Assembly: GCA_963753595.1 (NCBI GenBank)
Contig: CAVWCX010000037.1
Span: 18,089 to 82,088, forward strand
Source: Candidatus Methanoperedenaceae archaeon
GTDB taxonomy: Archaea > Halobacteriota > Methanosarcinia > Methanosarcinales > Methanoperedenaceae
Direction of reading: 5' to 3'
Length of the DNA: 64,000 bases
In this document: in pieces, positions 1-64,000 of the stretch
How the letters are laid out: the number at the start of each line of letters is the position of its first letter
Position numbering within the stretch: position 1 is the first letter of the stretch
The notes under the pieces: generated by a model
Told to the model about the DNA's origin: nothing
Database searches by the model: none
What the model saw: the letters and a program-made list of their open reading frames with translations, nothing else
Program-made: the position numbers and the translations under genes

Positions 1-275
1 TAGTGAATGGATATTTAAAAGAAGGATTTATAATGCTCTGATTTTTAGACATAAAATAAGCTTAAATATGCTATGGTGTTAACGATAGCATTTTATGTAA
101 TATACATTAATATAATGTAATTATCAAAATATACAAATATCAAATCAATCTTAATTTTCCTGTATCAGCTACGTTTTCGCGACATGTATCGCCGTTCACA
201 ACGGCGTCTCCTTTTTATCAGAAAAAGTTAGAAACCTCTAAATATCATTAATGTTCAAGAGGGGCGGGTGATTTA

Positions 276-779
276 ATGGTACATATACTTAGAAGCATGA
301 TTGGAGAAGCGCTTGTGGGCGATGGTAATGAAATTGCACACATCGATCTTGTAATAGGGCCTAGAGGTGGTCCGGTTGAGACAGCGTTTATGAACTCGCT
401 TGCGATGCCAAGGGAAGGACATACGCCGCTTCTTGCGGTGCTGGAACCGAATCTCCAGCCAAAACCCTGTACATTGATGATAAACAAAGTTACCATAAAG
501 AATGCGAACCAGGCCGTATTAATGTTCGGGGCCGGGCAGGCGGCTGTGGCAAAAGCGGTAATTGACAGTGTGGAGGAAGGAGTAATTGCAAAGAGTGACG
601 CAGAAGACCTCTTGATAATAGTTTCAGTATTCATCCACTGGGAAGCTAAAGATAAGCAAAAAATATACGATTTCAATTACGAAGCGACAAAGCTGGCAAT
701 AAAACGGGCAATAGCAAGTGAACCTTCTGTGGGAGAAGCTCTTTCGCGAAAGGATAAAGCGAACCATCCATTCGCATGA
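276..779 (+). CDS. fae: Formaldehyde-activating enzyme (stand-alone Fae)
   Basis: GEALVGDGNEIAHIDL, GHTPLLAVLEPNL and VFIHWEA...IYDFNYEATKLAI motifs typical of Fae; no Hps fusion. Confidence 0.93.
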   Translation: MVHILRSMIGEALVGDGNEIAHIDLVIGPRGGPVETAFMNSLAMPREGHTPLLAVLEPNLQPKPCTLMINKVTIKNANQAVLMFGAGQAAVAKAVIDSVEEGVIAKSDAEDLLIIVSVFIHWEAKDKQKIYDFNYEATKLAIKRAIASEPSVGEALSRKDKANHPFA

Positions 780-995
780 ATAACCTTTGTGGCAAAATTG
801 CCACTCTTTTTTTAATATTAACAATCAGGTTGAGAGATTAGATTTAAGTTTTGATGCAATATTAGTTATCTTGATCGCAATTATTTTCCTCATGCTTGCT
901 TCGATCTTTTTTAGCCTGTCTGACCTTAAACAGCAAAAGGTAAATATGTTGTGTTATAATTTAAGCCAGTCTTAATTTGTCGAAAGGAGATTCCC

Positions 996-1943
996 ATGAA
1001 TTTAATTAATGAAAAAGTGATTGACGAATATGTCAAAAAATTCAATTTTAAGCAAATGCTTTATTTTCCTGCAATACTGCTTCTGGTATCGCTTTTAATT
1101 TTAACTTACACTACAATTACTTCCCCGACCAATACTCCGGTCGAACTCGGAATGGAATTCCAGGGAGGAATGGCTATGATCTTTGACACCGCAAAGACTC
1201 CCGACCAGTTGAAAGAAGAATTTGCGGCTTATCCGGTTGTACAGGCTCGAGAATATGGTGGAGGTAACCGTAAATTGCTCCAGTTTGGCCCGATGAAGGA
1301 ATCCGATATTACGGCAGTCACAACAAAAATAAATTCCGAATATTCTAACTCCAACCTCGAAATAAGGCAGATGGGAGAAGTGGTCAGCAAAGATTTACAG
1401 GGACAGGCGCTTCGTGCCATTTTATTCTCATTCCTTGGAATGGGGATTGTGGTATTCCTGATTTTCAGGACTTTTGTGCCTTCAGTAGCTGTTGTAATTT
1501 CGGCGTTTGCTGATATTGCGTTTGCAGCGGCAATGATGGATGTGTTCGGAATTGTATTATCTCTCGGAACTGTAGCCGCTCTTTTGATGCTTATCGGTTA
1601 TTCTGTGGATACTGATATCCTTTTGACTACAAGGCTTCTTAAAAGAAAAGGAGAATTGAATGACAAGATAAAAGATGCGATGAAAACAGGCATGACCATG
1701 ACTTTGACCACTCTTGCGGCTCTTATAGCATTATTTGTGGTTTCATCGGGTTCCTATCTTGTTTCAAGCTTTACCCGCATTGATATAATAAGAGACATCT
1801 CGGTGGTCCTTATTTTCGGACTGATCGCGGATATAGTGAACACATGGATGACTAATGTCGGAATCCTGAAATGGTACCTGGAGAAAAGCGGCGGTATTGA
1901 AAAGCGTGTCGAATCCCCTAAAAAGAGGAGGCAGACAACATGA
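996..1943 (+). CDS. secF: Protein translocase subunit SecF
   Basis: LGMEFQGG and GYSVDTDILLT motifs, multiple TM segments, overlaps secD start (ATGA). Confidence 0.95.
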   Translation: MNLINEKVIDEYVKKFNFKQMLYFPAILLLVSLLILTYTTITSPTNTPVELGMEFQGGMAMIFDTAKTPDQLKEEFAAYPVVQAREYGGGNRKLLQFGPMKESDITAVTTKINSEYSNSNLEIRQMGEVVSKDLQGQALRAILFSFLGMGIVVFLIFRTFVPSVAVVISAFADIAFAAAMMDVFGIVLSLGTVAALLMLIGYSVDTDILLTTRLLKRKGELNDKIKDAMKTGMTMTLTTLAALIALFVVSSGSYLVSSFTRIDIIRDISVVLIFGLIADIVNTWMTNVGILKWYLEKSGGIEKRVESPKKRRQTT

Positions 1944-3604
1944 ACGGTGAAGAACCCTTTTATAAGAAACCTCGCGTTCTTTTGTTATTGATCGTGATCC
2001 TATTTTCAATTGCAGCAATGACCATCTCTTATAAGAATGGGGAATTGAACGTGGGGAGCCAACTGAAATATGGTCTTGAACTTGAAGGCGGCTCATGGCT
2101 GCAATTACAGCTTCAGGGAGCGATTGTCCAGGTAGATGCTGATGAAAAAAAAATCATTCAGTCGGAATTCGAAAGACTATTGAATGATCCATCGATCAAG
2201 ATCGAAGAAACCACTTTGAGTTCAGTTACTTTTACAACATCAAAACAGACCACCCAGAAAACAATAGATGCCTTCGGATTCGGTAAATCCACGATATCCC
2301 AGGCTCCTGACGGCAACACAAGGATCTCCCTGCAGATAACCAAACAATATGCTATCCAGAAATACCTTGAGAATAAACTCAATGCAGAAACAAGAATGAT
2401 CCCCGGGAATATTCTCACTTTTGAAATACGGGAAAAATTGACACAAGATGAATTGAGTTCAGTTCTTTTACAGGTTGATGGAAAAGTCATCTCCTTTAAG
2501 GCAGGTGTATCCGCAGATACAAGAGAAGAAACAAAAAAGATCCTTGAAACTAAACTCAACAGCCTTGGGATGAAGGAAATCCCTATCAGGACCGTTGGCG
2601 ATAATTATCTTCTTATTGACCTGGCAGGAGTAGATATCAATACAGCGCGAGAAATCGCGGCTAAACCCGGAAAATTCGAAATTCGCATACAGGTGAAGGG
2701 CAATGAGACAGAACATGTGCTTTATGGCACGGAAATAACTCCCGGATTGCCTGAAAAGGAAAAAGGAGAATCATGGGGTGTATCTTTTACACTGAGTGAT
2801 GCTGGTGCGGCAGCTGTGCGCGATGCTGCAATACAGTATGGGGCGGTTACTAATCCTTCAGCACATGAATTGATAATGTTACTTGATGAAAAGGAGATAT
2901 ATAGTGCTCCGCTGTCACCCGAGCTGGCCAGGAACATCCAGAGCGTACCTGTGAAAAGCCTTTCAGCAGGAACAGGTACGGGGGACGAAGGACAAAGAAG
3001 AGCAAATGAACTGCAGATCCATTTAAGAGCTGGCGCCCTGCCTGTGAAGGTAGATGTGATCGGTGCGGGGCAGGTTTCTGCTGAACTGGGTTCGAAGTTC
3101 AAATCACAGATATTAATTGCCGGGATAATAGCCTTGATATTAGTTGCCATAGTTGTTTCATTAAGGTACAAACAACCAAATATCGTTATTCCGATGCTTT
3201 CAACATCATTCAGTGAAGTGATAATCATATTGGGTTTCACTGTCCTTGTAGGATTCCAGCTTGACCTGCCAACGATAGCGGGTATAATTGCTGTCATCGG
3301 TACAGGTATCGACCACCTGATAATCATTACTGATGAGGTTCTTGCCGGGGGCGCAATGCCGCCGGATAAGGTTTATAGATCACGCCTTACCAAGGCCTTC
3401 GCAATAATATTCTCAGCGGCTGCGACAGTACTTGTGGCGATGTCTCCGCTCCTGATCATGGGATTTGGCGCTCTAAGGGGCTTTGCTGTAATTACCATAG
3501 TCGGAGTACTGATCGGGGTATTCATTGCAAGACCTGCATATGCCGAAGTGATCCAGGGCATGCTTGTTGAAGATACTGGCAAGAAGTTCGTGGATGAGGA
3601 ATAA
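1940..3604 (+). CDS. secD: Protein translocase subunit SecD
   Basis: LKYGLELEGG, LRAGALPV, IAGIIAVIGTGID and LRGFA motifs. Confidence 0.95.
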   Translation: MNGEEPFYKKPRVLLLLIVILFSIAAMTISYKNGELNVGSQLKYGLELEGGSWLQLQLQGAIVQVDADEKKIIQSEFERLLNDPSIKIEETTLSSVTFTTSKQTTQKTIDAFGFGKSTISQAPDGNTRISLQITKQYAIQKYLENKLNAETRMIPGNILTFEIREKLTQDELSSVLLQVDGKVISFKAGVSADTREETKKILETKLNSLGMKEIPIRTVGDNYLLIDLAGVDINTAREIAAKPGKFEIRIQVKGNETEHVLYGTEITPGLPEKEKGESWGVSFTLSDAGAAAVRDAAIQYGAVTNPSAHELIMLLDEKEIYSAPLSPELARNIQSVPVKSLSAGTGTGDEGQRRANELQIHLRAGALPVKVDVIGAGQVSAELGSKFKSQILIAGIIALILVAIVVSLRYKQPNIVIPMLSTSFSEVIIILGFTVLVGFQLDLPTIAGIIAVIGTGIDHLIIITDEVLAGGAMPPDKVYRSRLTKAFAIIFSAAATVLVAMSPLLIMGFGALRGFAVITIVGVLIGVFIARPAYAEVIQGMLVEDTGKKFVDEE

Positions 3605-3637
3605 ATACTGCACAAAAGAATATAAATAAAATAAACG

Positions 3638-3673
3638 ATGCAGTTTCAACTCAAATATGGGTTGAAACTGCAT
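3638..3673 (+). terminator. Strong hairpin downstream of secD
   Basis: ATGCAGTTTCAAC (3638-3650) and GTTGAAACTGCAT (3661-3673) are perfect reverse complements; followed by TTATTGTT. Confidence 0.5.
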
Positions 3674-3888
3674 TTATTGTTCTATTGATTCAGTGATAAA
3701 ATTTTAAAAAAAGGACACTTTAGGGAATAGGGGTTGACAATCATGTGCCTTAAACAATAACTTAATAAATGAATGAATCCAAGTATATGTTAGATATGGC
3801 AATTATTTAGAACCATTCACTATGTTTTCATGCAATTTTCCAATGGTCAAACATTATTTCTAAAATCGAAAAGATGCGAGGTAAGAAT

Positions 3889-4026
3889 ATGTCAAAACTT
3901 AAAAAGCGAGAATTGGAACGAAAAGGCGAAAAGAAACAGAAGATCTTAGACACTAAATTGATGGATGAGCATCTTGGGGATTTGACAAAGAAAGAAATGG
4001 AAGTAGCCCAACTCCCTGAGGACTGA
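3889..4026 (+). CDS. Small charged hypothetical protein (45 aa, not in ORF track)
   Basis: MSKLKKRELERKGEKKQKILDTKLMDEHLGDLTKKEMEVAQLPED; GAGGT SD upstream; stop 1 nt before the SAMP gene. Confidence 0.6.
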   Translation: MSKLKKRELERKGEKKQKILDTKLMDEHLGDLTKKEMEVAQLPED

Positions 4027-4027
4027 A

Positions 4028-4234
4028 TTGAAGATAAAAGTAAAAATCCTGTCGGGAGGTGTTAAAGAACAAAATCTGGATGTCCTGTCATCATCCACAT
4101 ATGAAGAGCTTCTTGAATCTCTTCATATTAATCCAGAAATAGTCCTCGTGTTCAGGGATGGTAATCCGGTCCCGCTTGATGAAAAAGTTACGCAGGAAAA
4201 TATAGATATCATAAGAGTAGTGACGGGTGGATAA
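4028..4234 (+). CDS. Ubiquitin-like sulfur carrier (SAMP/ThiS/MoaD family)
   Basis: 68 aa, beta-grasp size, C-terminal GG, next to moaA. Confidence 0.88.
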   Translation: MKIKVKILSGGVKEQNLDVLSSSTYEELLESLHINPEIVLVFRDGNPVPLDEKVTQENIDIIRVVTGG

Positions 4235-4350
4235 TTTTTTATATTTTTATATTTTTTATATTTTATCCAGGCAAGTTTAAGAAGAACTCATATTTTTACA
4301 CAATATTTATTCTTGGAGCGAATATAGGGAAATGTGTAATTCTTTTGACT

Positions 4351-5256
4351 ATGAGCGCAGCTATGCAATTAACAGACACTTATGGACGAACGATAAAGAG
4401 CCTGCGAATCTCTATTACGAACCGCTGCAATCTCAAGTGCATTTACTGCCATCGTGAAGGTGAGACGCGTTATATTAATAATGAGATGAGTGTTGAAACA
4501 ATTGCTAATATAGTAAAAGCTTCAAAGAGGTTCGGGGTTAATAAAGTGAAATTCTCAGGAGGTGAACCTTTAATGCGGAATGATTTTGAAAATATCCTCA
4601 AAGCTCTTCCCGAATTGAAGGATATTTCAGCTACAACCAACGGTACATCTCTTGCACAAAGAGCATATGACCTTGCAGGGAGCGGACTTAACAGGATAAA
4701 CATAAGTCTTCCATCCCTGCGGGCTGAAAAATACAGGAAAGTAACAGGTGGTGACGTAAGCATCGTAATTGATGGAATAAACGCTGCAGTAGCATCCGGC
4801 CTGATACCAGTAAAATTGAATATGGTACTCATGAAAGGATTAAACGCTGATGAAATTCCGGAAATGATGGATTTTGTTCAAAAGTATGATGGAAAGGTAA
4901 TCCTCCAGCTAATTGAATTGATGAATTTCCAGCAAACAGCACAGTATCAGGTAAATATCAATGAAGTAGAAAAATTCCTGGAAAAAAGGGCAACGGATAT
5001 AGAAGAGCGATCAATGCACAGGAGAAGGAAATACCATATAGATGGAATTGAAGTCGAGCTTGTCCGCCCTATAGACAATTCGCATTTCTGTGCAAATTGC
5101 AACAGGCTCAGGGTGACTTCCGATGGAAAGCTCAAGCCCTGTCTTCTAAGAAATGATAATCTTGTTGATGTCAATAATAAAGAGCCAGGTGAAATAGCAG
5201 AATTAATGAAATTCGCAATGGAAAAAAGAGAACCCTTCTATAAAGATCATTCATGA
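4351..5256 (+). CDS. moaA: GTP 3',8-cyclase MoaA (radical SAM)
   Basis: CNLKCIYC, SGGEP and C-terminal FCANCNRLRVTSDGKLKPCL; start at 4351 or 4363. Confidence 0.95.
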   Translation: MSAAMQLTDTYGRTIKSLRISITNRCNLKCIYCHREGETRYINNEMSVETIANIVKASKRFGVNKVKFSGGEPLMRNDFENILKALPELKDISATTNGTSLAQRAYDLAGSGLNRINISLPSLRAEKYRKVTGGDVSIVIDGINAAVASGLIPVKLNMVLMKGLNADEIPEMMDFVQKYDGKVILQLIELMNFQQTAQYQVNINEVEKFLEKRATDIEERSMHRRRKYHIDGIEVELVRPIDNSHFCANCNRLRVTSDGKLKPCLLRNDNLVDVNNKEPGEIAELMKFAMEKREPFYKDHS

Positions 5257-6183
5257 ATGAAGATTGTAATGAGGTTTTTCTGTATGGGTTTTTTCAATGA
5301 AACCATACTCAAATATTTCTTTTCCTGAAATGATCTTTGAGATGTATTTTAACCTGTGAAGCACAGGTACAAAGGCCATTGTCGAATCAACAAACTCTTT
5401 TGACAGGGCGGCGCAGTATTTTGGAGAGATGCGGTAAGCTTCCTTAACAAACTCTTCATCAACTATCCCGGTAAGTCTTGATACAAGACTTGCAGCTTCT
5501 TTTGGGTATAGCCTGATGAAATTACTTGCTTTTTCATGCAGATCCAGGAACCGCAGGATAACATCGGGATATTGCATCAAGTCTTTTCGGATAACGATAC
5601 CGTAACTCGGGTTATCCGGCCAGAGCAAGTGCGGTGGAATGATTATTTTTGTACTGCAGGCACGTGCTGATGCAACAGCAAGCGATGGTGTCCCTACCGC
5701 AGCATCGATCTTTCCATCTACCAGCGCCTCGAGAACGAAGTCAGTCCATGGGAAGTTCTTTACCCTGATGTTCAAATCATTTGCATTTATGATATTATTT
5801 ATAATGACATCATGAATAGACCCTTTTGGGGGAGAACCTATTACTTTTCCATCAAATTGTCTCATGACAGTGTTGATATCACCAAGTTCAGTATAAGTAC
5901 TATAATTTTTCCGGGCGATCAACACCGTTCCTTCGACATGTCCCCCAGCCACGCAGACAATTGGAACACCACGATCCATACCAATGATCGCAGGAGGAAG
6001 TCCAATATATCCTGCATCAATTTCTTTATTTTCAAAAGCTTTTACAATATCAGGTCCCGAAGCAAAAAGTTCCCAGGTTGCGTGTATCCCGGACTTCTCC
6101 AACCAGTCCGTACCCATCAGGATAAAAGAGGTGTGGTATAAAGTAGAAAGATGACCGATATTGATCTCTTTTTTTTCAAACAT
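5251..6183 (-). CDS. ABC-type substrate-binding protein (SsuA/NMT1/THI5-like)
   Basis: FASGPDIVKAF, DAGYIGLPPAI, GSIHDV motifs; no signal peptide evident. Confidence 0.75.
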   Translation of the reverse strand: MFEKKEINIGHLSTLYHTSFILMGTDWLEKSGIHATWELFASGPDIVKAFENKEIDAGYIGLPPAIIGMDRGVPIVCVAGGHVEGTVLIARKNYSTYTELGDINTVMRQFDGKVIGSPPKGSIHDVIINNIINANDLNIRVKNFPWTDFVLEALVDGKIDAAVGTPSLAVASARACSTKIIIPPHLLWPDNPSYGIVIRKDLMQYPDVILRFLDLHEKASNFIRLYPKEAASLVSRLTGIVDEEFVKEAYRISPKYCAALSKEFVDSTMAFVPVLHRLKYISKIISGKEIFEYGFIEKTHTEKPHYNLHS

Positions 6184-6308
6184 GATGTGTTTTTAATGAG
6201 AAGCTGCAATTAAAACCTTTCTGTAAAAGGTTCTATATGAATATTTGGAAGTAATTTGGGTATAATCTTGGAAAAATACTATTAAAGGATATACTAATTA
6301 GTGATTAC

Positions 6309-6397
6309 GTAGAGGATAAATACAAATCATCAAGATTCACTTCCTATCCTATCCAAAATCTATCCATGAATTCTTGAAATCCTCTACCTTTTTCTTT
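6309..6397 (+). ncRNA. Candidate intergenic small RNA
   Basis: Closing stem GTAGAGGAT/ATCCTCTAC, inner stem, upstream TATA-like TATTAAAG and downstream T tract. Confidence 0.4.
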
Positions 6398-6449
6398 CAT
6401 TGATTTTCACAACAACCTTTACATATCATTGCCAGTATATTACAGAAAA

Positions 6450-6737
6450 GTGAAACAACGCGCTGTCCTTCCGGAAAAAGTCAAAAGATACGAAGAACTC
6501 TTACGCAAGGCGTTGGAAGCTTTTGAGATATCTGTGCAGGAAAATTCCCATCTGAGTAAAGTTGCCCGGGATTATTCAAATATGGCCAGTTCCTATTACG
6601 ATGATGGAATGCACTTTATCAATGAAGATGATCTGGTGAATGCCCTTGTCTGTTTCAGTTATGGGCACGCGTGGCTGGACGCTGGTGTAAAACTCGGTGT
6701 CTTTAAAGTAAGTGATGAAAACCTGTTTACAATTTAA
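6450..6737 (+). CDS. DUF357 family protein
   Basis: MASSYYDDGMHF...DLVNALVCFSYGHAWLDAG motif; start uncertain (GTG 6450). Confidence 0.85.
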   Translation: MKQRAVLPEKVKRYEELLRKALEAFEISVQENSHLSKVARDYSNMASSYYDDGMHFINEDDLVNALVCFSYGHAWLDAGVKLGVFKVSDENLFTI

Positions 6738-6752
6738 TAGAGGAATAATAAA

Positions 6753-7139
6753 ATGTCAAATTATATAGTTACACTTGAAGCCGCATGGCTTGTGAAAAGT
6801 GTAGAAAGTGTTGAAGATGCAATGAATATTGCTATATCTGAAGTTGGAAAAATGCTCAATCCTGATTTGAACTTCGTGGAAATAGAAGTGGGAACCACGA
6901 GCTGCCCGGCATGCGGGGAGGCTTTTGACAGCGTCTTTATGGCAGCAGGTACCGCTCTTGTGGGAATTCTGCTTGAAATGAAAGTGTATGATGCAGAAAA
7001 TGAAGAACATGGGGCAAGGATCGCAAAATCAACTATTGGTAAGGCGCTGATAAACACACCTCTGGATGTCGTTGATGTCGATGAGTTCGAAGGTGGAAAA
7101 GATAGTAAGGAAAAGAAAAAATCCTCAGGGAAATATTAA
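6753..7139 (+). CDS. UPF0212/DUF555 family protein
   Basis: [42 protein letters not shown]...HGARIAKS. Confidence 0.85.
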
Positions 7140-7144
7140 TCCTG

Positions 7145-7813
7145 ATGAAACTTGCAGCTCTTATTTCCGGGGGCAAGGATTCGTGTTTTGCAATATATAA
7201 AGCATTGCAGGAAGGTCATGAAGTCACAGATCTTATAACAATAATACCCGCAAACGAAGACTCATACATGTTCCATTCTGCAAATATCCACCTCACTCGG
7301 CTTATCTCAGAGGCTTGTGGAATTCCCCTCACATCCCGGATATCGACAGGCGAGAAGGAAAAGGAACTGGAAGACTTGATAAAAGCCCTGAAGTATGTGA
7401 ACGTTGATGGTGTTGCGGTGGGAGCTATTGAATCAGAATATCAGGCTTCCCGAGTGAGGCGTATTTGTGTTGAACTCGGGATAAAAATGTATGCGCCATT
7501 GTGGCACTTGGATCCTGAAAAACTTCTTCGGGAAATGATCACACTGATGGATATCAGGATGATAAAAGTAGCAGCCGCAGGGATGGATGAATCATGGCTT
7601 GGCCGGAGCTTTGATGACTTATTGATAGAAGACCTCAAAGCCCTGAACAGTAAATACAGGGTACATATCGCAGGTGAGGGGGGCGAATATGAGTCGCTTG
7701 TTCTTGATGCACCATTCTATAAGAAAAGAATTGAACTTCTAAAAACCCGAAATATCTGGATGGGAGACCACGGGATCATGAAAGTGGTAGCAGCAAAGCT
7801 TAGAGAAAAGTAA
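7145..7813 (+). CDS. dph6: Diphthine-ammonia ligase family PP-loop ATPase
   Basis: SGGKDS PP-loop, DSYMFH, GAIESEYQ, GEGGEYES. Confidence 0.88.
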   Translation: MKLAALISGGKDSCFAIYKALQEGHEVTDLITIIPANEDSYMFHSANIHLTRLISEACGIPLTSRISTGEKEKELEDLIKALKYVNVDGVAVGAIESEYQASRVRRICVELGIKMYAPLWHLDPEKLLREMITLMDIRMIKVAAAGMDESWLGRSFDDLLIEDLKALNSKYRVHIAGEGGEYESLVLDAPFYKKRIELLKTRNIWMGDHGIMKVVAAKLREK

Positions 7814-8018
7814 CCCCCACTTCCCAACCCGCCCTGGACATTCCACCCCGAACTTGCATTATCATGCAATTTAATTCATATAGTGTCACTAATAAATAGT
7901 ATATTACTACAATCGTTTTACTTGAGTATTACTTCTTGAACACTAATGTTGTGGGTGTAAAACCTCTTAATGTGAAAATGTTTATAATAGATTAACCCAG
8001 TGATAATATAGTAGTATC

Positions 8019-9065
8019 ATGGTAGTTAGAAAAAATATATCACTTGAGCCAGTCCATCTTAAAAAACTTGATTCTCTGGTCACCAAACACAATGGGAATC
8101 TGAGCGCAGCTATTCGGGATGCCATTGATATCACAGATGTATCACTCAGGCGCTATGGTTCTGTTGAAGAGGCAATATCAGTAATTGCATCTGATAAAAA
8201 AGAATTAACAGGAAGGGAAGAATCGATAGAATCAGGAAAGAACGTTCTTCTAGGAAGACCTATTTTCCTCTGGATGCTTAAAGCCACAAAAGGTATTCCG
8301 CTTGAAAAAGAAATATTTGAAGAAGTGCTTGACCCGCTGAAAATTATCACTATATCAGAACTCGATAAAAGGATAAATGAAATAAGCCGCGAATCTGGTT
8401 GGAACTGCCAGATCTCTATCTTTTGTATGGATTATATTAATCCGACTTCTGCAACTGTTACCATAACAGGTGATAATGAATTTTATCGTGATTTTGCAGC
8501 CCACCTTATCATAATGTTCCTTGTCAATAACAATAGTCTTGATATTGATGTTGTCCACAAAAGAGCAACGACTATCAGGGTTGACCTGAAGTATCGTGAA
8601 AAAGGAACGCAACCTGTTGCAGCAATGAAGTACTTCGGATATCTAAAAGATGCAATAAAAGAGTTCAAGTCAAGGGAAGAATTCTGGAAAAACCTTATGG
8701 AAATATACAGTTCTGTGAATTATAATATGGTATCGCTTTATAAGGGGAATTATGAAGAACTGCTTGCAGGTGATTCACCTACGAATGCAGGTATATTCGA
8801 ATCAATATCGAAAAAACATATTGCCAGTATCCCTCACCAGGATTTTTTGGAACTATTGAAGAAAACCGATGAATCGATGTTGATCGTGGATAAGATCGAG
8901 ATACTGGAAAACAGCATCAATATTTATCACAATTATAAGAATGAAAAAGCGATCAAGAATATCCAGGATTATTACTTATCACTTCTAAGAGCAAACGGGC
9001 ATGAATATGAAGCGAAATATTCCACGAGCTTAATAGTATTAAATCATGTCTGCTGCAAAAGTTAG
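8019..9065 (+). CDS. Hypothetical protein with N-terminal ribbon-helix-helix-like domain
   Basis: RKNISL...KKLDSLV...NLSAAIRDAID fits the RHH pattern; remainder unassigned. Confidence 0.6.
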   Translation: MVVRKNISLEPVHLKKLDSLVTKHNGNLSAAIRDAIDITDVSLRRYGSVEEAISVIASDKKELTGREESIESGKNVLLGRPIFLWMLKATKGIPLEKEIFEEVLDPLKIITISELDKRINEISRESGWNCQISIFCMDYINPTSATVTITGDNEFYRDFAAHLIIMFLVNNNSLDIDVVHKRATTIRVDLKYREKGTQPVAAMKYFGYLKDAIKEFKSREEFWKNLMEIYSSVNYNMVSLYKGNYEELLAGDSPTNAGIFESISKKHIASIPHQDFLELLKKTDESMLIVDKIEILENSINIYHNYKNEKAIKNIQDYYLSLLRANGHEYEAKYSTSLIVLNHVCCKS

Positions 9066-9123
9066 ATCATTGAATCATTTTATTGGGTTATATTGAGTTA
9101 GATTATTGGATTATATCATTGAG

Positions 9124-10155
9124 TTATATTATTATTATCTTTCCCGCAATATCCTTGCATGCAGCCATGAACCGGGCAGGATCTACAGAAGGGAATGTGT
9201 CTATCAGACAAATATCGGCTCCCTTAACTGCCATTTCAAGTTTTCGTATGTCCCCGTGATAAACCAAGACTTCTGATCTCCCTTCTGCTTTTGCAAGTAG
9301 CACGGGCTCATCTGCGATCAGTTTATCATAATCTGCTTTTTCAAAATTAATTTTAAGCCCCAGGAGACTTGAGTTCAATTTGAGATTCAAAATGGTGTTC
9401 TTAAGTGCAGGAAGCCAGGCATCGTTGAGAATTACCTTCTTAGCACCTGCAAGAACGCATAAAAGCCCGAGCGTACCCGGACCGCAAAAACCATCAACCA
9501 CTGTGGCGTTTTCCAGTTCCCCCTTAAGATAAAGTTCCTCCATTTTTGTTATTTTTGTGTTATTGAACTCTATGTGGATCAGTGACTGGTTCTTATAAAT
9601 ACACAATTCCCCGAACAATGATGAGACAATATCACATCGCATATCACATCCCGAAAGCAATTCATATGTATGCGGGGAGCTGTTGGTATCAAGGATACCA
9701 ATGCTCTGTGATTGCGTACCCTTTCTTTTAATAACTCCTTTAACTTCCGGTACTTTTTCGACAATTTCTATCGCAATGTCTTTTGTCACAGAATCCATTA
9801 TAAGAATAAGATTTTTTTCCCTGAGCCTTGGAGGATATGGTATTTGATATCCAAAAGAGATAAGCGGTGTTCCTACTTCACGAAGGGCGGCATCTTCAGG
9901 GAATAATCCTTTTTCCTTCAATATCGTAAGAACATTCCAGATGACAAGATCCAGGTGCCTCTTTCTGCAATTATTACACTGGCCGGAATTTTTATCGATT
10001 TTTCCTGATATTGGAGCATTCTTATCTAACATGGGATCGGGAGGGCACAGGCCGCACGCCATGTACATCCCCAATATCTCATCCAGTACTTTCTCTGCGG
10101 GAAGAATGCAATCACCGTTGCATGTGGGGCATTTCATAAGATTATCTGGATGCAA
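9124..10155 (-). CDS. Putative SAM-dependent methyltransferase with Cys-rich N-terminus
   Basis: VVDGFCGPGTLGL motif I; three CxxC pairs at the N-terminus. Confidence 0.65.
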   Translation of the reverse strand: MHPDNLMKCPTCNGDCILPAEKVLDEILGMYMACGLCPPDPMLDKNAPISGKIDKNSGQCNNCRKRHLDLVIWNVLTILKEKGLFPEDAALREVGTPLISFGYQIPYPPRLREKNLILIMDSVTKDIAIEIVEKVPEVKGVIKRKGTQSQSIGILDTNSSPHTYELLSGCDMRCDIVSSLFGELCIYKNQSLIHIEFNNTKITKMEELYLKGELENATVVDGFCGPGTLGLLCVLAGAKKVILNDAWLPALKNTILNLKLNSSLLGLKINFEKADYDKLIADEPVLLAKAEGRSEVLVYHGDIRKLEMAVKGADICLIDTFPSVDPARFMAACKDIAGKIIII

Positions 10156-10507
10156 TTTCTTTGGTTTGTGATTTCTCAGGGATGCATGATCTCAGGACCA
10201 CGTGCCAGTTATAAGCAAATAATACAAGGGTCATCATTCCAAACATATCGAGGAATTCAAAAAATACCATTGTGCCGGGTATATTCAATCCTTCAAAAAA
10301 TTCATGCGCCATGAAAAACGTACTGAATAAGAATACATATATACAATTTTTCTTAAAAAAAGATTCGTTGATAATTGATTTGAAAATCTGCTCGTTCTTT
10401 TCAACATCCTTCCATAAGAACCATATCTGAGCCACCAAAAATACAAAAATTAAATATAATGAAAATGTAAAAAATTCAACATATTTATATAAAGTAAAAT
10501 CATTCAT
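10142..10507 (-). CDS. Hypothetical membrane protein (about 3 TM)
   Basis: Hydrophobic segments; overlaps the downstream ORF. Confidence 0.6.
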   Translation of the reverse strand: MNDFTLYKYVEFFTFSLYLIFVFLVAQIWFLWKDVEKNEQIFKSIINESFFKKNCIYVFLFSTFFMAHEFFEGLNIPGTMVFFEFLDMFGMMTLVLFAYNWHVVLRSCIPEKSQTKEIASR

Positions 10508-10612
10508 ATTTGTAACGTCCTGTCTTGCACATGATAAATATTATATGATAAACATTTCGGTGAACTTGCGTCATAATTTAATAAAGAAAAATCTATTTTT
10601 AAGCAACTAGAA

Positions 10613-11743
10613 TCAAGTGCCCTGAATGCACTCGCCAAGATCGGAAATGAACATCTCAATAGTATTCTCGTTAAGGTGCGGCATTATTATCAATCTCATG
10701 GCCTTTGGGTTTCGTGTTATTGAAGTAACCCAGCCTTTCTTGTGCATTTTTTTCCTTACTTCATCAAGATCAGGCACATCAAGCGCTACGATGTTAATTG
10801 CAGGCTCGATCAGTGGTTCAATTCCCAGGTCACAGGCGCCCTCCACAAGCCTGCCAGTCATTTTCATACACCTTTTCACGATTTTTTTGTATCCTTCTAT
10901 TCCAAGATGCATCATAACGGCATAAGCGGCCGCAACTGCCGCGCCGCTTCGTGTGCCAACCAGGGAATGCTGCTTCCTGATCGTCAGGTAGGGTGTATCG
11001 ATCTCCAGTGGAAGAAGACAGGCATCTTCCCTGAACAGGAGCCCTCCTGCCGGAATAGTGGACATGCCCATTTTATGGGGATCGGCTGTTATTGATGTAA
11101 CTCCTTTCACTGAAAAATCAAAATCATATTTTTTATCAAGAAAAGGTATGACATATCCTCCAAAAGCTGCATCTACATGCAAGAACAGGTTATTTGACAA
11201 TGCAAGTTTGGCCAATCTGTCTATCGGATCGATCTGGCCAAATTCCGTTGAGCCTGCAATACCAACAAGCACAATGGTGTTATCATCGATAAGATCTGCA
11301 ACAGAGTTTATATCCACCTTGAATTCCGTGTCAAGCGAGGCTTTTCTTATCTCTATGCCAAGGAGATCTGCTATCTTATCAAAAGAGAAATGGGCAGAAG
11401 TTGGAACGATCATGTTCGGACGCTTCTTTTTGCTCATGTTCCTGGCAGTCCTTAACGCCTGGATATTGGATTCCGTGCCTCCTGTCGTAATGTAACCGCA
11501 TGCATTATCATCACCCAGCATCCCCCCCATCATCTTTATTACTTTTTCTTCAAGTTCCTTTGTCCCCTGGAACAGGCCAAAATCTCCCATATTTGACTCG
11601 ATGAATTGCATATGGGCTTTTAGAGCTATGGGGTGGGGCCGTGTGCACATGGCACTCAGCACTTTATCATAGGAAGTGTCTTTTTGCATAGCGTTATTAA
11701 GCAGGGATAATACTTCCTTCTCAGAGTGCCCTTTCAGGTTCAT
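10613..11743 (-). CDS. mfnA: L-tyrosine/aspartate decarboxylase MfnA
   Basis: [23 protein letters not shown] and DPHKMG (PLP lysine). Confidence 0.93.
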
Positions 11744-11873
11744 GTGCTAACTCAAGAATACATGTTAATAAAGATTATTCTTTTATCGAACACTTTATTA
11801 TTGGCAAAATTAAAATAGATGATTTTAGTATTAAGAACAACAGGGAAAAGTATCAGGGATAGCTTATATCTAT

Positions 11874-12428
11874 TTAGTTTTCAAATTTTTCTAAGGTTTC
11901 GGTTGGGTGCATCGCTGCGACTATTGGATGCATATCTATGTACATTTTTGGGAAATCAGATTTTTTATACTTTTCCACAATCTTAAAATGTAGTTTTTTA
12001 TAAAAATCCATCGATTCCGTTTTTGAGTCCACCGTAAGATATCGACAACCAATTATTTCAGAAACCGAAACGGCAACTCCTATTGCGGCCAAAACCAAGA
12101 ATGTCCCTACATCTCTTCGTTCAAATTCTCCTTCAACTGCCAATCGTGCAATCTTTATACTTGGATATTTGCGGTAAGGGAAACCTTTTACTCCATCATC
12201 GTTATCTATTGCTTCAACCTCGATTGTATCTGTAAGGATAGAGAAAAAACCAACCATCTTTTCTTTCCAATAACATAAGTAGGTTTTTGTAATCATGACT
12301 TCCTGGTCATTTAACCCATCAGTTTTCAAATAATCGTTTAGGTCATCACTTTTGCAGTTAAAAGAATTGAGTTCGTGTCTATTTGTTAAAGACTCTATAT
12401 GGAGATCCTTATGAGGAATTTTCTCCAT
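11874..12428 (-). CDS. GNAT acetyltransferase, TacT/AtaT-like toxin
   Basis: FNCKSDDLNDYLK, PSIKIARLAV, GCRYLTVDSK, FYKKLHF. Confidence 0.82.
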   Translation of the reverse strand: MEKIPHKDLHIESLTNRHELNSFNCKSDDLNDYLKTDGLNDQEVMITKTYLCYWKEKMVGFFSILTDTIEVEAIDNDDGVKGFPYRKYPSIKIARLAVEGEFERRDVGTFLVLAAIGVAVSVSEIIGCRYLTVDSKTESMDFYKKLHFKIVEKYKKSDFPKMYIDMHPIVAAMHPTETLEKFEN

Positions 12429-12435
12429 TTGATCT

Positions 12436-12583
12436 TTAATCTCTAAACTGGGTCTTAAAGATTCGTTTTGCCTCTTTAAACATCAAAATTTGTTCTTTGG
12501 TGACATTTGGATTTTTTCTATCTTCCAAAACTCTTTACATCTTCCCCTTTCAATACTAAACCCAGTTCAATTGGTTTGGCCAT
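12436..12583 (-). pseudogene. Small antitoxin-like gene, frameshifted copy
   Basis: Adding two bases gives MAKPIELGLVLKGEDAKEFWEDRKNPNVTKEQILMFKEAKRIFKTQFRD, ending 7 nt before the GNAT start. Confidence 0.6.
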
Positions 12584-12831
12584 GATTTGACACCTTCTTT
12601 TTTACCTATAACAACATTATGTATCATCATCATATAAATCTATCTAAATTGAATTATGATCATGTTATATATCCATTTTCATCCAAAACTCTTTAGCATC
12701 TTCCCCTTTCAATACTAAACCCAGTTCAATTGGTTTGGCCATGATTTGACACCTTCTTTTTTACCTATAACAACATTATGTATCATCATCATATAAATCT
12801 ATCTAAATTGAATTATGATGATGTTATATAT
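12524..12831. repeat. Near-perfect tandem duplication of about 150 bp (12524-12672 and 12682-12831)
   Basis: Copies differ by one indel and one substitution; unit covers promoter plus 5' part of the antitoxin-like gene. Confidence 0.93.
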
Positions 12832-12937
12832 GTTTAAATAAAGCGTTAATACCGATTCGAAAGGGCTGATTAAAAAGAGAATTAAGTGTTCATATTTCCC
12901 GTACACATGTTAATAAAGGGTTCGGATTTTTTTATCT

Positions 12938-13585
12938 TCAATTGTCCTCAATAAACTCATAGAACTTATCCCAGTCAAGTACAGTTGAGACACACCCTGC
13001 CTTTTCAAGAACAAGACCCACCCCAAAAAGGTCGATTTTCTCGCACATCTCAAGCCCGGCTTTTATTTCGGTCATGCACCCTACCCCTAGTATTGCCTCT
13101 GGCTTGTGTTTTCGAATAAGCCGTCTTATAAAGCTTGAACCAGGGACGATATATACCTTATAACCAAGCTTTTCTGCGCTTTTCCTGGCCTTTCCTATCT
13201 CACATGCGCCGCAATCTATACACTGCATGCCTTCAGGGCTCAGTTTGGATGGGCAGGTGACCGCTCTTAAGCATTGCGGAAAAAATATCAGTCGTTTATT
13301 GACCGGCGTTTCCCTGAATTTTCGCAGGGAGATCTTGTTCTTAAGAGTTATACCCACATCATCAACAATAGAATCATCCATCTTGATAAGCCTGAATAAA
13401 GCCTTGACCAGGTTTTCAAGAAGAGTAATAGAGAAAAGCATAAATCCCGGGAAAATGAACTTCTCTGTCTTGAAGGAATAACCGATAAGTAATGAACCCA
13501 GGATCGCAATAATCAATAAGAAAAACACAAAATATACTACAGCTTCACCGATTATTGTGAATAAAGGTTCAATTTCTATTGCCAT
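12938..13585 (-). CDS. DUF116 family protein
   Basis: FFPQCLR..CP, CIDCGACEIG, IVPGSSF, AILGVGC. Confidence 0.88.
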   Translation of the reverse strand: MAIEIEPLFTIIGEAVVYFVFFLLIIAILGSLLIGYSFKTEKFIFPGFMLFSITLLENLVKALFRLIKMDDSIVDDVGITLKNKISLRKFRETPVNKRLIFFPQCLRAVTCPSKLSPEGMQCIDCGACEIGKARKSAEKLGYKVYIVPGSSFIRRLIRKHKPEAILGVGCMTEIKAGLEMCEKIDLFGVGLVLEKAGCVSTVLDWDKFYEFIEDN

Positions 13586-13636
13586 TTATATATAGTATGA
13601 ATATTTTCGTCGGCTTAAGGTTATCTGAAGGATCAG

Positions 13637-14620
13637 TCAAATTTCAAGAATAGTATTTATTTCCTCAAGCGCTTTTGCATAAACGCCATTTTTCCTCAAG
13701 TGTGCAGCAAGCTTAAGGGGACGGATGCCTCCGGGATGGTATGTGATGACTGCTGACGGTGCGCACTGCTTTGTCATGCCGATAAGACCGTTCACATCCA
13801 TGTGGTCGCTTATATTGATAGTAGGAAATTTGAAATCCTTTCGTCCTGTAAGTATGAATTTCCTTGCGCATGTGAGCCCTGGTATTTCAGCCGGTGTGGT
13901 TATTTTAATCTGGCAATCGCTATCAAGACCAACAAGCTGCCCTGCATTTTTCATTAATCCGTCAGTAAGCGCATGAGATACCGGATCCATGCCGATCTCT
14001 CCCGAATAACCGGATTCACGAATGAGTCTGACTGCCCGCTGCGCCTTCCCGAAAGCATAAGCTCCAAAGGCAACATCATTGGGTGATTCTTCCAGTGATT
14101 CCCTGAATGCACCCAGGTCATCTTCAAAATGACATTTCGGATCATCCGGATCCCCATAATTTGCTTCCGTGACAAGACAATCGCAGTCTGGCAGGTCTTT
14201 TGAATCTTTGACATCCCCGGTGACCATGATCCTTGTACCCACATCATTTTTCCAGTAAAAAGCGCATGATCCTATTGTATGATGTGTAGGATACGTTTTT
14301 ACATCTACGCCGGCAATGTCAATGCTATCACCGATCTTGAATGTTCTTCCCTCATATTTTTTCCCATAAAGGATTTCAAGCGCCTGCGCTGTTTCTTGCG
14401 AACATACTGCATTCTTTGAGAGCATTGCAGATCTGCCGTGATGGTCAGAATGCGCATGAGTTATAAGATATGCGTCAGGCTGCTGGGAACGGGAATTAGT
14501 AGTATCCACGGCAAAAGTCAACCGTTTCCCTGCATTGAAAACAAGTGAAATATGAGGTTTGAATCCCTTACCTGTCCTATGTCTGATCGGCAGCACACCA
14601 AGATCAAATAAAGGTTTCAA
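13637..14620 (-). CDS. MBL-fold metallo-hydrolase (putative beta-CASP-like nuclease)
   Basis: THAHSDH, HTIGS, TGD, TEANYG, GKAQR, SDH. Confidence 0.85.
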   Translation of the reverse strand: MKPLFDLGVLPIRHRTGKGFKPHISLVFNAGKRLTFAVDTTNSRSQQPDAYLITHAHSDHHGRSAMLSKNAVCSQETAQALEILYGKKYEGRTFKIGDSIDIAGVDVKTYPTHHTIGSCAFYWKNDVGTRIMVTGDVKDSKDLPDCDCLVTEANYGDPDDPKCHFEDDLGAFRESLEESPNDVAFGAYAFGKAQRAVRLIRESGYSGEIGMDPVSHALTDGLMKNAGQLVGLDSDCQIKITTPAEIPGLTCARKFILTGRKDFKFPTINISDHMDVNGLIGMTKQCAPSAVITYHPGGIRPLKLAAHLRKNGVYAKALEEINTILEI

Positions 14621-14630
14621 TCAAACCACG

Positions 14631-14903
14631 TTATTTTAAGGCTGCGTTTAAATCCGCTTCAAGGACATTCGCGCGGGTTACACCGGTATATCGCTTGAAT
14701 ACTGCGCCATCTTTTTCAATTACCAATGTTGGAATAGCATGTACCGTGAATTTAGCGGCCATTTCATTATTGTTGTCAACGTCAATTTTCTTGAATTCCA
14801 CTGTATCCCCGAATTTTTTCTTAAGCTCTTCGATGATCGGATCCTGCATCTTGCAGGGACCGCACCATTCTGCAAAAAAATCCATTAGAACAACTTTACT
14901 CAT
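14631..14903 (-). CDS. trxA: Thioredoxin
   Basis: WCGPC active site. Confidence 0.95.
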   Translation of the reverse strand: MSKVVLMDFFAEWCGPCKMQDPIIEELKKKFGDTVEFKKIDVDNNNEMAAKFTVHAIPTLVIEKDGAVFKRYTGVTRANVLEADLNAALK

Positions 14904-14988
14904 TTGATTTCCTCCTTTGGCAGCAGATCTTGCACGTTTTGCATTTGTCTTTAATTGGCGTTTTTTTCTCAGTTTTTTTATCTGACAT
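14896..14988 (-). CDS. Candidate 30-aa Cys/Lys-rich microprotein
   Basis: MSDKKTEKKTPIKDKCKTCKICCQRRKSNE; AGGT SD; stop overlaps the trx start. Confidence 0.45.
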   Translation of the reverse strand: MSDKKTEKKTPIKDKCKTCKICCQRRKSNE

Positions 14989-15060
14989 ATATTCTACCTG
15001 CTACGATACCTAATAATACACCTATGATTTAAAATTGTTGCCCATTTTTTTGGTGTTTGA

Positions 15061-15534
15061 TTATAAAGCCTTATTCTGGTTCCAGATAACTTGTATTATT
15101 TCTTCAATATCCGGCAGCTGCGAAATTGGATAAACCTTCACAAATACCACCATTCCGTTTTCATCAATAATGATATTCGCCCGTTCGGAAAATCCCTCTT
15201 TTTCCCTGAATATCCCATATAGACCAGCAACTTGTCCATGAGGCCAGAAATCCGAAAGAAGCATGGTATTTTTTATCCCAAGTTCTTTTGCCCACGCTTT
15301 TTTTGACGGGACAGTATCCACGCTTATACCCAATGCTATTGTATTTAATTTCTCAAATCTTTCCCGATTTTTTTCAAGCGATTTCATCTGTTCGGCACAG
15401 ACCTTTGTCCATGCTTGCGGATGGAAAGATAACAGTACTCTTTTTCCTTTGAGGGATGATAGACGGACTTCTTTTCTATCCTGGTCACTCAGATCAAAAT
15501 CTTTCGCTTTATCACCAATTTTCACTATGCTCAT
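15061..15534 (-). CDS. Peroxiredoxin (AhpE-like)
   Basis: FHPQAWTKVC (PxxxTxxC), LLSDFWPHG, ERANIIID. Confidence 0.9.
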   Translation of the reverse strand: MSIVKIGDKAKDFDLSDQDRKEVRLSSLKGKRVLLSFHPQAWTKVCAEQMKSLEKNRERFEKLNTIALGISVDTVPSKKAWAKELGIKNTMLLSDFWPHGQVAGLYGIFREKEGFSERANIIIDENGMVVFVKVYPISQLPDIEEIIQVIWNQNKAL

Positions 15535-15684
15535 TCTTTATACTCCCTGATATTTTAAAATTATACGCTCCAACAGCAATTAGTAGTATCCAGTCTTCTG
15601 ATAATAACTCTTGTCATTATCATCAGACAGATTTAAATAGTAAATTTGCATATTATATACAGGTCATAATATACAGGTGGAAAG

Positions 15685-16038
15685 ATGAGACTGAGTAAAA
15701 ATAATTTGTTAATAATAGGAATTATTCCTATAGTTATTGCTTTGATAATATTTTATAACTTTATAGTAGCTATTAATATTCTACAGCCTGGCGGAAAGAC
15801 AGCAGCTATGGTATATTACCAGTTGCTTGGAATTTCAGCTGCAATGCTTGTGGGTTCTATCGTTTACTGGGGAATACTTGTTTATTACATTTATTTGATA
15901 CAGGAAAACGAAGTTTTCATACAGGATAATTTCACACAGCTGGCAGGAAGCGGCACAGCTCACCTTCAAAATGCCAAAACGCTGATTTCACAGGTGCTGA
16001 AAGAAATAAAATCTACTGAATTAAAACCCCAACAGTAG
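15685..16038 (+). CDS. Hypothetical membrane protein
   Basis: Two hydrophobic segments, GGTGG SD. Confidence 0.55.
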   Translation: MRLSKNNLLIIGIIPIVIALIIFYNFIVAINILQPGGKTAAMVYYQLLGISAAMLVGSIVYWGILVYYIYLIQENEVFIQDNFTQLAGSGTAHLQNAKTLISQVLKEIKSTELKPQQ

Positions 16039-16083
16039 ATTTATTAATTTTTTATTATAGTTCTATTTTTATTATTTTTAATT

Positions 16084-17229
16084 TTATTTCAATATATTAC
16101 TTGCAGCTTCTACGGCCGGTCCCATTTTTTTGACCACATCATTCCTGTGAAGGACAATTTCCACTGCCTGGACCGTGCTTAAAATATCCAGCTTGCTAAT
16201 ATTTCCCATGCTCCCTATCCTGAAGATCTTGCCTTCAAGAGCGCCCTGGCCGCCTGAAACCTGGATTCCGATCTCCTTTATCCCATTTCGCAGTTTCTTA
16301 TCATCAATACCTGTGGGTATTTTCATCGCCGTCACAGTATTTGAATATTGGCTGTATTTGTTCAACTGTGGGAACATTTCGATATTCATGGCACTTGCAG
16401 CTGCACGGAGTGCTTCTGCAAATTTTGCATGTCTCTTGATCCGGGCTTCAAGTCCTTCTTCCTTTACGATGCGAAGCGCTTCGTGCAACGCAAAAAACAG
16501 GGACACTGCAGGAGTATAAGGTGTCTGGGCTGTATCTTTATTTGCCGATTTCTTATAAGCTTTAAGATCCATGTAATAAGGGGGTTTATCCACCATGGAT
16601 TCCCAGGCTTTCTTGCTCACGGATATTGCAGATAATCCCGGAGGTGCGCCTATGCACTTCTGGGAGCCTACGACAGCAATATCAACACCCCATTTATCAA
16701 CAAGTACTTCATCCCCGCCGATCGTGGTCACGCCATCCATGATAAACACGGCGCCATATTTTTTTGCAAGGTCGCCTATTTCTTTTGCAGGATTCTTTAT
16801 CCCAACGGATGTGTCGTTATGAACAAGAGTTATTGCTTTTGCTCCTTCTGCCAGTGCACTTTCAACCATGTCAAGTTCAATGGATTCACCTTTTGTCCAG
16901 TCAAATTTAACCGCCCTGACTTTACCGTATCGTTCCCCGATCTCCCTGAATCGTTCTCCGAATTTCCCGTTCTCAATAGTAATAAGAGTATCTTTTTCCC
17001 CTATGACATTGCTGACCGCAGCTTCCATTGCACAGCTTCCCGATCCGCTGATTATATACATATCGTTTTTTGTACCGAAAAGCTCCTGGAGCGTTGTTCG
17101 GCATTCACTGTACATGTCCCCGAATTCCTTGCCGCGATGCCCGATTATGGGTCTGGACATGGCTCTTAATATCCTTGGCACCACGGGCACAGGGCCCGGT
17201 ATCATCAATAAATTATTTTCAAGATTCAT
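16084..17229 (-). CDS. Class V aminotransferase (alanine-glyoxylate / phosphoserine aminotransferase-like)
   Basis: LLMIPGPVPV, GSQKCIGAPPG, TPYTP, FRIGSMG; AGGAG SD before ATG 17229. Confidence 0.9.
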   Translation of the reverse strand: MNLENNLLMIPGPVPVVPRILRAMSRPIIGHRGKEFGDMYSECRTTLQELFGTKNDMYIISGSGSCAMEAAVSNVIGEKDTLITIENGKFGERFREIGERYGKVRAVKFDWTKGESIELDMVESALAEGAKAITLVHNDTSVGIKNPAKEIGDLAKKYGAVFIMDGVTTIGGDEVLVDKWGVDIAVVGSQKCIGAPPGLSAISVSKKAWESMVDKPPYYMDLKAYKKSANKDTAQTPYTPAVSLFFALHEALRIVKEEGLEARIKRHAKFAEALRAAASAMNIEMFPQLNKYSQYSNTVTAMKIPTGIDDKKLRNGIKEIGIQVSGGQGALEGKIFRIGSMGNISKLDILSTVQAVEIVLHRNDVVKKMGPAVEAASNILK

Positions 17230-17323
17230 AAGATTTCTCCTGATTTTTTTCCTATACAACTAACTTGCATGTATATCTTTTGCAGTAATAAGGCGATTTA
17301 GATTTAGAAATCATGGGTTTAAA

Positions 17324-18865
17324 CCGTAACTCTCCCTTTTTTACGTAATACTCAAATCAATCCCCAATTTTTCAATAAGTAAACGTGTCTTTTTAGGAAT
17401 CTCAGAGATCTCCCAGTCATCCCCTATCTTAACATTGAACACTCTTGATAGATGTAGAATAACATCTTTTGGTGAACATCTGCTTAAAATATCCCTGGAA
17501 AGTAGCAATCCATAAACCTTATAATAAAGAAGTAGAGCGACAAAATTCACAAACATCCATCCTTCCATTGCGGAATCATCTCTCATATAACTGCGATCTG
17601 CATTCAACACATTTTTAAATGTGTCAAAAGTAACCTCGATCTCAACACGGCTTTTCAGCAACTCGAAAATTTTCTGTGGGGACAAATCCAATCCTGTAAT
17701 TATCGATATTGTGCCAAACTTACTATCATTTTCATGAAACTCTTCTATCTTGAGCTTTCCTTCATTCACCCTTATTAAAAAATCACGTTCCTCTTCCACT
17801 TTCAAAAAGTTATCCAGGAATGTAACTATCCTTTTCCCATCTAATACACGTTCATAATGCCAAATCACTCGGTTCTCAAAAAGAAAATGACCATCAAACT
17901 GCTTTCTTCCGGCCTGTTTTAGAGGTGAGTAATCGATGAACTGACTATTCCTTTTCAGAGGTAAAATATACCTTATTTTCTTTGTTTCCAATTCTTTCGC
18001 ATTGTCTGCAGAATAGAAACCCTTGTCTCCCACCAAAATAATGTCCTTCACCTTCGATTCTTCCATGGATAAAAGCAAACTGGAAACGTCCCTTATCGAA
18101 CCGGGAACAAGTCTATAAAATATCGGCTGCATTCGATCAAGTGAAAAAAGCAAAAAAAGATTTATTTGCGGGAGGTAGTTCCTTTCTGAATTTCGACCTA
18201 AAGTAGCTGATATCACATTTTCTGAAAGAGAGAAAACATGTGTGAGATCAACCGCCATACATTCATCTTGTGCTATGTATTTTGACAGGAATTTCTTGAT
18301 AAGATCTCTTTGCTGCCCTATTGCGTGAAGTATGTTGCTAAGTGTCTTGGGAGATACTTTTGCATCGGGTATGATGTCAGATAAGTAAGAACTCTGGTAA
18401 TGATTTTGAACATTCTTTAGTGGTGATGATGAGAAAAAACGAAATGCTGCGAATGTGAATATCTCCTTCCATATATCTGGAAACACTTCTTTCAGGTTTT
18501 GGATGATATCTTTTGATTCATTAGCTATGAATCGTGATGCTCCAAACTCTTTTACACTAATATTTTTCCGTGATTCTATTGTCCTTTCATGTTTTGGTTT
18601 TATGAGTCCTTCTTCTGTTATTTTGCCAAGAAATTTTTCTGTGATCTTTTTGGCCCGTTTCTTTTCTTTGTCATATTCGCTTCTGATTTTGTAGAGATAA
18701 TAGTACTTTCCGAGTTTTCTTATTTCTGTCCCTTTTGTTTTGTGTTTCAATACCCAATCCGGATGAGTCATAATATTACGTATATACGTAATACAAATAT
18801 ATAAAGATTACGGTATGTGTTGACAGTTTTCTAAAAAATATTACACAAATTGGGCGGAGTTAAGG
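17324..18865 (-). mobile_element. IS1634-like insertion sequence
   Basis: Imperfect TIRs CCGTAACTCTCCC / CCTTAACTCCGCCC; TTTAAA duplicated at 17318-17323 and 18866-18871. Confidence 0.85.
17341..18771 (-). CDS. DDE transposase (IS1634/IS4-like)
   Basis: AVDLT, VGDKGFYS and SRVEIEVTFDTFKN catalytic segments. Confidence 0.9.
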   Translation of the reverse strand: MTHPDWVLKHKTKGTEIRKLGKYYYLYKIRSEYDKEKKRAKKITEKFLGKITEEGLIKPKHERTIESRKNISVKEFGASRFIANESKDIIQNLKEVFPDIWKEIFTFAAFRFFSSSPLKNVQNHYQSSYLSDIIPDAKVSPKTLSNILHAIGQQRDLIKKFLSKYIAQDECMAVDLTHVFSLSENVISATLGRNSERNYLPQINLFLLFSLDRMQPIFYRLVPGSIRDVSSLLLSMEESKVKDIILVGDKGFYSADNAKELETKKIRYILPLKRNSQFIDYSPLKQAGRKQFDGHFLFENRVIWHYERVLDGKRIVTFLDNFLKVEEERDFLIRVNEGKLKIEEFHENDSKFGTISIITGLDLSPQKIFELLKSRVEIEVTFDTFKNVLNADRSYMRDDSAMEGWMFVNFVALLLYYKVYGLLLSRDILSRCSPKDVILHLSRVFNVKIGDDWEISEIPKKTRLLIEKLGIDLSIT

Positions 18866-18877
18866 TTTAAAATGAGT

Positions 18878-19477
18878 CTAGCCAAGATAATTAAAATATA
18901 TCAATATAAGAACTACGATTTGCCCCATAAATCCTGAAAAAATTGGGATGAGGAGATTATCATCCAGCTGATCTGTAATCGTCTCAACGATCGTTGCCGT
19001 ACCTGCCATAACAAATATCGCGATCCAGCTTTGCAGAAAGATCGATCCGATAATAATATCGGCTATGAACTCAGCAGCACAACCCTCATAAGCCCTGTTT
19101 TTCAATCCTTTTATCCATGTACGCCCGAATGCCTTCCCGAAGATCGCGGCCGATGCATCCCCGAATGTGGTCATAAGGATGGCGGCAGAAGCGATCTCTT
19201 TTGAAAAAACCGAAACTGCGATTATGCTTCCAATCGTGAAAAATACATGTCCGCCCAGCCTGTCCGCTTCTTTTATCCTGAAAAGGGTATGTACTACAGG
19301 TAATCTGTGCCCGTGTTCTATCCGGAAATACTCAAGCCCAAGGATAACCACCAGATATACTATAAGTAAGAGAAGCACATTTTCTTTCCCATAATAATGG
19401 TAAGTCAGGACTATTATGATCGAGGTCAGATGTACTGCTTTTCTTTTAACTTCCTGGATAAGGTCTTGACGATTCAA
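18878..19477 (-). CDS. Dolichol/phytol kinase family protein
   Basis: EVKRKAVHL, FGDASAAIFGKAFG, DDNLLIP. Confidence 0.85.
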   Translation of the reverse strand: MNRQDLIQEVKRKAVHLTSIIIVLTYHYYGKENVLLLLIVYLVVILGLEYFRIEHGHRLPVVHTLFRIKEADRLGGHVFFTIGSIIAVSVFSKEIASAAILMTTFGDASAAIFGKAFGRTWIKGLKNRAYEGCAAEFIADIIIGSIFLQSWIAIFVMAGTATIVETITDQLDDNLLIPIFSGFMGQIVVLILIYFNYLG

Positions 19478-19530
19478 ATTTTCACTTTCCTTTTTCGCGC
19501 ATTTTGCCTATATCCATGATACCATACATA

Positions 19531-20568
19531 TCATCCTTTGCTTTGCCCTATGTGAAATAATCGCATTATAAATATGGATGCATATGCGATAAAAATGACA
19601 AAAAACAAATAGATGACCCTGTCCATCAGGGAAACTATGACGGCAATGGTTATTGGTATTCCAACCATTGAATAGATACCTATCATGATCAATTCTTTTA
19701 TTCCTAAACCTCCCGGAATTGGAATAATAGAGATTAACCCGAGGATAAGGGAAAGGGAAACGATGAGATCTGCAATTGTAATATCATATCCAACACTTTG
19801 AAAGATAATGTAGGTTTTAAAATAAATGAATGTAAACATGAGAACAGAAAGGCCAATATCTATTGATAGGATTTTTCTCTCTCTGATGATCGATCTGAAG
19901 GTTTTTTCAAATTCAACAATACCTGTTGTTACAAGTTCTTCAAATATTTGATATGACTCAAACCTGTTCCTGATGAATTTGAACAGTGAAAAATCATATG
20001 TTCTCTTGAGGGTCAAATAAAAGAACGGAACTATGGCAGACTTTTTGATCTTATGTTTAGAAAGATATGCAAAAAATGCCAGAAGGAACAAAATAAGTGC
20101 AATTGCTTCCAATAAAATTGACAGCCACCGGGGTATATCCAGGAACATGAATACAAAAAGTAAAGAAAAGATCATGGGGAAGGAAAATACAAAGCTGTTC
20201 GTTGTCTGGTCCATGACCACAGTGGCATACCAGTTCGCATGCCGTTGATCATTGGTTACATTTTTAAGGAACATCGCTCTTCCGAAACCGCCAAATGTCC
20301 TTGCGCGCAGTACATTGGTATTGAGGACATTTTCTCCCATAAGCCCCAGGAAAAGGATTGAAAATTTTACCGGCTTTAGCCTGTCCACAAGAAATTTCCA
20401 TTTTAAAGACCATATCAGGAATCCGCCCAGTTCCAGCAAAATTGCAAGAATCACCAGGTTCGGGTCTATTGATCGAAGAATTACGGCCAGCTCTTGATAA
20501 TCGATTACACTCAGTATTATAATTAATGTTAATAACCTGAAAATGAAGAGTATCTCGCCAAACTTCAT
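19531..20568 (-). CDS. Flippase-like / lysylphosphatidylglycerol synthase TM-domain protein (UPF0104)
   Basis: Multi-TM; IPIPGGLGIKE and SLMDR motifs. Confidence 0.82.
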   Translation of the reverse strand: MKFGEILFIFRLLTLIIILSVIDYQELAVILRSIDPNLVILAILLELGGFLIWSLKWKFLVDRLKPVKFSILFLGLMGENVLNTNVLRARTFGGFGRAMFLKNVTNDQRHANWYATVVMDQTTNSFVFSFPMIFSLLFVFMFLDIPRWLSILLEAIALILFLLAFFAYLSKHKIKKSAIVPFFYLTLKRTYDFSLFKFIRNRFESYQIFEELVTTGIVEFEKTFRSIIRERKILSIDIGLSVLMFTFIYFKTYIIFQSVGYDITIADLIVSLSLILGLISIIPIPGGLGIKELIMIGIYSMVGIPITIAVIVSLMDRVIYLFFVIFIAYASIFIMRLFHIGQSKG

Positions 20569-20639
20569 TCTTCCTTAATCGACATTGATAGATATATATA
20601 TATTTACCTTAATCACAATTGAAATAAAATATCGGAGGG

Positions 20640-22059
20640 ATGAGCTATTCGAAGATACGATGAAGATAGAAAAACAAAAACGTTTGTTTTGATTGCATTG
20701 GTCGGAGGACTAATATTAGGATTTGCTTCTGACTGGTTTATAACAGGCTGGTTGGCATCTTCACAATTATACATCATTGGAATTCCGAACGAGGTTGGTG
20801 TCGGGAAGCCCACCAATGTCACATTCATAACTTTTGGTAACGACAAAGCGGTAAGTAACGCCAGTGTAAATCTTGATGGGGCTGCATCAGGTGCAGGATT
20901 TACTGATAAGAACGGGATGTTGACTTTGACTGTCAATGCCACGTCAGGCGAAAGAGTCAATGTCACTGCGGGAAAAGCTGGTTACTATAATGCCACGTCA
21001 ACTATGATTGCCACACCAGAGCTTGTTATCGGCGCCAAACCCACATCATTGACATCAAATACGGCATCTTTTGTGACATTTTCCGTGAGCAGTACTGGAA
21101 AACCTGTTGGAGATGTTCTGGTGAATCTCTCTGGGGCGGGAATTTCACTTGACGGAGTTACAAACAGTAACGGTGAAATTGTTATACAAGTAAATCCTCC
21201 CAGGACAGGCACGATTTTGGCGGTCGCAAGAAAAATGAATTATACAGAAGGTTCGACCACTATAACATCCACCAGCCAGCAGACATTGAGTGTTTCTTCA
21301 AGTCATAGTGCAGTGACGGTAAATGTTCCGATGTATGTCACATTCACAGTTACAGCCGCAGGTTCAACTGTTCCTGATGCCCTTGTAAGCTTAAGCGGCA
21401 CTGCATCTGGAAGCGGGATAACGAACCAGGACGGAAAAGCCATTATACTTGTGACACCCGGGACAGCAGGCACAATTACGGTATCAGTAAGCAGGACAGG
21501 CTATGCAGGGGGCTCTGCTACTATCACCTCGACCGGCATACAATCATTGTCCATAGCATCAAATCCTACAACAGTCACAGCAGGAGTTCCTGCTTTTGTT
21601 ACTTTCACAGTGACAAGCGGTAGTAATGCTGTTGCTGAATCAACAGTCACGCTTACAGGCGCTGTTAGCGGAAGCGGGATCACCAACCAGAACGGCCAGG
21701 TCATATTATTTGTTAATTCAACAAGTACCGGTGGAATTACTGCTACTGCAACAAAGAATGGATTCTCCACCGGAAGCATGAGCCTTGGTGTGTCAGGCCA
21801 GCAATCGCTTGCTATTACCGCAAGCCCATCCAGTCTAACCAACGGGGTAACCACTTATGTTACTTTTACGGTTACAAGCGCAGGTTCTGCGGTAAGCGGG
21901 GCAACAGTTGCCGTTTCAGGAGGCGGTATCAGCACAGACGGCTTAACAAATTCTGCAGGCCAGGTAACATTGTCGCTAAATGCTGCAACACAGGGAACTA
22001 TAAGTGTGACGACCCGGAAAACCGGATATGTTGATGGGCTTACAACAATAGCCCATTGA
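20640..22059 (+). CDS. Membrane-anchored surface protein with five Ig-like/carboxypeptidase-regulatory-like repeats
   Basis: About 87-aa repeats (VTFTVT...V..A.V.LSG..SGSG.TN..G...I.V.A.K.GY); SD-preceded ATG 20640 is 1 nt out of frame with the ORF. Confidence 0.75.
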
Positions 22060-22066
22060 TTTTTTT

Positions 22067-22675
22067 ATGCTTGAAAATATCACGCGATTAATGGAAAAAG
22101 GAAATCCTGTAAGTATTCTTATTTCCAATGAAAAGGGCACGCAAAGTCCACTTTTATATTGTGAATTGGTACATAAAGCAAGGTTTGGTGAAATTTTTAC
22201 AATCAAAAGTCAGGAGTGCAGGGTTTGTGAATATGTTTTCTGCAATACACAAAACTCACCAGGGGATTATTATAACAGTACTGGCAGGTACAAGGACAAG
22301 AAGGCTGCATCAAATGCTGTTTCTTCATTAAAAAGGTTTGAAATCAAGGGACGTTCAATACGGATAACGCCTTTTACGGGAGAAAAATTCGATGTCCTTA
22401 TCCTTTACCTGACCCCTTCCAGGGCGATGAGGATAATCCAGGCTTATGCATATCTTGAGGGTAAACAGGTTGAGATCAATACGGGGGGTATAGCATCAAT
22501 TTGCAGCGATTGTACTGCATATCCATTGCGGGGAAAATTAAGTTTCTCTATGGGATGCAAAGGTTCAAGGAAGCATAGCAAATATGGAGATGATGAGGTC
22601 ATTGTAGGGATCCCTTTTGAATTGGCAAAAGATATCGATGAAGCTCTTGGAAAAATCCCTGAGACTCTTTCATGA
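22067..22675 (+). CDS. DUF169 family protein
   Basis: YCELV..AR.GE, SICSD, SMGCKGSRK, EVIVGIP. Confidence 0.85.
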   Translation: MLENITRLMEKGNPVSILISNEKGTQSPLLYCELVHKARFGEIFTIKSQECRVCEYVFCNTQNSPGDYYNSTGRYKDKKAASNAVSSLKRFEIKGRSIRITPFTGEKFDVLILYLTPSRAMRIIQAYAYLEGKQVEINTGGIASICSDCTAYPLRGKLSFSMGCKGSRKHSKYGDDEVIVGIPFELAKDIDEALGKIPETLS

Positions 22676-22720
22676 ATTGATACGTAACCTAAATAATACC
22701 AGGACACTTATCACAGTTCC

Positions 22721-22975
22721 ATGGAAGTCCTTGCAGAGTTTGAATTCAATGCCGGTAATGTTACCCGCATAATCTATGAAGCATTACTTCCAGAACTTGA
22801 CCAGGATTACCAGCGCACCAGGACATCACTTGTGCTAAAGGGCGATGCGCTTGTTTTAAAAGTTGAGGCAAATGACACAGTTTCGATGAGGGCTGCCTTG
22901 AATGGGTGGCTGCGGCTTATAAAAATCACATACGAGATGTGTTCTTTAACCTCAGATACACAAGTTATAAATTGA
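22721..22975 (+). CDS. pcc1: KEOPS complex subunit Pcc1
   Basis: IYEALLPE and A.DTVSMRAALNGWLRLI; conserved position before pfdB. Confidence 0.88.
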   Translation: MEVLAEFEFNAGNVTRIIYEALLPELDQDYQRTRTSLVLKGDALVLKVEANDTVSMRAALNGWLRLIKITYEMCSLTSDTQVIN

Positions 22976-23013
22976 GGATATACAATACTACACCAGATTT
23001 ACAGGTGAATTAC

Positions 23014-23370
23014 ATGAGTTCAGAATTACCCCCACAAATTCAAAACCAGGTTGCACAGTTGCAGCAGATACAGCAGCAGGCTCAAGCCCTGGCCGCCCAG
23101 AAGAACCAGATCGAGATCAATTTAAAAGAAACAGAACTGGCTTTAGCAGAAATTGAAAAACTCGATGATAGTGCTGTAGTCTACAGGGCTATCGGAGATT
23201 TGCTCATTAAAACCGAACTTGAAAAAACGAAAAATGCCCTCGTTGAGAAAAAAGATACGCTTGGCCTGCGCGCAGAGACCATTGCACGGCAGGAAGAACG
23301 CATCCAGAAAAGGTTCCAGCAATTACAGGAGCAGCTTAAACAGGCTATCGGTAATCCGGTCGCCAAGTAA
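23014..23370 (+). CDS. pfdB: Prefoldin beta subunit
   Basis: ELPPQIQNQVAQLQQIQQQ, VYRAIGDLLIK; AGGTGA SD before ATG 23014. Confidence 0.95.
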   Translation: MSSELPPQIQNQVAQLQQIQQQAQALAAQKNQIEINLKETELALAEIEKLDDSAVVYRAIGDLLIKTELEKTKNALVEKKDTLGLRAETIARQEERIQKRFQQLQEQLKQAIGNPVAK

Positions 23371-23372
23371 TT

Positions 23373-24323
23373 ATGGAGTTAGACGAATCTGAATTCTATA
23401 ATCAACTGCTGGATTACAACAACATTCTTTATTTATGTCACAGGAACGCGGATCCTGATGCCCTGGGAAGCGCATTTGCGTTAAAAGAAGCGATCGGGGG
23501 AACCATTGGGGTTGTTGACGGATGCGACAGGGTTGCATCCCAGATCGCCGGCCAGTTGAATATAGAATATGTACTTTCACCAAAGGGGGACTTTGACTTT
23601 GTGGTGGTTGTGGATACATCCACGCCTGCCCAGCTGAATGGGTTTCCATTAAAGTCTTATGCTGTTATTGACCATCATGCGACCTCATCACTTTCTGATA
23701 ATTCAGCTTTTTATCTTCACCGCAATAAAAGTTCAACTGCCGAGATCGTTCTTGAAGTATTAAAAAAAATGGGCGCGCCCATTATGCGGCGAACTGCTTT
23801 TGCCCTGCTATCAGGAATTATAACAGATACAGGTAACTTCAGGCATGCAAACTCTGATTCATTCAAAGCCGTTGCTGAACTTATGGATCTTAGTGGCATA
23901 GAGTACAATGAAGTTATTGATCTTCTCTCTTCAGTTCCGCAGGACGTGTCAATGAGAATTGCCTTCTTAAAAGCAGCTCAGCGCTCGATCATAGAACGAG
24001 TGGATGACTGGATAATCGTTTCATCGCATGTGAATTCTTTCGGGGGTGCAGCGGCCTCAAGTCTAGTCTCAATAGGCGCAGACGTTGCATTTGTAGGTGC
24101 AAAAAGGGATGATGTTGTAAAAGTGAGCGGCAGGGCAAGAAGGGAAATACAGAATGCGGGCATAAACCTTGCAAAATTGATGGAAGATATCAGCGCCAAA
24201 TTCAATGGGACTGGCGGCGGTCATGAAGGCGCAGCCGGAATGGACGCATCAGGGGATGTAGAAACCATTCTCACAGCATGTGTTGGGTATGCAAGAGATT
24301 CAATTACAAAAAAAGAGCATTAA
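23373..24323 (+). CDS. DHH/DHHA1 phosphoesterase
   Basis: HRNADPDA, VVD, IDHH, GIITDTG, GGGH. Confidence 0.92.
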   Translation: MELDESEFYNQLLDYNNILYLCHRNADPDALGSAFALKEAIGGTIGVVDGCDRVASQIAGQLNIEYVLSPKGDFDFVVVVDTSTPAQLNGFPLKSYAVIDHHATSSLSDNSAFYLHRNKSSTAEIVLEVLKKMGAPIMRRTAFALLSGIITDTGNFRHANSDSFKAVAELMDLSGIEYNEVIDLLSSVPQDVSMRIAFLKAAQRSIIERVDDWIIVSSHVNSFGGAAASSLVSIGADVAFVGAKRDDVVKVSGRARREIQNAGINLAKLMEDISAKFNGTGGGHEGAAGMDASGDVETILTACVGYARDSITKKEH

Positions 24324-24335
24324 TAGGATTTGATC

Positions 24336-24701
24336 TCAATCCTCTTCATTATCTTCTTCATCTTCATCTTTTCCCGCTTCAAGCAGCAATTCGCCATATA
24401 TTAATTTTTCAATGATCTGGGAAACAAAAAGACGCTTATGGTATTTTTCGATGTCTTCATTCAGGTGAAGCTGCGAATCGATCTGTACCCTTAGCAATAC
24501 GAACCTGAATTTTTCAAGGTCTTCGATTTCCAGAGATTTTATGATCTCCAGAAAATATGGCAATTTATCAGGCTCATCCACGACTTGCGCTATGACCAGA
24601 ATATTATCATGGATTTTTTCAATATCCACTTCCACCTGGCCTGTAAGAAGTCCTAATGTTTTCAATGAATATTTTATATCCTTAAAAAAAATAATATCCA
24701 T
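24336..24701 (-). CDS. Hypothetical protein with acidic tail
   Basis: Fills the gap between DHH gene and trmI; plausible composition. Confidence 0.6.
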   Translation of the reverse strand: MDIIFFKDIKYSLKTLGLLTGQVEVDIEKIHDNILVIAQVVDEPDKLPYFLEIIKSLEIEDLEKFRFVLLRVQIDSQLHLNEDIEKYHKRLFVSQIIEKLIYGELLLEAGKDEDEEDNEED

Positions 24702-24754
24702 AATAACCACGTATTCTATATCTAATAAGTCCTATATTACCCCAGCGGAGAAAA

Positions 24755-25498
24755 ATGGACACACCCGTAATCTTAAAAATATTCCACAAAGGAAAGATGA
24801 AAGAGTATTTTGTTAAGCCTGAGGGCGAAATGCATACTGATCTTGGGATAATAAAACTTGATGAACTTAAAACGAAAAACTTTGGAGATAAAATAAATTC
24901 CCATCTGGGCGCGGAATTTGTCATCCAGAAACCCCGGGCGCCTGATTTTTTTATTCATGCCAAACGCAGCGGGGCTCCCATGATGCCAAAAGATATCGGA
25001 GTAATTATTTCAAACACGGGTCTTTGTTCCTCGGATCATGTACTTGATGCGGGAACAGGTTCCGGGATACTTGCAATATATCTTGGCGGTATTGCAAAAA
25101 AGGTAATAACGTATGAAGTGAGAGAGGAATTCGTGGAAATAGCGCGGAATAATATTGCCCTCACAGGACTGTTGAACATAGAATGCCGGCATGGAGATAT
25201 TGTTGAAGAGATCCGTAAATTGGATGAAAGATTTGATGTTATAACACTTGATACTATTGCCGCTGCCCGGGTGATCCCATATGTCCCTGATGTCATTTAT
25301 CCAGGTGGTTTCCTTGTCACATATTCACCTTTTTTCGAGCAGGCAAAAGAGATCCGGGAAGCCATTGGAAAAACGAATTATATAGATGTCATGACGATAG
25401 AGACCCTGGAACGCGAGATATCCTTCACGGACAGGGGAACACGGCCTGCAACCGCCAGGGTAGGCCACACAGGTTTTATTACAATAGCCAGATATTGA
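24755..25498 (+). CDS. trmI: tRNA (adenine-N1)-methyltransferase TrmI
   Basis: MMPKDIG, VLDAGTGSG, YSPFFEQ, TRP...VGHTGF. Confidence 0.9.
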   Translation: MDTPVILKIFHKGKMKEYFVKPEGEMHTDLGIIKLDELKTKNFGDKINSHLGAEFVIQKPRAPDFFIHAKRSGAPMMPKDIGVIISNTGLCSSDHVLDAGTGSGILAIYLGGIAKKVITYEVREEFVEIARNNIALTGLLNIECRHGDIVEEIRKLDERFDVITLDTIAAARVIPYVPDVIYPGGFLVTYSPFFEQAKEIREAIGKTNYIDVMTIETLEREISFTDRGTRPATARVGHTGFITIARY

Positions 25499-25797
25499 TC
25501 ATTATTTTTGTAATCAAAAGATTTTTTATGTTTATAATATAAAGATAATACCAGATGAAATAGAAAAAACTGAAATAAATAATAATAAAGTTTAAAAACC
25601 CATTAAAACCCAAATATTATTGAAGTGTTTATAATAATATCTATTGTATATAAATAATAGGGGACCCGTTCCTATTGGATTATTACATCCGGCCAGGATA
25701 ATTGTTTTTTTTGATAGCTCCTCTGCCACTACATTTCAAATCGAAAAACTAAATAGAACAGTAAATCTTAATACCTATGTTATTGTTCATGTAAAGG

Positions 25798-26931
25798 ATG
25801 AGACTTGTCTTTATCTGCATATTTTTGATATTAGGAGCAAATATAGCAGCAGCGCAGTCTATAATAACAGTTGATGTTAACGAAAGTGGAGATGCGGTAT
25901 GGACCATGGAAAAGTTTTTCCCTCTTTCACAATCAGATTTAGGTCAATGGGAGAGTGCAATAAAGACGGGCCAGAACATGTCCAAATATCGAAATATATC
26001 TGAATATGAGGTTATTATCAAATCATTTCAGGATTCGGCAATCAATTTCTCAAACCGCACAATGGAAGTTGAAAATTTCAGTATTACATACGATACGAGA
26101 AAAACACTTTCAGATGGGCTTGGAATAATAAGATATACTTTCAAATGGAAAAATTTTTCATACAATGATTCAGAAAAAATATTTATAGGCGATGCCTTTC
26201 CGGGCAATGTACTCCTCCTATCGCCTGATAACCAGCTTATAATCAAAATACCTGAAGGATATGAAGCAACAAATGCAACACCTGAATATGATAAAAAAAA
26301 TGGGAACTTGTTGATATGGGATGGGACTTTATATAACAATTTCAGCAACGGAGAACCATTTATTGTCCTCTCCCGCCAGAACCTGACCGTATCAAGTACA
26401 GGAAATGAAATTGAATCATGGATAGCAAAATGGCATATTTTGGAGATAGTCATATTTTTCATCTCTATTATAGCAGTAGCGGCTTTTTTTAGATTATGGA
26501 AAAAAAAGCGTTCAGGAACTGTATCCACAGCAGAAATGGTATCTCAGATGCCAAAAGAGATGCTTCATGAAATTTCTGAAATCCCTGAAGTATGGACAAA
26601 AATTGTTACTTCTGTCCAGAATGAATTTGGAAATGAATCCATTGAAGAATTGGAGAAGGCAGCAAGAGAACAAAGAATGAAAAACATGGGGCTTAATCCC
26701 AATATTCCACTTTCCGAATTGGCAAAAGAAGATCTGGAAGATGAGGAGATGGTAAAACAATTCCTTCTCAGGTCCGGCGGGCAGGCATATCAAACTGATA
26801 TTGTTGAACACAGCGGACTATCAAAATCCAAGATCAGCATGGTTCTTTCCAAAATGAAAGACGATGGCATGATAATAAAGATAAGAAAGGGCAAAGAGAA
26901 CCTGATAAGGCTGGTTAATCATCAAGTATAA
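25798..26931 (+). CDS. Membrane-anchored transcriptional regulator (signal peptide, extracellular domain, TM, C-terminal wHTH)
   Basis: C-terminal GGQAYQTDIVEHSGLSKSKISMVLSKMKDDGMIIKIRKGKENLI. Confidence 0.78.
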   Translation: MRLVFICIFLILGANIAAAQSIITVDVNESGDAVWTMEKFFPLSQSDLGQWESAIKTGQNMSKYRNISEYEVIIKSFQDSAINFSNRTMEVENFSITYDTRKTLSDGLGIIRYTFKWKNFSYNDSEKIFIGDAFPGNVLLLSPDNQLIIKIPEGYEATNATPEYDKKNGNLLIWDGTLYNNFSNGEPFIVLSRQNLTVSSTGNEIESWIAKWHILEIVIFFISIIAVAAFFRLWKKKRSGTVSTAEMVSQMPKEMLHEISEIPEVWTKIVTSVQNEFGNESIEELEKAAREQRMKNMGLNPNIPLSELAKEDLEDEEMVKQFLLRSGGQAYQTDIVEHSGLSKSKISMVLSKMKDDGMIIKIRKGKENLIRLVNHQV

Positions 26932-26940
26932 ATGGAAATT

Positions 26941-27360
26941 ATGAAAATATTCTTTGCTGGTTCCATCAGGGGAGGGCGGGGTATGCTGCCGGTGTACATC
27001 CGGATAATAGAAATGCTCAAAATGCAGGGACATACGGTCGTTAGCGAACATGTAGCGTCTGAAGTTCTTGAGGAAATTGAAGCAAAAATAACTGATGAAG
27101 AAATATTCGATAACGATACAGGATATATTGACGAGTGCGAATGTCTGGTGGCTGAGGTAACGATCCCCTCGATCGGTGTTGGTTATGAGATAGGTTATGC
27201 GGTTATGCAAGGCAAACAAGTTCTTTGCATTTACAGGGAGGATGCGAATATTTCAGCAATGGTGCGGGGGAACAGGCGGATCATATCGGTTCCATATAAG
27301 AATATGGAGGAATTGGAACATATCTTCACTACGTATATGCAATTAAAAATCAAACAATGA
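26941..27360 (+). CDS. Nucleoside 2-deoxyribosyltransferase / DNPH1-like hydrolase
   Basis: KIFFAGSIRGG, AEVTIPSIGVGYEIG, SAMVRG. Confidence 0.88.
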   Translation: MKIFFAGSIRGGRGMLPVYIRIIEMLKMQGHTVVSEHVASEVLEEIEAKITDEEIFDNDTGYIDECECLVAEVTIPSIGVGYEIGYAVMQGKQVLCIYREDANISAMVRGNRRIISVPYKNMEELEHIFTTYMQLKIKQ

Positions 27361-28785
27361 GCTTTGGGCTTTGCTTTCCTTCTTGACAGGTTCCGGTTCT
27401 TTCTTTCCTGGTTCTTGATTTTCTGATTTTTTGTTTTCCGATCCAGGATCTTGATTTTTCTGTACACTTACCCCGAATCCTCCAAACAGTTCAACCTCAT
27501 GCTCCGTTTCTTTTTCAATCAAAAGTTGTGCGCTTTCATATATTTTCTGGACCTTCTTTGTAACAGTCTTTGATTCGATTAGATATGCAATTTCTTCAGG
27601 TTCAAGTCCTAATAAAGCGCTGACCCGGGGAGCGTATTCGTCATCTTTCATCAGGGTCATGAAAAACGGGAACAACTGTGAACGGGTAAAACTCATGGAA
27701 ATATGGCAATGTGTGCCAATTTTTTTTGCAGTAGAATCCCGGACCCCCCTCATCCCTTTTGTCTGCCCGAGCTTTCTCCATAAAGACGGCGGCTGGTATT
27801 TTACAAATCCGCTGTAGCGATGGGTTCTTGCGACCATGACACCGGAGGTCATAAGTACGCTGGCGTATCTCCACATATTGTAATTCTGCCTTATTTTCAC
27901 CCTCCCGAGAAAAACCGTTGCTTTTCCAAGATAATGATACCCCTGGGCAAGGTCATTTGGCGAGGTATATTCAAGAGGAAGATTCTCATCCATCCACTGT
28001 ATCAGATCATCCGGGTTCTCATCAAGATGATATGCTGCATCATGAGCCTGCCTAATATTTGTGCTTTTAAAGATTTTTCCAAGAAACTTAAAGATGTTTT
28101 CCTTATTATCCCTTTCACCGGTAATTATATCCTCGACCTGGATCGAGGGCTTACCCTGGGCGATAGCCTGGAGGTCATTTATCGCGCTTCGGATATCACC
28201 ATTCGCATTTTCAGCTATTTTCTCAATAACTCCCAGTGCGCATTTTATTCCTTCAGCCTCAACGATTTTCTTTAGCGCCGGGATCATGGAACGCGACATC
28301 ACGGAATTGAATTGGACGGGTTTACAGGCAGTTCTAAGGCCCGGAGACATATCATAAAGTTCATTTGCTATAAGAATGATGGGCTGGCTTGTTTTCTTGA
28401 TCAGTTCCACAATTGCCCGTTCACCTCCCCGGTCAGCTGTGCCGTGTATGTTGTCTGCTTCGTCCATGATGATAAGCCGTTTTATTCCGCTTCCATCCAG
28501 TGTCCCCATCCTGGAAGCTGACCCTGCAACCCTGTCTATGACATCCGCTGTGCGCTGGTCGCTTGCATTTAGCTCAATGACTTCCCAGCCCATCTCCCTG
28601 GCAAGAGCATGAGCTGTTGTAGTTTTACCTATTCCTGCCCTTCCATATAACACAACAGCCCTGTTTTCCGGAATTCCGCGCATCCAGGACTCGGCCCATG
28701 CTTTTAGCTCCTCTACGGGCTTAGTGTGTCCTACAACGGCAGATAAGGTCTTTGGGCGGTATTTTTCAGTCCAGTCAAGGGTCAT
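27343..28785 (-). CDS. rfcL: Replication factor C large subunit
   Basis: WTEKYRP, GIGKTT, ELNASDQR, GDIRSAINDLQ, Q.SLFDF PIP box. Confidence 0.96.
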   Translation of the reverse strand: MTLDWTEKYRPKTLSAVVGHTKPVEELKAWAESWMRGIPENRAVVLYGRAGIGKTTTAHALAREMGWEVIELNASDQRTADVIDRVAGSASRMGTLDGSGIKRLIIMDEADNIHGTADRGGERAIVELIKKTSQPIILIANELYDMSPGLRTACKPVQFNSVMSRSMIPALKKIVEAEGIKCALGVIEKIAENANGDIRSAINDLQAIAQGKPSIQVEDIITGERDNKENIFKFLGKIFKSTNIRQAHDAAYHLDENPDDLIQWMDENLPLEYTSPNDLAQGYHYLGKATVFLGRVKIRQNYNMWRYASVLMTSGVMVARTHRYSGFVKYQPPSLWRKLGQTKGMRGVRDSTAKKIGTHCHISMSFTRSQLFPFFMTLMKDDEYAPRVSALLGLEPEEIAYLIESKTVTKKVQKIYESAQLLIEKETEHEVELFGGFGVSVQKNQDPGSENKKSENQEPGKKEPEPVKKESKAQSSLFDF

Positions 28786-28836
28786 TGTTTACCTGTAGTT
28801 CAACTTATATTGCTTAAATACATATCTCTCATCAGA

Positions 28837-29925
28837 ATGAGACTTAATCTTATCCAGCTTTTTATTAATTCTTCCATAATGATGTCAAATCTATTTATCC
28901 CGATATTTGCAAGTGAATTACATGCAACAGGTACACAAATCGGTATAATAGGTGCCTGTTACGGGGCAGCGCTTTTTATTTCAACGTATATATTCAGCAG
29001 GGCGGCTGATATCTATCCTCCAAAAACCCTTTTATATATCGGTTTTGTAAGTTCATCCATAACTTTTTTTGTCCAGATGTTTGCATACGACCCGGCCAGC
29101 CTTGCAATTTTACGCGCTCTGGCAGGATTTAGCGCCGGTATTTATCCGGCAGTCCTTTTGCTATATGTTTATAACCTGAAGCGAAGCATCGGGAAATTCA
29201 GTTCATTCATGCCTCTTGGCTGGGCGCTTGGTAATCTGATGGCAGGAATAATAGCTGTCTATTCAGAGATTTTCACATTAGCTTCTCTTTTGTTTGCCGC
29301 ATCGTTCCTGATTACATTAACGCTTCCTGCGACCCAGCCGCCCTTTACAAAAAAGAAAACGGATTTTTTCTCATTTGACCTCCTGAAAAAAAACTGGAAT
29401 ATTTATTTTCCATTTTTCATGCGACAAATTGGAGCAAATGCTGTCTGGTTGATTTTCCCTTTATATCTTGCAAGCCTTGGCGCAAATAAATTCTGGATAG
29501 GAATAATATATATGTTGAATCCTTCGCTTCAATTCTTTATCATGAGACGGCTTGACAGATATGAAAATAAGTTCCTTGTTCATGCAGGCGATCTTCTTTC
29601 TGCGGCGGCTTTTCTTGCTTTGATACCATTAACCATTTTTTACCAGGCTGTTATTGGCCTTGCCCTGATCGCTTTTTCATATTCATTTCTTTATGTTGGT
29701 TCAACGAACGAGTTAATAAAAAATAATGAAGAAAAAGGAGCTGCTGCCGGACTTCTCAATTCATCCATAGCCCTTGCTTCGATCATAGGTTCATTCATGG
29801 GGGGCATCGTCCTTCAATATTACGGTTTCAGGGCTGTTATGGCAACAGGTGCTTTTTTTGCAATAATTGGTTATGTTGTCATGTTAATAAATGACAGGTC
29901 TCACATACCTCAAAAAAGTTCATGA
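28837..29925 (+). CDS. MFS transporter
   Basis: About 12 hydrophobic segments, MFS-like loops. Confidence 0.82.
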
Positions 29926-30454
29926 GAAGCTCATTTCCTTTTTCAGTATGAGAGACTTCAGGATGCCACTGGACGCCATATAAGGGCTTTGTCGTGTGTT
30001 TCATAGCTTCTACTTCACATATCTGCGAACGCGCAAGCCTGATAAAATCAGGCGGAAGCATAGATACTTCATCTGCATGGGATGCCCATACGTTAGTCTT
30101 TGGCCCAAGTCCTTTTAAGATATCGTTTTCCTCAATGATCTCTATTTCAATTGCAGCATATCCACCCGCAGCGCCTGTTCTCACTGCTCCGCCGTAAGTC
30201 TTGGCCATAACCTGGTGACCCAGGCAAATGCCAAGTATGGGAAGGTCAAGATCTTTGACATACATGCTGCAATTTCCTGCGCGTTCAAGTGTCGGGCCTC
30301 CGCTGAGTATCAATCCGTCCGGTTCTTTTTCAAGGATCTCATCTATGGAAGAAGTATTTTTCATCAGCTCTACTTCCTGGTCAAGATCGCGTACGGCACG
30401 ATGTATCAGGTGGCAGGTCTGGCCATAGTTATTGATGACGATGATTTTTACCAT
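29879..30454 (-). CDS. guaAA: GMP synthase subunit A (glutamine amidotransferase)
   Basis: [29 protein letters not shown]. Confidence 0.93.
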
Positions 30455-30486
30455 TTCATGTGAAATTGTTTTTTGGTTTTAAAAAT

Positions 30487-30672
30487 TTATTTATCCGGGA
30501 TTTCCGCCAGCTTTAATCCTACCAGTCCCATTATAATAATAAAAAACAGCAATGACGCGCTATATCCGAATCCTGCTGATGACTTCAATAATATTTTTGA
30601 TGCCGCGATCAAAATAATAAAAATCACAACTGACCCCAGGGCCAGTATGATCTCAAGAGATTTTTTATTCAT
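30487..30672 (-). CDS. Small 2-TM membrane protein
   Basis: 61 aa, coupled to the serA stop (ATGA). Confidence 0.7.
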   Translation of the reverse strand: MNKKSLEIILALGSVVIFIILIAASKILLKSSAGFGYSASLLFFIIIMGLVGLKLAEIPDK

Positions 30673-32240
30673 AGCACCACAAGTTTTGCATCAATTATGC
30701 CGGAAACGGCTTTGATATCATCAAGGATCGCTTCATCCACTTCGCTATCGATATTCAGGACCATTATTGCTTCGCTGCCGATGGCTATCCTTCCAACCTG
30801 CATCCCTGCGATATTGATATTGTTCTTACCCAGTATCATGCAGCAAGGCCCGATGATATTGGGATGGTCTTCGTGTCTTGCAACTATCATATATTTTGAG
30901 GGAACTACATCGATCCTGTATTCGTCGATCTGCACTATGCGCGGCTCTTTTCCGACGATGGTGCCGCTTACGATTTTTTCCTCTCCCTTCTTCGTCAGTT
31001 TCACTGCGATCTGGCTGGAATATCCCTGGTTCGTCTTGGATTTGCTTTCGATTACCTTTATCTTTCGCTCTTTTGCTATGGTCGGGGCATTTACGTAATT
31101 TACTCCCGGACCAAGAACAGGTTCAAGCAGACCTTTTAATACTGCAAGTGTCAAAGGGGCCACATTATGCTCTGCGATTTCACCGCAGTATGAAATTTCT
31201 ACTTTTTCATAATTGCTACCGATAAGATACATACAGAGTTTTCCGATTTTCTCTGCAAGAGGGAAATAAGGCTCAAGAACCTGCATGGCATCGGGTTTTA
31301 TATATGGCATGTTGATGGCGTTCTTCACCGGAAGGCCTTTTAAGGAATTGACGATCTGCTCGGCGACAGAGATGGCAACATTGATCTGGGCTTCTTCTGT
31401 GGAAGCGCCAAGGTGCGGCGTCATAATAACACGGTCAAGTTCTATAAGGGGGCTGTCAAAAGGCGGCTCTGTCACGAAAACATCGATCGCTGCACCGCTT
31501 ACGACACCATCTTTCACTGCTTTTGCAAGCGCTTCTTCATTAATGATGCCTCCTCTTGCGCAATTGATAACGCGTGCCCCCTTCTTCATAACAGCGAATT
31601 CCTTTGTGCTGATAAGGTCTTTTGTTTCTTTTGTGAGGGGTGTATGTACAGTAATATAATCTGCGCGTTTAACGATGTCTATGACAGTTGTAAGCTCAAC
31701 ACCGAGTTCATTAGCCCTCTCAGGAGATATAAAAGGGTCATAAGCAAGTATATTCATTTCCATTCCCTGGGCGCGTTTTGCCACTTCTGCCCCTATCCTT
31801 CCAAGGCCAACAACCCCGAGTGTTTTTCCCCTGACCTCGACTCCCATGAATTTTTTCCGGTCCCATTTCTTGCTTTTTAATGATGCGTTTGCCTGCGGGA
31901 TGTTCCTTGACATTGCCATCATCATGGCTACTGTGTGCTCAGCGGCTGAAATGGTATTGCCTTCCGGGGCATTAACTACTATTATTCCCCGCTCTGTGGC
32001 TGCATTAACATCAATATTATCCACACCAACGCCGGCTCGCCCAATAATTTTTAATTTTTTACCGGCATTGATAACATCTTTTGTAACTTGCGTTTCGCTT
32101 CGGACAATGAGGGCTTCATAATTACCTATCTTTGCGATCAGTTGATCGGGTTTAAGTCCGGTCGCAATGTCAACATCAAATTCTTTTTTTAATATCTCGA
32201 CACCCTGGTCGGATATGGGGTCGCTTACAAGTATCTTCAA
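30669..32240 (-). CDS. serA: D-3-phosphoglycerate dehydrogenase
   Basis: GRAGVGVDNID, GLGRIG, TPHLGASTEEAQ, C-terminal ACT domain; TTG start after GGTGA. Confidence 0.96.
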   Translation of the reverse strand: MKILVSDPISDQGVEILKKEFDVDIATGLKPDQLIAKIGNYEALIVRSETQVTKDVINAGKKLKIIGRAGVGVDNIDVNAATERGIIVVNAPEGNTISAAEHTVAMMMAMSRNIPQANASLKSKKWDRKKFMGVEVRGKTLGVVGLGRIGAEVAKRAQGMEMNILAYDPFISPERANELGVELTTVIDIVKRADYITVHTPLTKETKDLISTKEFAVMKKGARVINCARGGIINEEALAKAVKDGVVSGAAIDVFVTEPPFDSPLIELDRVIMTPHLGASTEEAQINVAISVAEQIVNSLKGLPVKNAINMPYIKPDAMQVLEPYFPLAEKIGKLCMYLIGSNYEKVEISYCGEIAEHNVAPLTLAVLKGLLEPVLGPGVNYVNAPTIAKERKIKVIESKSKTNQGYSSQIAVKLTKKGEEKIVSGTIVGKEPRIVQIDEYRIDVVPSKYMIVARHEDHPNIIGPCCMILGKNNINIAGMQVGRIAIGSEAIMVLNIDSEVDEAILDDIKAVSGIIDAKLVVL

Positions 32241-32326
32241 GATTATCACCAGATAAATCGGTTTAATTGGACTATTAGCATTTCAGCTTTTCGTTAAAGC
32301 TTAGATATTTCAGGTTTGAAGGTCAA

Positions 32327-33058
32327 GTGAAAGCCATGTCAAATCCTCCAACGATCGGGAATGAGCCAGAAAAACCCGCAAAGCCATTCGTTTTTATCAA
32401 CGCGGCCATGAGCGCTGACGGCAAAATAGCCACAAGGGAAAGAAGGCAGACCCGGATATCAGGAAACCTGGATTTTGACCGCATGGATGAACTCAGGGCA
32501 TCATCTGATGCTATTATGGTGGGAATCGGGACGGTAATTTCAGATAATCCGAGCCTTACTGTGAAATCAAAAGACAGGAAAGATAAAAGGCGTGCCCTGG
32601 GACTTTCGGAAAATCCCGTGAGAATAGTTGTTGACAGCATGGCAAGAACACCACTTGATGCAGATATTTTTAAAAAAGGTGAAGGTAAACGCATAATCGC
32701 TGTTTCTGAAATTGCGCCGCCTGATAAAGTCCGGAAGCTTTCTGAGCTTGCAGATATAATTTGTAAGGGTGAAAACAACGTTGACCTTGTCAAACTTCTT
32801 TTTGAATTAAAGAAGCGGGGTATCAATCGTTTGATGGTCGAGGGGGGTGCGACATTGAACTGGGGGTTGATTTCAAATGAGCTTGTGGATGAGGTTTATA
32901 CTTTTGTCGGGAATATCATAATCGGAGGTAAAACCGCCCCGACTCTTGTGGATGGTGAAGGATATGCATCTGATTTTTGCAGGCTGTCCCTTATCTCAGG
33001 CGAGAAAGTGGAAGATGGCGTTCTTATAAAATGGAAAGTCCGGTTGTTACACCAATAG
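32327..33058 (+). CDS. arfC: 2,5-diamino-6-ribosylamino-4(3H)-pyrimidinone 5'-phosphate reductase
   Basis: NAAMSADGKI, MVGIGTV..DNPSL, MVEGG. Confidence 0.9.
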   Translation: MKAMSNPPTIGNEPEKPAKPFVFINAAMSADGKIATRERRQTRISGNLDFDRMDELRASSDAIMVGIGTVISDNPSLTVKSKDRKDKRRALGLSENPVRIVVDSMARTPLDADIFKKGEGKRIIAVSEIAPPDKVRKLSELADIICKGENNVDLVKLLFELKKRGINRLMVEGGATLNWGLISNELVDEVYTFVGNIIIGGKTAPTLVDGEGYASDFCRLSLISGEKVEDGVLIKWKVRLLHQ

Positions 33059-33090
33059 TAACCTTTAATACCCTTTACGTTATTTGTAAA
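33046..33090 (+). promoter_or_regulatory. Two TTAC-N7-GTAA palindromes flanking a TATA box (putative BlaI-family operator)
   Basis: GTTACACCAATAGTAAC (33046-33062), TTTAATA (33064-33070), TTTACGTTATTTGTAAA (33074-33090). Confidence 0.55.
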
Positions 33091-33093
33091 CAT

Positions 33094-33453
33094 ATGGTTA
33101 AGCTCGATCAGATCAATATTTCAAATGACGGTCTCACAAAATTTTTCAGTCCTATAGAGGCCGCAATACTCCGGGCATTATGGAGTGAAGGGGAAATGAC
33201 AACATCAGAGCTGACTGGAAAGACAAATATTCCATTGACAAGTGTTGCAGGTACTCTTGACAGGCTTGTGAAGGCAGGATATACGACACGGAAAACTGAG
33301 ACTATTAATGGAAGAGTAAGATACGTTTATGAACCGGTCTTTTCAGAAGAAGAAGCGGCCAGCGAGATCACAACAAAAATACTTGACAGCCTCGTACAGG
33401 CATTCGGTCCCCTTGCGGTTGAGAACTTTTCAAAATACAGTGATAAAAAATGA
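33094..33453 (+). CDS. BlaI/MecI/CopY family transcriptional repressor
   Basis: SPIEAAILRALW..GE.T, TSVAGTLDRLVKAG, YVYEP. Confidence 0.85.
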   Translation: MVKLDQINISNDGLTKFFSPIEAAILRALWSEGEMTTSELTGKTNIPLTSVAGTLDRLVKAGYTTRKTETINGRVRYVYEPVFSEEEAASEITTKILDSLVQAFGPLAVENFSKYSDKK

Positions 33454-34124
33454 GTATATTCGGTGAAATAAACTGCTATGGGCAGTGTTTAAGATCATGG
33501 GCGCCCATTGTAGCTTTTATTGTTATAATATCAATAACATCAATAGCAGCAAGCTTGATGTTGAATAACCCTAAGAAAAGGCTTCAAACCTTTATTTTTG
33601 CCCAGTTTACGGGTCTTATCGGGGTAGCCTTAACATTCTATCTCATGAATTGCAGTGAGATGCTGTCAATGTATCTCTATTTTGCTTACGTGGCGATTTC
33701 CACGATCTTAATATTTGGTACGCTGTATTATTATGACCGGCTAATGATAAAACGCCTTGAAGCAAAACCGGCCGGAAGCATATTAAAATGGACGCAGGAG
33801 TATGTTGATAAACTGACATCGGCCAGGGTTTATTATTTTGATTCCGCAGTACCCAAAGCATTTGCAGCAGGACGTTCGATTTTCATATCGATAGGACTTC
33901 TTGAGATATTGGATGACAATGAATTGAAGTCTGTACTGGCACATGAAGCATGGCATATACGCCATAATTCGGGAATGCCATTTATTTCCCGCCTTGCGAT
34001 GATGGCATTTTCCTCAACCACTGAACCTCTACTTGAAGAGCAGGCAGATCGTTTTGCAGCCGAAATCGCAGGAAGGAAGGCGCTTTTTTCAGCGAGAAAT
34101 AAGGTTGATAAAGTATTTATTTAA
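33450..34124 (+). CDS. Membrane zinc metalloprotease (M56/M48, BlaR-like)
   Basis: Three TM segments, ELKSVLAHEAWH (HExxH), EEQADRFA. Confidence 0.8.
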   Translation: MSIFGEINCYGQCLRSWAPIVAFIVIISITSIAASLMLNNPKKRLQTFIFAQFTGLIGVALTFYLMNCSEMLSMYLYFAYVAISTILIFGTLYYYDRLMIKRLEAKPAGSILKWTQEYVDKLTSARVYYFDSAVPKAFAAGRSIFISIGLLEILDDNELKSVLAHEAWHIRHNSGMPFISRLAMMAFSSTTEPLLEEQADRFAAEIAGRKALFSARNKVDKVFI

Positions 34125-34146
34125 GAAAATATAAGGATGGTTAAAT

Positions 34147-35112
34147 ATGTGGCTTAAATTGAGATTGTATCTGATAATGGCAGTATTATTCTCCATAATC
34201 TATGGGCTTGTAGTATTTGCAGTAAGTTATATGGGACTTCAGGGGACTGGATTTTTCTTTTATGGTGTTATCGCAACGATCATGATGCTTATCCAGTACA
34301 TGATAGGACCAAAGATGGTAGAATGGTCAATGGGAGTGAAGTATGTTACTGAAGCAGAATATCCTGCTCTTCACAGGATGGTTACTGAACTTGCAAGAGA
34401 TGCTGGCATACCAAAACCCAGGATCGGTATTGCGAGAATACCCATCCCTAACGCATTTGCATTCGGGCGCTGGGCAAAAGACGGACGGGTTTGTGTTACG
34501 GAAGGTATAATGACCCTCCTTAACGAAAAAGAATTGAGGGCGGTTCTGGCGCATGAAATATCCCACCTGAAACACAAGGATGTTGCGATCATAACGATGA
34601 TAAGTGTAATTCCCATGATATGCTGGTACTTTGCATGGAACCAGTTGTTCTCAGGCGGCAGGGAACGGGGAAATGGCATTCTTATAGGGATAGTCGCTCT
34701 GATAATATATTTCATTACAAATCTTCTTGTCCTGTATGTCTCAAGGATCAGGGAATATTATGCCGATGAAGGCGCGGTGAAACTCGGCAGCTCACCGCAT
34801 CATCTCGCATCAGCTCTTTATAAACTTGTTTATGGCAGTGCAAGGGTTTCTAAAGAATCATTAAAACCCATAGAGGGCATGAAAGCTTTCTTTGCCAATG
34901 ACCCATCGCGCGCTGGAAGTGATATAAGGGAATTATCCCAGATCGACCTTGACGGGAGCGGGACTATCGATATAAATGAACTTTTGGCTCTTCGGACCCG
35001 CCCGATAAAAGTTAAGACAACTGATAAGTTAATGGAAATGTTCAGCACACATCCAAATATGCTAAAACGCATACAGCGTTTGTCCTCCCTCCAGGGGATT
35101 TCCGCATACTAA
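34147..35112 (+). CDS. htpX: Zinc metalloprotease HtpX
   Basis: PNAFAFG, AHEISH, SRIREYYAD, FSTHP. Confidence 0.92.
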   Translation: MWLKLRLYLIMAVLFSIIYGLVVFAVSYMGLQGTGFFFYGVIATIMMLIQYMIGPKMVEWSMGVKYVTEAEYPALHRMVTELARDAGIPKPRIGIARIPIPNAFAFGRWAKDGRVCVTEGIMTLLNEKELRAVLAHEISHLKHKDVAIITMISVIPMICWYFAWNQLFSGGRERGNGILIGIVALIIYFITNLLVLYVSRIREYYADEGAVKLGSSPHHLASALYKLVYGSARVSKESLKPIEGMKAFFANDPSRAGSDIRELSQIDLDGSGTIDINELLALRTRPIKVKTTDKLMEMFSTHPNMLKRIQRLSSLQGISAY

Positions 35113-35391
35113 TTTTTCTTATTTTTTCTAATTGCCCCTCCGAAAAGGTTAAAAGGGATGTGATAGAATGAGGAGAAATCATTCACTCTTATGCAGTGAT
35201 TCGGAGTTCATCTCCAGACATAATTGTTTCAAATTGTTTTGAAGATTCAAAATATTAATCTGGCAATAATGCCCGCGATCATTGTATAAATTTGTGATGA
35301 GCCGCAAGGCTGTTCCGGGTTGTCCGGGACATGTATCGTGCATTATGAAATGCATAATCCCCAACGATTGTTGGAAAAGGAGGACTATAGG

Positions 35392-36252
35392 TTGCTAAAT
35401 GAATTACAGGGTAGAAAAGGTGACTTAAAAAATAAGTCGGAAGAGTATAAGGATAAAAGAAATGAATTCAATCTTGAAGCGAGTAAATGTGCCGCGAAAA
35501 GGAATGATTTAAACAAACGCACAAAAGAGCTTATTGAAGAGGCACAACAACTCAAAAAGTTGCGTGATGAGAATAACGAACAGGTTGCTCAATCCAAAAT
35601 CAAGCGCGACGAATTAAATGATCAAGCTAATAAAATTTATGCGGATATCGATAAGATCCGCAAAGGCCTCAATCTCGGTGACGGCCCTTCGCTTAAAGAA
35701 TTAAAGAAACAGATCGATGGGCTGGAATTCAGGCAGCAGACCGAGGTAATGACACCCGCAAAGGAACGGGAACTTGTTGATAGTATTACAAAATTGACTG
35801 ATGAGCTCAAACACAAAAAACAGCAGCTTGAGGGCAATACTGAATTAAAGACTTTTCTTGAACAGGCCCAGGCTCTTCGCGATGAAGCATTGGTACATCA
35901 CAACAAAGTCAAGGAATTTGCTGATGCAGCACAGCAATATCATGATAAGATGATAGTGATATTCAAGGAAGCTGATACAATAAGGGCAGAATCTGATGCC
36001 GCACACAAGGAATTTGTTAAAGCACAGGAAGCTGCGGACGAACAACACAGGTTATTCATCCAGACCCAGAAAGAGATCCGCGAGATCAATAAAGTGATTA
36101 TCGGATTAAAGAGAAAGACAAAAGAAGGTAAGGACGAATCCATAAGGGAACAGGCCAAGAAGGAAGCTGAAGAGGTATATGCCCAGTTCAAGCTTGGTGA
36201 GAAACTGAATACTGAGGATTTGATGTTACTGCAGAGATCGGGACTTCTATAA
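35392..36252 (+). CDS. Archaeal coiled-coil protein (COG1340-like)
   Basis: LEFRQQTEV..PAKERELV and GEKLNTEDLMLLQ; TTG start after AAGGAGG. Confidence 0.82.
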   Translation: MLNELQGRKGDLKNKSEEYKDKRNEFNLEASKCAAKRNDLNKRTKELIEEAQQLKKLRDENNEQVAQSKIKRDELNDQANKIYADIDKIRKGLNLGDGPSLKELKKQIDGLEFRQQTEVMTPAKERELVDSITKLTDELKHKKQQLEGNTELKTFLEQAQALRDEALVHHNKVKEFADAAQQYHDKMIVIFKEADTIRAESDAAHKEFVKAQEAADEQHRLFIQTQKEIREINKVIIGLKRKTKEGKDESIREQAKKEAEEVYAQFKLGEKLNTEDLMLLQRSGLL

Positions 36253-36279
36253 ATCCCCTTCTTTTTCTATTTTAGATTA

Positions 36280-36948
36280 ATGGAAAAATCTATCAAGTGT
36301 TATAACGTAAGCTGGGGTGAAGCTTACAGGCTCGCAAGAACGCTTGCACATAAAATTGTCGAATCAGGATTTAAGCCTGATATAATCATTGGTATCTCAA
36401 GGGGCGGCCTTGTTCCTGCGAGAATGGTATGTGATTTTCTTTTGCAGGACGAACTGATACCCACACAGACAGAACACTGGGGCATCGCTTCAAAACATGA
36501 GACTGCAAAGATAAAATACTCGCTTCCAAAAGAAGCGGACATCTCAGGGAAAAAAATACTTGTTGTTGATGATGTTGCAGATACAGGGGATAGTTTATCT
36601 TTAATAATGGGTTACCTGGAACAAAAGGATCCCATAGAGATCAGGGCCGCAGTTCTCCATTATAAAACCAGTTCGACCGTGATACCGGATTATTGGGGTG
36701 AAAAACAAGAAGACTGGAACTGGATAATATATCCCTGGGCTTTTTATGAAGACCTGGCCGGATTTGTGCAAAAATTACTGGATAAACCTTCAACTAATGA
36801 AGAGATAAGGATCGGTCTTTTAGGCAATTTCAATATAACAATGTCAAGAAAAGACCTTCTTGAAATGCTAAATGATTTTCACAAACTGGGAAAAATCAAA
36901 AAAATTGAAAAAAACAAAAAGGTATTATGGGAAAAAGTAGAACCTTGA
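36280..36948 (+). CDS. Purine phosphoribosyltransferase family protein
   Basis: ISRGGLVP, ILVVDDVADTGDS, WIIYPW. Confidence 0.88.
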   Translation: MEKSIKCYNVSWGEAYRLARTLAHKIVESGFKPDIIIGISRGGLVPARMVCDFLLQDELIPTQTEHWGIASKHETAKIKYSLPKEADISGKKILVVDDVADTGDSLSLIMGYLEQKDPIEIRAAVLHYKTSSTVIPDYWGEKQEDWNWIIYPWAFYEDLAGFVQKLLDKPSTNEEIRIGLLGNFNITMSRKDLLEMLNDFHKLGKIKKIEKNKKVLWEKVEP

Positions 36949-36960
36949 AAGGATAAAATA

Positions 36961-37236
36961 ATGAATACCAGGGTTCATGTTTTTGTTTCGGGGAAGGTGC
37001 AGGGTGTGTTCTTCAGGTCAAGCACTAAAAATATGGCGCAAGTACTTGGCCTCAAAGGTTGGGTAAGGAACCTTGCTGACGGGCGAGTGGAAGCTGTTTT
37101 TGAAGGTGAAGAGGAAGCAATTGAAAAAATGCTGGAGTGGTGCAAGGCAGGTCCCGAATATGCTAAAGTAACAGGCATAGAAGTTGTTGCCGAACATTAC
37201 AAAGGGGAATTCAATGAGTTCTTACTTTTGCGGTAA
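36961..37236 (+). CDS. acyP: Acylphosphatase
   Basis: GKVQGVFFR and GWVRNL.DGRVE. Confidence 0.95.
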   Translation: MNTRVHVFVSGKVQGVFFRSSTKNMAQVLGLKGWVRNLADGRVEAVFEGEEEAIEKMLEWCKAGPEYAKVTGIEVVAEHYKGEFNEFLLLR

Positions 37237-37262
37237 TTATAAACCAAGCCTTGCCAATAATA

Positions 37263-37590
37263 GAGCCGAGAGAGGAAGAGCGGCCGCCGGCAGCAAGTCT
37301 GCTGAGGAAAGTCCCCTCACCATCTGGACCGCGGACATGTGCAAGCATGTAGGGTGAGAATCCTGGCTCTGGAACAGAAACGATACCGCAGCGCAGTAAT
37401 GCGATGATTCCGAAAGGATGAGATCATGTGTATGCGGATGGAACGGCGAATCCACGCGGGTGCAAGCCGAAATAGGGCATTAAAGGGCAGTCCAGACCTG
37501 TCCGAGTACGGCGCATAGCTGAATGCCGCAGTGCGCTACAGGGGCACTCGCCCCTTGCGCTGAACATAAAGGGGCTTACTCTCCTCACTC
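37263..37590 (+). ncRNA. rnpB: RNase P RNA (archaeal type A)
   Basis: GAGGAAAGTCC (CR-I), ACAGAAA, GGTGCAAG and AACATAAAGGGGCTTA (CR-V); complementary ends. Confidence 0.93.
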
Positions 37591-37636
37591 AAATTCTGTG
37601 ATATGATTTAAATAACTAAAAAACCAATTATCTAAC

Positions 37637-37843
37637 ATGCAATTCACGATAAAACTCGAACCATCTGATGAAGGCGGATATACAGCCCAATGTCTTGAAC
37701 TTCCCACTGCTATCAGTGAGGGTGACACAAAAGAAGATGCCCTGGAAAATATCAGGGAAGCAATTCAACTTGTTCTTGAAGTCACACAGGAGCAAGCCAG
37801 GTCATATACAGAAGTATGTAAGGTGGAAGTCGCTTGTGCCTAA
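37637..37843 (+). CDS. hicB: HicB family antitoxin (short form)
   Basis: EGGYTAQCLELP.AISEGDTKEDALENIREAI. Confidence 0.9.
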   Translation: MQFTIKLEPSDEGGYTAQCLELPTAISEGDTKEDALENIREAIQLVLEVTQEQARSYTEVCKVEVACA

Positions 37844-38051
37844 ACTTCCTTCAGTGACCGGCAGGAAAATTATCAGGTCTTTGAATAAGTTGGGTTTTAT
37901 CATAGTACGTCAGAGGGGAAGCCATGTGTTCATGCAAAGAGAAGACACAACAGTTACTGTTCCATTGCACGATCCAGTTAAGAAAACCACCCTCAAAAGT
38001 ATTTTAAATCAGGCCGGAGTTTCATTGAAAGAATTTTTAGAAAATCTTTGA
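37836..38051 (+). CDS. hicA: HicA family mRNA interferase toxin
   Basis: GTG start, PKLPSVTG, RQRGSHV, TVPLH, TLKSILNQAG. Confidence 0.9.
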   Translation: MPKLPSVTGRKIIRSLNKLGFIIVRQRGSHVFMQREDTTVTVPLHDPVKKTTLKSILNQAGVSLKEFLENL

Positions 38052-38133
38052 AAAATAAGCTTTGCGACTGTGTTTGATGGTTGTTTTTTCAAAACCAATT
38101 CATTTTAATACCCTTCAATCATAATAACCCATC

Positions 38134-39936
38134 ATGGCCTCAATCATCGACCCAATCTATGGTCATGTGGCAATAAGCAAACTCGAGCAGCTCATCATCA
38201 ACACTCCCGAAATGGCGCGCCTGCGCCGCATACAGCAGCTTGGACTTGCCGACCTTGCATTTCCGGGCGCGAACCATACGCGTTTTGAACATAGCGTGGG
38301 GACATTGTTCATGGCTGATAAGATAGCAAAGGCGCTTGGACTAACACATGAGGAAATTTCAAAAGTAAGGATGGCAGCTCTTCTACATGACGTTGGCCAT
38401 TGCGCATTTTCGCATGTCATCGAAAGCATTCTCAAACGAAATCCATCATACCAACCTGTGCTTAATGGAAAGAATTTCATGAACCATGAGATGTTTACGA
38501 AATTTATAATCGCGAATTCATTCCATATCATGCCTGAAATTGCTGAGCATGCTGATGCTTCATTTTTCCAGGAGGTTTCAAGGATCGCGACCGGTGATAT
38601 TGAAGGCGTTCCAAAACCATATCTTTCCCAGATCATCTCGAATGATATAGACGCTGACAGGATCGATTTCCTGCTGCGTGATTCCTACCACACGGGTGTT
38701 TCTTTCGGGCTTGTTGATGTTGACCAGATCATTGGAAGCATGTCACTTCATAATGGCAGTATTATTCTTGGCGGGACCCTCAGCTATGATGAGGACATGG
38801 CGCTTACTGCTGCTGAATCCATGCTGATCGCAAGAGCGCATCATTATTCTGCGATAATACATAATCCCAGGACACAGGGTGCCAGAGTCATGCTGCTTCA
38901 TGCTCTTGAAAAAACACTCGCAAGGTATAAAGAGTCAGGGAATGATGTAAAAGCAGTCGTTTTAAAATTCTTTACTACATACAATGACAGTGATCTTTTA
39001 AATTTCATCGAAGTGAACGGAGATGAAAACTCAAGGAAACTGATAGCAAATATTAGAAATGCCAGCATTTGCAGCGCAGTTTCTCGTTTCACACATAAGA
39101 ACCTCAATCCAAGGACAAGAATGGCGCTTTCCACCATCGCAAGGAACGGTGTCGCCAAGAAAATGTTCGAAGACGGTCTTGCAAAACGTTTCGCTGATAA
39201 ATATGGGGCTTCTGTTCTTGTTGACCTTGATGTCGCAAGCGGGATACCAAAAAGCACCCGCGTAAAGATCGGTGAGGAGGAGAGTTTCCTGTACGATGAA
39301 TCTGCCCTTGCCAATGGTCTTGTGAGGGCGATCTCGCGCCAGATATCGTTATGCGTATTTTCAAAGATGGGAGATAACGCTGCCCTTTCGCAGGCATCCC
39401 ATGATTTTCTGCTTGGTATCGAAAACCATTCCCCTCACATTTTGCGTTTCATAAGGAATGAAAACTACCTCCCGATTGAAGGCCTTCTTCTCATTTTTTA
39501 CAGCGCCCACAGGCTTTTCAGCAGCGAGGATGGCGGAAGGATCACTATGCCAAGGCTTCGAAACATTGCAAAGATCTATTATCTCGTAAAGGAGCTTGGA
39601 AAAGATGAAAAATTAAAGAATTTGTTCGATTACAGGTTCCATACCCGCTACGGCTTCTCATACAGCGATAAGCTTTTTGAGGATATCCAGCTACTTGTGG
39701 CGATGGGAATGGTGGATGAAGACCTGCGGTATTTTGAAAAAAAGGGGCGGTGGCAGCAGCGTTATGAATATGTCCTTACAAGCGATGGCCTTCTTTATGC
39801 AGAATCGATCGCTCCGGCATACCAGAACGAACTGGCCATAATTAGAAATTATCTGGCTCTTAATAAGCATTCTATTCCCAGGGATATGTTGAGTGTGGCT
39901 TCGAAACGATATAGCAGGGTTAAATCTCTCAGATAA
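38134..39936 (+). CDS. HD-domain phosphohydrolase (dNTPase/YwfO-like) with C-terminal wHTH-like domain
   Basis: RLRRIQQLG, HTRFEHS, LLHDVGH, DADRIDFLLRD. Confidence 0.85.
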   Translation: MASIIDPIYGHVAISKLEQLIINTPEMARLRRIQQLGLADLAFPGANHTRFEHSVGTLFMADKIAKALGLTHEEISKVRMAALLHDVGHCAFSHVIESILKRNPSYQPVLNGKNFMNHEMFTKFIIANSFHIMPEIAEHADASFFQEVSRIATGDIEGVPKPYLSQIISNDIDADRIDFLLRDSYHTGVSFGLVDVDQIIGSMSLHNGSIILGGTLSYDEDMALTAAESMLIARAHHYSAIIHNPRTQGARVMLLHALEKTLARYKESGNDVKAVVLKFFTTYNDSDLLNFIEVNGDENSRKLIANIRNASICSAVSRFTHKNLNPRTRMALSTIARNGVAKKMFEDGLAKRFADKYGASVLVDLDVASGIPKSTRVKIGEEESFLYDESALANGLVRAISRQISLCVFSKMGDNAALSQASHDFLLGIENHSPHILRFIRNENYLPIEGLLLIFYSAHRLFSSEDGGRITMPRLRNIAKIYYLVKELGKDEKLKNLFDYRFHTRYGFSYSDKLFEDIQLLVAMGMVDEDLRYFEKKGRWQQRYEYVLTSDGLLYAESIAPAYQNELAIIRNYLALNKHSIPRDMLSVASKRYSRVKSLR

Positions 39937-40027
39937 TGTACGAAATTCTTGGATGGTAGAATCCCGAAATTTTTGGATGAATTTATATATGATAAAAAGC
40001 ACTAATGAGACCAGAGGATGATGGAAC

Positions 40028-40138
40028 ATGAATGAAACAGACGGCAATAAAAGTGATACAATGGTGATTTTAGCAGTTCTGATAGTAATACTGATTATTG
40101 CAGGTGTCCTGTACTTATTCTACAGAGTACCAAATTAA
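40028..40138 (+). CDS. Candidate 36-aa single-TM microprotein
   Basis: MNETDGNKSDTMVILAVLIVILIIAGVLYLFYRVPN; TTTATATA upstream, T tract downstream. Confidence 0.5.
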   Translation: MNETDGNKSDTMVILAVLIVILIIAGVLYLFYRVPN

Positions 40139-40175
40139 AAAATAACTTTTTTAAAAAAAGACAAACAAAATTTTT

Positions 40176-40418
40176 TTACTTTTCAGCTATTACTTCGCGG
40201 ATTACTTCTTTGAGGGAATCCCTGAGTTTGCTTTCAGGATTTGAAATTTCATCTTCGATTATATCCAGTACAAGATCAAATCCTCCAGGGCTTGATACGA
40301 TATAATCCTGGACTACAGTATCCATTTTTTCACAGCAGTCGATACATAGATCAACGCCTTCAATTTCAGCGTCGTTAACGGGTTCAAGAGCAGTATGACA
40401 TAAGAAACATTCACTCAT
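40176..40418 (-). CDS. Small acidic Zn-finger-like protein
   Basis: CFLC...CIDC; AGGTGA SD. Confidence 0.7.
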   Translation of the reverse strand: MSECFLCHTALEPVNDAEIEGVDLCIDCCEKMDTVVQDYIVSSPGGFDLVLDIIEDEISNPESKLRDSLKEVIREVIAEK

Positions 40419-40498
40419 AACATCACCTGCGCCGTAAATGAATCTAACATCATATCAATGTTATGCATGAGAAATCCTTAAAGTTCAGGAGGTTTATT

Positions 40499-40879
40499 AT
40501 GGCGCTCATGGCAAAAGTAGAAGTCGTGATGGATGAAAAAGCACTCCTCGCCAGGCATATGCTTAACTTCAAGCTTGTAAAATTATCCTGGGCGTTGTTT
40601 TTTATTCTTATCGGAGGAAGCTGGATACTTGAAAGCCTCAAGAAGATAGACAACACACAAAAATAGGGAATTATTTATGCAGGATGCGGCGCAATCCTTC
40701 TTTTGTTGAACATACTGCGGATCGCCTGGAAGATCAATATCAGTGATTTTACTACCTGGCTTGGCATAGTTGGATTAATATTAGGGATAGCGAAATATTT
40801 TAATTTTGAATTTGAAATATGGGCTACAATTATACTAATTTTTGGCATCAAAATGCTTTTGGGAGTGTTCAGGAAGTAG
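40499..40879 (+). pseudogene. Four-TM membrane protein interrupted by in-frame TAG (40664-40666)
   Basis: Frame continues for 70 hydrophobic codons after TAG; AGGAGG SD at the start. Confidence 0.7.
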
Positions 40880-40938
40880 ATTTATACGGCTTTTTCTTAC
40901 GATACCTTAAAATCCTATAAAAAACATTAGTACCTTTC

Positions 40939-41109
40939 ATGGCAAAAAAGAAAGAAGGCAGCGGCTTGATGTCTTCAGCTGGCTTAATGAGATACTACGA
41001 TTCGGAAGAGACAGCTGTATTGATCGAGCCAAAAACCGTTGTTACTATAGCAGTATTGTGTGGACTTGCAGTTCTTGTATTAAATGCATCATATGGTATC
41101 TGGCCGTAA
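40939..41109 (+). CDS. secG: Preprotein translocase Sec61-beta subunit
   Basis: GSGLMSSAGLMRYYD...IEPKTV signature; missed by ORF track (56 aa). Confidence 0.93.
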   Translation: MAKKKEGSGLMSSAGLMRYYDSEETAVLIEPKTVVTIAVLCGLAVLVLNASYGIWP

Positions 41110-41161
41110 TACAGATTCTCAATCATAATATTTTTTAACCATCACTTTCAATCAGGATAGC

Positions 41162-41977
41162 ATGAAGCTATTTGGCGTTCTTGGCGATCCTGTATCGCAC
41201 AGTCTTTCACCCGCAATGCAAAATGCGGCATTTAAAGCACTTGGTATGGACTGCGAATATCATGCGTTCAGGGTAAACAAGGATTCCCTTCATGATGCGA
41301 TCCATGGGGCCTGTGCACTCGGGTTTGGGGGCTTAAATCTTACAATTCCCCTGAAGGAGAAGGCTCTTGGAATAGTCAAGCCCACAGACCTTGCAAAACA
41401 TATTGGCGCGGTAAATACCGTTGATTTTAAAAATGGAATTATTGGTTATAACACTGACGGGCTTGGGGCCAAAATGGCACTCACCGAAAATGGCGTGAAG
41501 ATCAAAGGAAAAAATGTCCTGCTTCTGGGCGCCGGGGGAGCGGCAAGAGCGATCGCGTTCACACTTGCGGCAGAAGGAGCCAATGTGACCATCGCCAACA
41601 GGACGCCGGAAAGAGCAATATCCCTTGCAAAAGAGATTGAAAGTGCTGGAAAAATAAGCGCGTCAAGTCTAATGGATCTTAAAAATCTTATCAAGAACAG
41701 TGATATTCTTATAAATTCAACTGCTGTCGGCATGTCTCCCGGAGTTTTAGAAACCCCTGTGACCTCAGACATAATGCACAGTGACCTTGTTGTTTTTGAT
41801 ATTGTCTATAACCCCCTCAATACACGATTGCTCCAGGAAGCAAAAACAGCTGGAGCAAAAACAATAGATGGCGTGAAGATGCTTGTGTACCAGGGAGCAG
41901 AGGCGTTTAAGATATGGACTGGCAAGACACCGCCTGTTGATATAATGGAAAAAGCTGTGAGGGAAAGACTGATATGA
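41162..41977 (+). CDS. aroE: Shikimate dehydrogenase
   Basis: HSLSP, NLTIPLK, GAVNT, GYNTDG, GAGGAARA, DIVYNP. Confidence 0.96.
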   Translation: MKLFGVLGDPVSHSLSPAMQNAAFKALGMDCEYHAFRVNKDSLHDAIHGACALGFGGLNLTIPLKEKALGIVKPTDLAKHIGAVNTVDFKNGIIGYNTDGLGAKMALTENGVKIKGKNVLLLGAGGAARAIAFTLAAEGANVTIANRTPERAISLAKEIESAGKISASSLMDLKNLIKNSDILINSTAVGMSPGVLETPVTSDIMHSDLVVFDIVYNPLNTRLLQEAKTAGAKTIDGVKMLVYQGAEAFKIWTGKTPPVDIMEKAVRERLI

Positions 41978-43275
41978 AAATACTGATAATCGGGGGAACT
42001 GGAGAAACAGGCCAGTGGTTTGCGAAGTTTTATAAAAAACACGGGTTTGATGTTGCCATATGGGGCATCAATAAGAAAAAAGAGGTTGCACAGGAGTTAG
42101 GTGTAGTTTTTGCGGATGACCTTGACAATGAAATAAAATCAAGTGATATCGTCATGATATCTGTCCCGATAAATATCACTGAAAAAACGATTTCGGATAT
42201 TGCTCCAAAAATGCCTGCGGGAAGTCTTCTCATGGATATCACTTCTATAAAAACAGGCCCTATGGAAGCGATGATAAAGTATGCACCAGGCGACGTTGAG
42301 ATACTTGGATCGCATCCAATGTTCGGCCCCTCTCTCCCTGATATAAGGGGACAGATCGTGATATTCACGCCTGTTAATGGACGGAGTTCAAAATGGTTCC
42401 CTCAAATAAAAAGCCTGTATGAGGATAATGGCGCGCATATAGAGATATTGGATGCGCTTGAGCACGACAGGATGATGTCGGTTGTCCAGGGTCTTACGCA
42501 TTTTGCTTATATTACCATAGGAACGGTTTTCAGGCAACTTGAATTTGATGTTGCAAAATCACGCAGGTTCATGAGCCCCATGTATGATATCATGCTTGAC
42601 CTCGTGGGGCGGATCCTTGCCCAAAACCCATACCTGTATGCCATGATACAGATGAATCCCGAGGTGGCAAAAGTGCATAAGGCTTACATCGACCAGTGCA
42701 ACCAGATAGCTGAAATGGTACAAAGGAAAGATATTGAGGGTTTTGTGAGTCTTATGAAAAAAGCGGCTGTACATTTTGGGGATACAGAATCAGCACTCAG
42801 GCGCTCGGATAAGCTAATTGGCACAAAAATTGCTGAGCATGAGGAACTTGTTCGTTCCATAGGGGGCGAGCGCGCAATCAAGCACATTTATTCAGGTATT
42901 ATTCATATAGGGATTGTCAAAAAAGTCACTCCCCGGACCGTTATCCTGGAACGGGGCGGGAAAAAGATCGAATTCCTGATCGAGAACGTCAGACTATTAA
43001 ATGAAAAGGAATTATATTCCTGGAAATCAGCAAATTTATTAAATGTGACTCGTGATGTCTCAGTTTATATTCCAGCCGCTTCCGACGCAGAGATCATAAA
43101 AAGCGTCATCGTAAGCAGGGAAGGGATCGTATCTGTGCAAATCATAGATATTTATAACAAGCAACAAACACAAAGTGTTACATACAGGCTCACAATATTT
43201 GGCGATCGTGATGCAGCTGTTGTGCAAGGAAATGTTGAGAAACTTCTCAAGGGCATAGGCTGTAATATCAGGTAA
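41974..43275 (+). CDS. tyrA: Prephenate dehydrogenase
   Basis: IIGGTG, DITSIK, HPMFGP, EHDRMMSVVQGLTH. Confidence 0.93.
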   Translation: MKILIIGGTGETGQWFAKFYKKHGFDVAIWGINKKKEVAQELGVVFADDLDNEIKSSDIVMISVPINITEKTISDIAPKMPAGSLLMDITSIKTGPMEAMIKYAPGDVEILGSHPMFGPSLPDIRGQIVIFTPVNGRSSKWFPQIKSLYEDNGAHIEILDALEHDRMMSVVQGLTHFAYITIGTVFRQLEFDVAKSRRFMSPMYDIMLDLVGRILAQNPYLYAMIQMNPEVAKVHKAYIDQCNQIAEMVQRKDIEGFVSLMKKAAVHFGDTESALRRSDKLIGTKIAEHEELVRSIGGERAIKHIYSGIIHIGIVKKVTPRTVILERGGKKIEFLIENVRLLNEKELYSWKSANLLNVTRDVSVYIPAASDAEIIKSVIVSREGIVSVQIIDIYNKQQTQSVTYRLTIFGDRDAAVVQGNVEKLLKGIGCNIR

Positions 43276-43323
43276 GATTTAATATTGATGAAGGCACGCA
43301 ACAGAGAAAGAAGGTGAATTAAA

Positions 43324-43563
43324 ATGGTAGAAAAGACAACAGTCAGGCCAAAGATCCAGGATTTAAAAATAGGGGATGTCCTGCATGTGGGAACAGAAGA
43401 GAAAGGGGAGATATTTAAAGTCACAAAACTGGGTGAAAATACTTTCATTTACGACCAGGGCGGCGACCTCAAGGAATATGGCAGGGCAGTAATGGCTAAA
43501 AACATCTTCGGTTTTGCGGAGAAGTACAAGGCGATTTACTGGATAACGAGAGAGGATGAATAA
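43324..43563 (+). CDS. Small hypothetical protein
   Basis: AGGTGA SD, 79 aa beta-rich sequence. Confidence 0.72.
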   Translation: MVEKTTVRPKIQDLKIGDVLHVGTEEKGEIFKVTKLGENTFIYDQGGDLKEYGRAVMAKNIFGFAEKYKAIYWITREDE

Positions 43564-43612
43564 AGAATAAAGGGAGTGTAATCAGTGAGTGTAGGGAGTG
43601 TAATCAATTTTG

Positions 43613-45331
43613 CTATTTGTTTATTTTCTCCAATAATTCCAGGATACGTTGGCTACCTTTCATTTTATCCTGAAGAATTTTCATATTCCCTTCATTTGAA
43701 CATTGTTCTTTAAGTTGACTGAGGTCATTGATCGGGATATCTCTGATTTTATTTGTGTCTTCCACTCTCCAGCCTGGAATCATTAATTTTTTCAGGTCTA
43801 TATGCAAGCTCAATATAACTTGAAATTCATCCTCAGTCTTGCAAATTTCATTCAATTTTTTTAAATCTTCTAGAGAAAGGAGCTTGAAGTCTTCTGATTT
43901 TGCAAGTTCTTTTGCTTTAATTTGTTTTTGTTTAAATATATTTGAAATTTTCGTATTTTCAGTAGATACTTCCATTTTCCAATCAATTGAATCAATATCA
44001 ACATTTGCAAAATCTTTTATTGAATAGACCTTAGCTTTATCGACTAGCAACTTCAATTCGGATGGGGTCAAACTTAAAATTTCTTTTAATCTATTTATTT
44101 CATCATGTTGCTCTTTAGCTTTTTCAACAATATAGCAGAAATACTCTTTGGTTATCCAGTCTGGATTTTTCAATAGTTCAAAATCAGCGACTTTAAGTTG
44201 TTCCACTGATTTTATATTTTTAATATACAATTCAAAAGCGCTATCTTCCTCGACATCAAGTCGGCTCACAAGCTCGAGTTTTTCAATTTTATATTTTTCT
44301 CTCTCCTTGAATTCTTTCACCAGATCATCAGGTAATAACCCCTGAACGGATTTATATAACCTCTCTTCAATAGTTTTGGTAAACATGCCAGTGAAAAAGG
44401 AAAATAAAAGGACAAACCATTGATTTTTTATCTGGGCTGCATCAAGTAAAACATAAGTTCCTAAAATGGCAATATAAGGAGCAATAGTAATTCTTCGAAT
44501 ATATCCCCAGATGATTTTTTTCTTTAAGTGTTTGGGTAATGCCTGACTAAAAATTTCCTCAATGCTCAATAACAAATAAGACAGGATGCCTATTAATGCA
44601 GCAATTGGAATGTATACGGAAAAGCGAAGGCTATCAGAGAATAAAATAAATTCTTTTCCATTGTAAAGCAAATAATAAAGTACAGTGGGCCATGCCAATA
44701 AGGATAAAACAATTAAAGAATCTCGTGCATTCTTTTCTAAAGAGGGAGGATTTATAATTACAAGTGCCAGATATACAATCAAGGCTATAATAATTAACCA
44801 AAAAAGGCCGAGTAAATAAAAAATTAATGCGCTGACCAGTATTAATATTAAAAAATATTTCTCTTCCTTTTCTGATCTATTGGAACTAAATCTATTGTTA
44901 TAAAACCGAATGGACCAGTTAATAAATATTAGAAATCCAATCACTCCTGGAATTAAAATAGGCAAAAATCCCGTGTCTTTTTGGTTTTTTAGTGGATTTA
45001 AAGTAAATTTTAGTTTATAATCAAGAATATCTGGTGAAATAGTTATGTTCTTCGATAATGGTTCATAGTTTTCAGCCGTAATCTTGAAAGTATATGTCTG
45101 ATTTTGTTCACCTTGAAAAGTTGCTGTCCCGTTTTCATTTGTATAAAAATATGAACTTGAGGCATTAGAGGCATTAAAGAATAAAACCTCTATTGTTGCT
45201 TCTTTGACCGGCAAATTATTAGTGCCGTTCACTTCGATCTGAATTGTGGTGCTGGTAATTCCATAAGAGGGCTGAATGAATGAAGAGAATAAAATTAAAA
45301 AAACCAAGCCGACATTAAACCACCATCTCAT
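43613..45331 (-). CDS. AT-rich hypothetical membrane protein (carboxypeptidase-regulatory-like domain, TM bundle, HhH-like C-terminus)
   Basis: PVKEATIEV, YTNENG.A.F, YTFKITAENY; several TMs; acidic helical tail. Confidence 0.65.
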   Translation of the reverse strand: MRWWFNVGLVFLILFSSFIQPSYGITSTTIQIEVNGTNNLPVKEATIEVLFFNASNASSSYFYTNENGTATFQGEQNQTYTFKITAENYEPLSKNITISPDILDYKLKFTLNPLKNQKDTGFLPILIPGVIGFLIFINWSIRFYNNRFSSNRSEKEEKYFLILILVSALIFYLLGLFWLIIIALIVYLALVIINPPSLEKNARDSLIVLSLLAWPTVLYYLLYNGKEFILFSDSLRFSVYIPIAALIGILSYLLLSIEEIFSQALPKHLKKKIIWGYIRRITIAPYIAILGTYVLLDAAQIKNQWFVLLFSFFTGMFTKTIEERLYKSVQGLLPDDLVKEFKEREKYKIEKLELVSRLDVEEDSAFELYIKNIKSVEQLKVADFELLKNPDWITKEYFCYIVEKAKEQHDEINRLKEILSLTPSELKLLVDKAKVYSIKDFANVDIDSIDWKMEVSTENTKISNIFKQKQIKAKELAKSEDFKLLSLEDLKKLNEICKTEDEFQVILSLHIDLKKLMIPGWRVEDTNKIRDIPINDLSQLKEQCSNEGNMKILQDKMKGSQRILELLEKINK

Positions 45332-45407
45332 GATAATTACTTTCTAAATAATCGTATTTAAAGTTATCGACTATTTAAAAAAATGTACACAAAAAATAAT
45401 TCACTTA

Positions 45408-45482
45408 TAGCGGGGAATGGATTCGAACCATTGATCTACGGGTTATGAGCCCGTCGGGATATCCTGACTACCCTACCCCGCT
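45408..45482 (-). tRNA. Initiator tRNA-Met (CAT)
   Basis: AGCGGGG...CCCCGCT-A cloverleaf, A1-U72, GGG/CCC anticodon stem, CAT anticodon, GTTCGAATC; CCA not encoded. Confidence 0.96.
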
Positions 45483-45687
45483 CTGGAGTAAAAATAGTAT
45501 CTCCTCATAGTTGACGATGAAAGATAAAGTCTTCGGTATGGGATTGCTGATTTTATATGTTTAACAATTATTATGCGTGAGTGATTTACCTTAGTGATTA
45601 CATGTTAACAAAAGGATTAATAGAATAAAACTCTCTTTTATCTGTTCCACAACAAAGTAATTCAAGAAAAAAACATCAGGTAATCAC

Positions 45688-46929
45688 ATGGAAAAAGACA
45701 TCATAAAAGGCATAAAGAAAAACGTATTCGTGCTAGGCCTTGTGAGTTTTTTCACGGATATCAGCAGCGAGATGCTGTATCCAATTATCCCCATATTTCT
45801 CACTACAGTCCTTGCCGCGCCAATGTCAGTAGTAGGAGTGATCGAGGGCATTGCGGAAAGTACGGCAAGTATTCTGAAAGTGGTGTCAGGCTGGCTGTCA
45901 GATAGATCGGGAAAAAGAAAACCGTATGTGATTTACGGGTACAGCCTTTCAACCATCTCAAAACCTCTCCTTGCTTTTGCAGCTACCTGGCATTTCGTCC
46001 TTACCGCAAGGTTTCTTGACAGGTTCGGAAAAGGACTTCGCTCATCGGCAAGGGATGCACTCATTGCGGATTCTACCGATGCGCAATACCGCGGGAAGGC
46101 TTTTGGCTTTCACCGGGGGCTTGACACTGTGGGAGCTGTCATCGGGCCTCTTATTGCCCTATTGTTTTTGTATTTTTTTGACGGGAATTACAGGCTCATT
46201 TTCCTTATCGCTTTCATACCTGCCTTAATTAGTGTTGTTCTTTTGTTCCTCTTCGTTTCAGAGAAAAAAGGTGAGAAAAAGGATGGATTGCAGTTCAAAA
46301 TGTCTGATTTCAGCCGGGAATTTAAGATTTTTCTTTTAATTACGATCGTCTTCGCACTTGGCAATTCAAGCAATGCATTCTTGATATTGAGGGCTAAGAA
46401 CATCTTTGAGATTTCAGGGGGCATTCCCTCAATAATTACCTCGACCTTTGGTTCAATAGCAGTTATTGCAATAGTGGTATTGACCTATGTTGTCTATAAT
46501 ATCACTTATTCCCTTTCTTCCATGCCTGCCGGGATGCTTTCGGATAAGATAGGGCGCCGGAATGTAATGGTTGGCGGATACCTGATATTTTCCCTGGTTT
46601 ACCTGGGTTTTGGTCTGGCAAATGAAGGATACCAGATATGGATATTGTTCGCTATCTATGGTTTTTACATGGCGATGACAGAAAGTGTGAGCAAGGCTTT
46701 TGTGGTTGATATGGTGTCCCCTGAAAAACGGGGAACAGCAATAGGTTTGTATTATACGGCAACCGGACTTCTTGCTCTTGCTTCAAGCATCATTGCGGGA
46801 CTTCTCTGGGATATGGTCGGAGTAAGCGCACCGTTTTTGTTCGGGAGCGCTGTTGCCCTTTTAGCTGCAGTGATGATGGTGGTCTTGCTTCCAAGATTTA
46901 ACCAGGAAATCACTGGTTATATTAAATAG
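45688..46929 (+). CDS. MFS transporter
   Basis: SFFTDISSEM, GWLSDRSGKRK, RFLDRFGKGLR..RDALIA. Confidence 0.9.
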   Translation: MEKDIIKGIKKNVFVLGLVSFFTDISSEMLYPIIPIFLTTVLAAPMSVVGVIEGIAESTASILKVVSGWLSDRSGKRKPYVIYGYSLSTISKPLLAFAATWHFVLTARFLDRFGKGLRSSARDALIADSTDAQYRGKAFGFHRGLDTVGAVIGPLIALLFLYFFDGNYRLIFLIAFIPALISVVLLFLFVSEKKGEKKDGLQFKMSDFSREFKIFLLITIVFALGNSSNAFLILRAKNIFEISGGIPSIITSTFGSIAVIAIVVLTYVVYNITYSLSSMPAGMLSDKIGRRNVMVGGYLIFSLVYLGFGLANEGYQIWILFAIYGFYMAMTESVSKAFVVDMVSPEKRGTAIGLYYTATGLLALASSIIAGLLWDMVGVSAPFLFGSAVALLAAVMMVVLLPRFNQEITGYIK

Positions 46930-46965
46930 TTGATACATTTATAAACAAAGTGGATATTTTTTATT

Positions 46966-47844
46966 ATGAATATTGCAAAACTCGCATTCCTCCTGGTAAT
47001 ACTTGTTACCTCAGCGCACGCACAGGAAGAGTTTGATGAGGAGCAAATTGCTTTAACAGGATACGTTGATAATTCAGGAAAATTATTGTTGGTGGGTTTT
47101 TCCACAACTGATTCACATTATTATATGCCTTTCCTGGAAACTGCACAGTATATCTATGATAATAAAACAAACCAGATTTATGCCATCACGGATATGCTGA
47201 CATCAAAGATTGCAGATAGCTGGTCGCTCAACCTTTCCCTTGAAGGCTATTATTCAGATTACTCGGTTGCTTTTTATTTCCCACCAGGTTCTGAGGTAAG
47301 AGGGTTTGAAGTATCTCCAGGACTGAATTACCAGCTTCAGGTCAGAAACGACTCAATTTTCATATCGACCCAGGGATACAGGATATCTTCACCTTATATT
47401 AAGATCGATTACAGGCAAACGATTGGAGTGCAGGCACAACCAGAAAGCACCTCAGGACTCTGGGAGTATGTGCCTTATTTTGTGATCATTATTCTAATTT
47501 CTGCTATTATGTTCTCATTCATTCGAAAAACCAAACTAGGTGTATCTTCTGACATTAAAGTTCAAGAGTCACCTATCGAAAGGAAAGAAATTATTGTCAC
47601 ACCCGGGATGCAAAAAGTCATTGAAACTCTTTCTGACAATGAGAAAGCGATAATAAACTTGATGTTGAAGAATGGAGGCAAAGCCACACAGGCAGATATC
47701 AGATATGAGATAGCAATCCCAAAATCTTCACTCAGTGGAATAATAAACGTTCTTAAGAGGAAAAACTTAATAAAAAAGCGCGAATACGGAAGGACGAACC
47801 TTCTCGAACTTTCCGAATGGTTTTTATCTGAAAAGGAGGTATAA
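46966..47844 (+). CDS. Membrane-anchored wHTH transcriptional regulator
   Basis: Signal peptide, extracellular domain, TM, then GGKATQADIR..IAIPKSSLSGII..LKRKNLI...YGRTN. Confidence 0.78.
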   Translation: MNIAKLAFLLVILVTSAHAQEEFDEEQIALTGYVDNSGKLLLVGFSTTDSHYYMPFLETAQYIYDNKTNQIYAITDMLTSKIADSWSLNLSLEGYYSDYSVAFYFPPGSEVRGFEVSPGLNYQLQVRNDSIFISTQGYRISSPYIKIDYRQTIGVQAQPESTSGLWEYVPYFVIIILISAIMFSFIRKTKLGVSSDIKVQESPIERKEIIVTPGMQKVIETLSDNEKAIINLMLKNGGKATQADIRYEIAIPKSSLSGIINVLKRKNLIKKREYGRTNLLELSEWFLSEKEV

Positions 47845-47964
47845 ATATTTTTATTTTATATTTACGTTCGTGATCGGAGTTAAGCATCGTTCAGTGCAAG
47901 TGGGTTATGAGAAGGCTCGAATCGGGTTTTGGGTCAACTCAAATAAAGAAAAGAGGTGAAAGAA

Positions 47965-48291
47965 ATGAGAAAAAGCATATATTACGGATTGTCAGTTCTT
48001 TTGATACTGGCAGTAATAGGCATAGTATCAGCAGCAGAAAATGATTCAACTGCTGTGAAAACATATGCAGGGCCTGCATATCCTGGCCCTGGTTTTGTCG
48101 ACGCGGATGGAGACGGAATTTGCGACAATATGATTGATGAGAACGGTGATGGAATCAATGATCAGCGCGGATACAGGGGCGCAGGCCATATGGGTAAAGG
48201 CGCCGGTTTTGTCGACTCGGATGGCGATGGAATTTGTGACCATCTGACGGATGATGGTATGAAGTACAGACGCGGCGGACGAAACAAATAA
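47965..48291 (+). CDS. Small secreted protein with DxDxDG Ca-binding-like repeats
   Basis: Signal peptide; GFVDADGDGICD, DENGDGIND, GFVDSDGDGICD. Confidence 0.75.
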   Translation: MRKSIYYGLSVLLILAVIGIVSAAENDSTAVKTYAGPAYPGPGFVDADGDGICDNMIDENGDGINDQRGYRGAGHMGKGAGFVDSDGDGICDHLTDDGMKYRRGGRNK

Positions 48292-48349
48292 ATGAATAAA
48301 AGGGTTATCCCTTTTATTTTTTTTATTAATGAATAACAAGGTGATCGAA

Positions 48350-48949
48350 ATGAAAATAAAATATATAATCCCAATATTGTTAATTGCCATAATATTGATC
48401 TCTTCGGTAGCATTTGCACAGCCATTCAGTAATGGTAAAATGGCTCAAAATGGTATGAACAGCCAAATGGGCCAGGTTTTTGGAATGGGAATGCCTTTTG
48501 CAGAGCCCATATTCACGGGACACGGTTTTGCACTTTTTGGGGATGAATATCACATCCTCCATGTCAACGTTATGAAAACAGCAGTTGTGCGTCCGGATTT
48601 TATTCTTTCCATGCTTTATGAGAACAGAACGCCACGGGAAATTGCACAATCAATCACTGGTATTCAAAAGGAGACACAGATCAGTGCACATATGAGATTT
48701 GCGGGTGAATTTTATGATCTTAATATAACAGGTTATGACAACAGTTCTCTAACAGGAGAAATTTTGCCATTACAGACAGATCCTGCCCCAGAAGTCCTGG
48801 GAAATATCTCTTTATCTATGTCCGATTATGAAGGTGAAATACTCTCGACAGGTACTCTGATAATGAACGGGAAAGACTATAAAGTGTTGATGACTTCCGT
48901 GTTTAATCCAGGCAGAGGTATGGGAAGGCGCGCAGGATTTCAGAATTAG
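48350..48949 (+). CDS. Secreted hypothetical protein
   Basis: Signal peptide, Met/Gly-rich N-terminal segment; GGTGA SD. Confidence 0.7.
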   Translation: MKIKYIIPILLIAIILISSVAFAQPFSNGKMAQNGMNSQMGQVFGMGMPFAEPIFTGHGFALFGDEYHILHVNVMKTAVVRPDFILSMLYENRTPREIAQSITGIQKETQISAHMRFAGEFYDLNITGYDNSSLTGEILPLQTDPAPEVLGNISLSMSDYEGEILSTGTLIMNGKDYKVLMTSVFNPGRGMGRRAGFQN

Positions 48950-49325
48950 GAATATTTGTATTGCAATGAATACCTCAGTTGCACATCAACATCAGCCGTA
49001 CCCATAGTTGATTGAATAATAATTCCCTCACCCTTTCTCGCAGTCACTTTACGGCTGAAGGCTCTTACCAGCTTACTTTCAGTTATGAATTGAAAATCCC
49101 GTTTTTCAGGAAGTTGTCATACTGCTCCCTGCCTGACACCAGGTAAATATCAATATAATCAGTCGAGCTGATATCGATAGATACAGGCACATCAAAATCA
49201 AATGGATACGAAGGGTCGTATAAATACATGAATGTCAGGTATCCGTGATCCAATTTTATATTTTGGTCATGCTCAAGCCCCGCGAAAACCATTATTGCAT
49301 AACAGTTCTTCTTTTCACAATATAC
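48946..49325 (-). pseudogene. Degraded hypothetical gene whose 5' region is hit by the IS605-derived insert
   Basis: Coding-like frames ...DIYLVSGREQYDNFLKNG and ESKLVRAFSRKVTARKGEGIIIQ... separated by a frameshift near 49083. Confidence 0.4.
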
Positions 49326-49470
49326 TTTGCGCGGGGTCAAGGGGTAGAGATCAGGTATCTGCGATATTAATCGAGAAAAGCCCAATCAGTACGGTAGGAA
49401 CTATCGGAATTAACGCCCGTCAAGGATATCTCAGCGGAGTATTAATGCAGCGGGACGCTCCGCGGCTTTA

Positions 49471-51200
49471 GAGGCTGTCCGATAATTAACTGAAAAACTC
49501 TCCGATTTTTCCATAATTCCAAATTATAATCAAGCCCATTGCTTGCGAAATAATTTCAAAACATTTATATCATACAAATACAGTTTTTAAATAAATATGA
49601 CTTTCTATAAAGACCTCAAAGACCAGGAACTGCTCTTACCTCCAAACATTCGTGATATGATACCAAAAAATCACATCTGCCATCTGGTTGATAAAATAAT
49701 CCAGAATATGGATCTATCTGATATCGAAAAGGAATACGAAGGAGCAGGACACCCCGCATATCATCCAAAACTCATCCTCAAGCTTCTGATATTGGGTCAA
49801 ATAGATGGAGTACGTTCATCAAGGATAATAGCAAAAAATGCTAGAGAGAACGTGGTATACATTTACCTTGCAGGTCTTCTCCAACCTGATTTCAGGACGA
49901 TAAGCGACTTTCGGAAAAACAATCTTGAAATGGTCAAATCATCATTTCATGAAGTTGTAAAATTCGCAAAAGATCTTGGCATGGTATCTCTTGGTCACAT
50001 ATGCATTGATGGAACAAAAATAAAAGCCAATGCATCAAATCACAGTGCAGTAACAAAAGATGATTTTTTAAAATTGAAGGAACTCGTTGAAAGAGAACTG
50101 GAAGAAGGCATCAGAATAGACGAGGAAGAGGACAGGATCCATGGTGATAAGAATATCGATGAGCTGCCAGATAACATCTTTGACAAAACGATAGCGGAAA
50201 AATTGAAAGAGAAATATCAGTCAGGGAGCAAAGAACAAAAAGAAAAAATCAAGAAACAGGTTGATAAGATCGAAAAAGAAATCGAAAAATCAGAGAGTGC
50301 CATCAGTGCTACTGATCCTGAAAGCAGGTTCATGCCAAATAACAAGAAGGTCACTGAATATTCCTATAATCCTCAGATAACAGCGGATTCTTCTTTTGGG
50401 ATAATCATTTCCAACGATGTCACGTCAGAGGTAAGGGATGCAAATCAGCTTAAGCCTCAGATAATACAGGCAGAAGAGAATGTTGGAACCCTTCCGGAAG
50501 GTACGAAGGTGAGTGCTGATAATGGATATTCAAGCAGCAAGAATCTCAAATTCATGAAGAAAAAAAAGCTGGATGGCTATATCCCGGATGAAAAAACGGC
50601 ATCAAACCTGAACAAAAATGAAGGAAAACCAGAAAACCCATTCGGTAAAGAGAATTTCGATTATGACCCGATAGAAGATTGTTTCATTTGCCCCAATAAT
50701 CAGAAACTGACGTTCCGTTTTGAGTATGTGGATATTGCCAAAAACAGAAATGTGCGGATTTATAAAGGCACTCAGTGTAAGCAATGTCCTGATCGTAAAA
50801 AATGTTCAAAGAACTCTCGGGATGGAAAAGTGATCAAGAATTATGAGGGGATGGAAGAGGAAAGAAGGAAGATGGCTTCTAAATTGATGTCAAAAGAGGG
50901 AGCATTGACATATCAGACGAGGAAAAAGGTCGTGGAGTGCATCTTTGGTCATATCAAGAGGAATCTTGGGTTCAGGGAATTTCTGTTGAGAGGGATTAAT
51001 GGGGCGAAAATTGAGTTCAATCTTACCTGCATTGCTTCAAACCTGAGAAGAATGTGGAACTTTTTGAATGGATTTATTGAAGTAAGATGTTAAATTGGAG
51101 AAGAAGTATCGTTTTTTTTTGTTTGTCTGAAAAATTAGGCAATTATTGCTGAAACATTGCTTGAATAAACTGTATTTGATATCAAATGTCGGTCAACCTC
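49471..51200 (+). mobile_element. IS1182 family insertion sequence
   Basis: TIRs GAGGCTGTCCGATAATT / GAGGTTGACCGACATTT (13/17); CTTTA duplicated at 49466-49470 and 51201-51205. Confidence 0.9.
49597..51093 (+). CDS. IS1182 family transposase
   Basis: GHPAYHP, PDFRTISDFRK, IDGTKIKANAS, TDPESRFM, ADNGY, VECIFGHIK. Confidence 0.94.
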   Translation: MTFYKDLKDQELLLPPNIRDMIPKNHICHLVDKIIQNMDLSDIEKEYEGAGHPAYHPKLILKLLILGQIDGVRSSRIIAKNARENVVYIYLAGLLQPDFRTISDFRKNNLEMVKSSFHEVVKFAKDLGMVSLGHICIDGTKIKANASNHSAVTKDDFLKLKELVERELEEGIRIDEEEDRIHGDKNIDELPDNIFDKTIAEKLKEKYQSGSKEQKEKIKKQVDKIEKEIEKSESAISATDPESRFMPNNKKVTEYSYNPQITADSSFGIIISNDVTSEVRDANQLKPQIIQAEENVGTLPEGTKVSADNGYSSSKNLKFMKKKKLDGYIPDEKTASNLNKNEGKPENPFGKENFDYDPIEDCFICPNNQKLTFRFEYVDIAKNRNVRIYKGTQCKQCPDRKKCSKNSRDGKVIKNYEGMEEERRKMASKLMSKEGALTYQTRKKVVECIFGHIKRNLGFREFLLRGINGAKIEFNLTCIASNLRRMWNFLNGFIEVRC

Positions 51201-51259
51201 CTTTAGCCCGAAGCAGTTCACAAACGCATATCTATTTTGGTGATATTTATGTCTTGAAG

Positions 51260-51868
51260 ATGCCATCACAAAAAGAAACAAGAATCTCTAACCTAAAAAA
51301 GGCGCTTAAAAAAGCCCTGGTAATAGATGAAAAAAAGATCGCTGGACAGATAAAAGCAACAGGTTTCCTGTGCAAAAAATGTGCCCAGTGCTGCAAGGCT
51401 GAATTTGGTGATAATACCGTGATCGTTTTTCCGTCAGAAATTAGAAGCATATGCGAAAAAACAGGACTTTCCAGTGATGATTTTGTAATACCAACGCCTT
51501 CACAGGACACGGATCCGGAAGGAAACATCCACACTTTTGAATGGGTACTGAAAAAAAATGGAGATTGCATATTCCTGAAAAATGATCTGTGTGAAATATA
51601 CGAATGCAGGCCGCATATATGCAGTACATATCCCTTTTATCTCCTTGGCGGGAAGCTTGAGGTTTCAGAATGCATGGGAATTGGAGGCAATATCAATGAT
51701 GAAGAGAGCCTCAAGTTTGCAGTACTTCTTAAACAAAGATATATTAAAGAAATAAGGGAGGCGATCGAACTTCTTGATAAGTTCAACGGGTTTATTCCAG
51801 GCGGCAGCGGCAACATTTGCGTGCATGACAGCGAAGGTGAACACTGGCTTACCAGGAATTTTAAGTAA
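51260..51868 (+). CDS. YkgJ/UPF0153 family cysteine-cluster protein
   Basis: CKKCAQCC, CIFL, CEIYECRPHICSTYPF. Confidence 0.88.
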   Translation: MPSQKETRISNLKKALKKALVIDEKKIAGQIKATGFLCKKCAQCCKAEFGDNTVIVFPSEIRSICEKTGLSSDDFVIPTPSQDTDPEGNIHTFEWVLKKNGDCIFLKNDLCEIYECRPHICSTYPFYLLGGKLEVSECMGIGGNINDEESLKFAVLLKQRYIKEIREAIELLDKFNGFIPGGSGNICVHDSEGEHWLTRNFK

Positions 51869-51967
51869 TAAAAAACACTTTTTCCTGAAAGGTATCAAAA
51901 AATCAAATCAGGAATATAAGGCATCCTCACATTACAATTATAAACATTAAACTAAATATGACATCCT

Positions 51968-52600
51968 ATGAAATTGCTTGCTTTATCAGACCTTCACGGC
52001 GATTATTCACATGTTGGATCCATTCTTGATAAGGCAGGGGATATTGATGCTGTACTGATCGCAGGAGATCTCACGAATTTCGGACCTGATGAAAAGGCAC
52101 TTGAGTTACTGGGAATGTTCAAGACTCCTGTTCTTGCAGTGCCTGGAAATTGTGATAATCCCACGCTTTTGAATATCCTGGATGAGAATAAAAATACCAT
52201 TAATCTTCATAATTCACTTCATAAAATTGGAGATTTGACATTTATCGGGCTTGGCGGCTCGAACCCGACTCCTTTTAACACACCATTTGAACTTTCAGAA
52301 AAAAAGATCAGTGAATATGTAGGAACATTATTGGGCAGATCAAAAGGAAGAATGATCTTATTATCCCATGCCCCGCCAAAAAACACTACAGACAAATTAC
52401 CGCATGGAAACGTGGGGAGCGAATCACTGGCTCGTTATCTGGGAAGGTTTGACCTCATTGTTTGCGGGCATATCCATGAAGCGAGGGGAATTGTACGTGT
52501 TAATGGCACCCAGGTAGTGAATCCGGGCATGGCATCAAAAGGGCAGGGGGCTGTAATTACGATAGGTGAAAAAATAGATATAGAATTTATTGATGCATAA
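51968..52600 (+). CDS. Calcineurin-like metallophosphoesterase
   Basis: SDLHG, AGD, PGNCD, SHAPP, CGHIHE. Confidence 0.9.
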   Translation: MKLLALSDLHGDYSHVGSILDKAGDIDAVLIAGDLTNFGPDEKALELLGMFKTPVLAVPGNCDNPTLLNILDENKNTINLHNSLHKIGDLTFIGLGGSNPTPFNTPFELSEKKISEYVGTLLGRSKGRMILLSHAPPKNTTDKLPHGNVGSESLARYLGRFDLIVCGHIHEARGIVRVNGTQVVNPGMASKGQGAVITIGEKIDIEFIDA

Positions 52601-53370
52601 TGATAAAAATAGCGATATCAGGTAAAGGCGGGGTGGGTAAAACCACACTTTCAGGGACACTGGCACGGCTATTTGCAAGAAAAGGATACGATGTCCTTGC
52701 AATTGACGCCGACCCCAGCATGAACCTTGCCTCTGCGCTTGGAATAAAAAATCCGCCAAGACCACTTACAGAATATAAAGAACTGATCGATGAAAGAGCG
52801 GGCGGCCCTGCAGGAGTTTTCAAGCTGAACCCCAGAGTGGATGATATTGTCAATAAATTCGGGGTAACAGGGCCCGATAATGTGAAATTGCTGGTAATGG
52901 GTACGGTTGAAAGAGGCGGCAGCGGATGCATGTGCCCTGCAAGCTCATTCCTTAAGGCCCTCATGCGTCACGTGATACTCAAATTGAACAGCGTCGTGAT
53001 ACTTGATATGGAAGCAGGTGTAGAACACCTGGGGCGCGGCACTACGAAAGGAATAGATTATATGATAATTGTCGTAGAACCCGGTTCACGGTCAATCGAA
53101 ACAGCAGGAAGGGTTGCAGAACTCGGGCGCCAGATCGGGATCAGCAAATTCGGTGTTGTCATAAATAAGGCCGGTGATGAAGTGTCAGATATCGAAGAAA
53201 AGTTAAAAGTTTACGATTTACCCGTAATTGGCTCGATCCCCTTTGATCCTGATATGATCAAGGCTGACCTTGATAACATTTCGCCAATCGAAAGAGGAGG
53301 CGCAGCAATTTCTTCCATAATAACGATCTTTGAAAAATTATCCAGGGGTGAGGAGCATAAAAAAACCTGA
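52600..53370 (+). CDS. cooC: CooC/AcsF-like nickel-insertion ATPase
   Basis: GKGGVGKTT, DADP, GSGCMCP, DMEAGVEHLGRG. Confidence 0.88.
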   Translation: MIKIAISGKGGVGKTTLSGTLARLFARKGYDVLAIDADPSMNLASALGIKNPPRPLTEYKELIDERAGGPAGVFKLNPRVDDIVNKFGVTGPDNVKLLVMGTVERGGSGCMCPASSFLKALMRHVILKLNSVVILDMEAGVEHLGRGTTKGIDYMIIVVEPGSRSIETAGRVAELGRQIGISKFGVVINKAGDEVSDIEEKLKVYDLPVIGSIPFDPDMIKADLDNISPIERGGAAISSIITIFEKLSRGEEHKKT

Positions 53371-54040
53371 ACTTATCCCAAGCGGATGCGCACCCCTTGA
53401 TGAAATGCTGGGCGGCGGCTTTGAAACCGGGATCGTCACGCAGATATATGGGGGCTCAGGTACGGGAAAGACCAATATCTGCATACAGCTTACAGTAGAA
53501 TGTGTCAGGGCCGGGAAAAAAGTCATATTCATAGATACCGAAGGCTTCTCAGCAGAGCGGTTCAAACAGATAGCGGGCGAGGATGCGAAAAAAATCGCGG
53601 GAGAGATAATCATATACGAACCCGTGAGCTTCGAGCAGCAGTATTCTGCAATTACCGACATCGAGAAGCTCATGAACGAGAAGATCGGGTTGATAATTCT
53701 TGACTCTGCAGCGCTTTTTTACAGGCTGGGTCTCACTCAGGATGATTCGGGTGAAGAGAATGTGGCAACAAGGCGTGAACTTGTGAACCAGATAGGGATT
53801 CTGCACGGGATCGCGAGAAAATACGGTGTAGCAGTCGTGATCACGAACCAGGTTTATAAAGATGTTGCAACCGGGGAACTGTGCCCTGTCGGGGGAAATG
53901 CGTTTGAACATCTTTCAAAAACGATTATTTTATTAGATAAGACCGGACCTTCAAAACGAAGAGCAACGTTGCGTAAACACAGGTCAAAAAGCGAAGGAGG
54001 TTTTTGTGAATTCATGTTGACCGATAAAGGCGCGAAATAG
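53357..54040 (+). CDS. radB: DNA repair and recombination protein RadB
   Basis: GSGTGKTN, IDTEG, TNQV, LRKHRS; probable ATA start after GGTGA. Confidence 0.93.
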   Translation: MKKPELIPSGCAPLDEMLGGGFETGIVTQIYGGSGTGKTNICIQLTVECVRAGKKVIFIDTEGFSAERFKQIAGEDAKKIAGEIIIYEPVSFEQQYSAITDIEKLMNEKIGLIILDSAALFYRLGLTQDDSGEENVATRRELVNQIGILHGIARKYGVAVVITNQVYKDVATGELCPVGGNAFEHLSKTIILLDKTGPSKRRATLRKHRSKSEGGFCEFMLTDKGAK

Positions 54041-54070
54041 CAGGTCAGATGAAATCCAGGTAAAAAAAAA

Positions 54071-54409
54071 TCAAGGGATAGAATGCAGTGATTTTCCAGG
54101 AAACCTGGTTGGAGTTGTTAAAATCATTTTTACAATATCCCTGTGGTCTTCCTTGAGGGAATAGCAGCGATGTTCCCTTTTCAAATAAATACGCAAGATA
54201 CCAAGCCTTGTATGCATCTGCCCGACCATAGCAGAGACACCTCTGTAATTAACTTCAAATCCCTGTTTTTTGAGGTAATCATAAACTTCACAGGTTGTAT
54301 AATTCCTGGTCTGCAAGAACAGGTTTAGAAGACATTTCCTTATGCCTACTTTATCCCTGACAAGAAATTTCAATAGCCTTGTTTTCACACCTTCAACATT
54401 ATTTGTTAT
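54071..54409 (-). CDS. DUF2551 family wHTH-like protein
   Basis: RD..GIRK, VNYRGVSAMVG.M.TRLGIL; start ATA 54409 or GTG 54388. Confidence 0.8.
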   Translation of the reverse strand: MTNNVEGVKTRLLKFLVRDKVGIRKCLLNLFLQTRNYTTCEVYDYLKKQGFEVNYRGVSAMVGQMHTRLGILRIYLKREHRCYSLKEDHRDIVKMILTTPTRFPGKSLHSIP

Positions 54410-54478
54410 AGCATCACCAATAATATTTATGTACGAATTGTTTCTTAAACTTGCTGGTTTAATTTTGGAAAAAAATGA

Positions 54479-54916
54479 TTATGATTTTAATTTTATTTTC
54501 TCCCCTTTAAGTATTTTATATAGCTTTTGTAAAAAATCCTTTATTTTGAAAACCAATGTTTTCGGATGGTCCACAGCAGAAGGTGTAGCAGCAGCATCCT
54601 TAACAACAGGTGCAACCTCCTTTACAGCAGGTTCAGATTCTCTTAAAAGGTACCATGTCAGAACTTTATGATATGATATGACCCCGATAAAAGCAGACCA
54701 TATAATGAGCAGGATGTGCAGGTTAAATACCTGTATCCCTGAATATGAAAATTGCATTATTGAAACGAATCCCACTGCCTCATCCGGAAGGATGAGAACA
54801 AAAACCAGGGGAATAATTAACATAATAAAAGCGGAAAGTAAAGGAGATACAAATACCATAATTCCAAGAATAAGGACTGAGTATATGAAAAAAAGCAATA
54901 TTGAAAAAATATCCAT
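54479..54916 (-). CDS. Hypothetical membrane protein
   Basis: Three hydrophobic segments; coupled to the upstream gene. Confidence 0.7.
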   Translation of the reverse strand: MDIFSILLFFIYSVLILGIMVFVSPLLSAFIMLIIPLVFVLILPDEAVGFVSIMQFSYSGIQVFNLHILLIIWSAFIGVISYHKVLTWYLLRESEPAVKEVAPVVKDAAATPSAVDHPKTLVFKIKDFLQKLYKILKGEKIKLKS

Positions 54917-56559
54917 TAATTCGACCTCATCTTACTTTTTGTTATTAAATAAGCTGTGAATGCAATACTTCCGATTATTCCGGAAATAATGAGAAATGAC
55001 ACTATCATAAATGTAATCATTTCATATCGACCTGCATTTATATATATTGTATCTATGTTATCGACTGTGGTTGATCCGGGGATTTCATTTTTTTGTACCG
55101 GGTTTGATTGCGCCTGCCTTACAGTCCCCCGGATATCCCGATAGGTTGCAGAAGCTTCAGGAAGATATACCGCATTGCCTTTCAATGAATACTTGAAATT
55201 TGCACTCTTTCCGGCATCCAAAAAACCCGACCATGTTGTTGAACCGCCCTCCAATGATAAACCGTCAGGTATTTTATCATCCACCGTAACAATTGCCGCC
55301 CTGTCTCCACTATTTATAATTTCCAGTTCCACATCTGTCAGGCCTTCGTTATTCAAAGCCTTCTTGACCAGGCGTATATAAGGCATATGATAGGTCATTT
55401 TAACTTTCTTTGATGTGCTCATCTCTTTGTCCCATTGCGCTGTGGCGCTTGTAAGCTGATAAACCCCTGGTTTCAGGAGATAGATATAATATGATACGTT
55501 TGCTGATTTCTTTGGCCCCAGTTCGACAATCCAATCCCTCTGGTTTTCTAATGTGTCTTCAGTTACATTATCATGGACGCGGACGAAGGTTCTGTTCGGT
55601 CCGGAATTATATACAAACAATTCAACAAGGACTTTTTCATCATCAGTTTCTTCCGGGACGCGTTTTATAATGGATATATAAGGAGCAACAGGTACTTCCC
55701 TGCTTACTGTGGATATGTAGGTATTATTTAGGTAATCGCGCACTTCTACCCTCGCATTAATGGTGAGCGTTGAATTAGGAGGCAGCAAATTTATTTGAGA
55801 TTTGAAGGATTTTGCACCATTAATATTAACTCCGGTAAAAATATCCGGCTTGAATGTTATTGGATTTTTGCTCTCAAGACCCAAACCCGCAATGTTAAGA
55901 GTTTCATCAGTCGTGATGTTTATTAATATGGAAATGTTTTCATTGGGAAAATATTCATCTTTATCAGTAATTATCTCTGCTTTGACCACTGGAGTCTTAT
56001 ATTTGAAAAACTCAATATCTATAAAACCAGTTTTATTTATGTCCCTAACAACTATTCGCAAGTTATCATAATTTTTTGAGCCATTTTTTGTGAAAACATC
56101 TGTATTAACTGTTTTTTTGCTTGATACTGTAAGATTTACTGAATCTTTACCAATGGCCTCAATTCCTATAGAATAAGCTTCAAATGAATATGTATCTCCC
56201 CATTTTAAGATCGTTCTGCCTGATGGTATCCAGATATCTTTATTTTCAAGCCGGCTAAAAGCGATCCATGACTCATCCCCGATTATCCCCAATAGAGTTA
56301 TTCCTGCATCATCATATTTTTTAAATTCATTTACTTGAAACTCTTTTGTTTCTATCAGTCCCCTGTCTTTATAAACAATTAATGTTGAGTTCGTATTATT
56401 CAAAGCAGTAACTTTCACATGGTAATTTTCAAAATCCAGAGATTCATCGATCTTAATAAAACCCGAGGATTTTGCGCTCCAGACTTTTTCGGTTGCGCCA
56501 AGAGAGGCAACAGGAAGAAAACTTATTATTATGAAACATATTACAATTTTTATGTTCAT
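54916..56559 (-). CDS. BatD/DUF11-like cell-surface protein
   Basis: Signal peptide, repeated V.L...NSG...V.D..P...Y.L...A.A Ig-like modules, C-terminal TM. Confidence 0.72.
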   Translation of the reverse strand: MNIKIVICFIIISFLPVASLGATEKVWSAKSSGFIKIDESLDFENYHVKVTALNNTNSTLIVYKDRGLIETKEFQVNEFKKYDDAGITLLGIIGDESWIAFSRLENKDIWIPSGRTILKWGDTYSFEAYSIGIEAIGKDSVNLTVSSKKTVNTDVFTKNGSKNYDNLRIVVRDINKTGFIDIEFFKYKTPVVKAEIITDKDEYFPNENISILINITTDETLNIAGLGLESKNPITFKPDIFTGVNINGAKSFKSQINLLPPNSTLTINARVEVRDYLNNTYISTVSREVPVAPYISIIKRVPEETDDEKVLVELFVYNSGPNRTFVRVHDNVTEDTLENQRDWIVELGPKKSANVSYYIYLLKPGVYQLTSATAQWDKEMSTSKKVKMTYHMPYIRLVKKALNNEGLTDVELEIINSGDRAAIVTVDDKIPDGLSLEGGSTTWSGFLDAGKSANFKYSLKGNAVYLPEASATYRDIRGTVRQAQSNPVQKNEIPGSTTVDNIDTIYINAGRYEMITFMIVSFLIISGIIGSIAFTAYLITKSKMRSN

Positions 56560-56602
56560 TATACTTTAAATTGAATTCAATTGGTTTAAACTTTTCTTTT
56601 AT

Positions 56603-57841
56603 TTAAATGTATATTATTTCTTTATTGGCAGGAGCAAATGATTTCACACCAAGTTCTTCATTGACCCAATGTGCGAATCCTTCAGTATTATCACCATGTA
56701 CCGCGATAACGGTTTCCGTACCCCTGTCGCAGAAGGTCTTTACAACCTCTTTTAATTGCGCATCCCCGCAATGTGCTGAAAAATCATAGAGCTCAAGCCT
56801 GCAATTAAGCCTCACCGTGCGTTTCCCATTTTCTATGTACCTTCTTTCAAGCGCTCTTCTGCCATTTGTGTCTTCTGCCTGGTAACCGGTAAGATGGATC
56901 TTGGATTTGGGATCGTTGCAAATCTCATCGATATAATATAAAACCGGTCCTCCGTTTAACATTCCAGCACTTGTCACGATTATAGAGGGTTCATTTATTA
57001 TTTCTTCCCTGTCATCCCGTTTTACGATATTTTCACTCGTGAATGCATTTTCAAGTTTCTTTATATCGGATACATATTCAGGCGACCGTTTCATTATGTT
57101 AAAGACATCGACTCCCATACCATCAACATATGCGCGAAGTTCGTGTTTTTTGAGTATCAGCATGATCTCCTGCGTTCTTCCTATGCCAAATGCCGGGATT
57201 ATTGCCCGCCCTCCGCTTTCAATTGTTTCCCTTATAGATGTGATGAACCGTTCCTCCAGGATTTTCCTGGGAGTGTGGTCCCTCCCGAAATATGTACTTT
57301 CAGTAAGAAGAATATCGCTATCAGGAAAATCTGTATCTGCGCCTTTCTGGAGTTCTGTCCTGATCGTGTTCAAATCCCCTGTATAAAACAGCGTCTGTTT
57401 ATCCTTTTCAAGATGCACCATCGAAGAACCGGGGATATGTCCTGCATCGTAAAAACATACAGAATATCCATTGCTATTGAATTCTTTCCCATATCCTATC
57501 GGCCTGGCCTTTCGTTCAAATTCCTGGATCTCTTCATGATAGTAAGGAATAACATGACCTTTTTTTGCCGCGATCTTCAGGGTATCCCTTGCCAGGAGCC
57601 CTGATAATTTTGCAGTCAGGGATGTGCAATATACCTCAGGTTCAAGGTCCATGATATTCGGGGCAAGCCCGCAATGGTCAAGATGCCCATGGGAAATTAT
57701 CATGGTTTTAGGACGAAGGCCATTTGAAGGATATGAGGGCGGATCTGTAGGTTTAATCCCGTAATCAAGAAGAAGCTCTTCATTTACAAGAATAGCAGAT
57801 CTTCCAACTTCTTTTGCCCCTCCAAGGAATCGTATGTTTAT
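56603..57841 (-). CDS. Beta-CASP ribonuclease (aCPSF2-type MBL hydrolase)
   Basis: FLGGAKEVGRS, SHGHLDHCG, AGHIPGS, TESTY, FGIGRTQE, FSAH; N-terminus extends to ATA 57841. Confidence 0.9.
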   Translation of the reverse strand: MNIRFLGGAKEVGRSAILVNEELLLDYGIKPTDPPSYPSNGLRPKTMIISHGHLDHCGLAPNIMDLEPEVYCTSLTAKLSGLLARDTLKIAAKKGHVIPYYHEEIQEFERKARPIGYGKEFNSNGYSVCFYDAGHIPGSSMVHLEKDKQTLFYTGDLNTIRTELQKGADTDFPDSDILLTESTYFGRDHTPRKILEERFITSIRETIESGGRAIIPAFGIGRTQEIMLILKKHELRAYVDGMGVDVFNIMKRSPEYVSDIKKLENAFTSENIVKRDDREEIINEPSIIVTSAGMLNGGPVLYYIDEICNDPKSKIHLTGYQAEDTNGRRALERRYIENGKRTVRLNCRLELYDFSAHCGDAQLKEVVKTFCDRGTETVIAVHGDNTEGFAHWVNEELGVKSFAPANKEIIYI

Positions 57842-57891
57842 GTTATCGCCTCAAGTCTATTTCGTAGATATTATTCTTGTTCTTTTAATAC

Positions 57892-59202
57892 TTTGCGCGG
57901 GGTCAAGGGGTAGAGATCGCCCAATGCCTTTAGGCTTGGGATGAAATGTACCCTCTGGAATAGATTACTTTCACCCCACTCTATCATAAGCGATATATAA
58001 TCTAAAAATAATGTCGATGCTGCATGAAAAAGACGTATCAATTCAGAATATACCCTAACAAGAATCATGAGGTTATTTTGAATAGAACGCTTGGAACTTG
58101 CAGGTATCTCTATAATAATGCTCTTGCAGAACGAAAGAAGCAAGCAGAGCTTAATCGGCTTAGAAAATCATTTGATGTATTCCCGTGGGGAAAACCTGAA
58201 TGGATCAACAAATACGATCAAATGCTTGATTTAACAGCTACAAAAACAGAATATCAAAAAGAAGTATATGGTCAAGTGCTTCAAGATGTTTTAAAAAGAG
58301 TGGATCGCAGTTTCAAGAATTTCTTTAATGGGTTCGGCTATCCCCGGTTTCAAGGAAGAAATAGATACAATAGTTTCACGTATCCCCAATCAGGTTTTTC
58401 AATCAAAGACGGAAAGCTTAACCTTTCAAAAATCGGAGCTATCAAGATCATCCTGCATAGACCGATTGAAGGCATAATCAAGACCTGTACCATCAAAAAG
58501 GATATTGACCAGTGGTATGTTACTTTTTCATGTGAAATCGAAGAGCCTATCCCGGTTGAGATCAAGACCAAAACAGGTATTGACGTGGGCTTAATCGACC
58601 TGATAACCCTGAGCAACGGGGAACAGGTCAAACCGCCAAAATTCCTGCGAGAATCAGAGAATAAGCTGACACAGGAACAGAAGCGGTTAAGCCGGAAAAA
58701 ACTCAGGTCAAAGAACAGGAATAAGCAGCGGGTGATAGTATCCAAAGCTCATCGAAAGATCAGGAATCAGAGAAAAGATTTTGCTCATAAACTGTCAAGA
58801 ACTCTTGTGGACTCCTATGACCGTATCGTGTTTGAAGATTTGCAGATAAAAAACATGGTGCAAAACCATCATTTTGCTAAATCCATAAACGATGCTGGAT
58901 GGTATCAGTTAATGCAATTCACGAAATCCAAGGCAGAATGTGCCGGGAAAATAGTTGAATTCGTTAATCCCGCAGGAACATCTCAGACCTGTATTTGCGG
59001 GTTCAGTGTCCCGAGAGACCTGTCAGTGAGGATACATAGTTGTCCTTCCTGTGGTCTTGTCATGGGAAGAGATCAGGTATCTGCAATATTAATCGAGAAT
59101 AGATGTACGGTAGGAACTACCGGAATTAACGCCCGTCAAGGATATCTCAGCGGAGTATCAATGCAGCGGGACGCTTTGCGGCTTTAACCCGGAGCAGTTC
59201 AC
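57892..59202 (+). mobile_element. IS200/IS605 family (IS1341-type, TnpB only) element
   Basis: LE hairpin CCCAA-T-GCC-TTTA-GGC-TTGGG (57920-57940), RE hairpin 59174-59194, terminal TCAC, no tnpA. Confidence 0.9.
58024..59187 (+). CDS. tnpB: RNA-guided endonuclease TnpB
   Basis: TYQFRIYP HTH, GYPRF, RuvC GIDVG / VFEDL / RDQVSA, Zn ribbon CICG..CPSCG. Confidence 0.95.
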   Translation: MKKTYQFRIYPNKNHEVILNRTLGTCRYLYNNALAERKKQAELNRLRKSFDVFPWGKPEWINKYDQMLDLTATKTEYQKEVYGQVLQDVLKRVDRSFKNFFNGFGYPRFQGRNRYNSFTYPQSGFSIKDGKLNLSKIGAIKIILHRPIEGIIKTCTIKKDIDQWYVTFSCEIEEPIPVEIKTKTGIDVGLIDLITLSNGEQVKPPKFLRESENKLTQEQKRLSRKKLRSKNRNKQRVIVSKAHRKIRNQRKDFAHKLSRTLVDSYDRIVFEDLQIKNMVQNHHFAKSINDAGWYQLMQFTKSKAECAGKIVEFVNPAGTSQTCICGFSVPRDLSVRIHSCPSCGLVMGRDQVSAILIENRCTVGTTGINARQGYLSGVSMQRDALRL

Positions 59203-59643
59203 TTTCCCGTGATTATCTATCTCCCCATTCCTTATACGGGTGCTGGATATCGGTAAACCATCATCGGCAAGAACATACTCAACAAGGACGATCTTTAACG
59301 GTTCCATGTTTTTTTCAGTGCGTATCCTGTTTATCTTAAGTCCGATAGGATGCGTTTCAGGAGATACTACAAGAAAATCAAAATCCTCATTTATGGTCGG
59401 GCCATAGGGGTCTTCAAGCTTTACGATCCTGGGGATAACGCTATTGTCATTGATAAATTTCATTACTTCATTATAGCGAGATCGATAATCATTGACTTCA
59501 TGGTTCTTGTTTTTCGCCATTTTATCTGATGTCAGCCCTATCAACAGTTCTCCATCCCTTCCCAGTTCAACGGCTTTTATCAAGAGTGCCTTATGCCCGT
59601 CATGCAAGGGGTCAAAAGTTCCTCCAACTGCTACTCGCGGCAT
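59158..59643 (-). CDS. coaD: Phosphopantetheine adenylyltransferase (C-terminus replaced by IS sequence)
   Basis: VGGTFDPLHDGH, DPYGP, VVSPET, ISSTRI..GEID. Confidence 0.92.
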   Translation of the reverse strand: MPRVAVGGTFDPLHDGHKALLIKAVELGRDGELLIGLTSDKMAKNKNHEVNDYRSRYNEVMKFINDNSVIPRIVKLEDPYGPTINEDFDFLVVSPETHPIGLKINRIRTEKNMEPLKIVLVEYVLADDGLPISSTRIRNGEIDNHGKVNCSGLKPQSVPLH

Positions 59644-59711
59644 ATACTCAGGATTGTAAAATCAAACGATAAGAGTATCTTTTAATATCTCTTAGGGGAT
59701 TTTAGGGGGAT

Positions 59712-61220
59712 ATGACAGAAGAGACAATACACTGGGCAGATGTTATAGCGCAAAATGTACTTTCGCGTGGAAAAAAGCATACTGTGGCCTCAGGAATTAC
59801 TCCATCAGGCCCCATTCATTTAGGGAACATGAGAGAAGTCGTGACTGCGGATGCGGTTTATAAAGCGCTTGTAGATAAGGGCGCAGATGTACGCCTGATC
59901 TATATCGCAGACACTTTTGATCCACTTCGTAAAGTATATCCATTCCTTTCAAAGGATTACGAAGCCCATGTGGGAAAACCGCTTTCTGAAATCCCGTGTC
60001 CATGCGGGAACCACAAGAGCTATGCAGAGCATTTCCTTTTACCCTTTATTGAAGCCCTGCACACTCTTGGCATAAAACCTGAGGTTTACAGGGCGGATGT
60101 GCTTTATAAAGAGGGAAAATACGTTGAATCCATTAAAAAAGCCCTGATTAACAGGGATGCCATCGCGCGGATATTGTCCGAAGTTGCAGGCCGCGAAATT
60201 GAATCTGATTGGAGCCCATATAATACAATATGCAAAGAATGCGGGCGGTTGAGTACTACGAAAGTCACAGGTTTCGATGCCCAGAAAGAAACTATTGATT
60301 ATGTTTGCAAATGTGGCTCGGCAGGGACAGTTTCCATGAAAGGCACAGGAAAACTCAACTGGCGCGTTGACTGGCCTTCGAGGTGGCCGCTATTTGGTAC
60401 AACGGTTGAACCTTTTGGCAAAGATCATGCCACCGCGGGAGGTTCTTACGATACAGGAAAACGTATCGCCCGCGAAATATATGATTATGAACCTCCTTAT
60501 CCGATAGTGTATGAGTGGATAATGCTAAAAGGAAAAGGTGCAATGCATTCATCTACCGGTCTTGCGATATCTATAAACGATATGCTTGAAATCGTGCCTC
60601 CGGAAGTCCTTCGCTATCTTATTATCAGGCAAAAACCCGAGAAACATATTGAATTTGACCCCGGCCTTGCTTTTCTTAATCTTATTGATGAGTATGACCA
60701 GGTGGAAGGCGATAAAAGGGCTTACCAGCTTTCAAGCACTCAAGGGACAAAACCCTCAAAAATCCCCTTCAGGCACATGGTTACCGCTGTGCAGATCGCT
60801 GATGACAGGGGGTTTGAGTATCTTCTTACTGTTTTGAAACGAACCGATTATGATACATCTGATGTAGAAGCTATCAGACAAAGAGCAAATAATGCAAGGA
60901 ACTGGCTTGCTAAATATGCTCCCCTGTTTGTTAAGTTCAAAGTCCAGGAGAATATTCCACCGCAGGTAAAAAGTTTCTCAAAAGAACAGAAACTTGCGCT
61001 TACGATCCTTGCAGATCAAATGGAGCATGGGATGTCAGGCCAGGAGATCCATGATAATTTATATAAGGTTGCCGAGCAAACCGGTCTTGACGGAAAACAG
61101 GTGTTTGAGACTGTATATCTGGCGCTTCTCGGTCTGAAATCCGGGCCACGGGCAGGGCATTTCCTTGCGTCCCTGGAGAAGGATTTCGTTGTAAAGAGGT
61201 TTAAAGAGGCAAGTTTGTAA
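59712..61220 (+). CDS. lysS: Class I lysyl-tRNA synthetase
   Basis: [36 protein letters not shown]. Confidence 0.96.
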
Positions 61221-61341
61221 AAAACATAATTATAATACTAATTATTTATATGTTCGTATTTTTACGAACCTAATCTTTAAGTACTATGTAGGATTATTAT
61301 CTCCGAGGATAGTATTATTGTAATAACAATTTACTCATAAT

Positions 61342-63050
61342 ATGACAGAAGGAAGAAAAATTTCACGGCCAATAAATTGGATACTAATATTTGTTGTACT
61401 TTTATATTTTGTCAGTATTGCCGCCGCCTATGAAGGCCTCGAATGGGAAGACGGAATATCCGGGACCTTAAAACGCAATGAAGTAATCTCATTTATGGAC
61501 TATTCGGTAAAGGTTGTGGCTTTTCCTGCTCCTGTAGAATCAGAAAAGTATCAAGATAGACCAATTGAACCAGTCGAACCTTTTGTGGGATTGAATATTT
61601 CCAATAATGGTAGTTTTTTAAATACAACGTTTCTGGGACTTGGAGATTCATTTATCACTGCTGACGGGGAATTTAAGGTTGAAGTCGAAAAACTGCCTTC
61701 AGGTTTATCCAAAGACTGGTTATATGAAAGTTACGCTCCATCGACTACATTAACATTAAGCCAGAGAGGAAAACCACAATTAGAAATAACAATAGAAACT
61801 GATGATGAATATTTATCTACCCCAAATACTGAAGTCAATGCAAAGATCACATTGAAAAATACTGGAACAGCCGCTATCAATAATGTTGATCTGGACATTG
61901 GTACGGAACTTCCCTTATTAAGAGGTTATTTAAAATATCATTATGAGACTCTCACGAAAGGAGGACGAGATCAGTGAGATCGTTGCTTTTTCCACACCAG
62001 TTGTTTCGAATGTAAAAAAATTTAATATATTCGTGAACTCCAGCGGATTTGATGTCAAGGATAATTCATATAAAGCGACACAATTAAAAACGATCTTGAT
62101 CGCCCCATCACCCCAGCAAGCTCCTGTCCTGATGAAAAATACGAATCCAAAGGCTTATTTAAAAGATGTGATCATGGTATCCATTTCTTTTAAGAACAAT
62201 GCTGATTATGAACTCAAAAACGTCAGTATCGTGGATTCTGTTCCAAAAGGATTCAAACAATTGAGCAATAATACACTCCGCTGGGTTGTAAATGTGGGTC
62301 CAAATCAAGAATGGTATTTCCGCTATCTTTTAAAACCAACGGAAGCTGGGAGTGTTTTATTCCCCTCCACTACCGCAGAATTTAAGATAAAGAATGAATT
62401 CTACATGATCCAGTCAAATAGACCTGAGACTGTAATATATGGGCCAAGTATTGAACTGAGTAAACAGGCAGATAAATTAGCAGATCAATCCTGGTGATGA
62501 AGTGACTGTTACAGTCATCGCTAAAAATAGCGGAACCACCCCTACAATGGTCTCTATCAAAGACGATTTACCGCCAGATACAACCCTATTAAGCGGTACT
62601 ACAACCCATGAAGAGTATCTTGAAGCAGGAAAGGAATCAAGTTTCAGTTATACTCTCAGTTCAAATTCCGGAGAACCTATTAGACTGCCTCCGGCTAAAG
62701 CAGAATTTTTTGAATTAGGCTCCACAGGTACAAAATTAACCAAGATGAGCAAAGAGCTCCTTCTAAGCATTAGCCCGCCGCCAACCCCTGAGCCAACTCC
62801 AGAACCCATCCCTGAGGGTTTCGAAATACCAGTTGATCCTATGGAGGGAGACATTCCCCAGGAAGTACCTGAATATGCGGTAAATACTATCCAGGAACCT
62901 GAACCACCCATGATTGCAGAATCTACACCACCTTTTGTTGATGCAAATTCTGTTTTGAACCTCCTTATGGGGTGCGATAATATTAACGATACTGTTCAAC
63001 AAATAAATATGGCAACTGATGTTTGCACCTTTGTAGGAAATAATCCTTAA
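61342..63050 (+). pseudogene. BatD/DUF11-like surface protein split into three ORFs by two +1 frameshifts
   Basis: ORFs 61342-61977, 61943-62497 and 62502-63050 join if single bases near 61960 and 62481 are removed; possibly assembly error. Confidence 0.7.
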
Positions 63051-63643
63051 ATTGACTTCGATATCGAGAGTTTTATGGAAGAAGAGGCTCCTTCTATTTT
63101 ATTTTGCATCAGGTGTTTTAAATCTCCGAGATTTCCTTTCTTTGCGCTTACAGGAACGATCTTATCCAGCCACTGTCTCCAGGGAGGAGACATGCCAAGC
63201 CTTTGTGCTATACCATCAAGCACTAAATCCTGATCTTTCACTTTATCCATTTTGTTAGCAGCTACTATCACATCTATGTCCAGTTCATTGAAGAACTCGA
63301 AAAGCTCAACTTCAACAGGTATTTCATTTCTCTGGATCCACCTGTCCACAATTTCTGCAAATGATGTAGTATTTACGACCATAACTGCAAGCAGGATATT
63401 TGAAGCATTATCTTCAATATAATGAACAATATTATCCTTTATCGCTTCCTGGCCTTTCCTTGTTACTTTGCTCATGTAGCCGAATCCCGGCATATCTGTA
63501 ATTTGAATATTCTGATAAGGTAAGTGAAGGGGTTTTCTTGTTACGCCAGGAAGTTTTCCTACCGGAACTTTCTTTCCCGTAAGCGCCCTGATCAGCGTGG
63601 ATTTTCCAACATTTGATCTTCCGACAAAAATTATCTCTTTCAT
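63047..63643 (-). CDS. engB: GTP-binding protein EngB
   Basis: GRSNVGKS, PGVT, DMPGFG, NKMD, SAK. Confidence 0.93.
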   Translation of the reverse strand: MKEIIFVGRSNVGKSTLIRALTGKKVPVGKLPGVTRKPLHLPYQNIQITDMPGFGYMSKVTRKGQEAIKDNIVHYIEDNASNILLAVMVVNTTSFAEIVDRWIQRNEIPVEVELFEFFNELDIDVIVAANKMDKVKDQDLVLDGIAQRLGMSPPWRQWLDKIVPVSAKKGNLGDLKHLMQNKIEGASSSIKLSISKSI

Positions 63644-63719
63644 GTAGCAACTGCATTTATCAAAGTCATATAAAAATGCTTCCAGCTGGTTCCAGCGCGC
63701 CACCTGTAATAAGATGAAC

Positions 63720-64000
63720 CTACGCCTTTGGTCTGTGCCTGAAAACTGCTGCGAATATCAATACAATGATCCCAAACATGATATTGAACCCTGGAGTGAT
63801 GGGGGTGGGAGTTGGTTCCGGGGGGATTGCTTGTGATGATTTTATATTTGACAGGGTCGTTTCTTGGGATTGCATTTCCTGGACATTTGGAGTTAAAGTT
63901 GGAATTGCTGGATTTATCGATCTGTTCATCGTTGGGTCGATCACTGTGATTACGGGACGTTCCGATTTTACCGATGAGCGTGTCATTCCCCTGTACTCCA
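63720..64000 (-). CDS. C-terminal part of a PGF-CTERM surface protein (runs off window)
   Basis: Pro/Thr linker then TPGF, hydrophobic TM and basic tail RHRPKA. Confidence 0.75.
   Translation of the reverse strand, partial: EYRGMTRSSVKSERPVITVIDPTMNRSINPAIPTLTPNVQEMQSQETTLSNIKSSQAIPPEPTPTPITPGFNIMFGIIVLIFAAVFRHRPKA

Follow-up and report, generated by a model that had tools for sequence, protein, structure and literature searches.

In Candidatus Methanoperedens the last codons of coaD, the gene of an archaeal PPAT, are interrupted by a 1,311-bp tnpB-only element of the IS200/IS605 family (IS1341-like), located on the plus strand at nt 57892–59202 of the window, i.e. the 64,000 nt stretch of DNA that was analysed. 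This is probably an ordinary insertion of a non-autonomous element into the variable C-terminal tail of a single-copy PPAT gene, and it follows known TnpB biology. The features of the region are:

56603–57841, minus strand: beta-CASP/RMMBL ribonuclease gene (start codon uncertain)
57871–57891, minus strand: severed original end of coaD, GTA TTA AAA GAA CAA GAA TAA, encoding VLKEQE and stop
57888–57891, plus strand: ATAC, predicted transposon-adjacent motif (TAM)
57892–59202, plus strand: tnpB-only IS200/IS605-family element, bounded by copy alignments, a junction probe and IS-free alleles; no target-site duplication
57899–57958, plus strand: left-end structured region
58024–59187, plus strand: tnpB (387 aa; RuvC residues D187, E271, D350)
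59053–59202, plus strand: predicted omegaRNA scaffold and right end (four conserved helices, alignment-based fold)
59158–59643, minus strand: coaD (archaeal PPAT) as now encoded, 161 aa
59203–59222, plus strand: predicted guide template (right flank, 16–20 nt)

The right boundary (59202/59203) lies where other copies of the element, which are common up to ...GGAGCAGTTCAC, begin to differ from one another. A second line of evidence is provided by a probe (59083–59322) with which the coaD homology of IS-free species begins at query position 118–119, equivalent to 59200–59201 of the window. On the left, an identical start of the element, TTTGCGCGGGGTCAAGG, is found behind unrelated flanks and sets the boundary at 57892, while IS-free alleles run uninterrupted across the site as ...CACGGGAAA/GTATTAA... 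(the slash marks the insertion point). Since TTT is present at both 57892–94 and 59203–05, the cut could also be drawn 3 nt further right, leaving the rejoined sequence unchanged. The IS-free alleles show no duplicated bases beyond this shared TTT or AC, which may be due to chance. Terminal inverted repeats are absent, and insertion has occurred 3' of a short conserved motif without target-site duplication, as is typical of the family. The motif, ATAC, abuts the left end on its 5' side, and its role as TAM is predicted from flanks: ATAC precedes seven of the eight subfamily copies that share the left-end start TTTG(C/T)GCGG, and TTAC precedes the eighth, a regularity that also supports the left boundary at 57892.

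Subterminal hairpins, another trait of the family, occur at both ends of the element. The left-end structured region was read by eye from aligned copies, and it contains an inner hairpin, CCCAATGCC-TTTA-GGCTTGGG (57920–57940), within a longer stem, which in the family consensus reads CAAGGGGTA...TACCCCTTG. By the same inspection, the inner hairpin varies in sequence among subfamilies and keeps its self-complementarity, e.g. CTGCGCCCT-TCG-AGGGCGCAG. BLAST placed the element at 13 sites in the genome, including four other near-full copies (85–87% identity) and one at 70%, so that it is not a chance call. The tnpB frames of all five other full-length copies are free of stops, which suggests that the family is still alive here.

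The last 45 nt of the present coaD ORF (59158–59202) lie inside the element, and the encoded protein ends in ...GEIDNHGKVNCSGLKPQSVPLH; the six original terminal residues, VLKEQE, have been replaced by 14 residues read from the element, VNCSGLKPQSVPLH. A preliminary description of this DNA had proposed a precise insertion, the removal of which (57892–59202) restores the coaD frame, together with an element-derived end of the present protein, an ancestral tail of about GKVLKEQE, and the separation of coaD from the beta-CASP gene. All four points were borne out. The residual codons are found at 57891–57871 and IS-free alleles read straight across them; 18 of 19 loci of the same genus have HG[KR]VL and then a short basic tail, and one relative (P0009) ends in GKVLKERE. 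Before the insertion, about 30 nt separated the coaD stop from the beta-CASP gene that follows it, an adjacency seen in IS-free loci L015 and L124, and the insertion adds 1.3 kb between the two genes.

The coaD product matches PF01467 over residues 6–139 and scores 190.6 bits against NF001985 (cut-off 104). It aligns over residues 3–147 with the solved PPAT 3do8 (148 aa, E = 2.5e-37), and carries the motifs GGTFDPLHDGH (of the N-terminal GxFxxxHxGH type) and ISSTRIR; the genome contains no other PPAT match. Across relatives, the tail that follows VL ranges from 0 to 14 residues. Nothing but this variable tail, which lies outside the solved PPAT fold, is lost through the insertion, and its effect on CoA synthesis is therefore probably close to neutral; that the protein is active with its element-derived tail is suggested by the single-copy status of the gene and by the position of the tail beyond the fold. 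Near neutrality would explain how the insertion is tolerated in a likely essential gene. The Leu that follows Val in 18 of the 19 genus loci has become Asn in the occupied coaD, and this change may bring a small cost to PPAT.

The tnpB gene is intact and full length. Its product exceeds the cut-offs for PF12323, PF01385 and PF07282 (HTH_OrfB, OrfB_IS605 and Cas12f1-like TNB) and reaches 313.3 bits with NF040570, guided_TnpB (cut-off 100). The RuvC D-E-D residues, which the preliminary description had listed as retained, align as D187/E271/D350 with D191/E278/D361 of ISDra2 TnpB (8bf8/8exa, E = 1.9e-50), the residue numbers being a hand count from the printed alignment. Downstream, the predicted omegaRNA scaffold ends in a terminal hairpin, GCTTTGCGGC-TTTA-ACCCGGAGC, followed by AGTTCAC. 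In a scaffold alignment of 25 sequences (A1), compensatory changes affect 13 of 31 pairs and 97.3% of the cells are paired, against 85.1% in shuffles, none of 500 shuffles being as high; in the terminal helix of the right end the changes affect seven of nine pairs. The single-sequence fold of 59033–59222 was uninformative (z = -1.03), and the alignment-based fold was taken instead. Judged by this covariation, the 3' end of the element is a conserved omegaRNA-like structure. No omegaRNA family of Rfam matched at E <= 1 within nt 55000–62000, and the sole Rfam match, an sRNA elsewhere, is at chance level (E = 0.38). The right-end hairpin of the coaD copy departs from the family consensus by two C-to-T changes and one G-to-A change; the altered pairs are still possible as G-U in RNA and are weaker as DNA.

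Contigs from an RNA library (X15) cover the element at 90–95% likeness, one of them being tenfold deeper over 58717–59202. With likeness no higher than this, they derive from related copies and not from the coaD copy, and they are no proof of transcription. The evidence from sequencing runs consists throughout of Logan contigs, from which depth, strand and RNA ends are unreadable.

According to the published TnpB rule, the right flank of the element would serve as template for the guide, and here that flank is antisense to the coaD codons for GEIDNHGK, a conserved motif. The guide 16-mer has a single exact match in the genome, which is the occupied site. Five near matches (1–2 mismatches) all lack ATAC, and no relevant off-target was found among them. 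In the proposed mechanism, transcription of the element would yield an omegaRNA with a guide running from 59203 to about 59222, and TnpB together with this RNA would cut any coaD copy that reads ATAC plus the right flank, be it the donor joint that excision leaves behind, a chromosome copy free of the IS, or an IS-free allele that enters the cell. If an IS-bearing copy then served as template for repair, the element would be kept or spread. The occupied site itself would escape cutting, as its guide match is preceded by TCAC in place of ATAC. Such targeting of the empty allele is expected from published TnpB work and is not a new idea.

Alleles of the kind that this guide would recognise were anticipated in the preliminary description and do exist in nature. 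Among 113 coaD loci, six are IS-free and combine ATAC (GTAT) with a perfect match to the 20-nt guide; the IS-free loci with the exact junction, reading ...GGGAAA/GTATTAA..., are L015, L115, L116, L124, L125 and L128. The 20-nt target is identical in six IS-free alleles, other species included. Locus L124 is an IS-free metagenome contig that is 96.9% identical over 1,068 nt. In sequencing run X2, a contig joins 57853 to 59201 without the element, with 87 other letters between them. An empty coaD allele was not found in the assembly itself, and the fraction of sampled words present in any one sequencing run was at most 0.33.

The occupied arrangement also recurs. The same fusion is encoded on two further contigs of a different, 94%-identical strain, and a contig of run X7 passes from the beta-CASP gene into the left end of the element at about 93–95% identity. 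A multi-copy repeat in a metagenome-assembled genome might be misplaced into coaD during assembly, but with the fusion found in a second strain, the left junction spanned by the X7 contig and a junction that is base-exact against the IS-free alleles, such an artefact is scarcely credible.

The distribution of occupied and IS-free alleles bears on how often the site has been entered. The occupied P0001 PPAT differs from that of the window at 9 of 148 residues, and the IS-free P0002 differs from the window at four and from P0001 at five, which places P0002 on the path between the two occupied proteins. This order, the divergence of the X7 contig from the window, and the identity of the GEIDNHGK target across six IS-free alleles would fit a site that has been occupied more than once, or to which the element was copied from strain to strain by guide-directed breaks and recombination. 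That reading is unlikely. The comparison involves three short proteins, which are just as compatible with a single ancient insertion that was later lost precisely on the P0002 branch, or with ordinary recombination within coaD; moreover, the occupied junction was absent from all 48 of the other species genomes searched with the junction probe. In its stronger form, the coaD site would be an arena of RNA-guided homing: instead of being inherited once, the element would have entered IS-free alleles through cleavage by TnpB followed by recombination, either from one chromosome copy to another or from strain to strain. The suggestion arises because two or more diverged coaD lineages have the same target occupied, with an IS-free allele between them, and because this target is identical across several Methanoperedens species; we regard it as decidedly unlikely. 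As a separate observation, the tail of the window's coaD resembles L124, and the body of the gene is closest to P0002, a pattern that might hint at a recombination breakpoint at the site; this reading was set aside.

What weighs against the proposed mechanism is the supply of transposase. The genome (92% complete) contains three partial matches to Y1 TnpA (PF01797), at model positions 21–121 (with two TAA stops), 31–120 and 54–121, and no intact gene; none of the three adjoins ends of this element family. Within the element, the left end is separated from tnpB by 132 nt, which leaves no room for tnpA. An intact Y1 (HUH) transposase was thus seen neither in the element nor in trans in this genome, which is consistent with the tnpB-only subgroup and not with an autonomous IS605. 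Full-length TnpA genes occur commonly within the genus, and among ten such loci there was no cognate autonomous partner with the ends of this family. One of the ten, L209 (genome G057), has a similar left end together with tnpA; its tnpB is only 29% identical, and it was rejected as a partner. With no intact TnpA in the genome, this cell may lack excision of the element and hence form no donor joints.

It is accordingly possible, with a chance appreciable though below even, that the coaD copy is a stranded, transposase-less passenger that undergoes neither excision nor drive, that the match of its right flank to IS-free alleles is a by-product of geometry, and that it persists only through neutrality. 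The TnpA remnants, the three changes in its right-end hairpin and the lack of an empty allele in the assembly all point this way. On the other hand, tnpB has stayed intact in the coaD copy and in five others, which argues for selection on the nuclease, and the omegaRNA-type structure is retained, with G-U wobbles. Full-length TnpA could arrive from elsewhere in the genus on mobile elements, and, according to the available text of a study of plasmids (Mears et al., PMC11870625), TnpA is not needed for TnpB to act on copies that lack the IS.

The position of the element could also be taken to indicate a regulator co-opted by the host, in which coaD or the beta-CASP gene would be controlled by the element RNA, as an antisense to the altered 3' end of coaD, or by a transcript reading outward. 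The case for this is one of geometry: coaD mRNA is complementary to the guide and to the final 45 nt of the scaffold, and the operon partner has been displaced by 1.3 kb. It is nevertheless very improbable, as the same arrangement is missing from the 48 other species genomes, and a promoter and terminator scan returned 2 and 0 sites, compared with 4.0 and 1.5 in shuffles, with bacterial-type models that do not cover archaeal promoters.

Parallels to the coaD element are found among characterised members of the family. IS608 of Helicobacter pylori inserts 3' of TTAC, has subterminal hairpins at both ends, finishes at its right end in a related tetranucleotide, and carries tnpA. The coaD element likewise lies 3' of a tetranucleotide without target duplication, has subterminal hairpins and ends on the right in TCAC, but lacks tnpA. 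ISDra2 of Deinococcus radiodurans uses TTGAT as its TAM, whereas ATAC is predicted here; the coaD element further differs from it in having no tnpA, in its archaeal host, and in the first zinc-finger pair of TnpB, which is C-I-C instead of CxxC. The likeness to ISDra2 TnpB and its omegaRNA (PDB 8bf8, 8ex9, 8exa, 8h1j) extends over residues 3–378 with the catalytic triad aligned, and includes an omegaRNA-type structure that overlaps the 3' end of tnpB and the right end of the element, with a guide predicted to come from the right flank.

The logic of retention has been described for IS605-family elements of Geobacillus stearothermophilus, where, in the available part of the report (Meers 2023, preprint 10.1101/2023.03.14.532601), TnpB cuts the donor joint (TAM plus right flank) and a sister copy then serves to restore the element; donor joints were defined there via homologous IS-free sites of related strains. 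Excision by TnpA, cleavage and retention were measured in that system, whereas the coaD element resides in a genome without intact TnpA and is known from sequence alone. The corresponding portion of a second preprint (Mears 2025, PMC11870625) presents TnpB as a gene drive among multicopy bacterial plasmids, in which the guide carried by an IS is directed at copies of the replicon that lack it. The preliminary description proposed the same logic for a polyploid host; it is known for bacterial plasmids, and the case of a chromosome in a polyploid archaeon is hypothetical. A literature search found no statement on Methanoperedens ploidy in the texts available, and 'polyploid' occurs in the plasmid paper only within the title of a reference. 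In the same genus, TnpB genes occur in Methanoperedens chromosomes and in all associated extrachromosomal elements, as stated in the accessible text of a preprint devoted to TnpB phylogeny and CRISPR-adjacent TnpB (10.1101/2023.08.02.551345). No mention of coaD, or of an insertion in it, was found in the available main-text passages on TnpB and Methanoperedens.

Insertion of any TnpB element into a gene would produce the arrangement seen at coaD, and no new mechanism is revealed by it, the logic of retention and drive being already in print. Its value is that occupied and empty versions of one site, cleanly paired, occur in nature for a TnpB element of an archaeon. Environmental genomes directly supply the sequences of TAM, guide and target, and this target falls within a conserved motif of a gene that is probably essential. 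It also illustrates that insertion into a gene of an essential pathway can be tolerable when only a disordered tail is replaced. The site is thus a convenient test case for whether archaeal tnpB-only elements are active RNA-guided nucleases, and for whether inheritance of such an element is biased by its TnpB in hosts with potentially many copies of the chromosome.

The preliminary description placed a TnpB element inside the 3' end of coaD, and this was confirmed. The element is a tnpB-only insertion of the IS200/IS605 family, in an assembly of 2.9 Mb (37 contigs, completeness 92%) of which the window is nt 18089–82088 of contig C37. The features concerned are as follows.

57888–57891, ATAC, directly 5' of the left end of the element (predicted transposon-adjacent motif, TAM)
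57892–59202, tnpB-only element, 1,311 bp, left and right ends set by alignment of copies
58024–59187, plus strand, tnpB, 387-aa TnpB with HTH_OrfB, OrfB_IS605 and Cas12f1-like TNB domains (NF040570, 313 bits)
59158–59643, minus strand, coaD, 161-aa cytidylyltransferase-like ORF (PF01467; NF001985 pantetheine-phosphate adenylyltransferase, PPAT, 190.6 bits, cut-off 104)
downstream of coaD, minus strand, beta-CASP/RMMBL ribonuclease gene, from domain matches
other side of coaD from the beta-CASP gene, class I lysyl-tRNA synthetase gene

A BLAST search with nt 57871–59222 found 13 places in the same assembly, among them four other near-full copies at 85–87% identity, a further one at 70%, and a number of derivatives with deletions. 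The right end, ...GGAGCAGTTCAC, is common to the window copy, L003 and L006/L010, beyond which the sequences diverge, and 24 distinct right ends at loci of other Methanoperedens genomes have the same finish, with one exception (L108). The left end, TTTG(C/T)GCGG(G)GTCAAGG, follows unrelated flanks in the window and seven other copies, the preceding bases being ATAC in 7/8 and TTAC in 1/8. Other subfamilies begin GT(T)GGGGTCAAGG behind T/A-rich motifs (TTAGAC and TTTATA, for example), and their TAM may therefore differ. Both the element and its right flank open with TTT, so a cut placed 3 nt to the right would yield the same rejoined sequence. The right flank starts TTTCC in three of the five independent flanks of the window copy's subfamily (window, L047 = L078, and L049; not L048 or L092), and the left end of this subfamily itself starts TTTGC; the TTTCC starts may be coincidental or may reflect a target preference that extends past the 4-nt motif.

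Several copies carry further rearrangements. A miniature copy within the window (nt 49322–51221) has the left end fused to about the last 130 nt, and its right-end hairpin is broken after the TTTA loop, the absent tail, CCCGAAGCAGTTCAC, being found again at nt 51207–51221. Identical foreign sequence lies at the same hairpin point in L002 (contig C7) and L004 (C10), and a related one in L005 (C36), so that another element seems, from these sequences, to insert repeatedly into the hairpin loop. TnpB relatives with 61–77% identity that share the left- and right-end architecture of the window element occur on L056 and L077 (contig titled Candidatus Ratteibacteria MAG) and L074 (Nitrosotalea MAG); these bins represent a bacterial candidate phylum and a thaumarchaeon, and may reflect mis-binning or horizontal transfer.

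As now encoded, the coaD product ends in GEIDNHGKVNCSGLKPQSVPLH before its stop codon. Removal of the element restores the tail VLKEQE-stop, a reconstruction borne out by the C-termini of relatives: P0009 ends in VLKERE, and 18 of 19 same-genus loci show HG[KR]VL (IL in the other), followed by 0–14 mostly basic residues. When a 240-nt probe of the right junction (nt 59083–59322) was compared with 49 genomes of the genus, only the source assembly matched across the junction; the rest matched one half of the probe, element or coaD, and the coaD matches always started at probe position 118–119 or later (window nt 59200–59201). The sister-species locus L015 is uninterrupted at the DNA level (...GAGATAGATAATCACGGGAAA|GTATTAAGAG...), as are the junctions of L115, L116, L124, L125 and L128, and in all 6/113 coaD-bearing loci contain a perfect 20-nt right-flank match with GTAT (complementary to ATAC) after it. 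Upstream of the junction, metagenome contig L124 shares 96.9% identity with the window across 1,068 nt, and downstream it matches nt 57891–57820 apart from two mismatches and an additional tandem copy of TATTAAAAGA. This 10-nt repeat is polymorphic in the coaD tail (one copy in the window, nt 57881–57890; two in L124, approximately nt 1072–1091), and the second copy shifts the frame, converting VLKEQE-stop to VLKDIKRTRIISTK-stop. A contig from sequencing run X2 joins nt 57853 to 59201 and lacks the element, with 87 letters of unseen sequence between.

In the neighbouring beta-CASP gene (minus strand), the stretch from the in-frame stop upstream to the Met at nt 57703 contains no ATG, GTG or TTG. 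The conserved N-terminus, INIRFLGGAKEVGRS..., which is required for the metallo-beta-lactamase fold, stands before this Met. GAGG occurs 7 nt ahead of an ATA codon (nt 57841–57839, in the region 57839–57853), where the sister species (L015) has ATT, which suggests an AUA/AUU start codon.

One PPAT match was found in the source assembly. The coaD Pfam domain ends at residue 139, and 3do8, a solved archaeal PPAT homologue of 148 aa, aligns to residues 3–147, so the insertion starts where the known fold ends. Tail length and sequence vary among relatives. Because the tail is variable and the fold ends at the junction, the insertion is probably near neutral for the host, notwithstanding the change of a conserved Leu after Val to Asn in the element-derived tail.

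A second occupied allele is represented by P0001, from two short contigs, which has the same fusion tail apart from one Q-to-R change, R being the residue given by the consensus right end. Of 148 positions, 9 differ between P0001 and the window PPAT; the IS-free P0002 shows 4 differences from the window PPAT and 5 from P0001. This pattern could possibly reflect an old insertion with one loss; two independent insertions, copying of the element between strains, and recombination inside coaD are likewise possible.

TnpB aligns with ISDra2 TnpB along its whole length (E = 1.9e-50), with D187, E271 and D350 opposite the catalytic D191, E278 and D361, and the tnpB frames of the five other full-length copies in the assembly are stop-free. 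When 25 distinct copies were aligned over their last 170 nt, a consensus of four helices emerged (31 pairs, 13 with compensatory changes). Paired cells were 97.3% vs 85.1% in shuffles, the covariation score was 0.360 vs 0.146, and these values were approached neither by any of the 500 shuffles nor by any slid register; the region being partly coding, the covariation exceeds protein constraints. Every consensus helix is kept in the window copy. Relative to the family consensus its terminal hairpin (nt 59177–59189) has two C-to-T changes (CC to TT), at which G-U pairs remain, and its loop-closing pair carries a G-to-A substitution. These changes also alter the TnpB C-terminus from APWL/APRL to ALRL and put Q for R in the coaD fusion tail. 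Contigs from a bioreactor RNA library, X15, cover related copies at 90–95% identity, such coverage being no proof of transcription. In this library, compared with window nt 57891–59202, word depth over a related copy was 348 on the last 490 nt vs 34 on the first 740 nt, a roughly tenfold excess that abundant 3' omegaRNA would give, contig depth being a poor measure.

It had further been proposed that the guide, taken from the right flank, would target the empty coaD allele and give homing. Restoration of coaD on removal of the element and the aligned D-E-D residues uphold part of this; the empty allele was searched for in the source assembly and is absent there, and the three Y1 transposase matches in that assembly are all partial, one with two stops. 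Full-length TnpA genes are common in the genus, and among ten TnpA loci examined, a similar left end was found in one, accompanied by a distant tnpB. For bacterial IS605-family elements, the preprint of Meers et al. shows that excision by TnpA joins the TAM to the right flank without a scar (the donor joint), that TnpB with omegaRNA cuts this joint, and that recombination with a sister copy then restores the element. A later preprint (Mears et al.) shows this activity of TnpB acting as a drive among multicopy plasmids, and states that drives require polyploid settings. Homing at coaD is thus not a new idea; it would be a reasonable application of these published ideas to an archaeal locus.

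What the first reader, a model, noticed from the sequence alone, without database searches (positions are those of the whole stretch)
57888..57940. Predicted TAM 5'-ATAC supported by two insertions and by the end-guide pairing rule
Seen: both copies are preceded by ATAC (57888-57891, 49322-49325) and end in TCAC. The tetranucleotides 5' of the hairpins are ATCG (left, 57916-57919) and GACG (right, 59170-59173). Established for IS608: guides AAAG and GAAT specify cleavage sites TTAC and TCAA through 1-2, 2-1 and 4-4 pairings. The same rule gives ATnC for ATCG and TCnC for GACG, matching what is seen. Inference: this 387-aa TnpB probably recognises (W)ATAC, unlike the familiar TTGAT or TTAC motifs.
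Basis: partly seen in the sequence, partly recalled or inferred. Interest (0 to 1): 0.7.

Follow-up and report, generated by a model that had tools for sequence, protein, structure and literature searches.

The report
Archaeal TnpB transposon targeting ATAC
A small transposon carrying only the RNA-guided nuclease TnpB sits precisely after the four bases ATAC in a methane-oxidising archaeon; its ends follow the known pairing rule for this transposon family, so it is a well-behaved new member, not a new kind of system.

Summary
Window 57892-59202 is a 1,311-nt tnpB-only IS200/IS605 (IS1341-like) element in a Candidatus Methanoperedens genome. A congener has the exact empty site (...ATAC|TTTCCCGTG...), so the element lies 3' of ATAC, ends in TCAC and makes no duplication. 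Eight independent insertions with this type of left end all follow ATAC.

The IS608 pairing rule holds across the family. Guide ATCG goes with ATAC, AACG with TTAC, AACC/AATC with TTAG, AACA/AAAA/AATA/AAGA with TTAT and AAGT with TTnA. That is 35 of 40 independent left ends, against a maximum of 34 in 5,000 class permutations. At the right end the rule is only partly kept: seven loci have guide TACG but still end in TCAC.

The "W" at -5 is not supported (A1, T4, C3). That TnpB itself reads ATAC remains inference. New support is that TnpB residue 83, aligned with ISDra2 TAM-reading K76, is the only column separating ATAC from TTAN elements, and residue 67 tracks the -1 base.

No intact tnpA was found in this genome; a congener has a tnpA element with the same ends. 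Covariation of TAM and DNA guide is already published (Meers 2023 preprint), so this is a new member of a known kind.

The parts
57888..57891 (+). ATAC: left cleavage/target tetranucleotide of TnpA and predicted TAM of TnpB
   Evidence: The empty site in congener G008 joins ATAC directly to the right flank. 8 independent insertions of this left-end type follow ATAC.
57892..59202 (+). tnpB-only IS200/IS605 (IS1341-like) element, 1,311 nt
   Evidence: Boundaries come from the empty site and from the points where copies diverge.
57916..57919 (+). left DNA guide ATCG
   Evidence: It lies immediately 5' of the hairpin foot and covaries with the flank across the family.
57920..57940 (+). left subterminal imperfect hairpin (5 bp, bulged T, 3 bp, loop TTTA)
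   Evidence: It is the minimum-energy DNA fold. Relatives keep a hairpin here with different sequences.
58024..59187 (+). tnpB, 387 aa, open
   Evidence: Pfam OrfB_IS605, Cas12f1-like_TNB and HTH_OrfB_IS605. NCBIfam guided_TnpB, 313 bits. E 1.9e-50 to ISDra2 TnpB structures. D187, E271 and D350 are invariant in the family.
59003..59202 (+). 3' part of the predicted omega-RNA scaffold, overlapping the end of tnpB and the right end
   Evidence: The consensus fold of 29 family members has 19 pairs, 13 of them with compensatory changes. There is no Rfam match.
59170..59173 (+). right DNA guide GACG
   Evidence: It lies 5' of the right hairpin foot.
59174..59194 (+). right subterminal hairpin, degraded in this copy (CTTTG C GGC TTTA ACC CGGAG)
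   Evidence: It is not the predicted DNA fold here, whereas relative L018 folds at -9.6 kcal/mol with z -2. As RNA it still forms, at -12.2 kcal/mol.
59199..59202 (+). TCAC: right cleavage tetranucleotide (transposon-encoded motif), last bases of the element
   Evidence: All 38 right ends collected end in TCAC and their flanks differ afterwards.
59203..59222 (+). right flank that would serve as the omega-RNA guide; it matches the empty allele next to ATAC
   Evidence: The G008 empty site reads ATAC followed by the same 21 bases. The guide role is inferred from the TnpB mechanism.
49322..49325 (+). ATAC before the second, deleted copy
49326..49470 (+). deletion derivative: 27 nt of left end fused to the last ~118 nt of tnpB/right end at an AGAGATC microhomology; no left hairpin
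   Evidence: Direct repeats D1, D3 and D4.
49471..51200 (+). nested IS1182-family element (498-aa transposase at 49597-51093) inserted in the TTTA loop of the right hairpin, with 5-bp duplication CTTTA
51201..51221 (+). right tail of the deleted copy, ending in TTCAC
   Evidence: Direct repeat D9; alignment.

Best explanation
Window 57892-59202 is a non-autonomous, tnpB-only member of the IS200/IS605 family (IS1341-like) in a Candidatus Methanoperedens genome. A Y1 (HUH) TnpA supplied in trans moved it as single-stranded DNA. TnpA binds the subterminal hairpins. The tetranucleotide 5' of each hairpin foot pairs with the cleavage site: ATCG with ATAC at the left and GACG with TCAC at the right. 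The element therefore inserts 3' of ATAC without duplication and leaves ATAC joined to the right flank when it excises.

The TnpB-omega-RNA complex uses the right flank as its guide. It is expected to cut that donor joint or empty allele next to ATAC, which makes ATAC the most likely TAM. In this genome the family appears stranded and decaying, but the window copy keeps an open tnpB and an RNA-level scaffold.

Shown here: the boundaries, the target tetramer, the guide/target covariation, the TnpB family membership and the conserved RNA structure. Inferred: TnpA action, and TAM recognition and cleavage by TnpB.
For: Boundaries and target:
- A congener has the exact empty site, ATAC|TTTCCCGTGATTATC.
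- There are 8 independent ATAC flanks.
- 38 of 38 right ends finish in TCAC.

Pairing rule:
- The rule is confirmed in passages of PMC3201880.
- 35 of 40 independent left ends carry the tetramer predicted from their own guide. Permuted guides give a mean of 16.2 and a maximum of 27; class-block permutation gives a maximum of 34; 0 of 5,000 permutations reach 35 in either test.
- A guide class seen only in the metagenome set, AATC, also goes with TTAG.

TnpB and its RNA:
- TnpB family hits are strong and the protein aligns along its length with ISDra2 TnpB.
- The omega-RNA-like fold has 13 of 19 pairs with compensatory changes.

Transposase:
- A tnpA-only element with the same left anchor, guide, hairpin and ...TTCAC right end exists in a congener (L097).

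TAM link:
- Residue 83 aligns with ISDra2 K76, a TAM contact (PMC10097598 passages). It is the only column of the TnpB alignment with disjoint residues between ATAC elements (G or T) and TTAN elements (S).
- Residue 67 tracks the -1 base: M/Q with C, K with G, A with T. In new metagenome loci A67 went with TTAT in 17 of 17 and K67 with TTAG in 3 of 4.
- The identity of TAM and TnpA target, and a donor joint of TAM plus right flank, are stated in passages of the Meers 2023 preprint.
Against: - No TAM assay exists, so TnpB specificity is inferred.
- Five of 40 left ends miss the rule: own C20, own C27, L024, L046 and L057. One of four new K67 loci has TTAA.
- At the right end, 7 loci have guide TACG but keep TCAC, so the 2-1 pairing is not kept there.
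- The window copy's right hairpin is not predicted to form as DNA, and its left hairpin is no more stable than shuffles (z 0.01). This copy may no longer be excisable.
- Only 3 partial Y1 hits were found in this 92%-complete assembly, none near family ends.
- Residue/TAM covariation could partly reflect linkage, because codons 67 and 83 lie about 330-380 nt from the left end. The classes are interleaved on the TnpB tree, which needs either repeated switches or recombination.
- The AlphaFold model is unreliable over residues 51-113, so no contact geometry could be checked.
- A published TTAC-type TnpB tolerates ATAC, so TAM readout at -4 can be loose.
Confidence: 0.75

Rival explanations
1. ATAC is only the TnpA target. 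TnpB in this family reads a looser or different motif (for example TTAC-preferring with ATAC tolerated, or essentially NTAN), so the predicted TAM is wrong or too narrow.
For: TnpA targeting can change by a single base in the DNA guide, whereas TnpB needs protein changes. The target classes are interleaved on the TnpB tree (9 changes). The residues aligned with ISDra2 -1 contacts (W55, E59) do not vary between classes. SfaTnpB uses TTAC optimally and ATAC suboptimally (PMC12781874 passages).
Against: Residue 83, aligned with a TAM contact, is the single column separating ATAC from TTAN elements. Residue 67 tracks the -1 base, including Lys with G. In L057 the TnpB residue type agrees with the flank (TTAC) and not with the mutated guide.
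Confidence: 0.2
2. The window copy is an inert relic. With no TnpA in the genome and a degraded right hairpin it neither moves nor homes, and ATAC is only a historical footprint.
For: Only partial Y1 genes are present. The right hairpin is not predicted as DNA. Sibling copies are deleted or interrupted by IS1182, which sits in 4 right ends. RNA-library contigs that could be laid belonged to a related strain's copy, not to this locus.
Against: tnpB is open with catalytic residues conserved. The three right-hairpin substitutions keep RNA pairing through G-U pairs, which is consistent with selection on the omega-RNA. The assembly is 92% complete, and extrachromosomal elements could supply TnpA.
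Confidence: 0.3
3. The match between guides and flanks is coincidence in AT-rich DNA.
For: Flanks are AT-rich, TTAT is common, and the window's left hairpin is not more stable than shuffles.
Against: 0 of 5,000 permutations reach the observed 35 of 40. All four letters at guide position 4 occur, each with its complement. The empty site fixes the boundary.
Confidence: 0.01

Closest known systems
IS608 (Helicobacter pylori), IS200/IS605 family
   Same: Single-strand 'peel and paste' architecture. Subterminal imperfect hairpins with a bulged T. Tetranucleotide guides 5' of the hairpin feet that pair 1-2, 2-1 and 4-4 with the cleavage sites. Insertion 3' of a tetranucleotide without duplication (PMC3201880 passages).
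   Different: There is no tnpA in the element. The target is ATAC, not TTAC, and the right end is TCAC, not TCAA. The left cleavage site lies 28 nt from the hairpin foot. The host is an archaeon.
ISDra2 TnpB / omega-RNA (Deinococcus radiodurans)
   Same: RNA-guided nuclease of the same family, aligned over residues 3-378 at E 1.9e-50. The omega-RNA overlaps the tnpB 3' end and the right end. The TAM equals the TnpA target.
   Different: ISDra2 has a 5-nt TAM, TTGAT. The TAM-contact residues differ (K76->G83, F77->Q84, T123->P121, N124->Q122, Y52->W55, S56->E59). There is a CxC in place of the first CxxC of the zinc finger, conserved in the family.
ISGst1-5 of Geobacillus stearothermophilus (Meers et al. 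2023 preprint, 10.1101/2023.03.14.532601)
   Same: Families of tnpB-only and tnpA-bearing elements share ends. TAM/TEM motifs are clade-specific and covary with the DNA guides. The donor joint is the TAM abutting the right flank (passages).
   Different: This family is archaeal. Here the covariation is seen inside one closely related TnpB family (60-95% identity) and extends to two TnpB residues. Nothing here is tested experimentally.
SfaTnpB (PMC12781874)
   Same: It uses a 4-nt TAM of the TTAC type and accepts ATAC (passages).
   Different: ATAC is suboptimal there. Here ATAC is the native target of the subfamily. Sequence relatedness was not examined.

Membership tests
IS200/IS605 family (tnpB-only, IS1341-like group) | Insertion 3' of a specific tetra/pentanucleotide with no target duplication and no terminal inverted repeats | tested here: met
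   The empty site in congener G008 is ATAC joined directly to the right flank. The ends are TTTGCG... and ...GTTCAC.
IS200/IS605 family (tnpB-only, IS1341-like group) | Subterminal imperfect hairpins at both ends on the same strand | tested here: inconclusive
   The left hairpin is present. The right hairpin is conserved with compensatory changes across the family, but in the window copy it is degraded and not predicted as DNA.
IS200/IS605 family (tnpB-only, IS1341-like group) | Guide tetranucleotide 5' of each hairpin foot complementary to the cleavage site (1-2, 2-1, 4-4) | tested here: met
   Window: ATCG/ATAC and GACG/TCAC. Family: 35 of 40 left ends. Exception: 7 right ends with TACG keep TCAC.
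IS200/IS605 family (tnpB-only, IS1341-like group) | Y1 HUH transposase TnpA, in the element or in trans | tested here: inconclusive
   None is in the element. The own genome has 3 partial PF01797 hits only. A tnpA element with homologous ends is in congener locus L097. 35 of 41 genomes of the genus have Y1 hits.
TnpB RNA-guided endonuclease | OrfB_IS605 / RuvC fold with a D-E-D triad and a zinc-ribbon TNB domain | tested here: met
   Pfam, NCBIfam NF040570 at 313 bits, PDB ISDra2 TnpB at E 1.9e-50. D187, E271, D350 and C323/C325/C340/C343 are invariant in 16 relatives. Their identification as the catalytic triad rests on the alignment plus recalled ISDra2 residue numbers.
TnpB RNA-guided endonuclease | omega-RNA encoded at the tnpB 3' end and right end, ending at the transposon boundary | tested here: met
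   Conserved fold with 13 of 19 covarying pairs, ending at TTCAC. Expression at this locus is not shown. There is no Rfam family match.
TnpB RNA-guided endonuclease | TAM-dependent, guide-dependent dsDNA cleavage | not testable with these tools
   Only indirect evidence: residues 83 and 67 covary with the flank.

The most novel reading that the evidence does not exclude
This Methanoperedens family is a natural TAM-switch series. Single-base changes in the TnpA DNA guide retarget the transposon among ATAC, TTAC, TTAG, TTAT and TTnA. TnpB follows through two REC-domain residues: residue 83 (Ser/Ala with T, Gly/Thr with A at -4) and residue 67 (Met/Gln with C, Lys with G, Ala with T at -1). That would give a simple, transferable code for re-engineering TnpB TAM specificity. 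A corollary is that right-guide position 1 also serves as an omega-RNA stem base, and in the TACG subfamily the RNA pairing was preserved at the expense of the TnpA pairing.
Probability: 0.35. Interest if true: 0.6.

Novelty: new member of a known kind. Interest (0 to 1): 0.4.

Why it matters
The finding gives a precise and cheaply testable TAM prediction (ATAC) for a compact 387-aa archaeal TnpB. It also provides a set of close relatives with native targets TTAC, TTAG and TTAT.

If residues 67 and 83 set TAM specificity, a few point mutations could widen the targeting range of miniature TnpB editors. The family would also show how a transposase's DNA guide and a nuclease's protein readout stay matched during target switching.

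The pairing rule, the identity of TAM and TnpA target, and guide/TAM covariation are all already established, so as it stands the finding is confirmatory.

Tried and rejected
Rfam search of 57700-59500 at E<=1 gave no match, so the omega-RNA could not be assigned to a curated family.

Sequencing runs: no run held half of the sampled words. The RNA-library contigs that laid on the stretch (X17, X16) carry the flank and the 12-nt insertion of the related copy L018. They therefore show nothing about expression or excision at this locus. X15 laid nothing. All runs were contigs, which cannot show RNA ends.

The AlphaFold2 model from a 16-sequence alignment had mean pLDDT 66.9, with below 50 over residues 51-113, which is exactly the REC region of interest. 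I did not run fold search and I draw no contact geometry from it.

The codon-level script for residues 67 and 83 mostly failed on its pattern matching. One search returned nothing and one search returned only 3 relatives (Ser83 TCT against the window's Gly83 GGT). No conclusion is drawn from it.

The first regular expression for right ends found nothing because of a typing slip; it was corrected.

I considered whether the Y1 fragments in the own genome are the cognate transposase and rejected it. They are at most 38% identical to the L097 TnpA, are partial or interrupted by stops, and have no family ends nearby.

I considered whether the boundary could be shifted by up to 3 nt, because both the element's start and the right flank begin with TTT. 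I rejected this because all 38 right ends stop at TCAC with unrelated bases after it.

Rows dropped:
- The left-end table kept only anchors followed by the family's post-hairpin box. This dropped L022 (palindromic rearrangement), L058 (truncated; same site as L080) and the two hairpin-less own copies C37b and C24.
- The N-terminal protein table dropped 7 rows with stops or without the motif (listed). The tree used the 22 ORFs of 340 aa or more.
- Of 80 metagenome loci, only 25 had a left anchor with at least 22 nt of flank. One of these duplicates L029 and three have poor anchors (L158, L166, L185).

Supplementary files of the papers were not available. The supplements of Meers 2023 and of TnpB-mining papers may list TAMs, possibly including ATAC-type ones. 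Searches for an ATAC TAM in print were only. The single hit was PMC12781874.
Full report
WHAT IS THERE. Window 57892-59202 holds one open gene, 58024-59187 on the + strand, 387 aa. Its product matches Pfam OrfB_IS605, Cas12f1-like_TNB and HTH_OrfB_IS605 and NCBIfam guided_TnpB at 313 bits. It aligns over residues 3-378 with the solved ISDra2 TnpB at E 1.9e-50. Record titles of the closest relatives place the genome in Candidatus Methanoperedens.

- ATAC at 57888-57891 and at 49322-49325.
- ATCG at 57916-57919, in front of the hairpin 57920-57940.
- GACG at 59170-59173.
- TCAC at 59199-59202 and at 51218-51221.

BOUNDARIES. A genome of the same genus (G008) carries the uninterrupted site. Its sequence reads ...TTAATAC followed directly by TTTCCCGTGATTATCTATCTC, which is the window's left flank up to ATAC joined to the window's right flank from 59203. 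The element is therefore 57892-59202, lies 3' of ATAC and made no target duplication. The element's start and the right flank both begin with TTT, which leaves a 3-nt ambiguity. This is removed by 38 right ends from relatives, which all stop at TCAC and then diverge.

COPIES IN THE SAME GENOME.
- Window copy: the only copy found with its left flank in view, an open tnpB and an uninterrupted right end.
- C15: a 386-aa ORF and an intact right end, but its left end runs off the contig.
- C7, C10 and C36: open tnpB, but an IS1182 element sits in the right hairpin.
- C30: internal deletion.
- Window 49326-51221: the first 27 nt of the left end fused at an AGAGATC microhomology to the last ~118 nt, then split by IS1182.
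- C24: a remnant.
- C20 and C27: left-end remnants.
- C26: a 70%-identical relative.

The three copies with the window's type of left end (C37a, C37b, C24) lie in different flanks and all follow ATAC.

THE PAIRING RULE. Passages of He et al. 2011 (PMC3201880) state that in IS608 the cleavage sites are read by the tetranucleotides 5' of the hairpin feet. At the right end T-4 pairs with A-34 and C-3 with G-35. Applied here, ATCG predicts ATnC and GACG predicts TCnC, and both are observed.

FAMILY-WIDE TEST. I fetched 64 loci from reference genomes and 30 Y1 loci from the genus, and added the own genome. I located left ends by a conserved 15-nt anchor and read the four bases after it as the guide.

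Forty left ends in distinct flanks passed the family filter. Thirty-five have the tetramer predicted from their own guide 5-9 nt upstream of the anchor:

| Guide | Flank tetramer | Left ends with it |
|---|---|---|
| ATCG | ATAC | 6 of 6 |
| AACG | TTAC | 4 of 4 |
| AACC | TTAG | 6 of 7 |
| AACA | TTAT | 5 of 5 |
| AAAA | TTAT | 8 of 9 |
| AATA | TTAT | 3 of 3 |
| AAGA | TTAT | 1 of 1 |
| AAGT | TTCA or TTAA | 2 of 2 |

Permuting guides among the ends gives a mean of 16.2 and a maximum of 27. Permuting whole guide classes gives a mean of 14.2 and a maximum of 34. In both tests 0 of 5,000 permutations reach 35.

The misses are:
- own C20 (TAAT);
- own C27 (guide AGCC, flank CTAC);
- L024 and L046 (unclear hairpins);
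- L057 (guide AACC, flank TTAC).

That is literally met, but the differences are exactly the ones the rule predicts.

In metagenome loci fetched afterwards, a further guide class, AATC, also goes with TTAG.

RIGHT END. Right guides GACG, GAAG and GATG all predict TCnC and go with TCAC. Seven loci (L021, L022, L051, L052, L065, L067, L068) have TACG, which predicts TAnC, yet keep TCAC. The 2-1 pairing is therefore not universally kept at the right end.

In the RNA consensus fold, this guide position pairs with a base about 90 columns upstream. That pair is C-G in 26 sequences and A-U in the 3 TACG sequences included. The change was therefore compensated at the RNA level and not at the TnpA level.

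STATE OF THE WINDOW COPY. As single-stranded DNA the left hairpin is the minimum-energy fold, at -5.9 kcal/mol, but this is no better than shuffles. The right hairpin is not predicted at all, whereas the 94%-identical relative L018 folds it at -9.6 kcal/mol with z -2. The three substitutions responsible (two C to T, one G to A) leave G-U pairs, and as RNA the stem still forms (-12.2 against -20.2 kcal/mol in L018). A 29-sequence alignment of the last 200 nt gives 19 consensus pairs, 13 with compensatory changes. This is consistent with an omega-RNA scaffold that ends at the transposon boundary.

TRANSPOSASE. The own genome (92% complete) has only three partial Y1 matches. None is next to family ends, and none is more than 38% identical to the candidate below.

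In the genus, 35 of 41 genomes have Y1 hits. Of the 30 loci fetched, one (L097) is an IS200-type element with three matching features:
- the same left anchor, with guide AATA after a TTAT flank;
- a 198-aa IS200/IS605 transposase (NF033573);
- a right end with GATG, a hairpin and TAATTCAC.

This is the likely kind of helper. L094 has a related left end (guide AAGT, flank TTAA) with tnpA and a different 423-aa tnpB.

DOES TnpB READ ATAC? This is the inferential step. Passages of the Meers et al. 2023 preprint state that the TAM is the TnpA target and that the donor joint is the TAM abutting the right flank. Nakagawa et al. 2023 (PMC10097598, passages) list the ISDra2 TAM contacts as Y52, S56, K76, F77, Q80, T123 and N124. 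By the alignment these correspond here to W55, E59, G83, Q84, Q87, P121 and Q122.

Across family members with mapped flanks, exactly one column of the TnpB alignment has disjoint residue sets between ATAC and TTAN elements. It is residue 83: G in 5 and T in 1 of the ATAC elements, and S in 18 of the TTAN elements (N-terminal set). The same result holds in the 20-row full-length set. In new metagenome loci, residue 83 is S or A with T at -4.

Residue 67 tracks the -1 base:
- M or Q with C, in 11 of 11 ATAC or TTAC elements;
- K with G, in 4 of 4 informative elements;
- A with T, in 10 of 11, the exception being a degraded ORF;
- Q with A, in the single TTCA element.

In the new loci, A67 goes with TTAT in 17 of 17 and K67 with TTAG in 3 of 4, L171 having TTAA. 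No new C-type or ATAC-type loci with flanks were recovered, so those classes lack an out-of-sample test.

L057, the left end that breaks the guide rule, has the M67 type that fits its TTAC flank. It is nearly identical in this region to the AACG/TTAC element L028 (6 differences in 135 aa). This suggests a recent change in its guide.

CAVEATS.
- The target classes are interleaved on the TnpB tree (9 changes where 6 is the minimum, few well-supported branches). This means either repeated switching or recombination.
- Codons 67 and 83 are close to the left end, so linkage could contribute to the association.
- The structure model is unreliable in this region.

COMPARISON WITH WHAT IS KNOWN.
- The architecture and mechanism are those of IS608 and ISDra2.
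- Covariation between TAM/TEM and DNA guides among related elements was already reported for ISGst1-5.
- ATAC is reported as a usable but suboptimal TAM of a TTAC-type TnpB (PMC12781874).
- A preprint on Methanoperedens elements mentions abundant TnpB genes; the word TAM does not occur in its main text.
- My two searches for an ATAC TAM found nothing else. Supplements were not available.

VERDICT. The '(W)' is not supported (A1, T4, C3 at -5). The TAM assignment to TnpB is probable but untested. This is a new member of a known kind. Its useful extension is a candidate two-residue TAM code that can be tested with a few constructs.

Noticed in passing
window 49471-51200; own genome C7, C10, C36, C1, C34, C35: An IS1182-family element (498-aa transposase, NF033551) has 11 copies with identical ends. 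Four sit at the same place in the TTTA loop of the TnpB elements' right hairpin, with 5-bp duplication CTTTA and one in the opposite orientation. At least two others lie in loops of unrelated GC-rich hairpins, and one abuts a Y1 tnpA fragment. It looks like a hairpin-loop-targeting IS that disables IS200/IS605 right ends and cuts the omega-RNA scaffold from its guide.
   Followed up: partly
alignment A1 columns 143/233 (window about 59125 and 59170): Position 1 of the right DNA guide is also one side of a long-range omega-RNA pair. In the TACG subfamily the G-to-U change is compensated in the RNA partner (C-G in 26, A-U in 3) while the TnpA guide/cleavage pairing is left mismatched.
   Followed up: partly
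window 59158-59643 (- strand): The element lies in the 3' end of a cytidylyltransferase-like gene (Pfam CTP_transf_like), so the present ORF ends in element-derived codons. The congener's empty site has the undisrupted end.
   Followed up: partly
L083:1950-2870 (congener G002): At the same intergenic position where the window has the TnpB element, another congener has a different ~900-nt insert with two small ORFs, which were not analysed.
   Followed up: no
L026 (record titled Candidatus Ratteibacteria): A 77%-identical ATAC-class copy with guide ATCG sits on a contig binned to a bacterial candidate phylum. This is either a binning error or a transfer between domains.
   Followed up: no
left flanks of TTAT-class elements: The base at -5 is T in 15 of 17 new TTAT-class insertions, which suggests a 5-nt TTTAT target for that class. 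The ATAC class shows no -5 preference (A1, T4, C3).
   Followed up: partly
window 58984-58998 (TnpB residues 321-325): The first half of the TnpB zinc ribbon is C-x-C (QTCICG) where ISDra2 has C-x-x-C. It is invariant in 16 family members, so it is a family trait and not a lesion.
   Followed up: no
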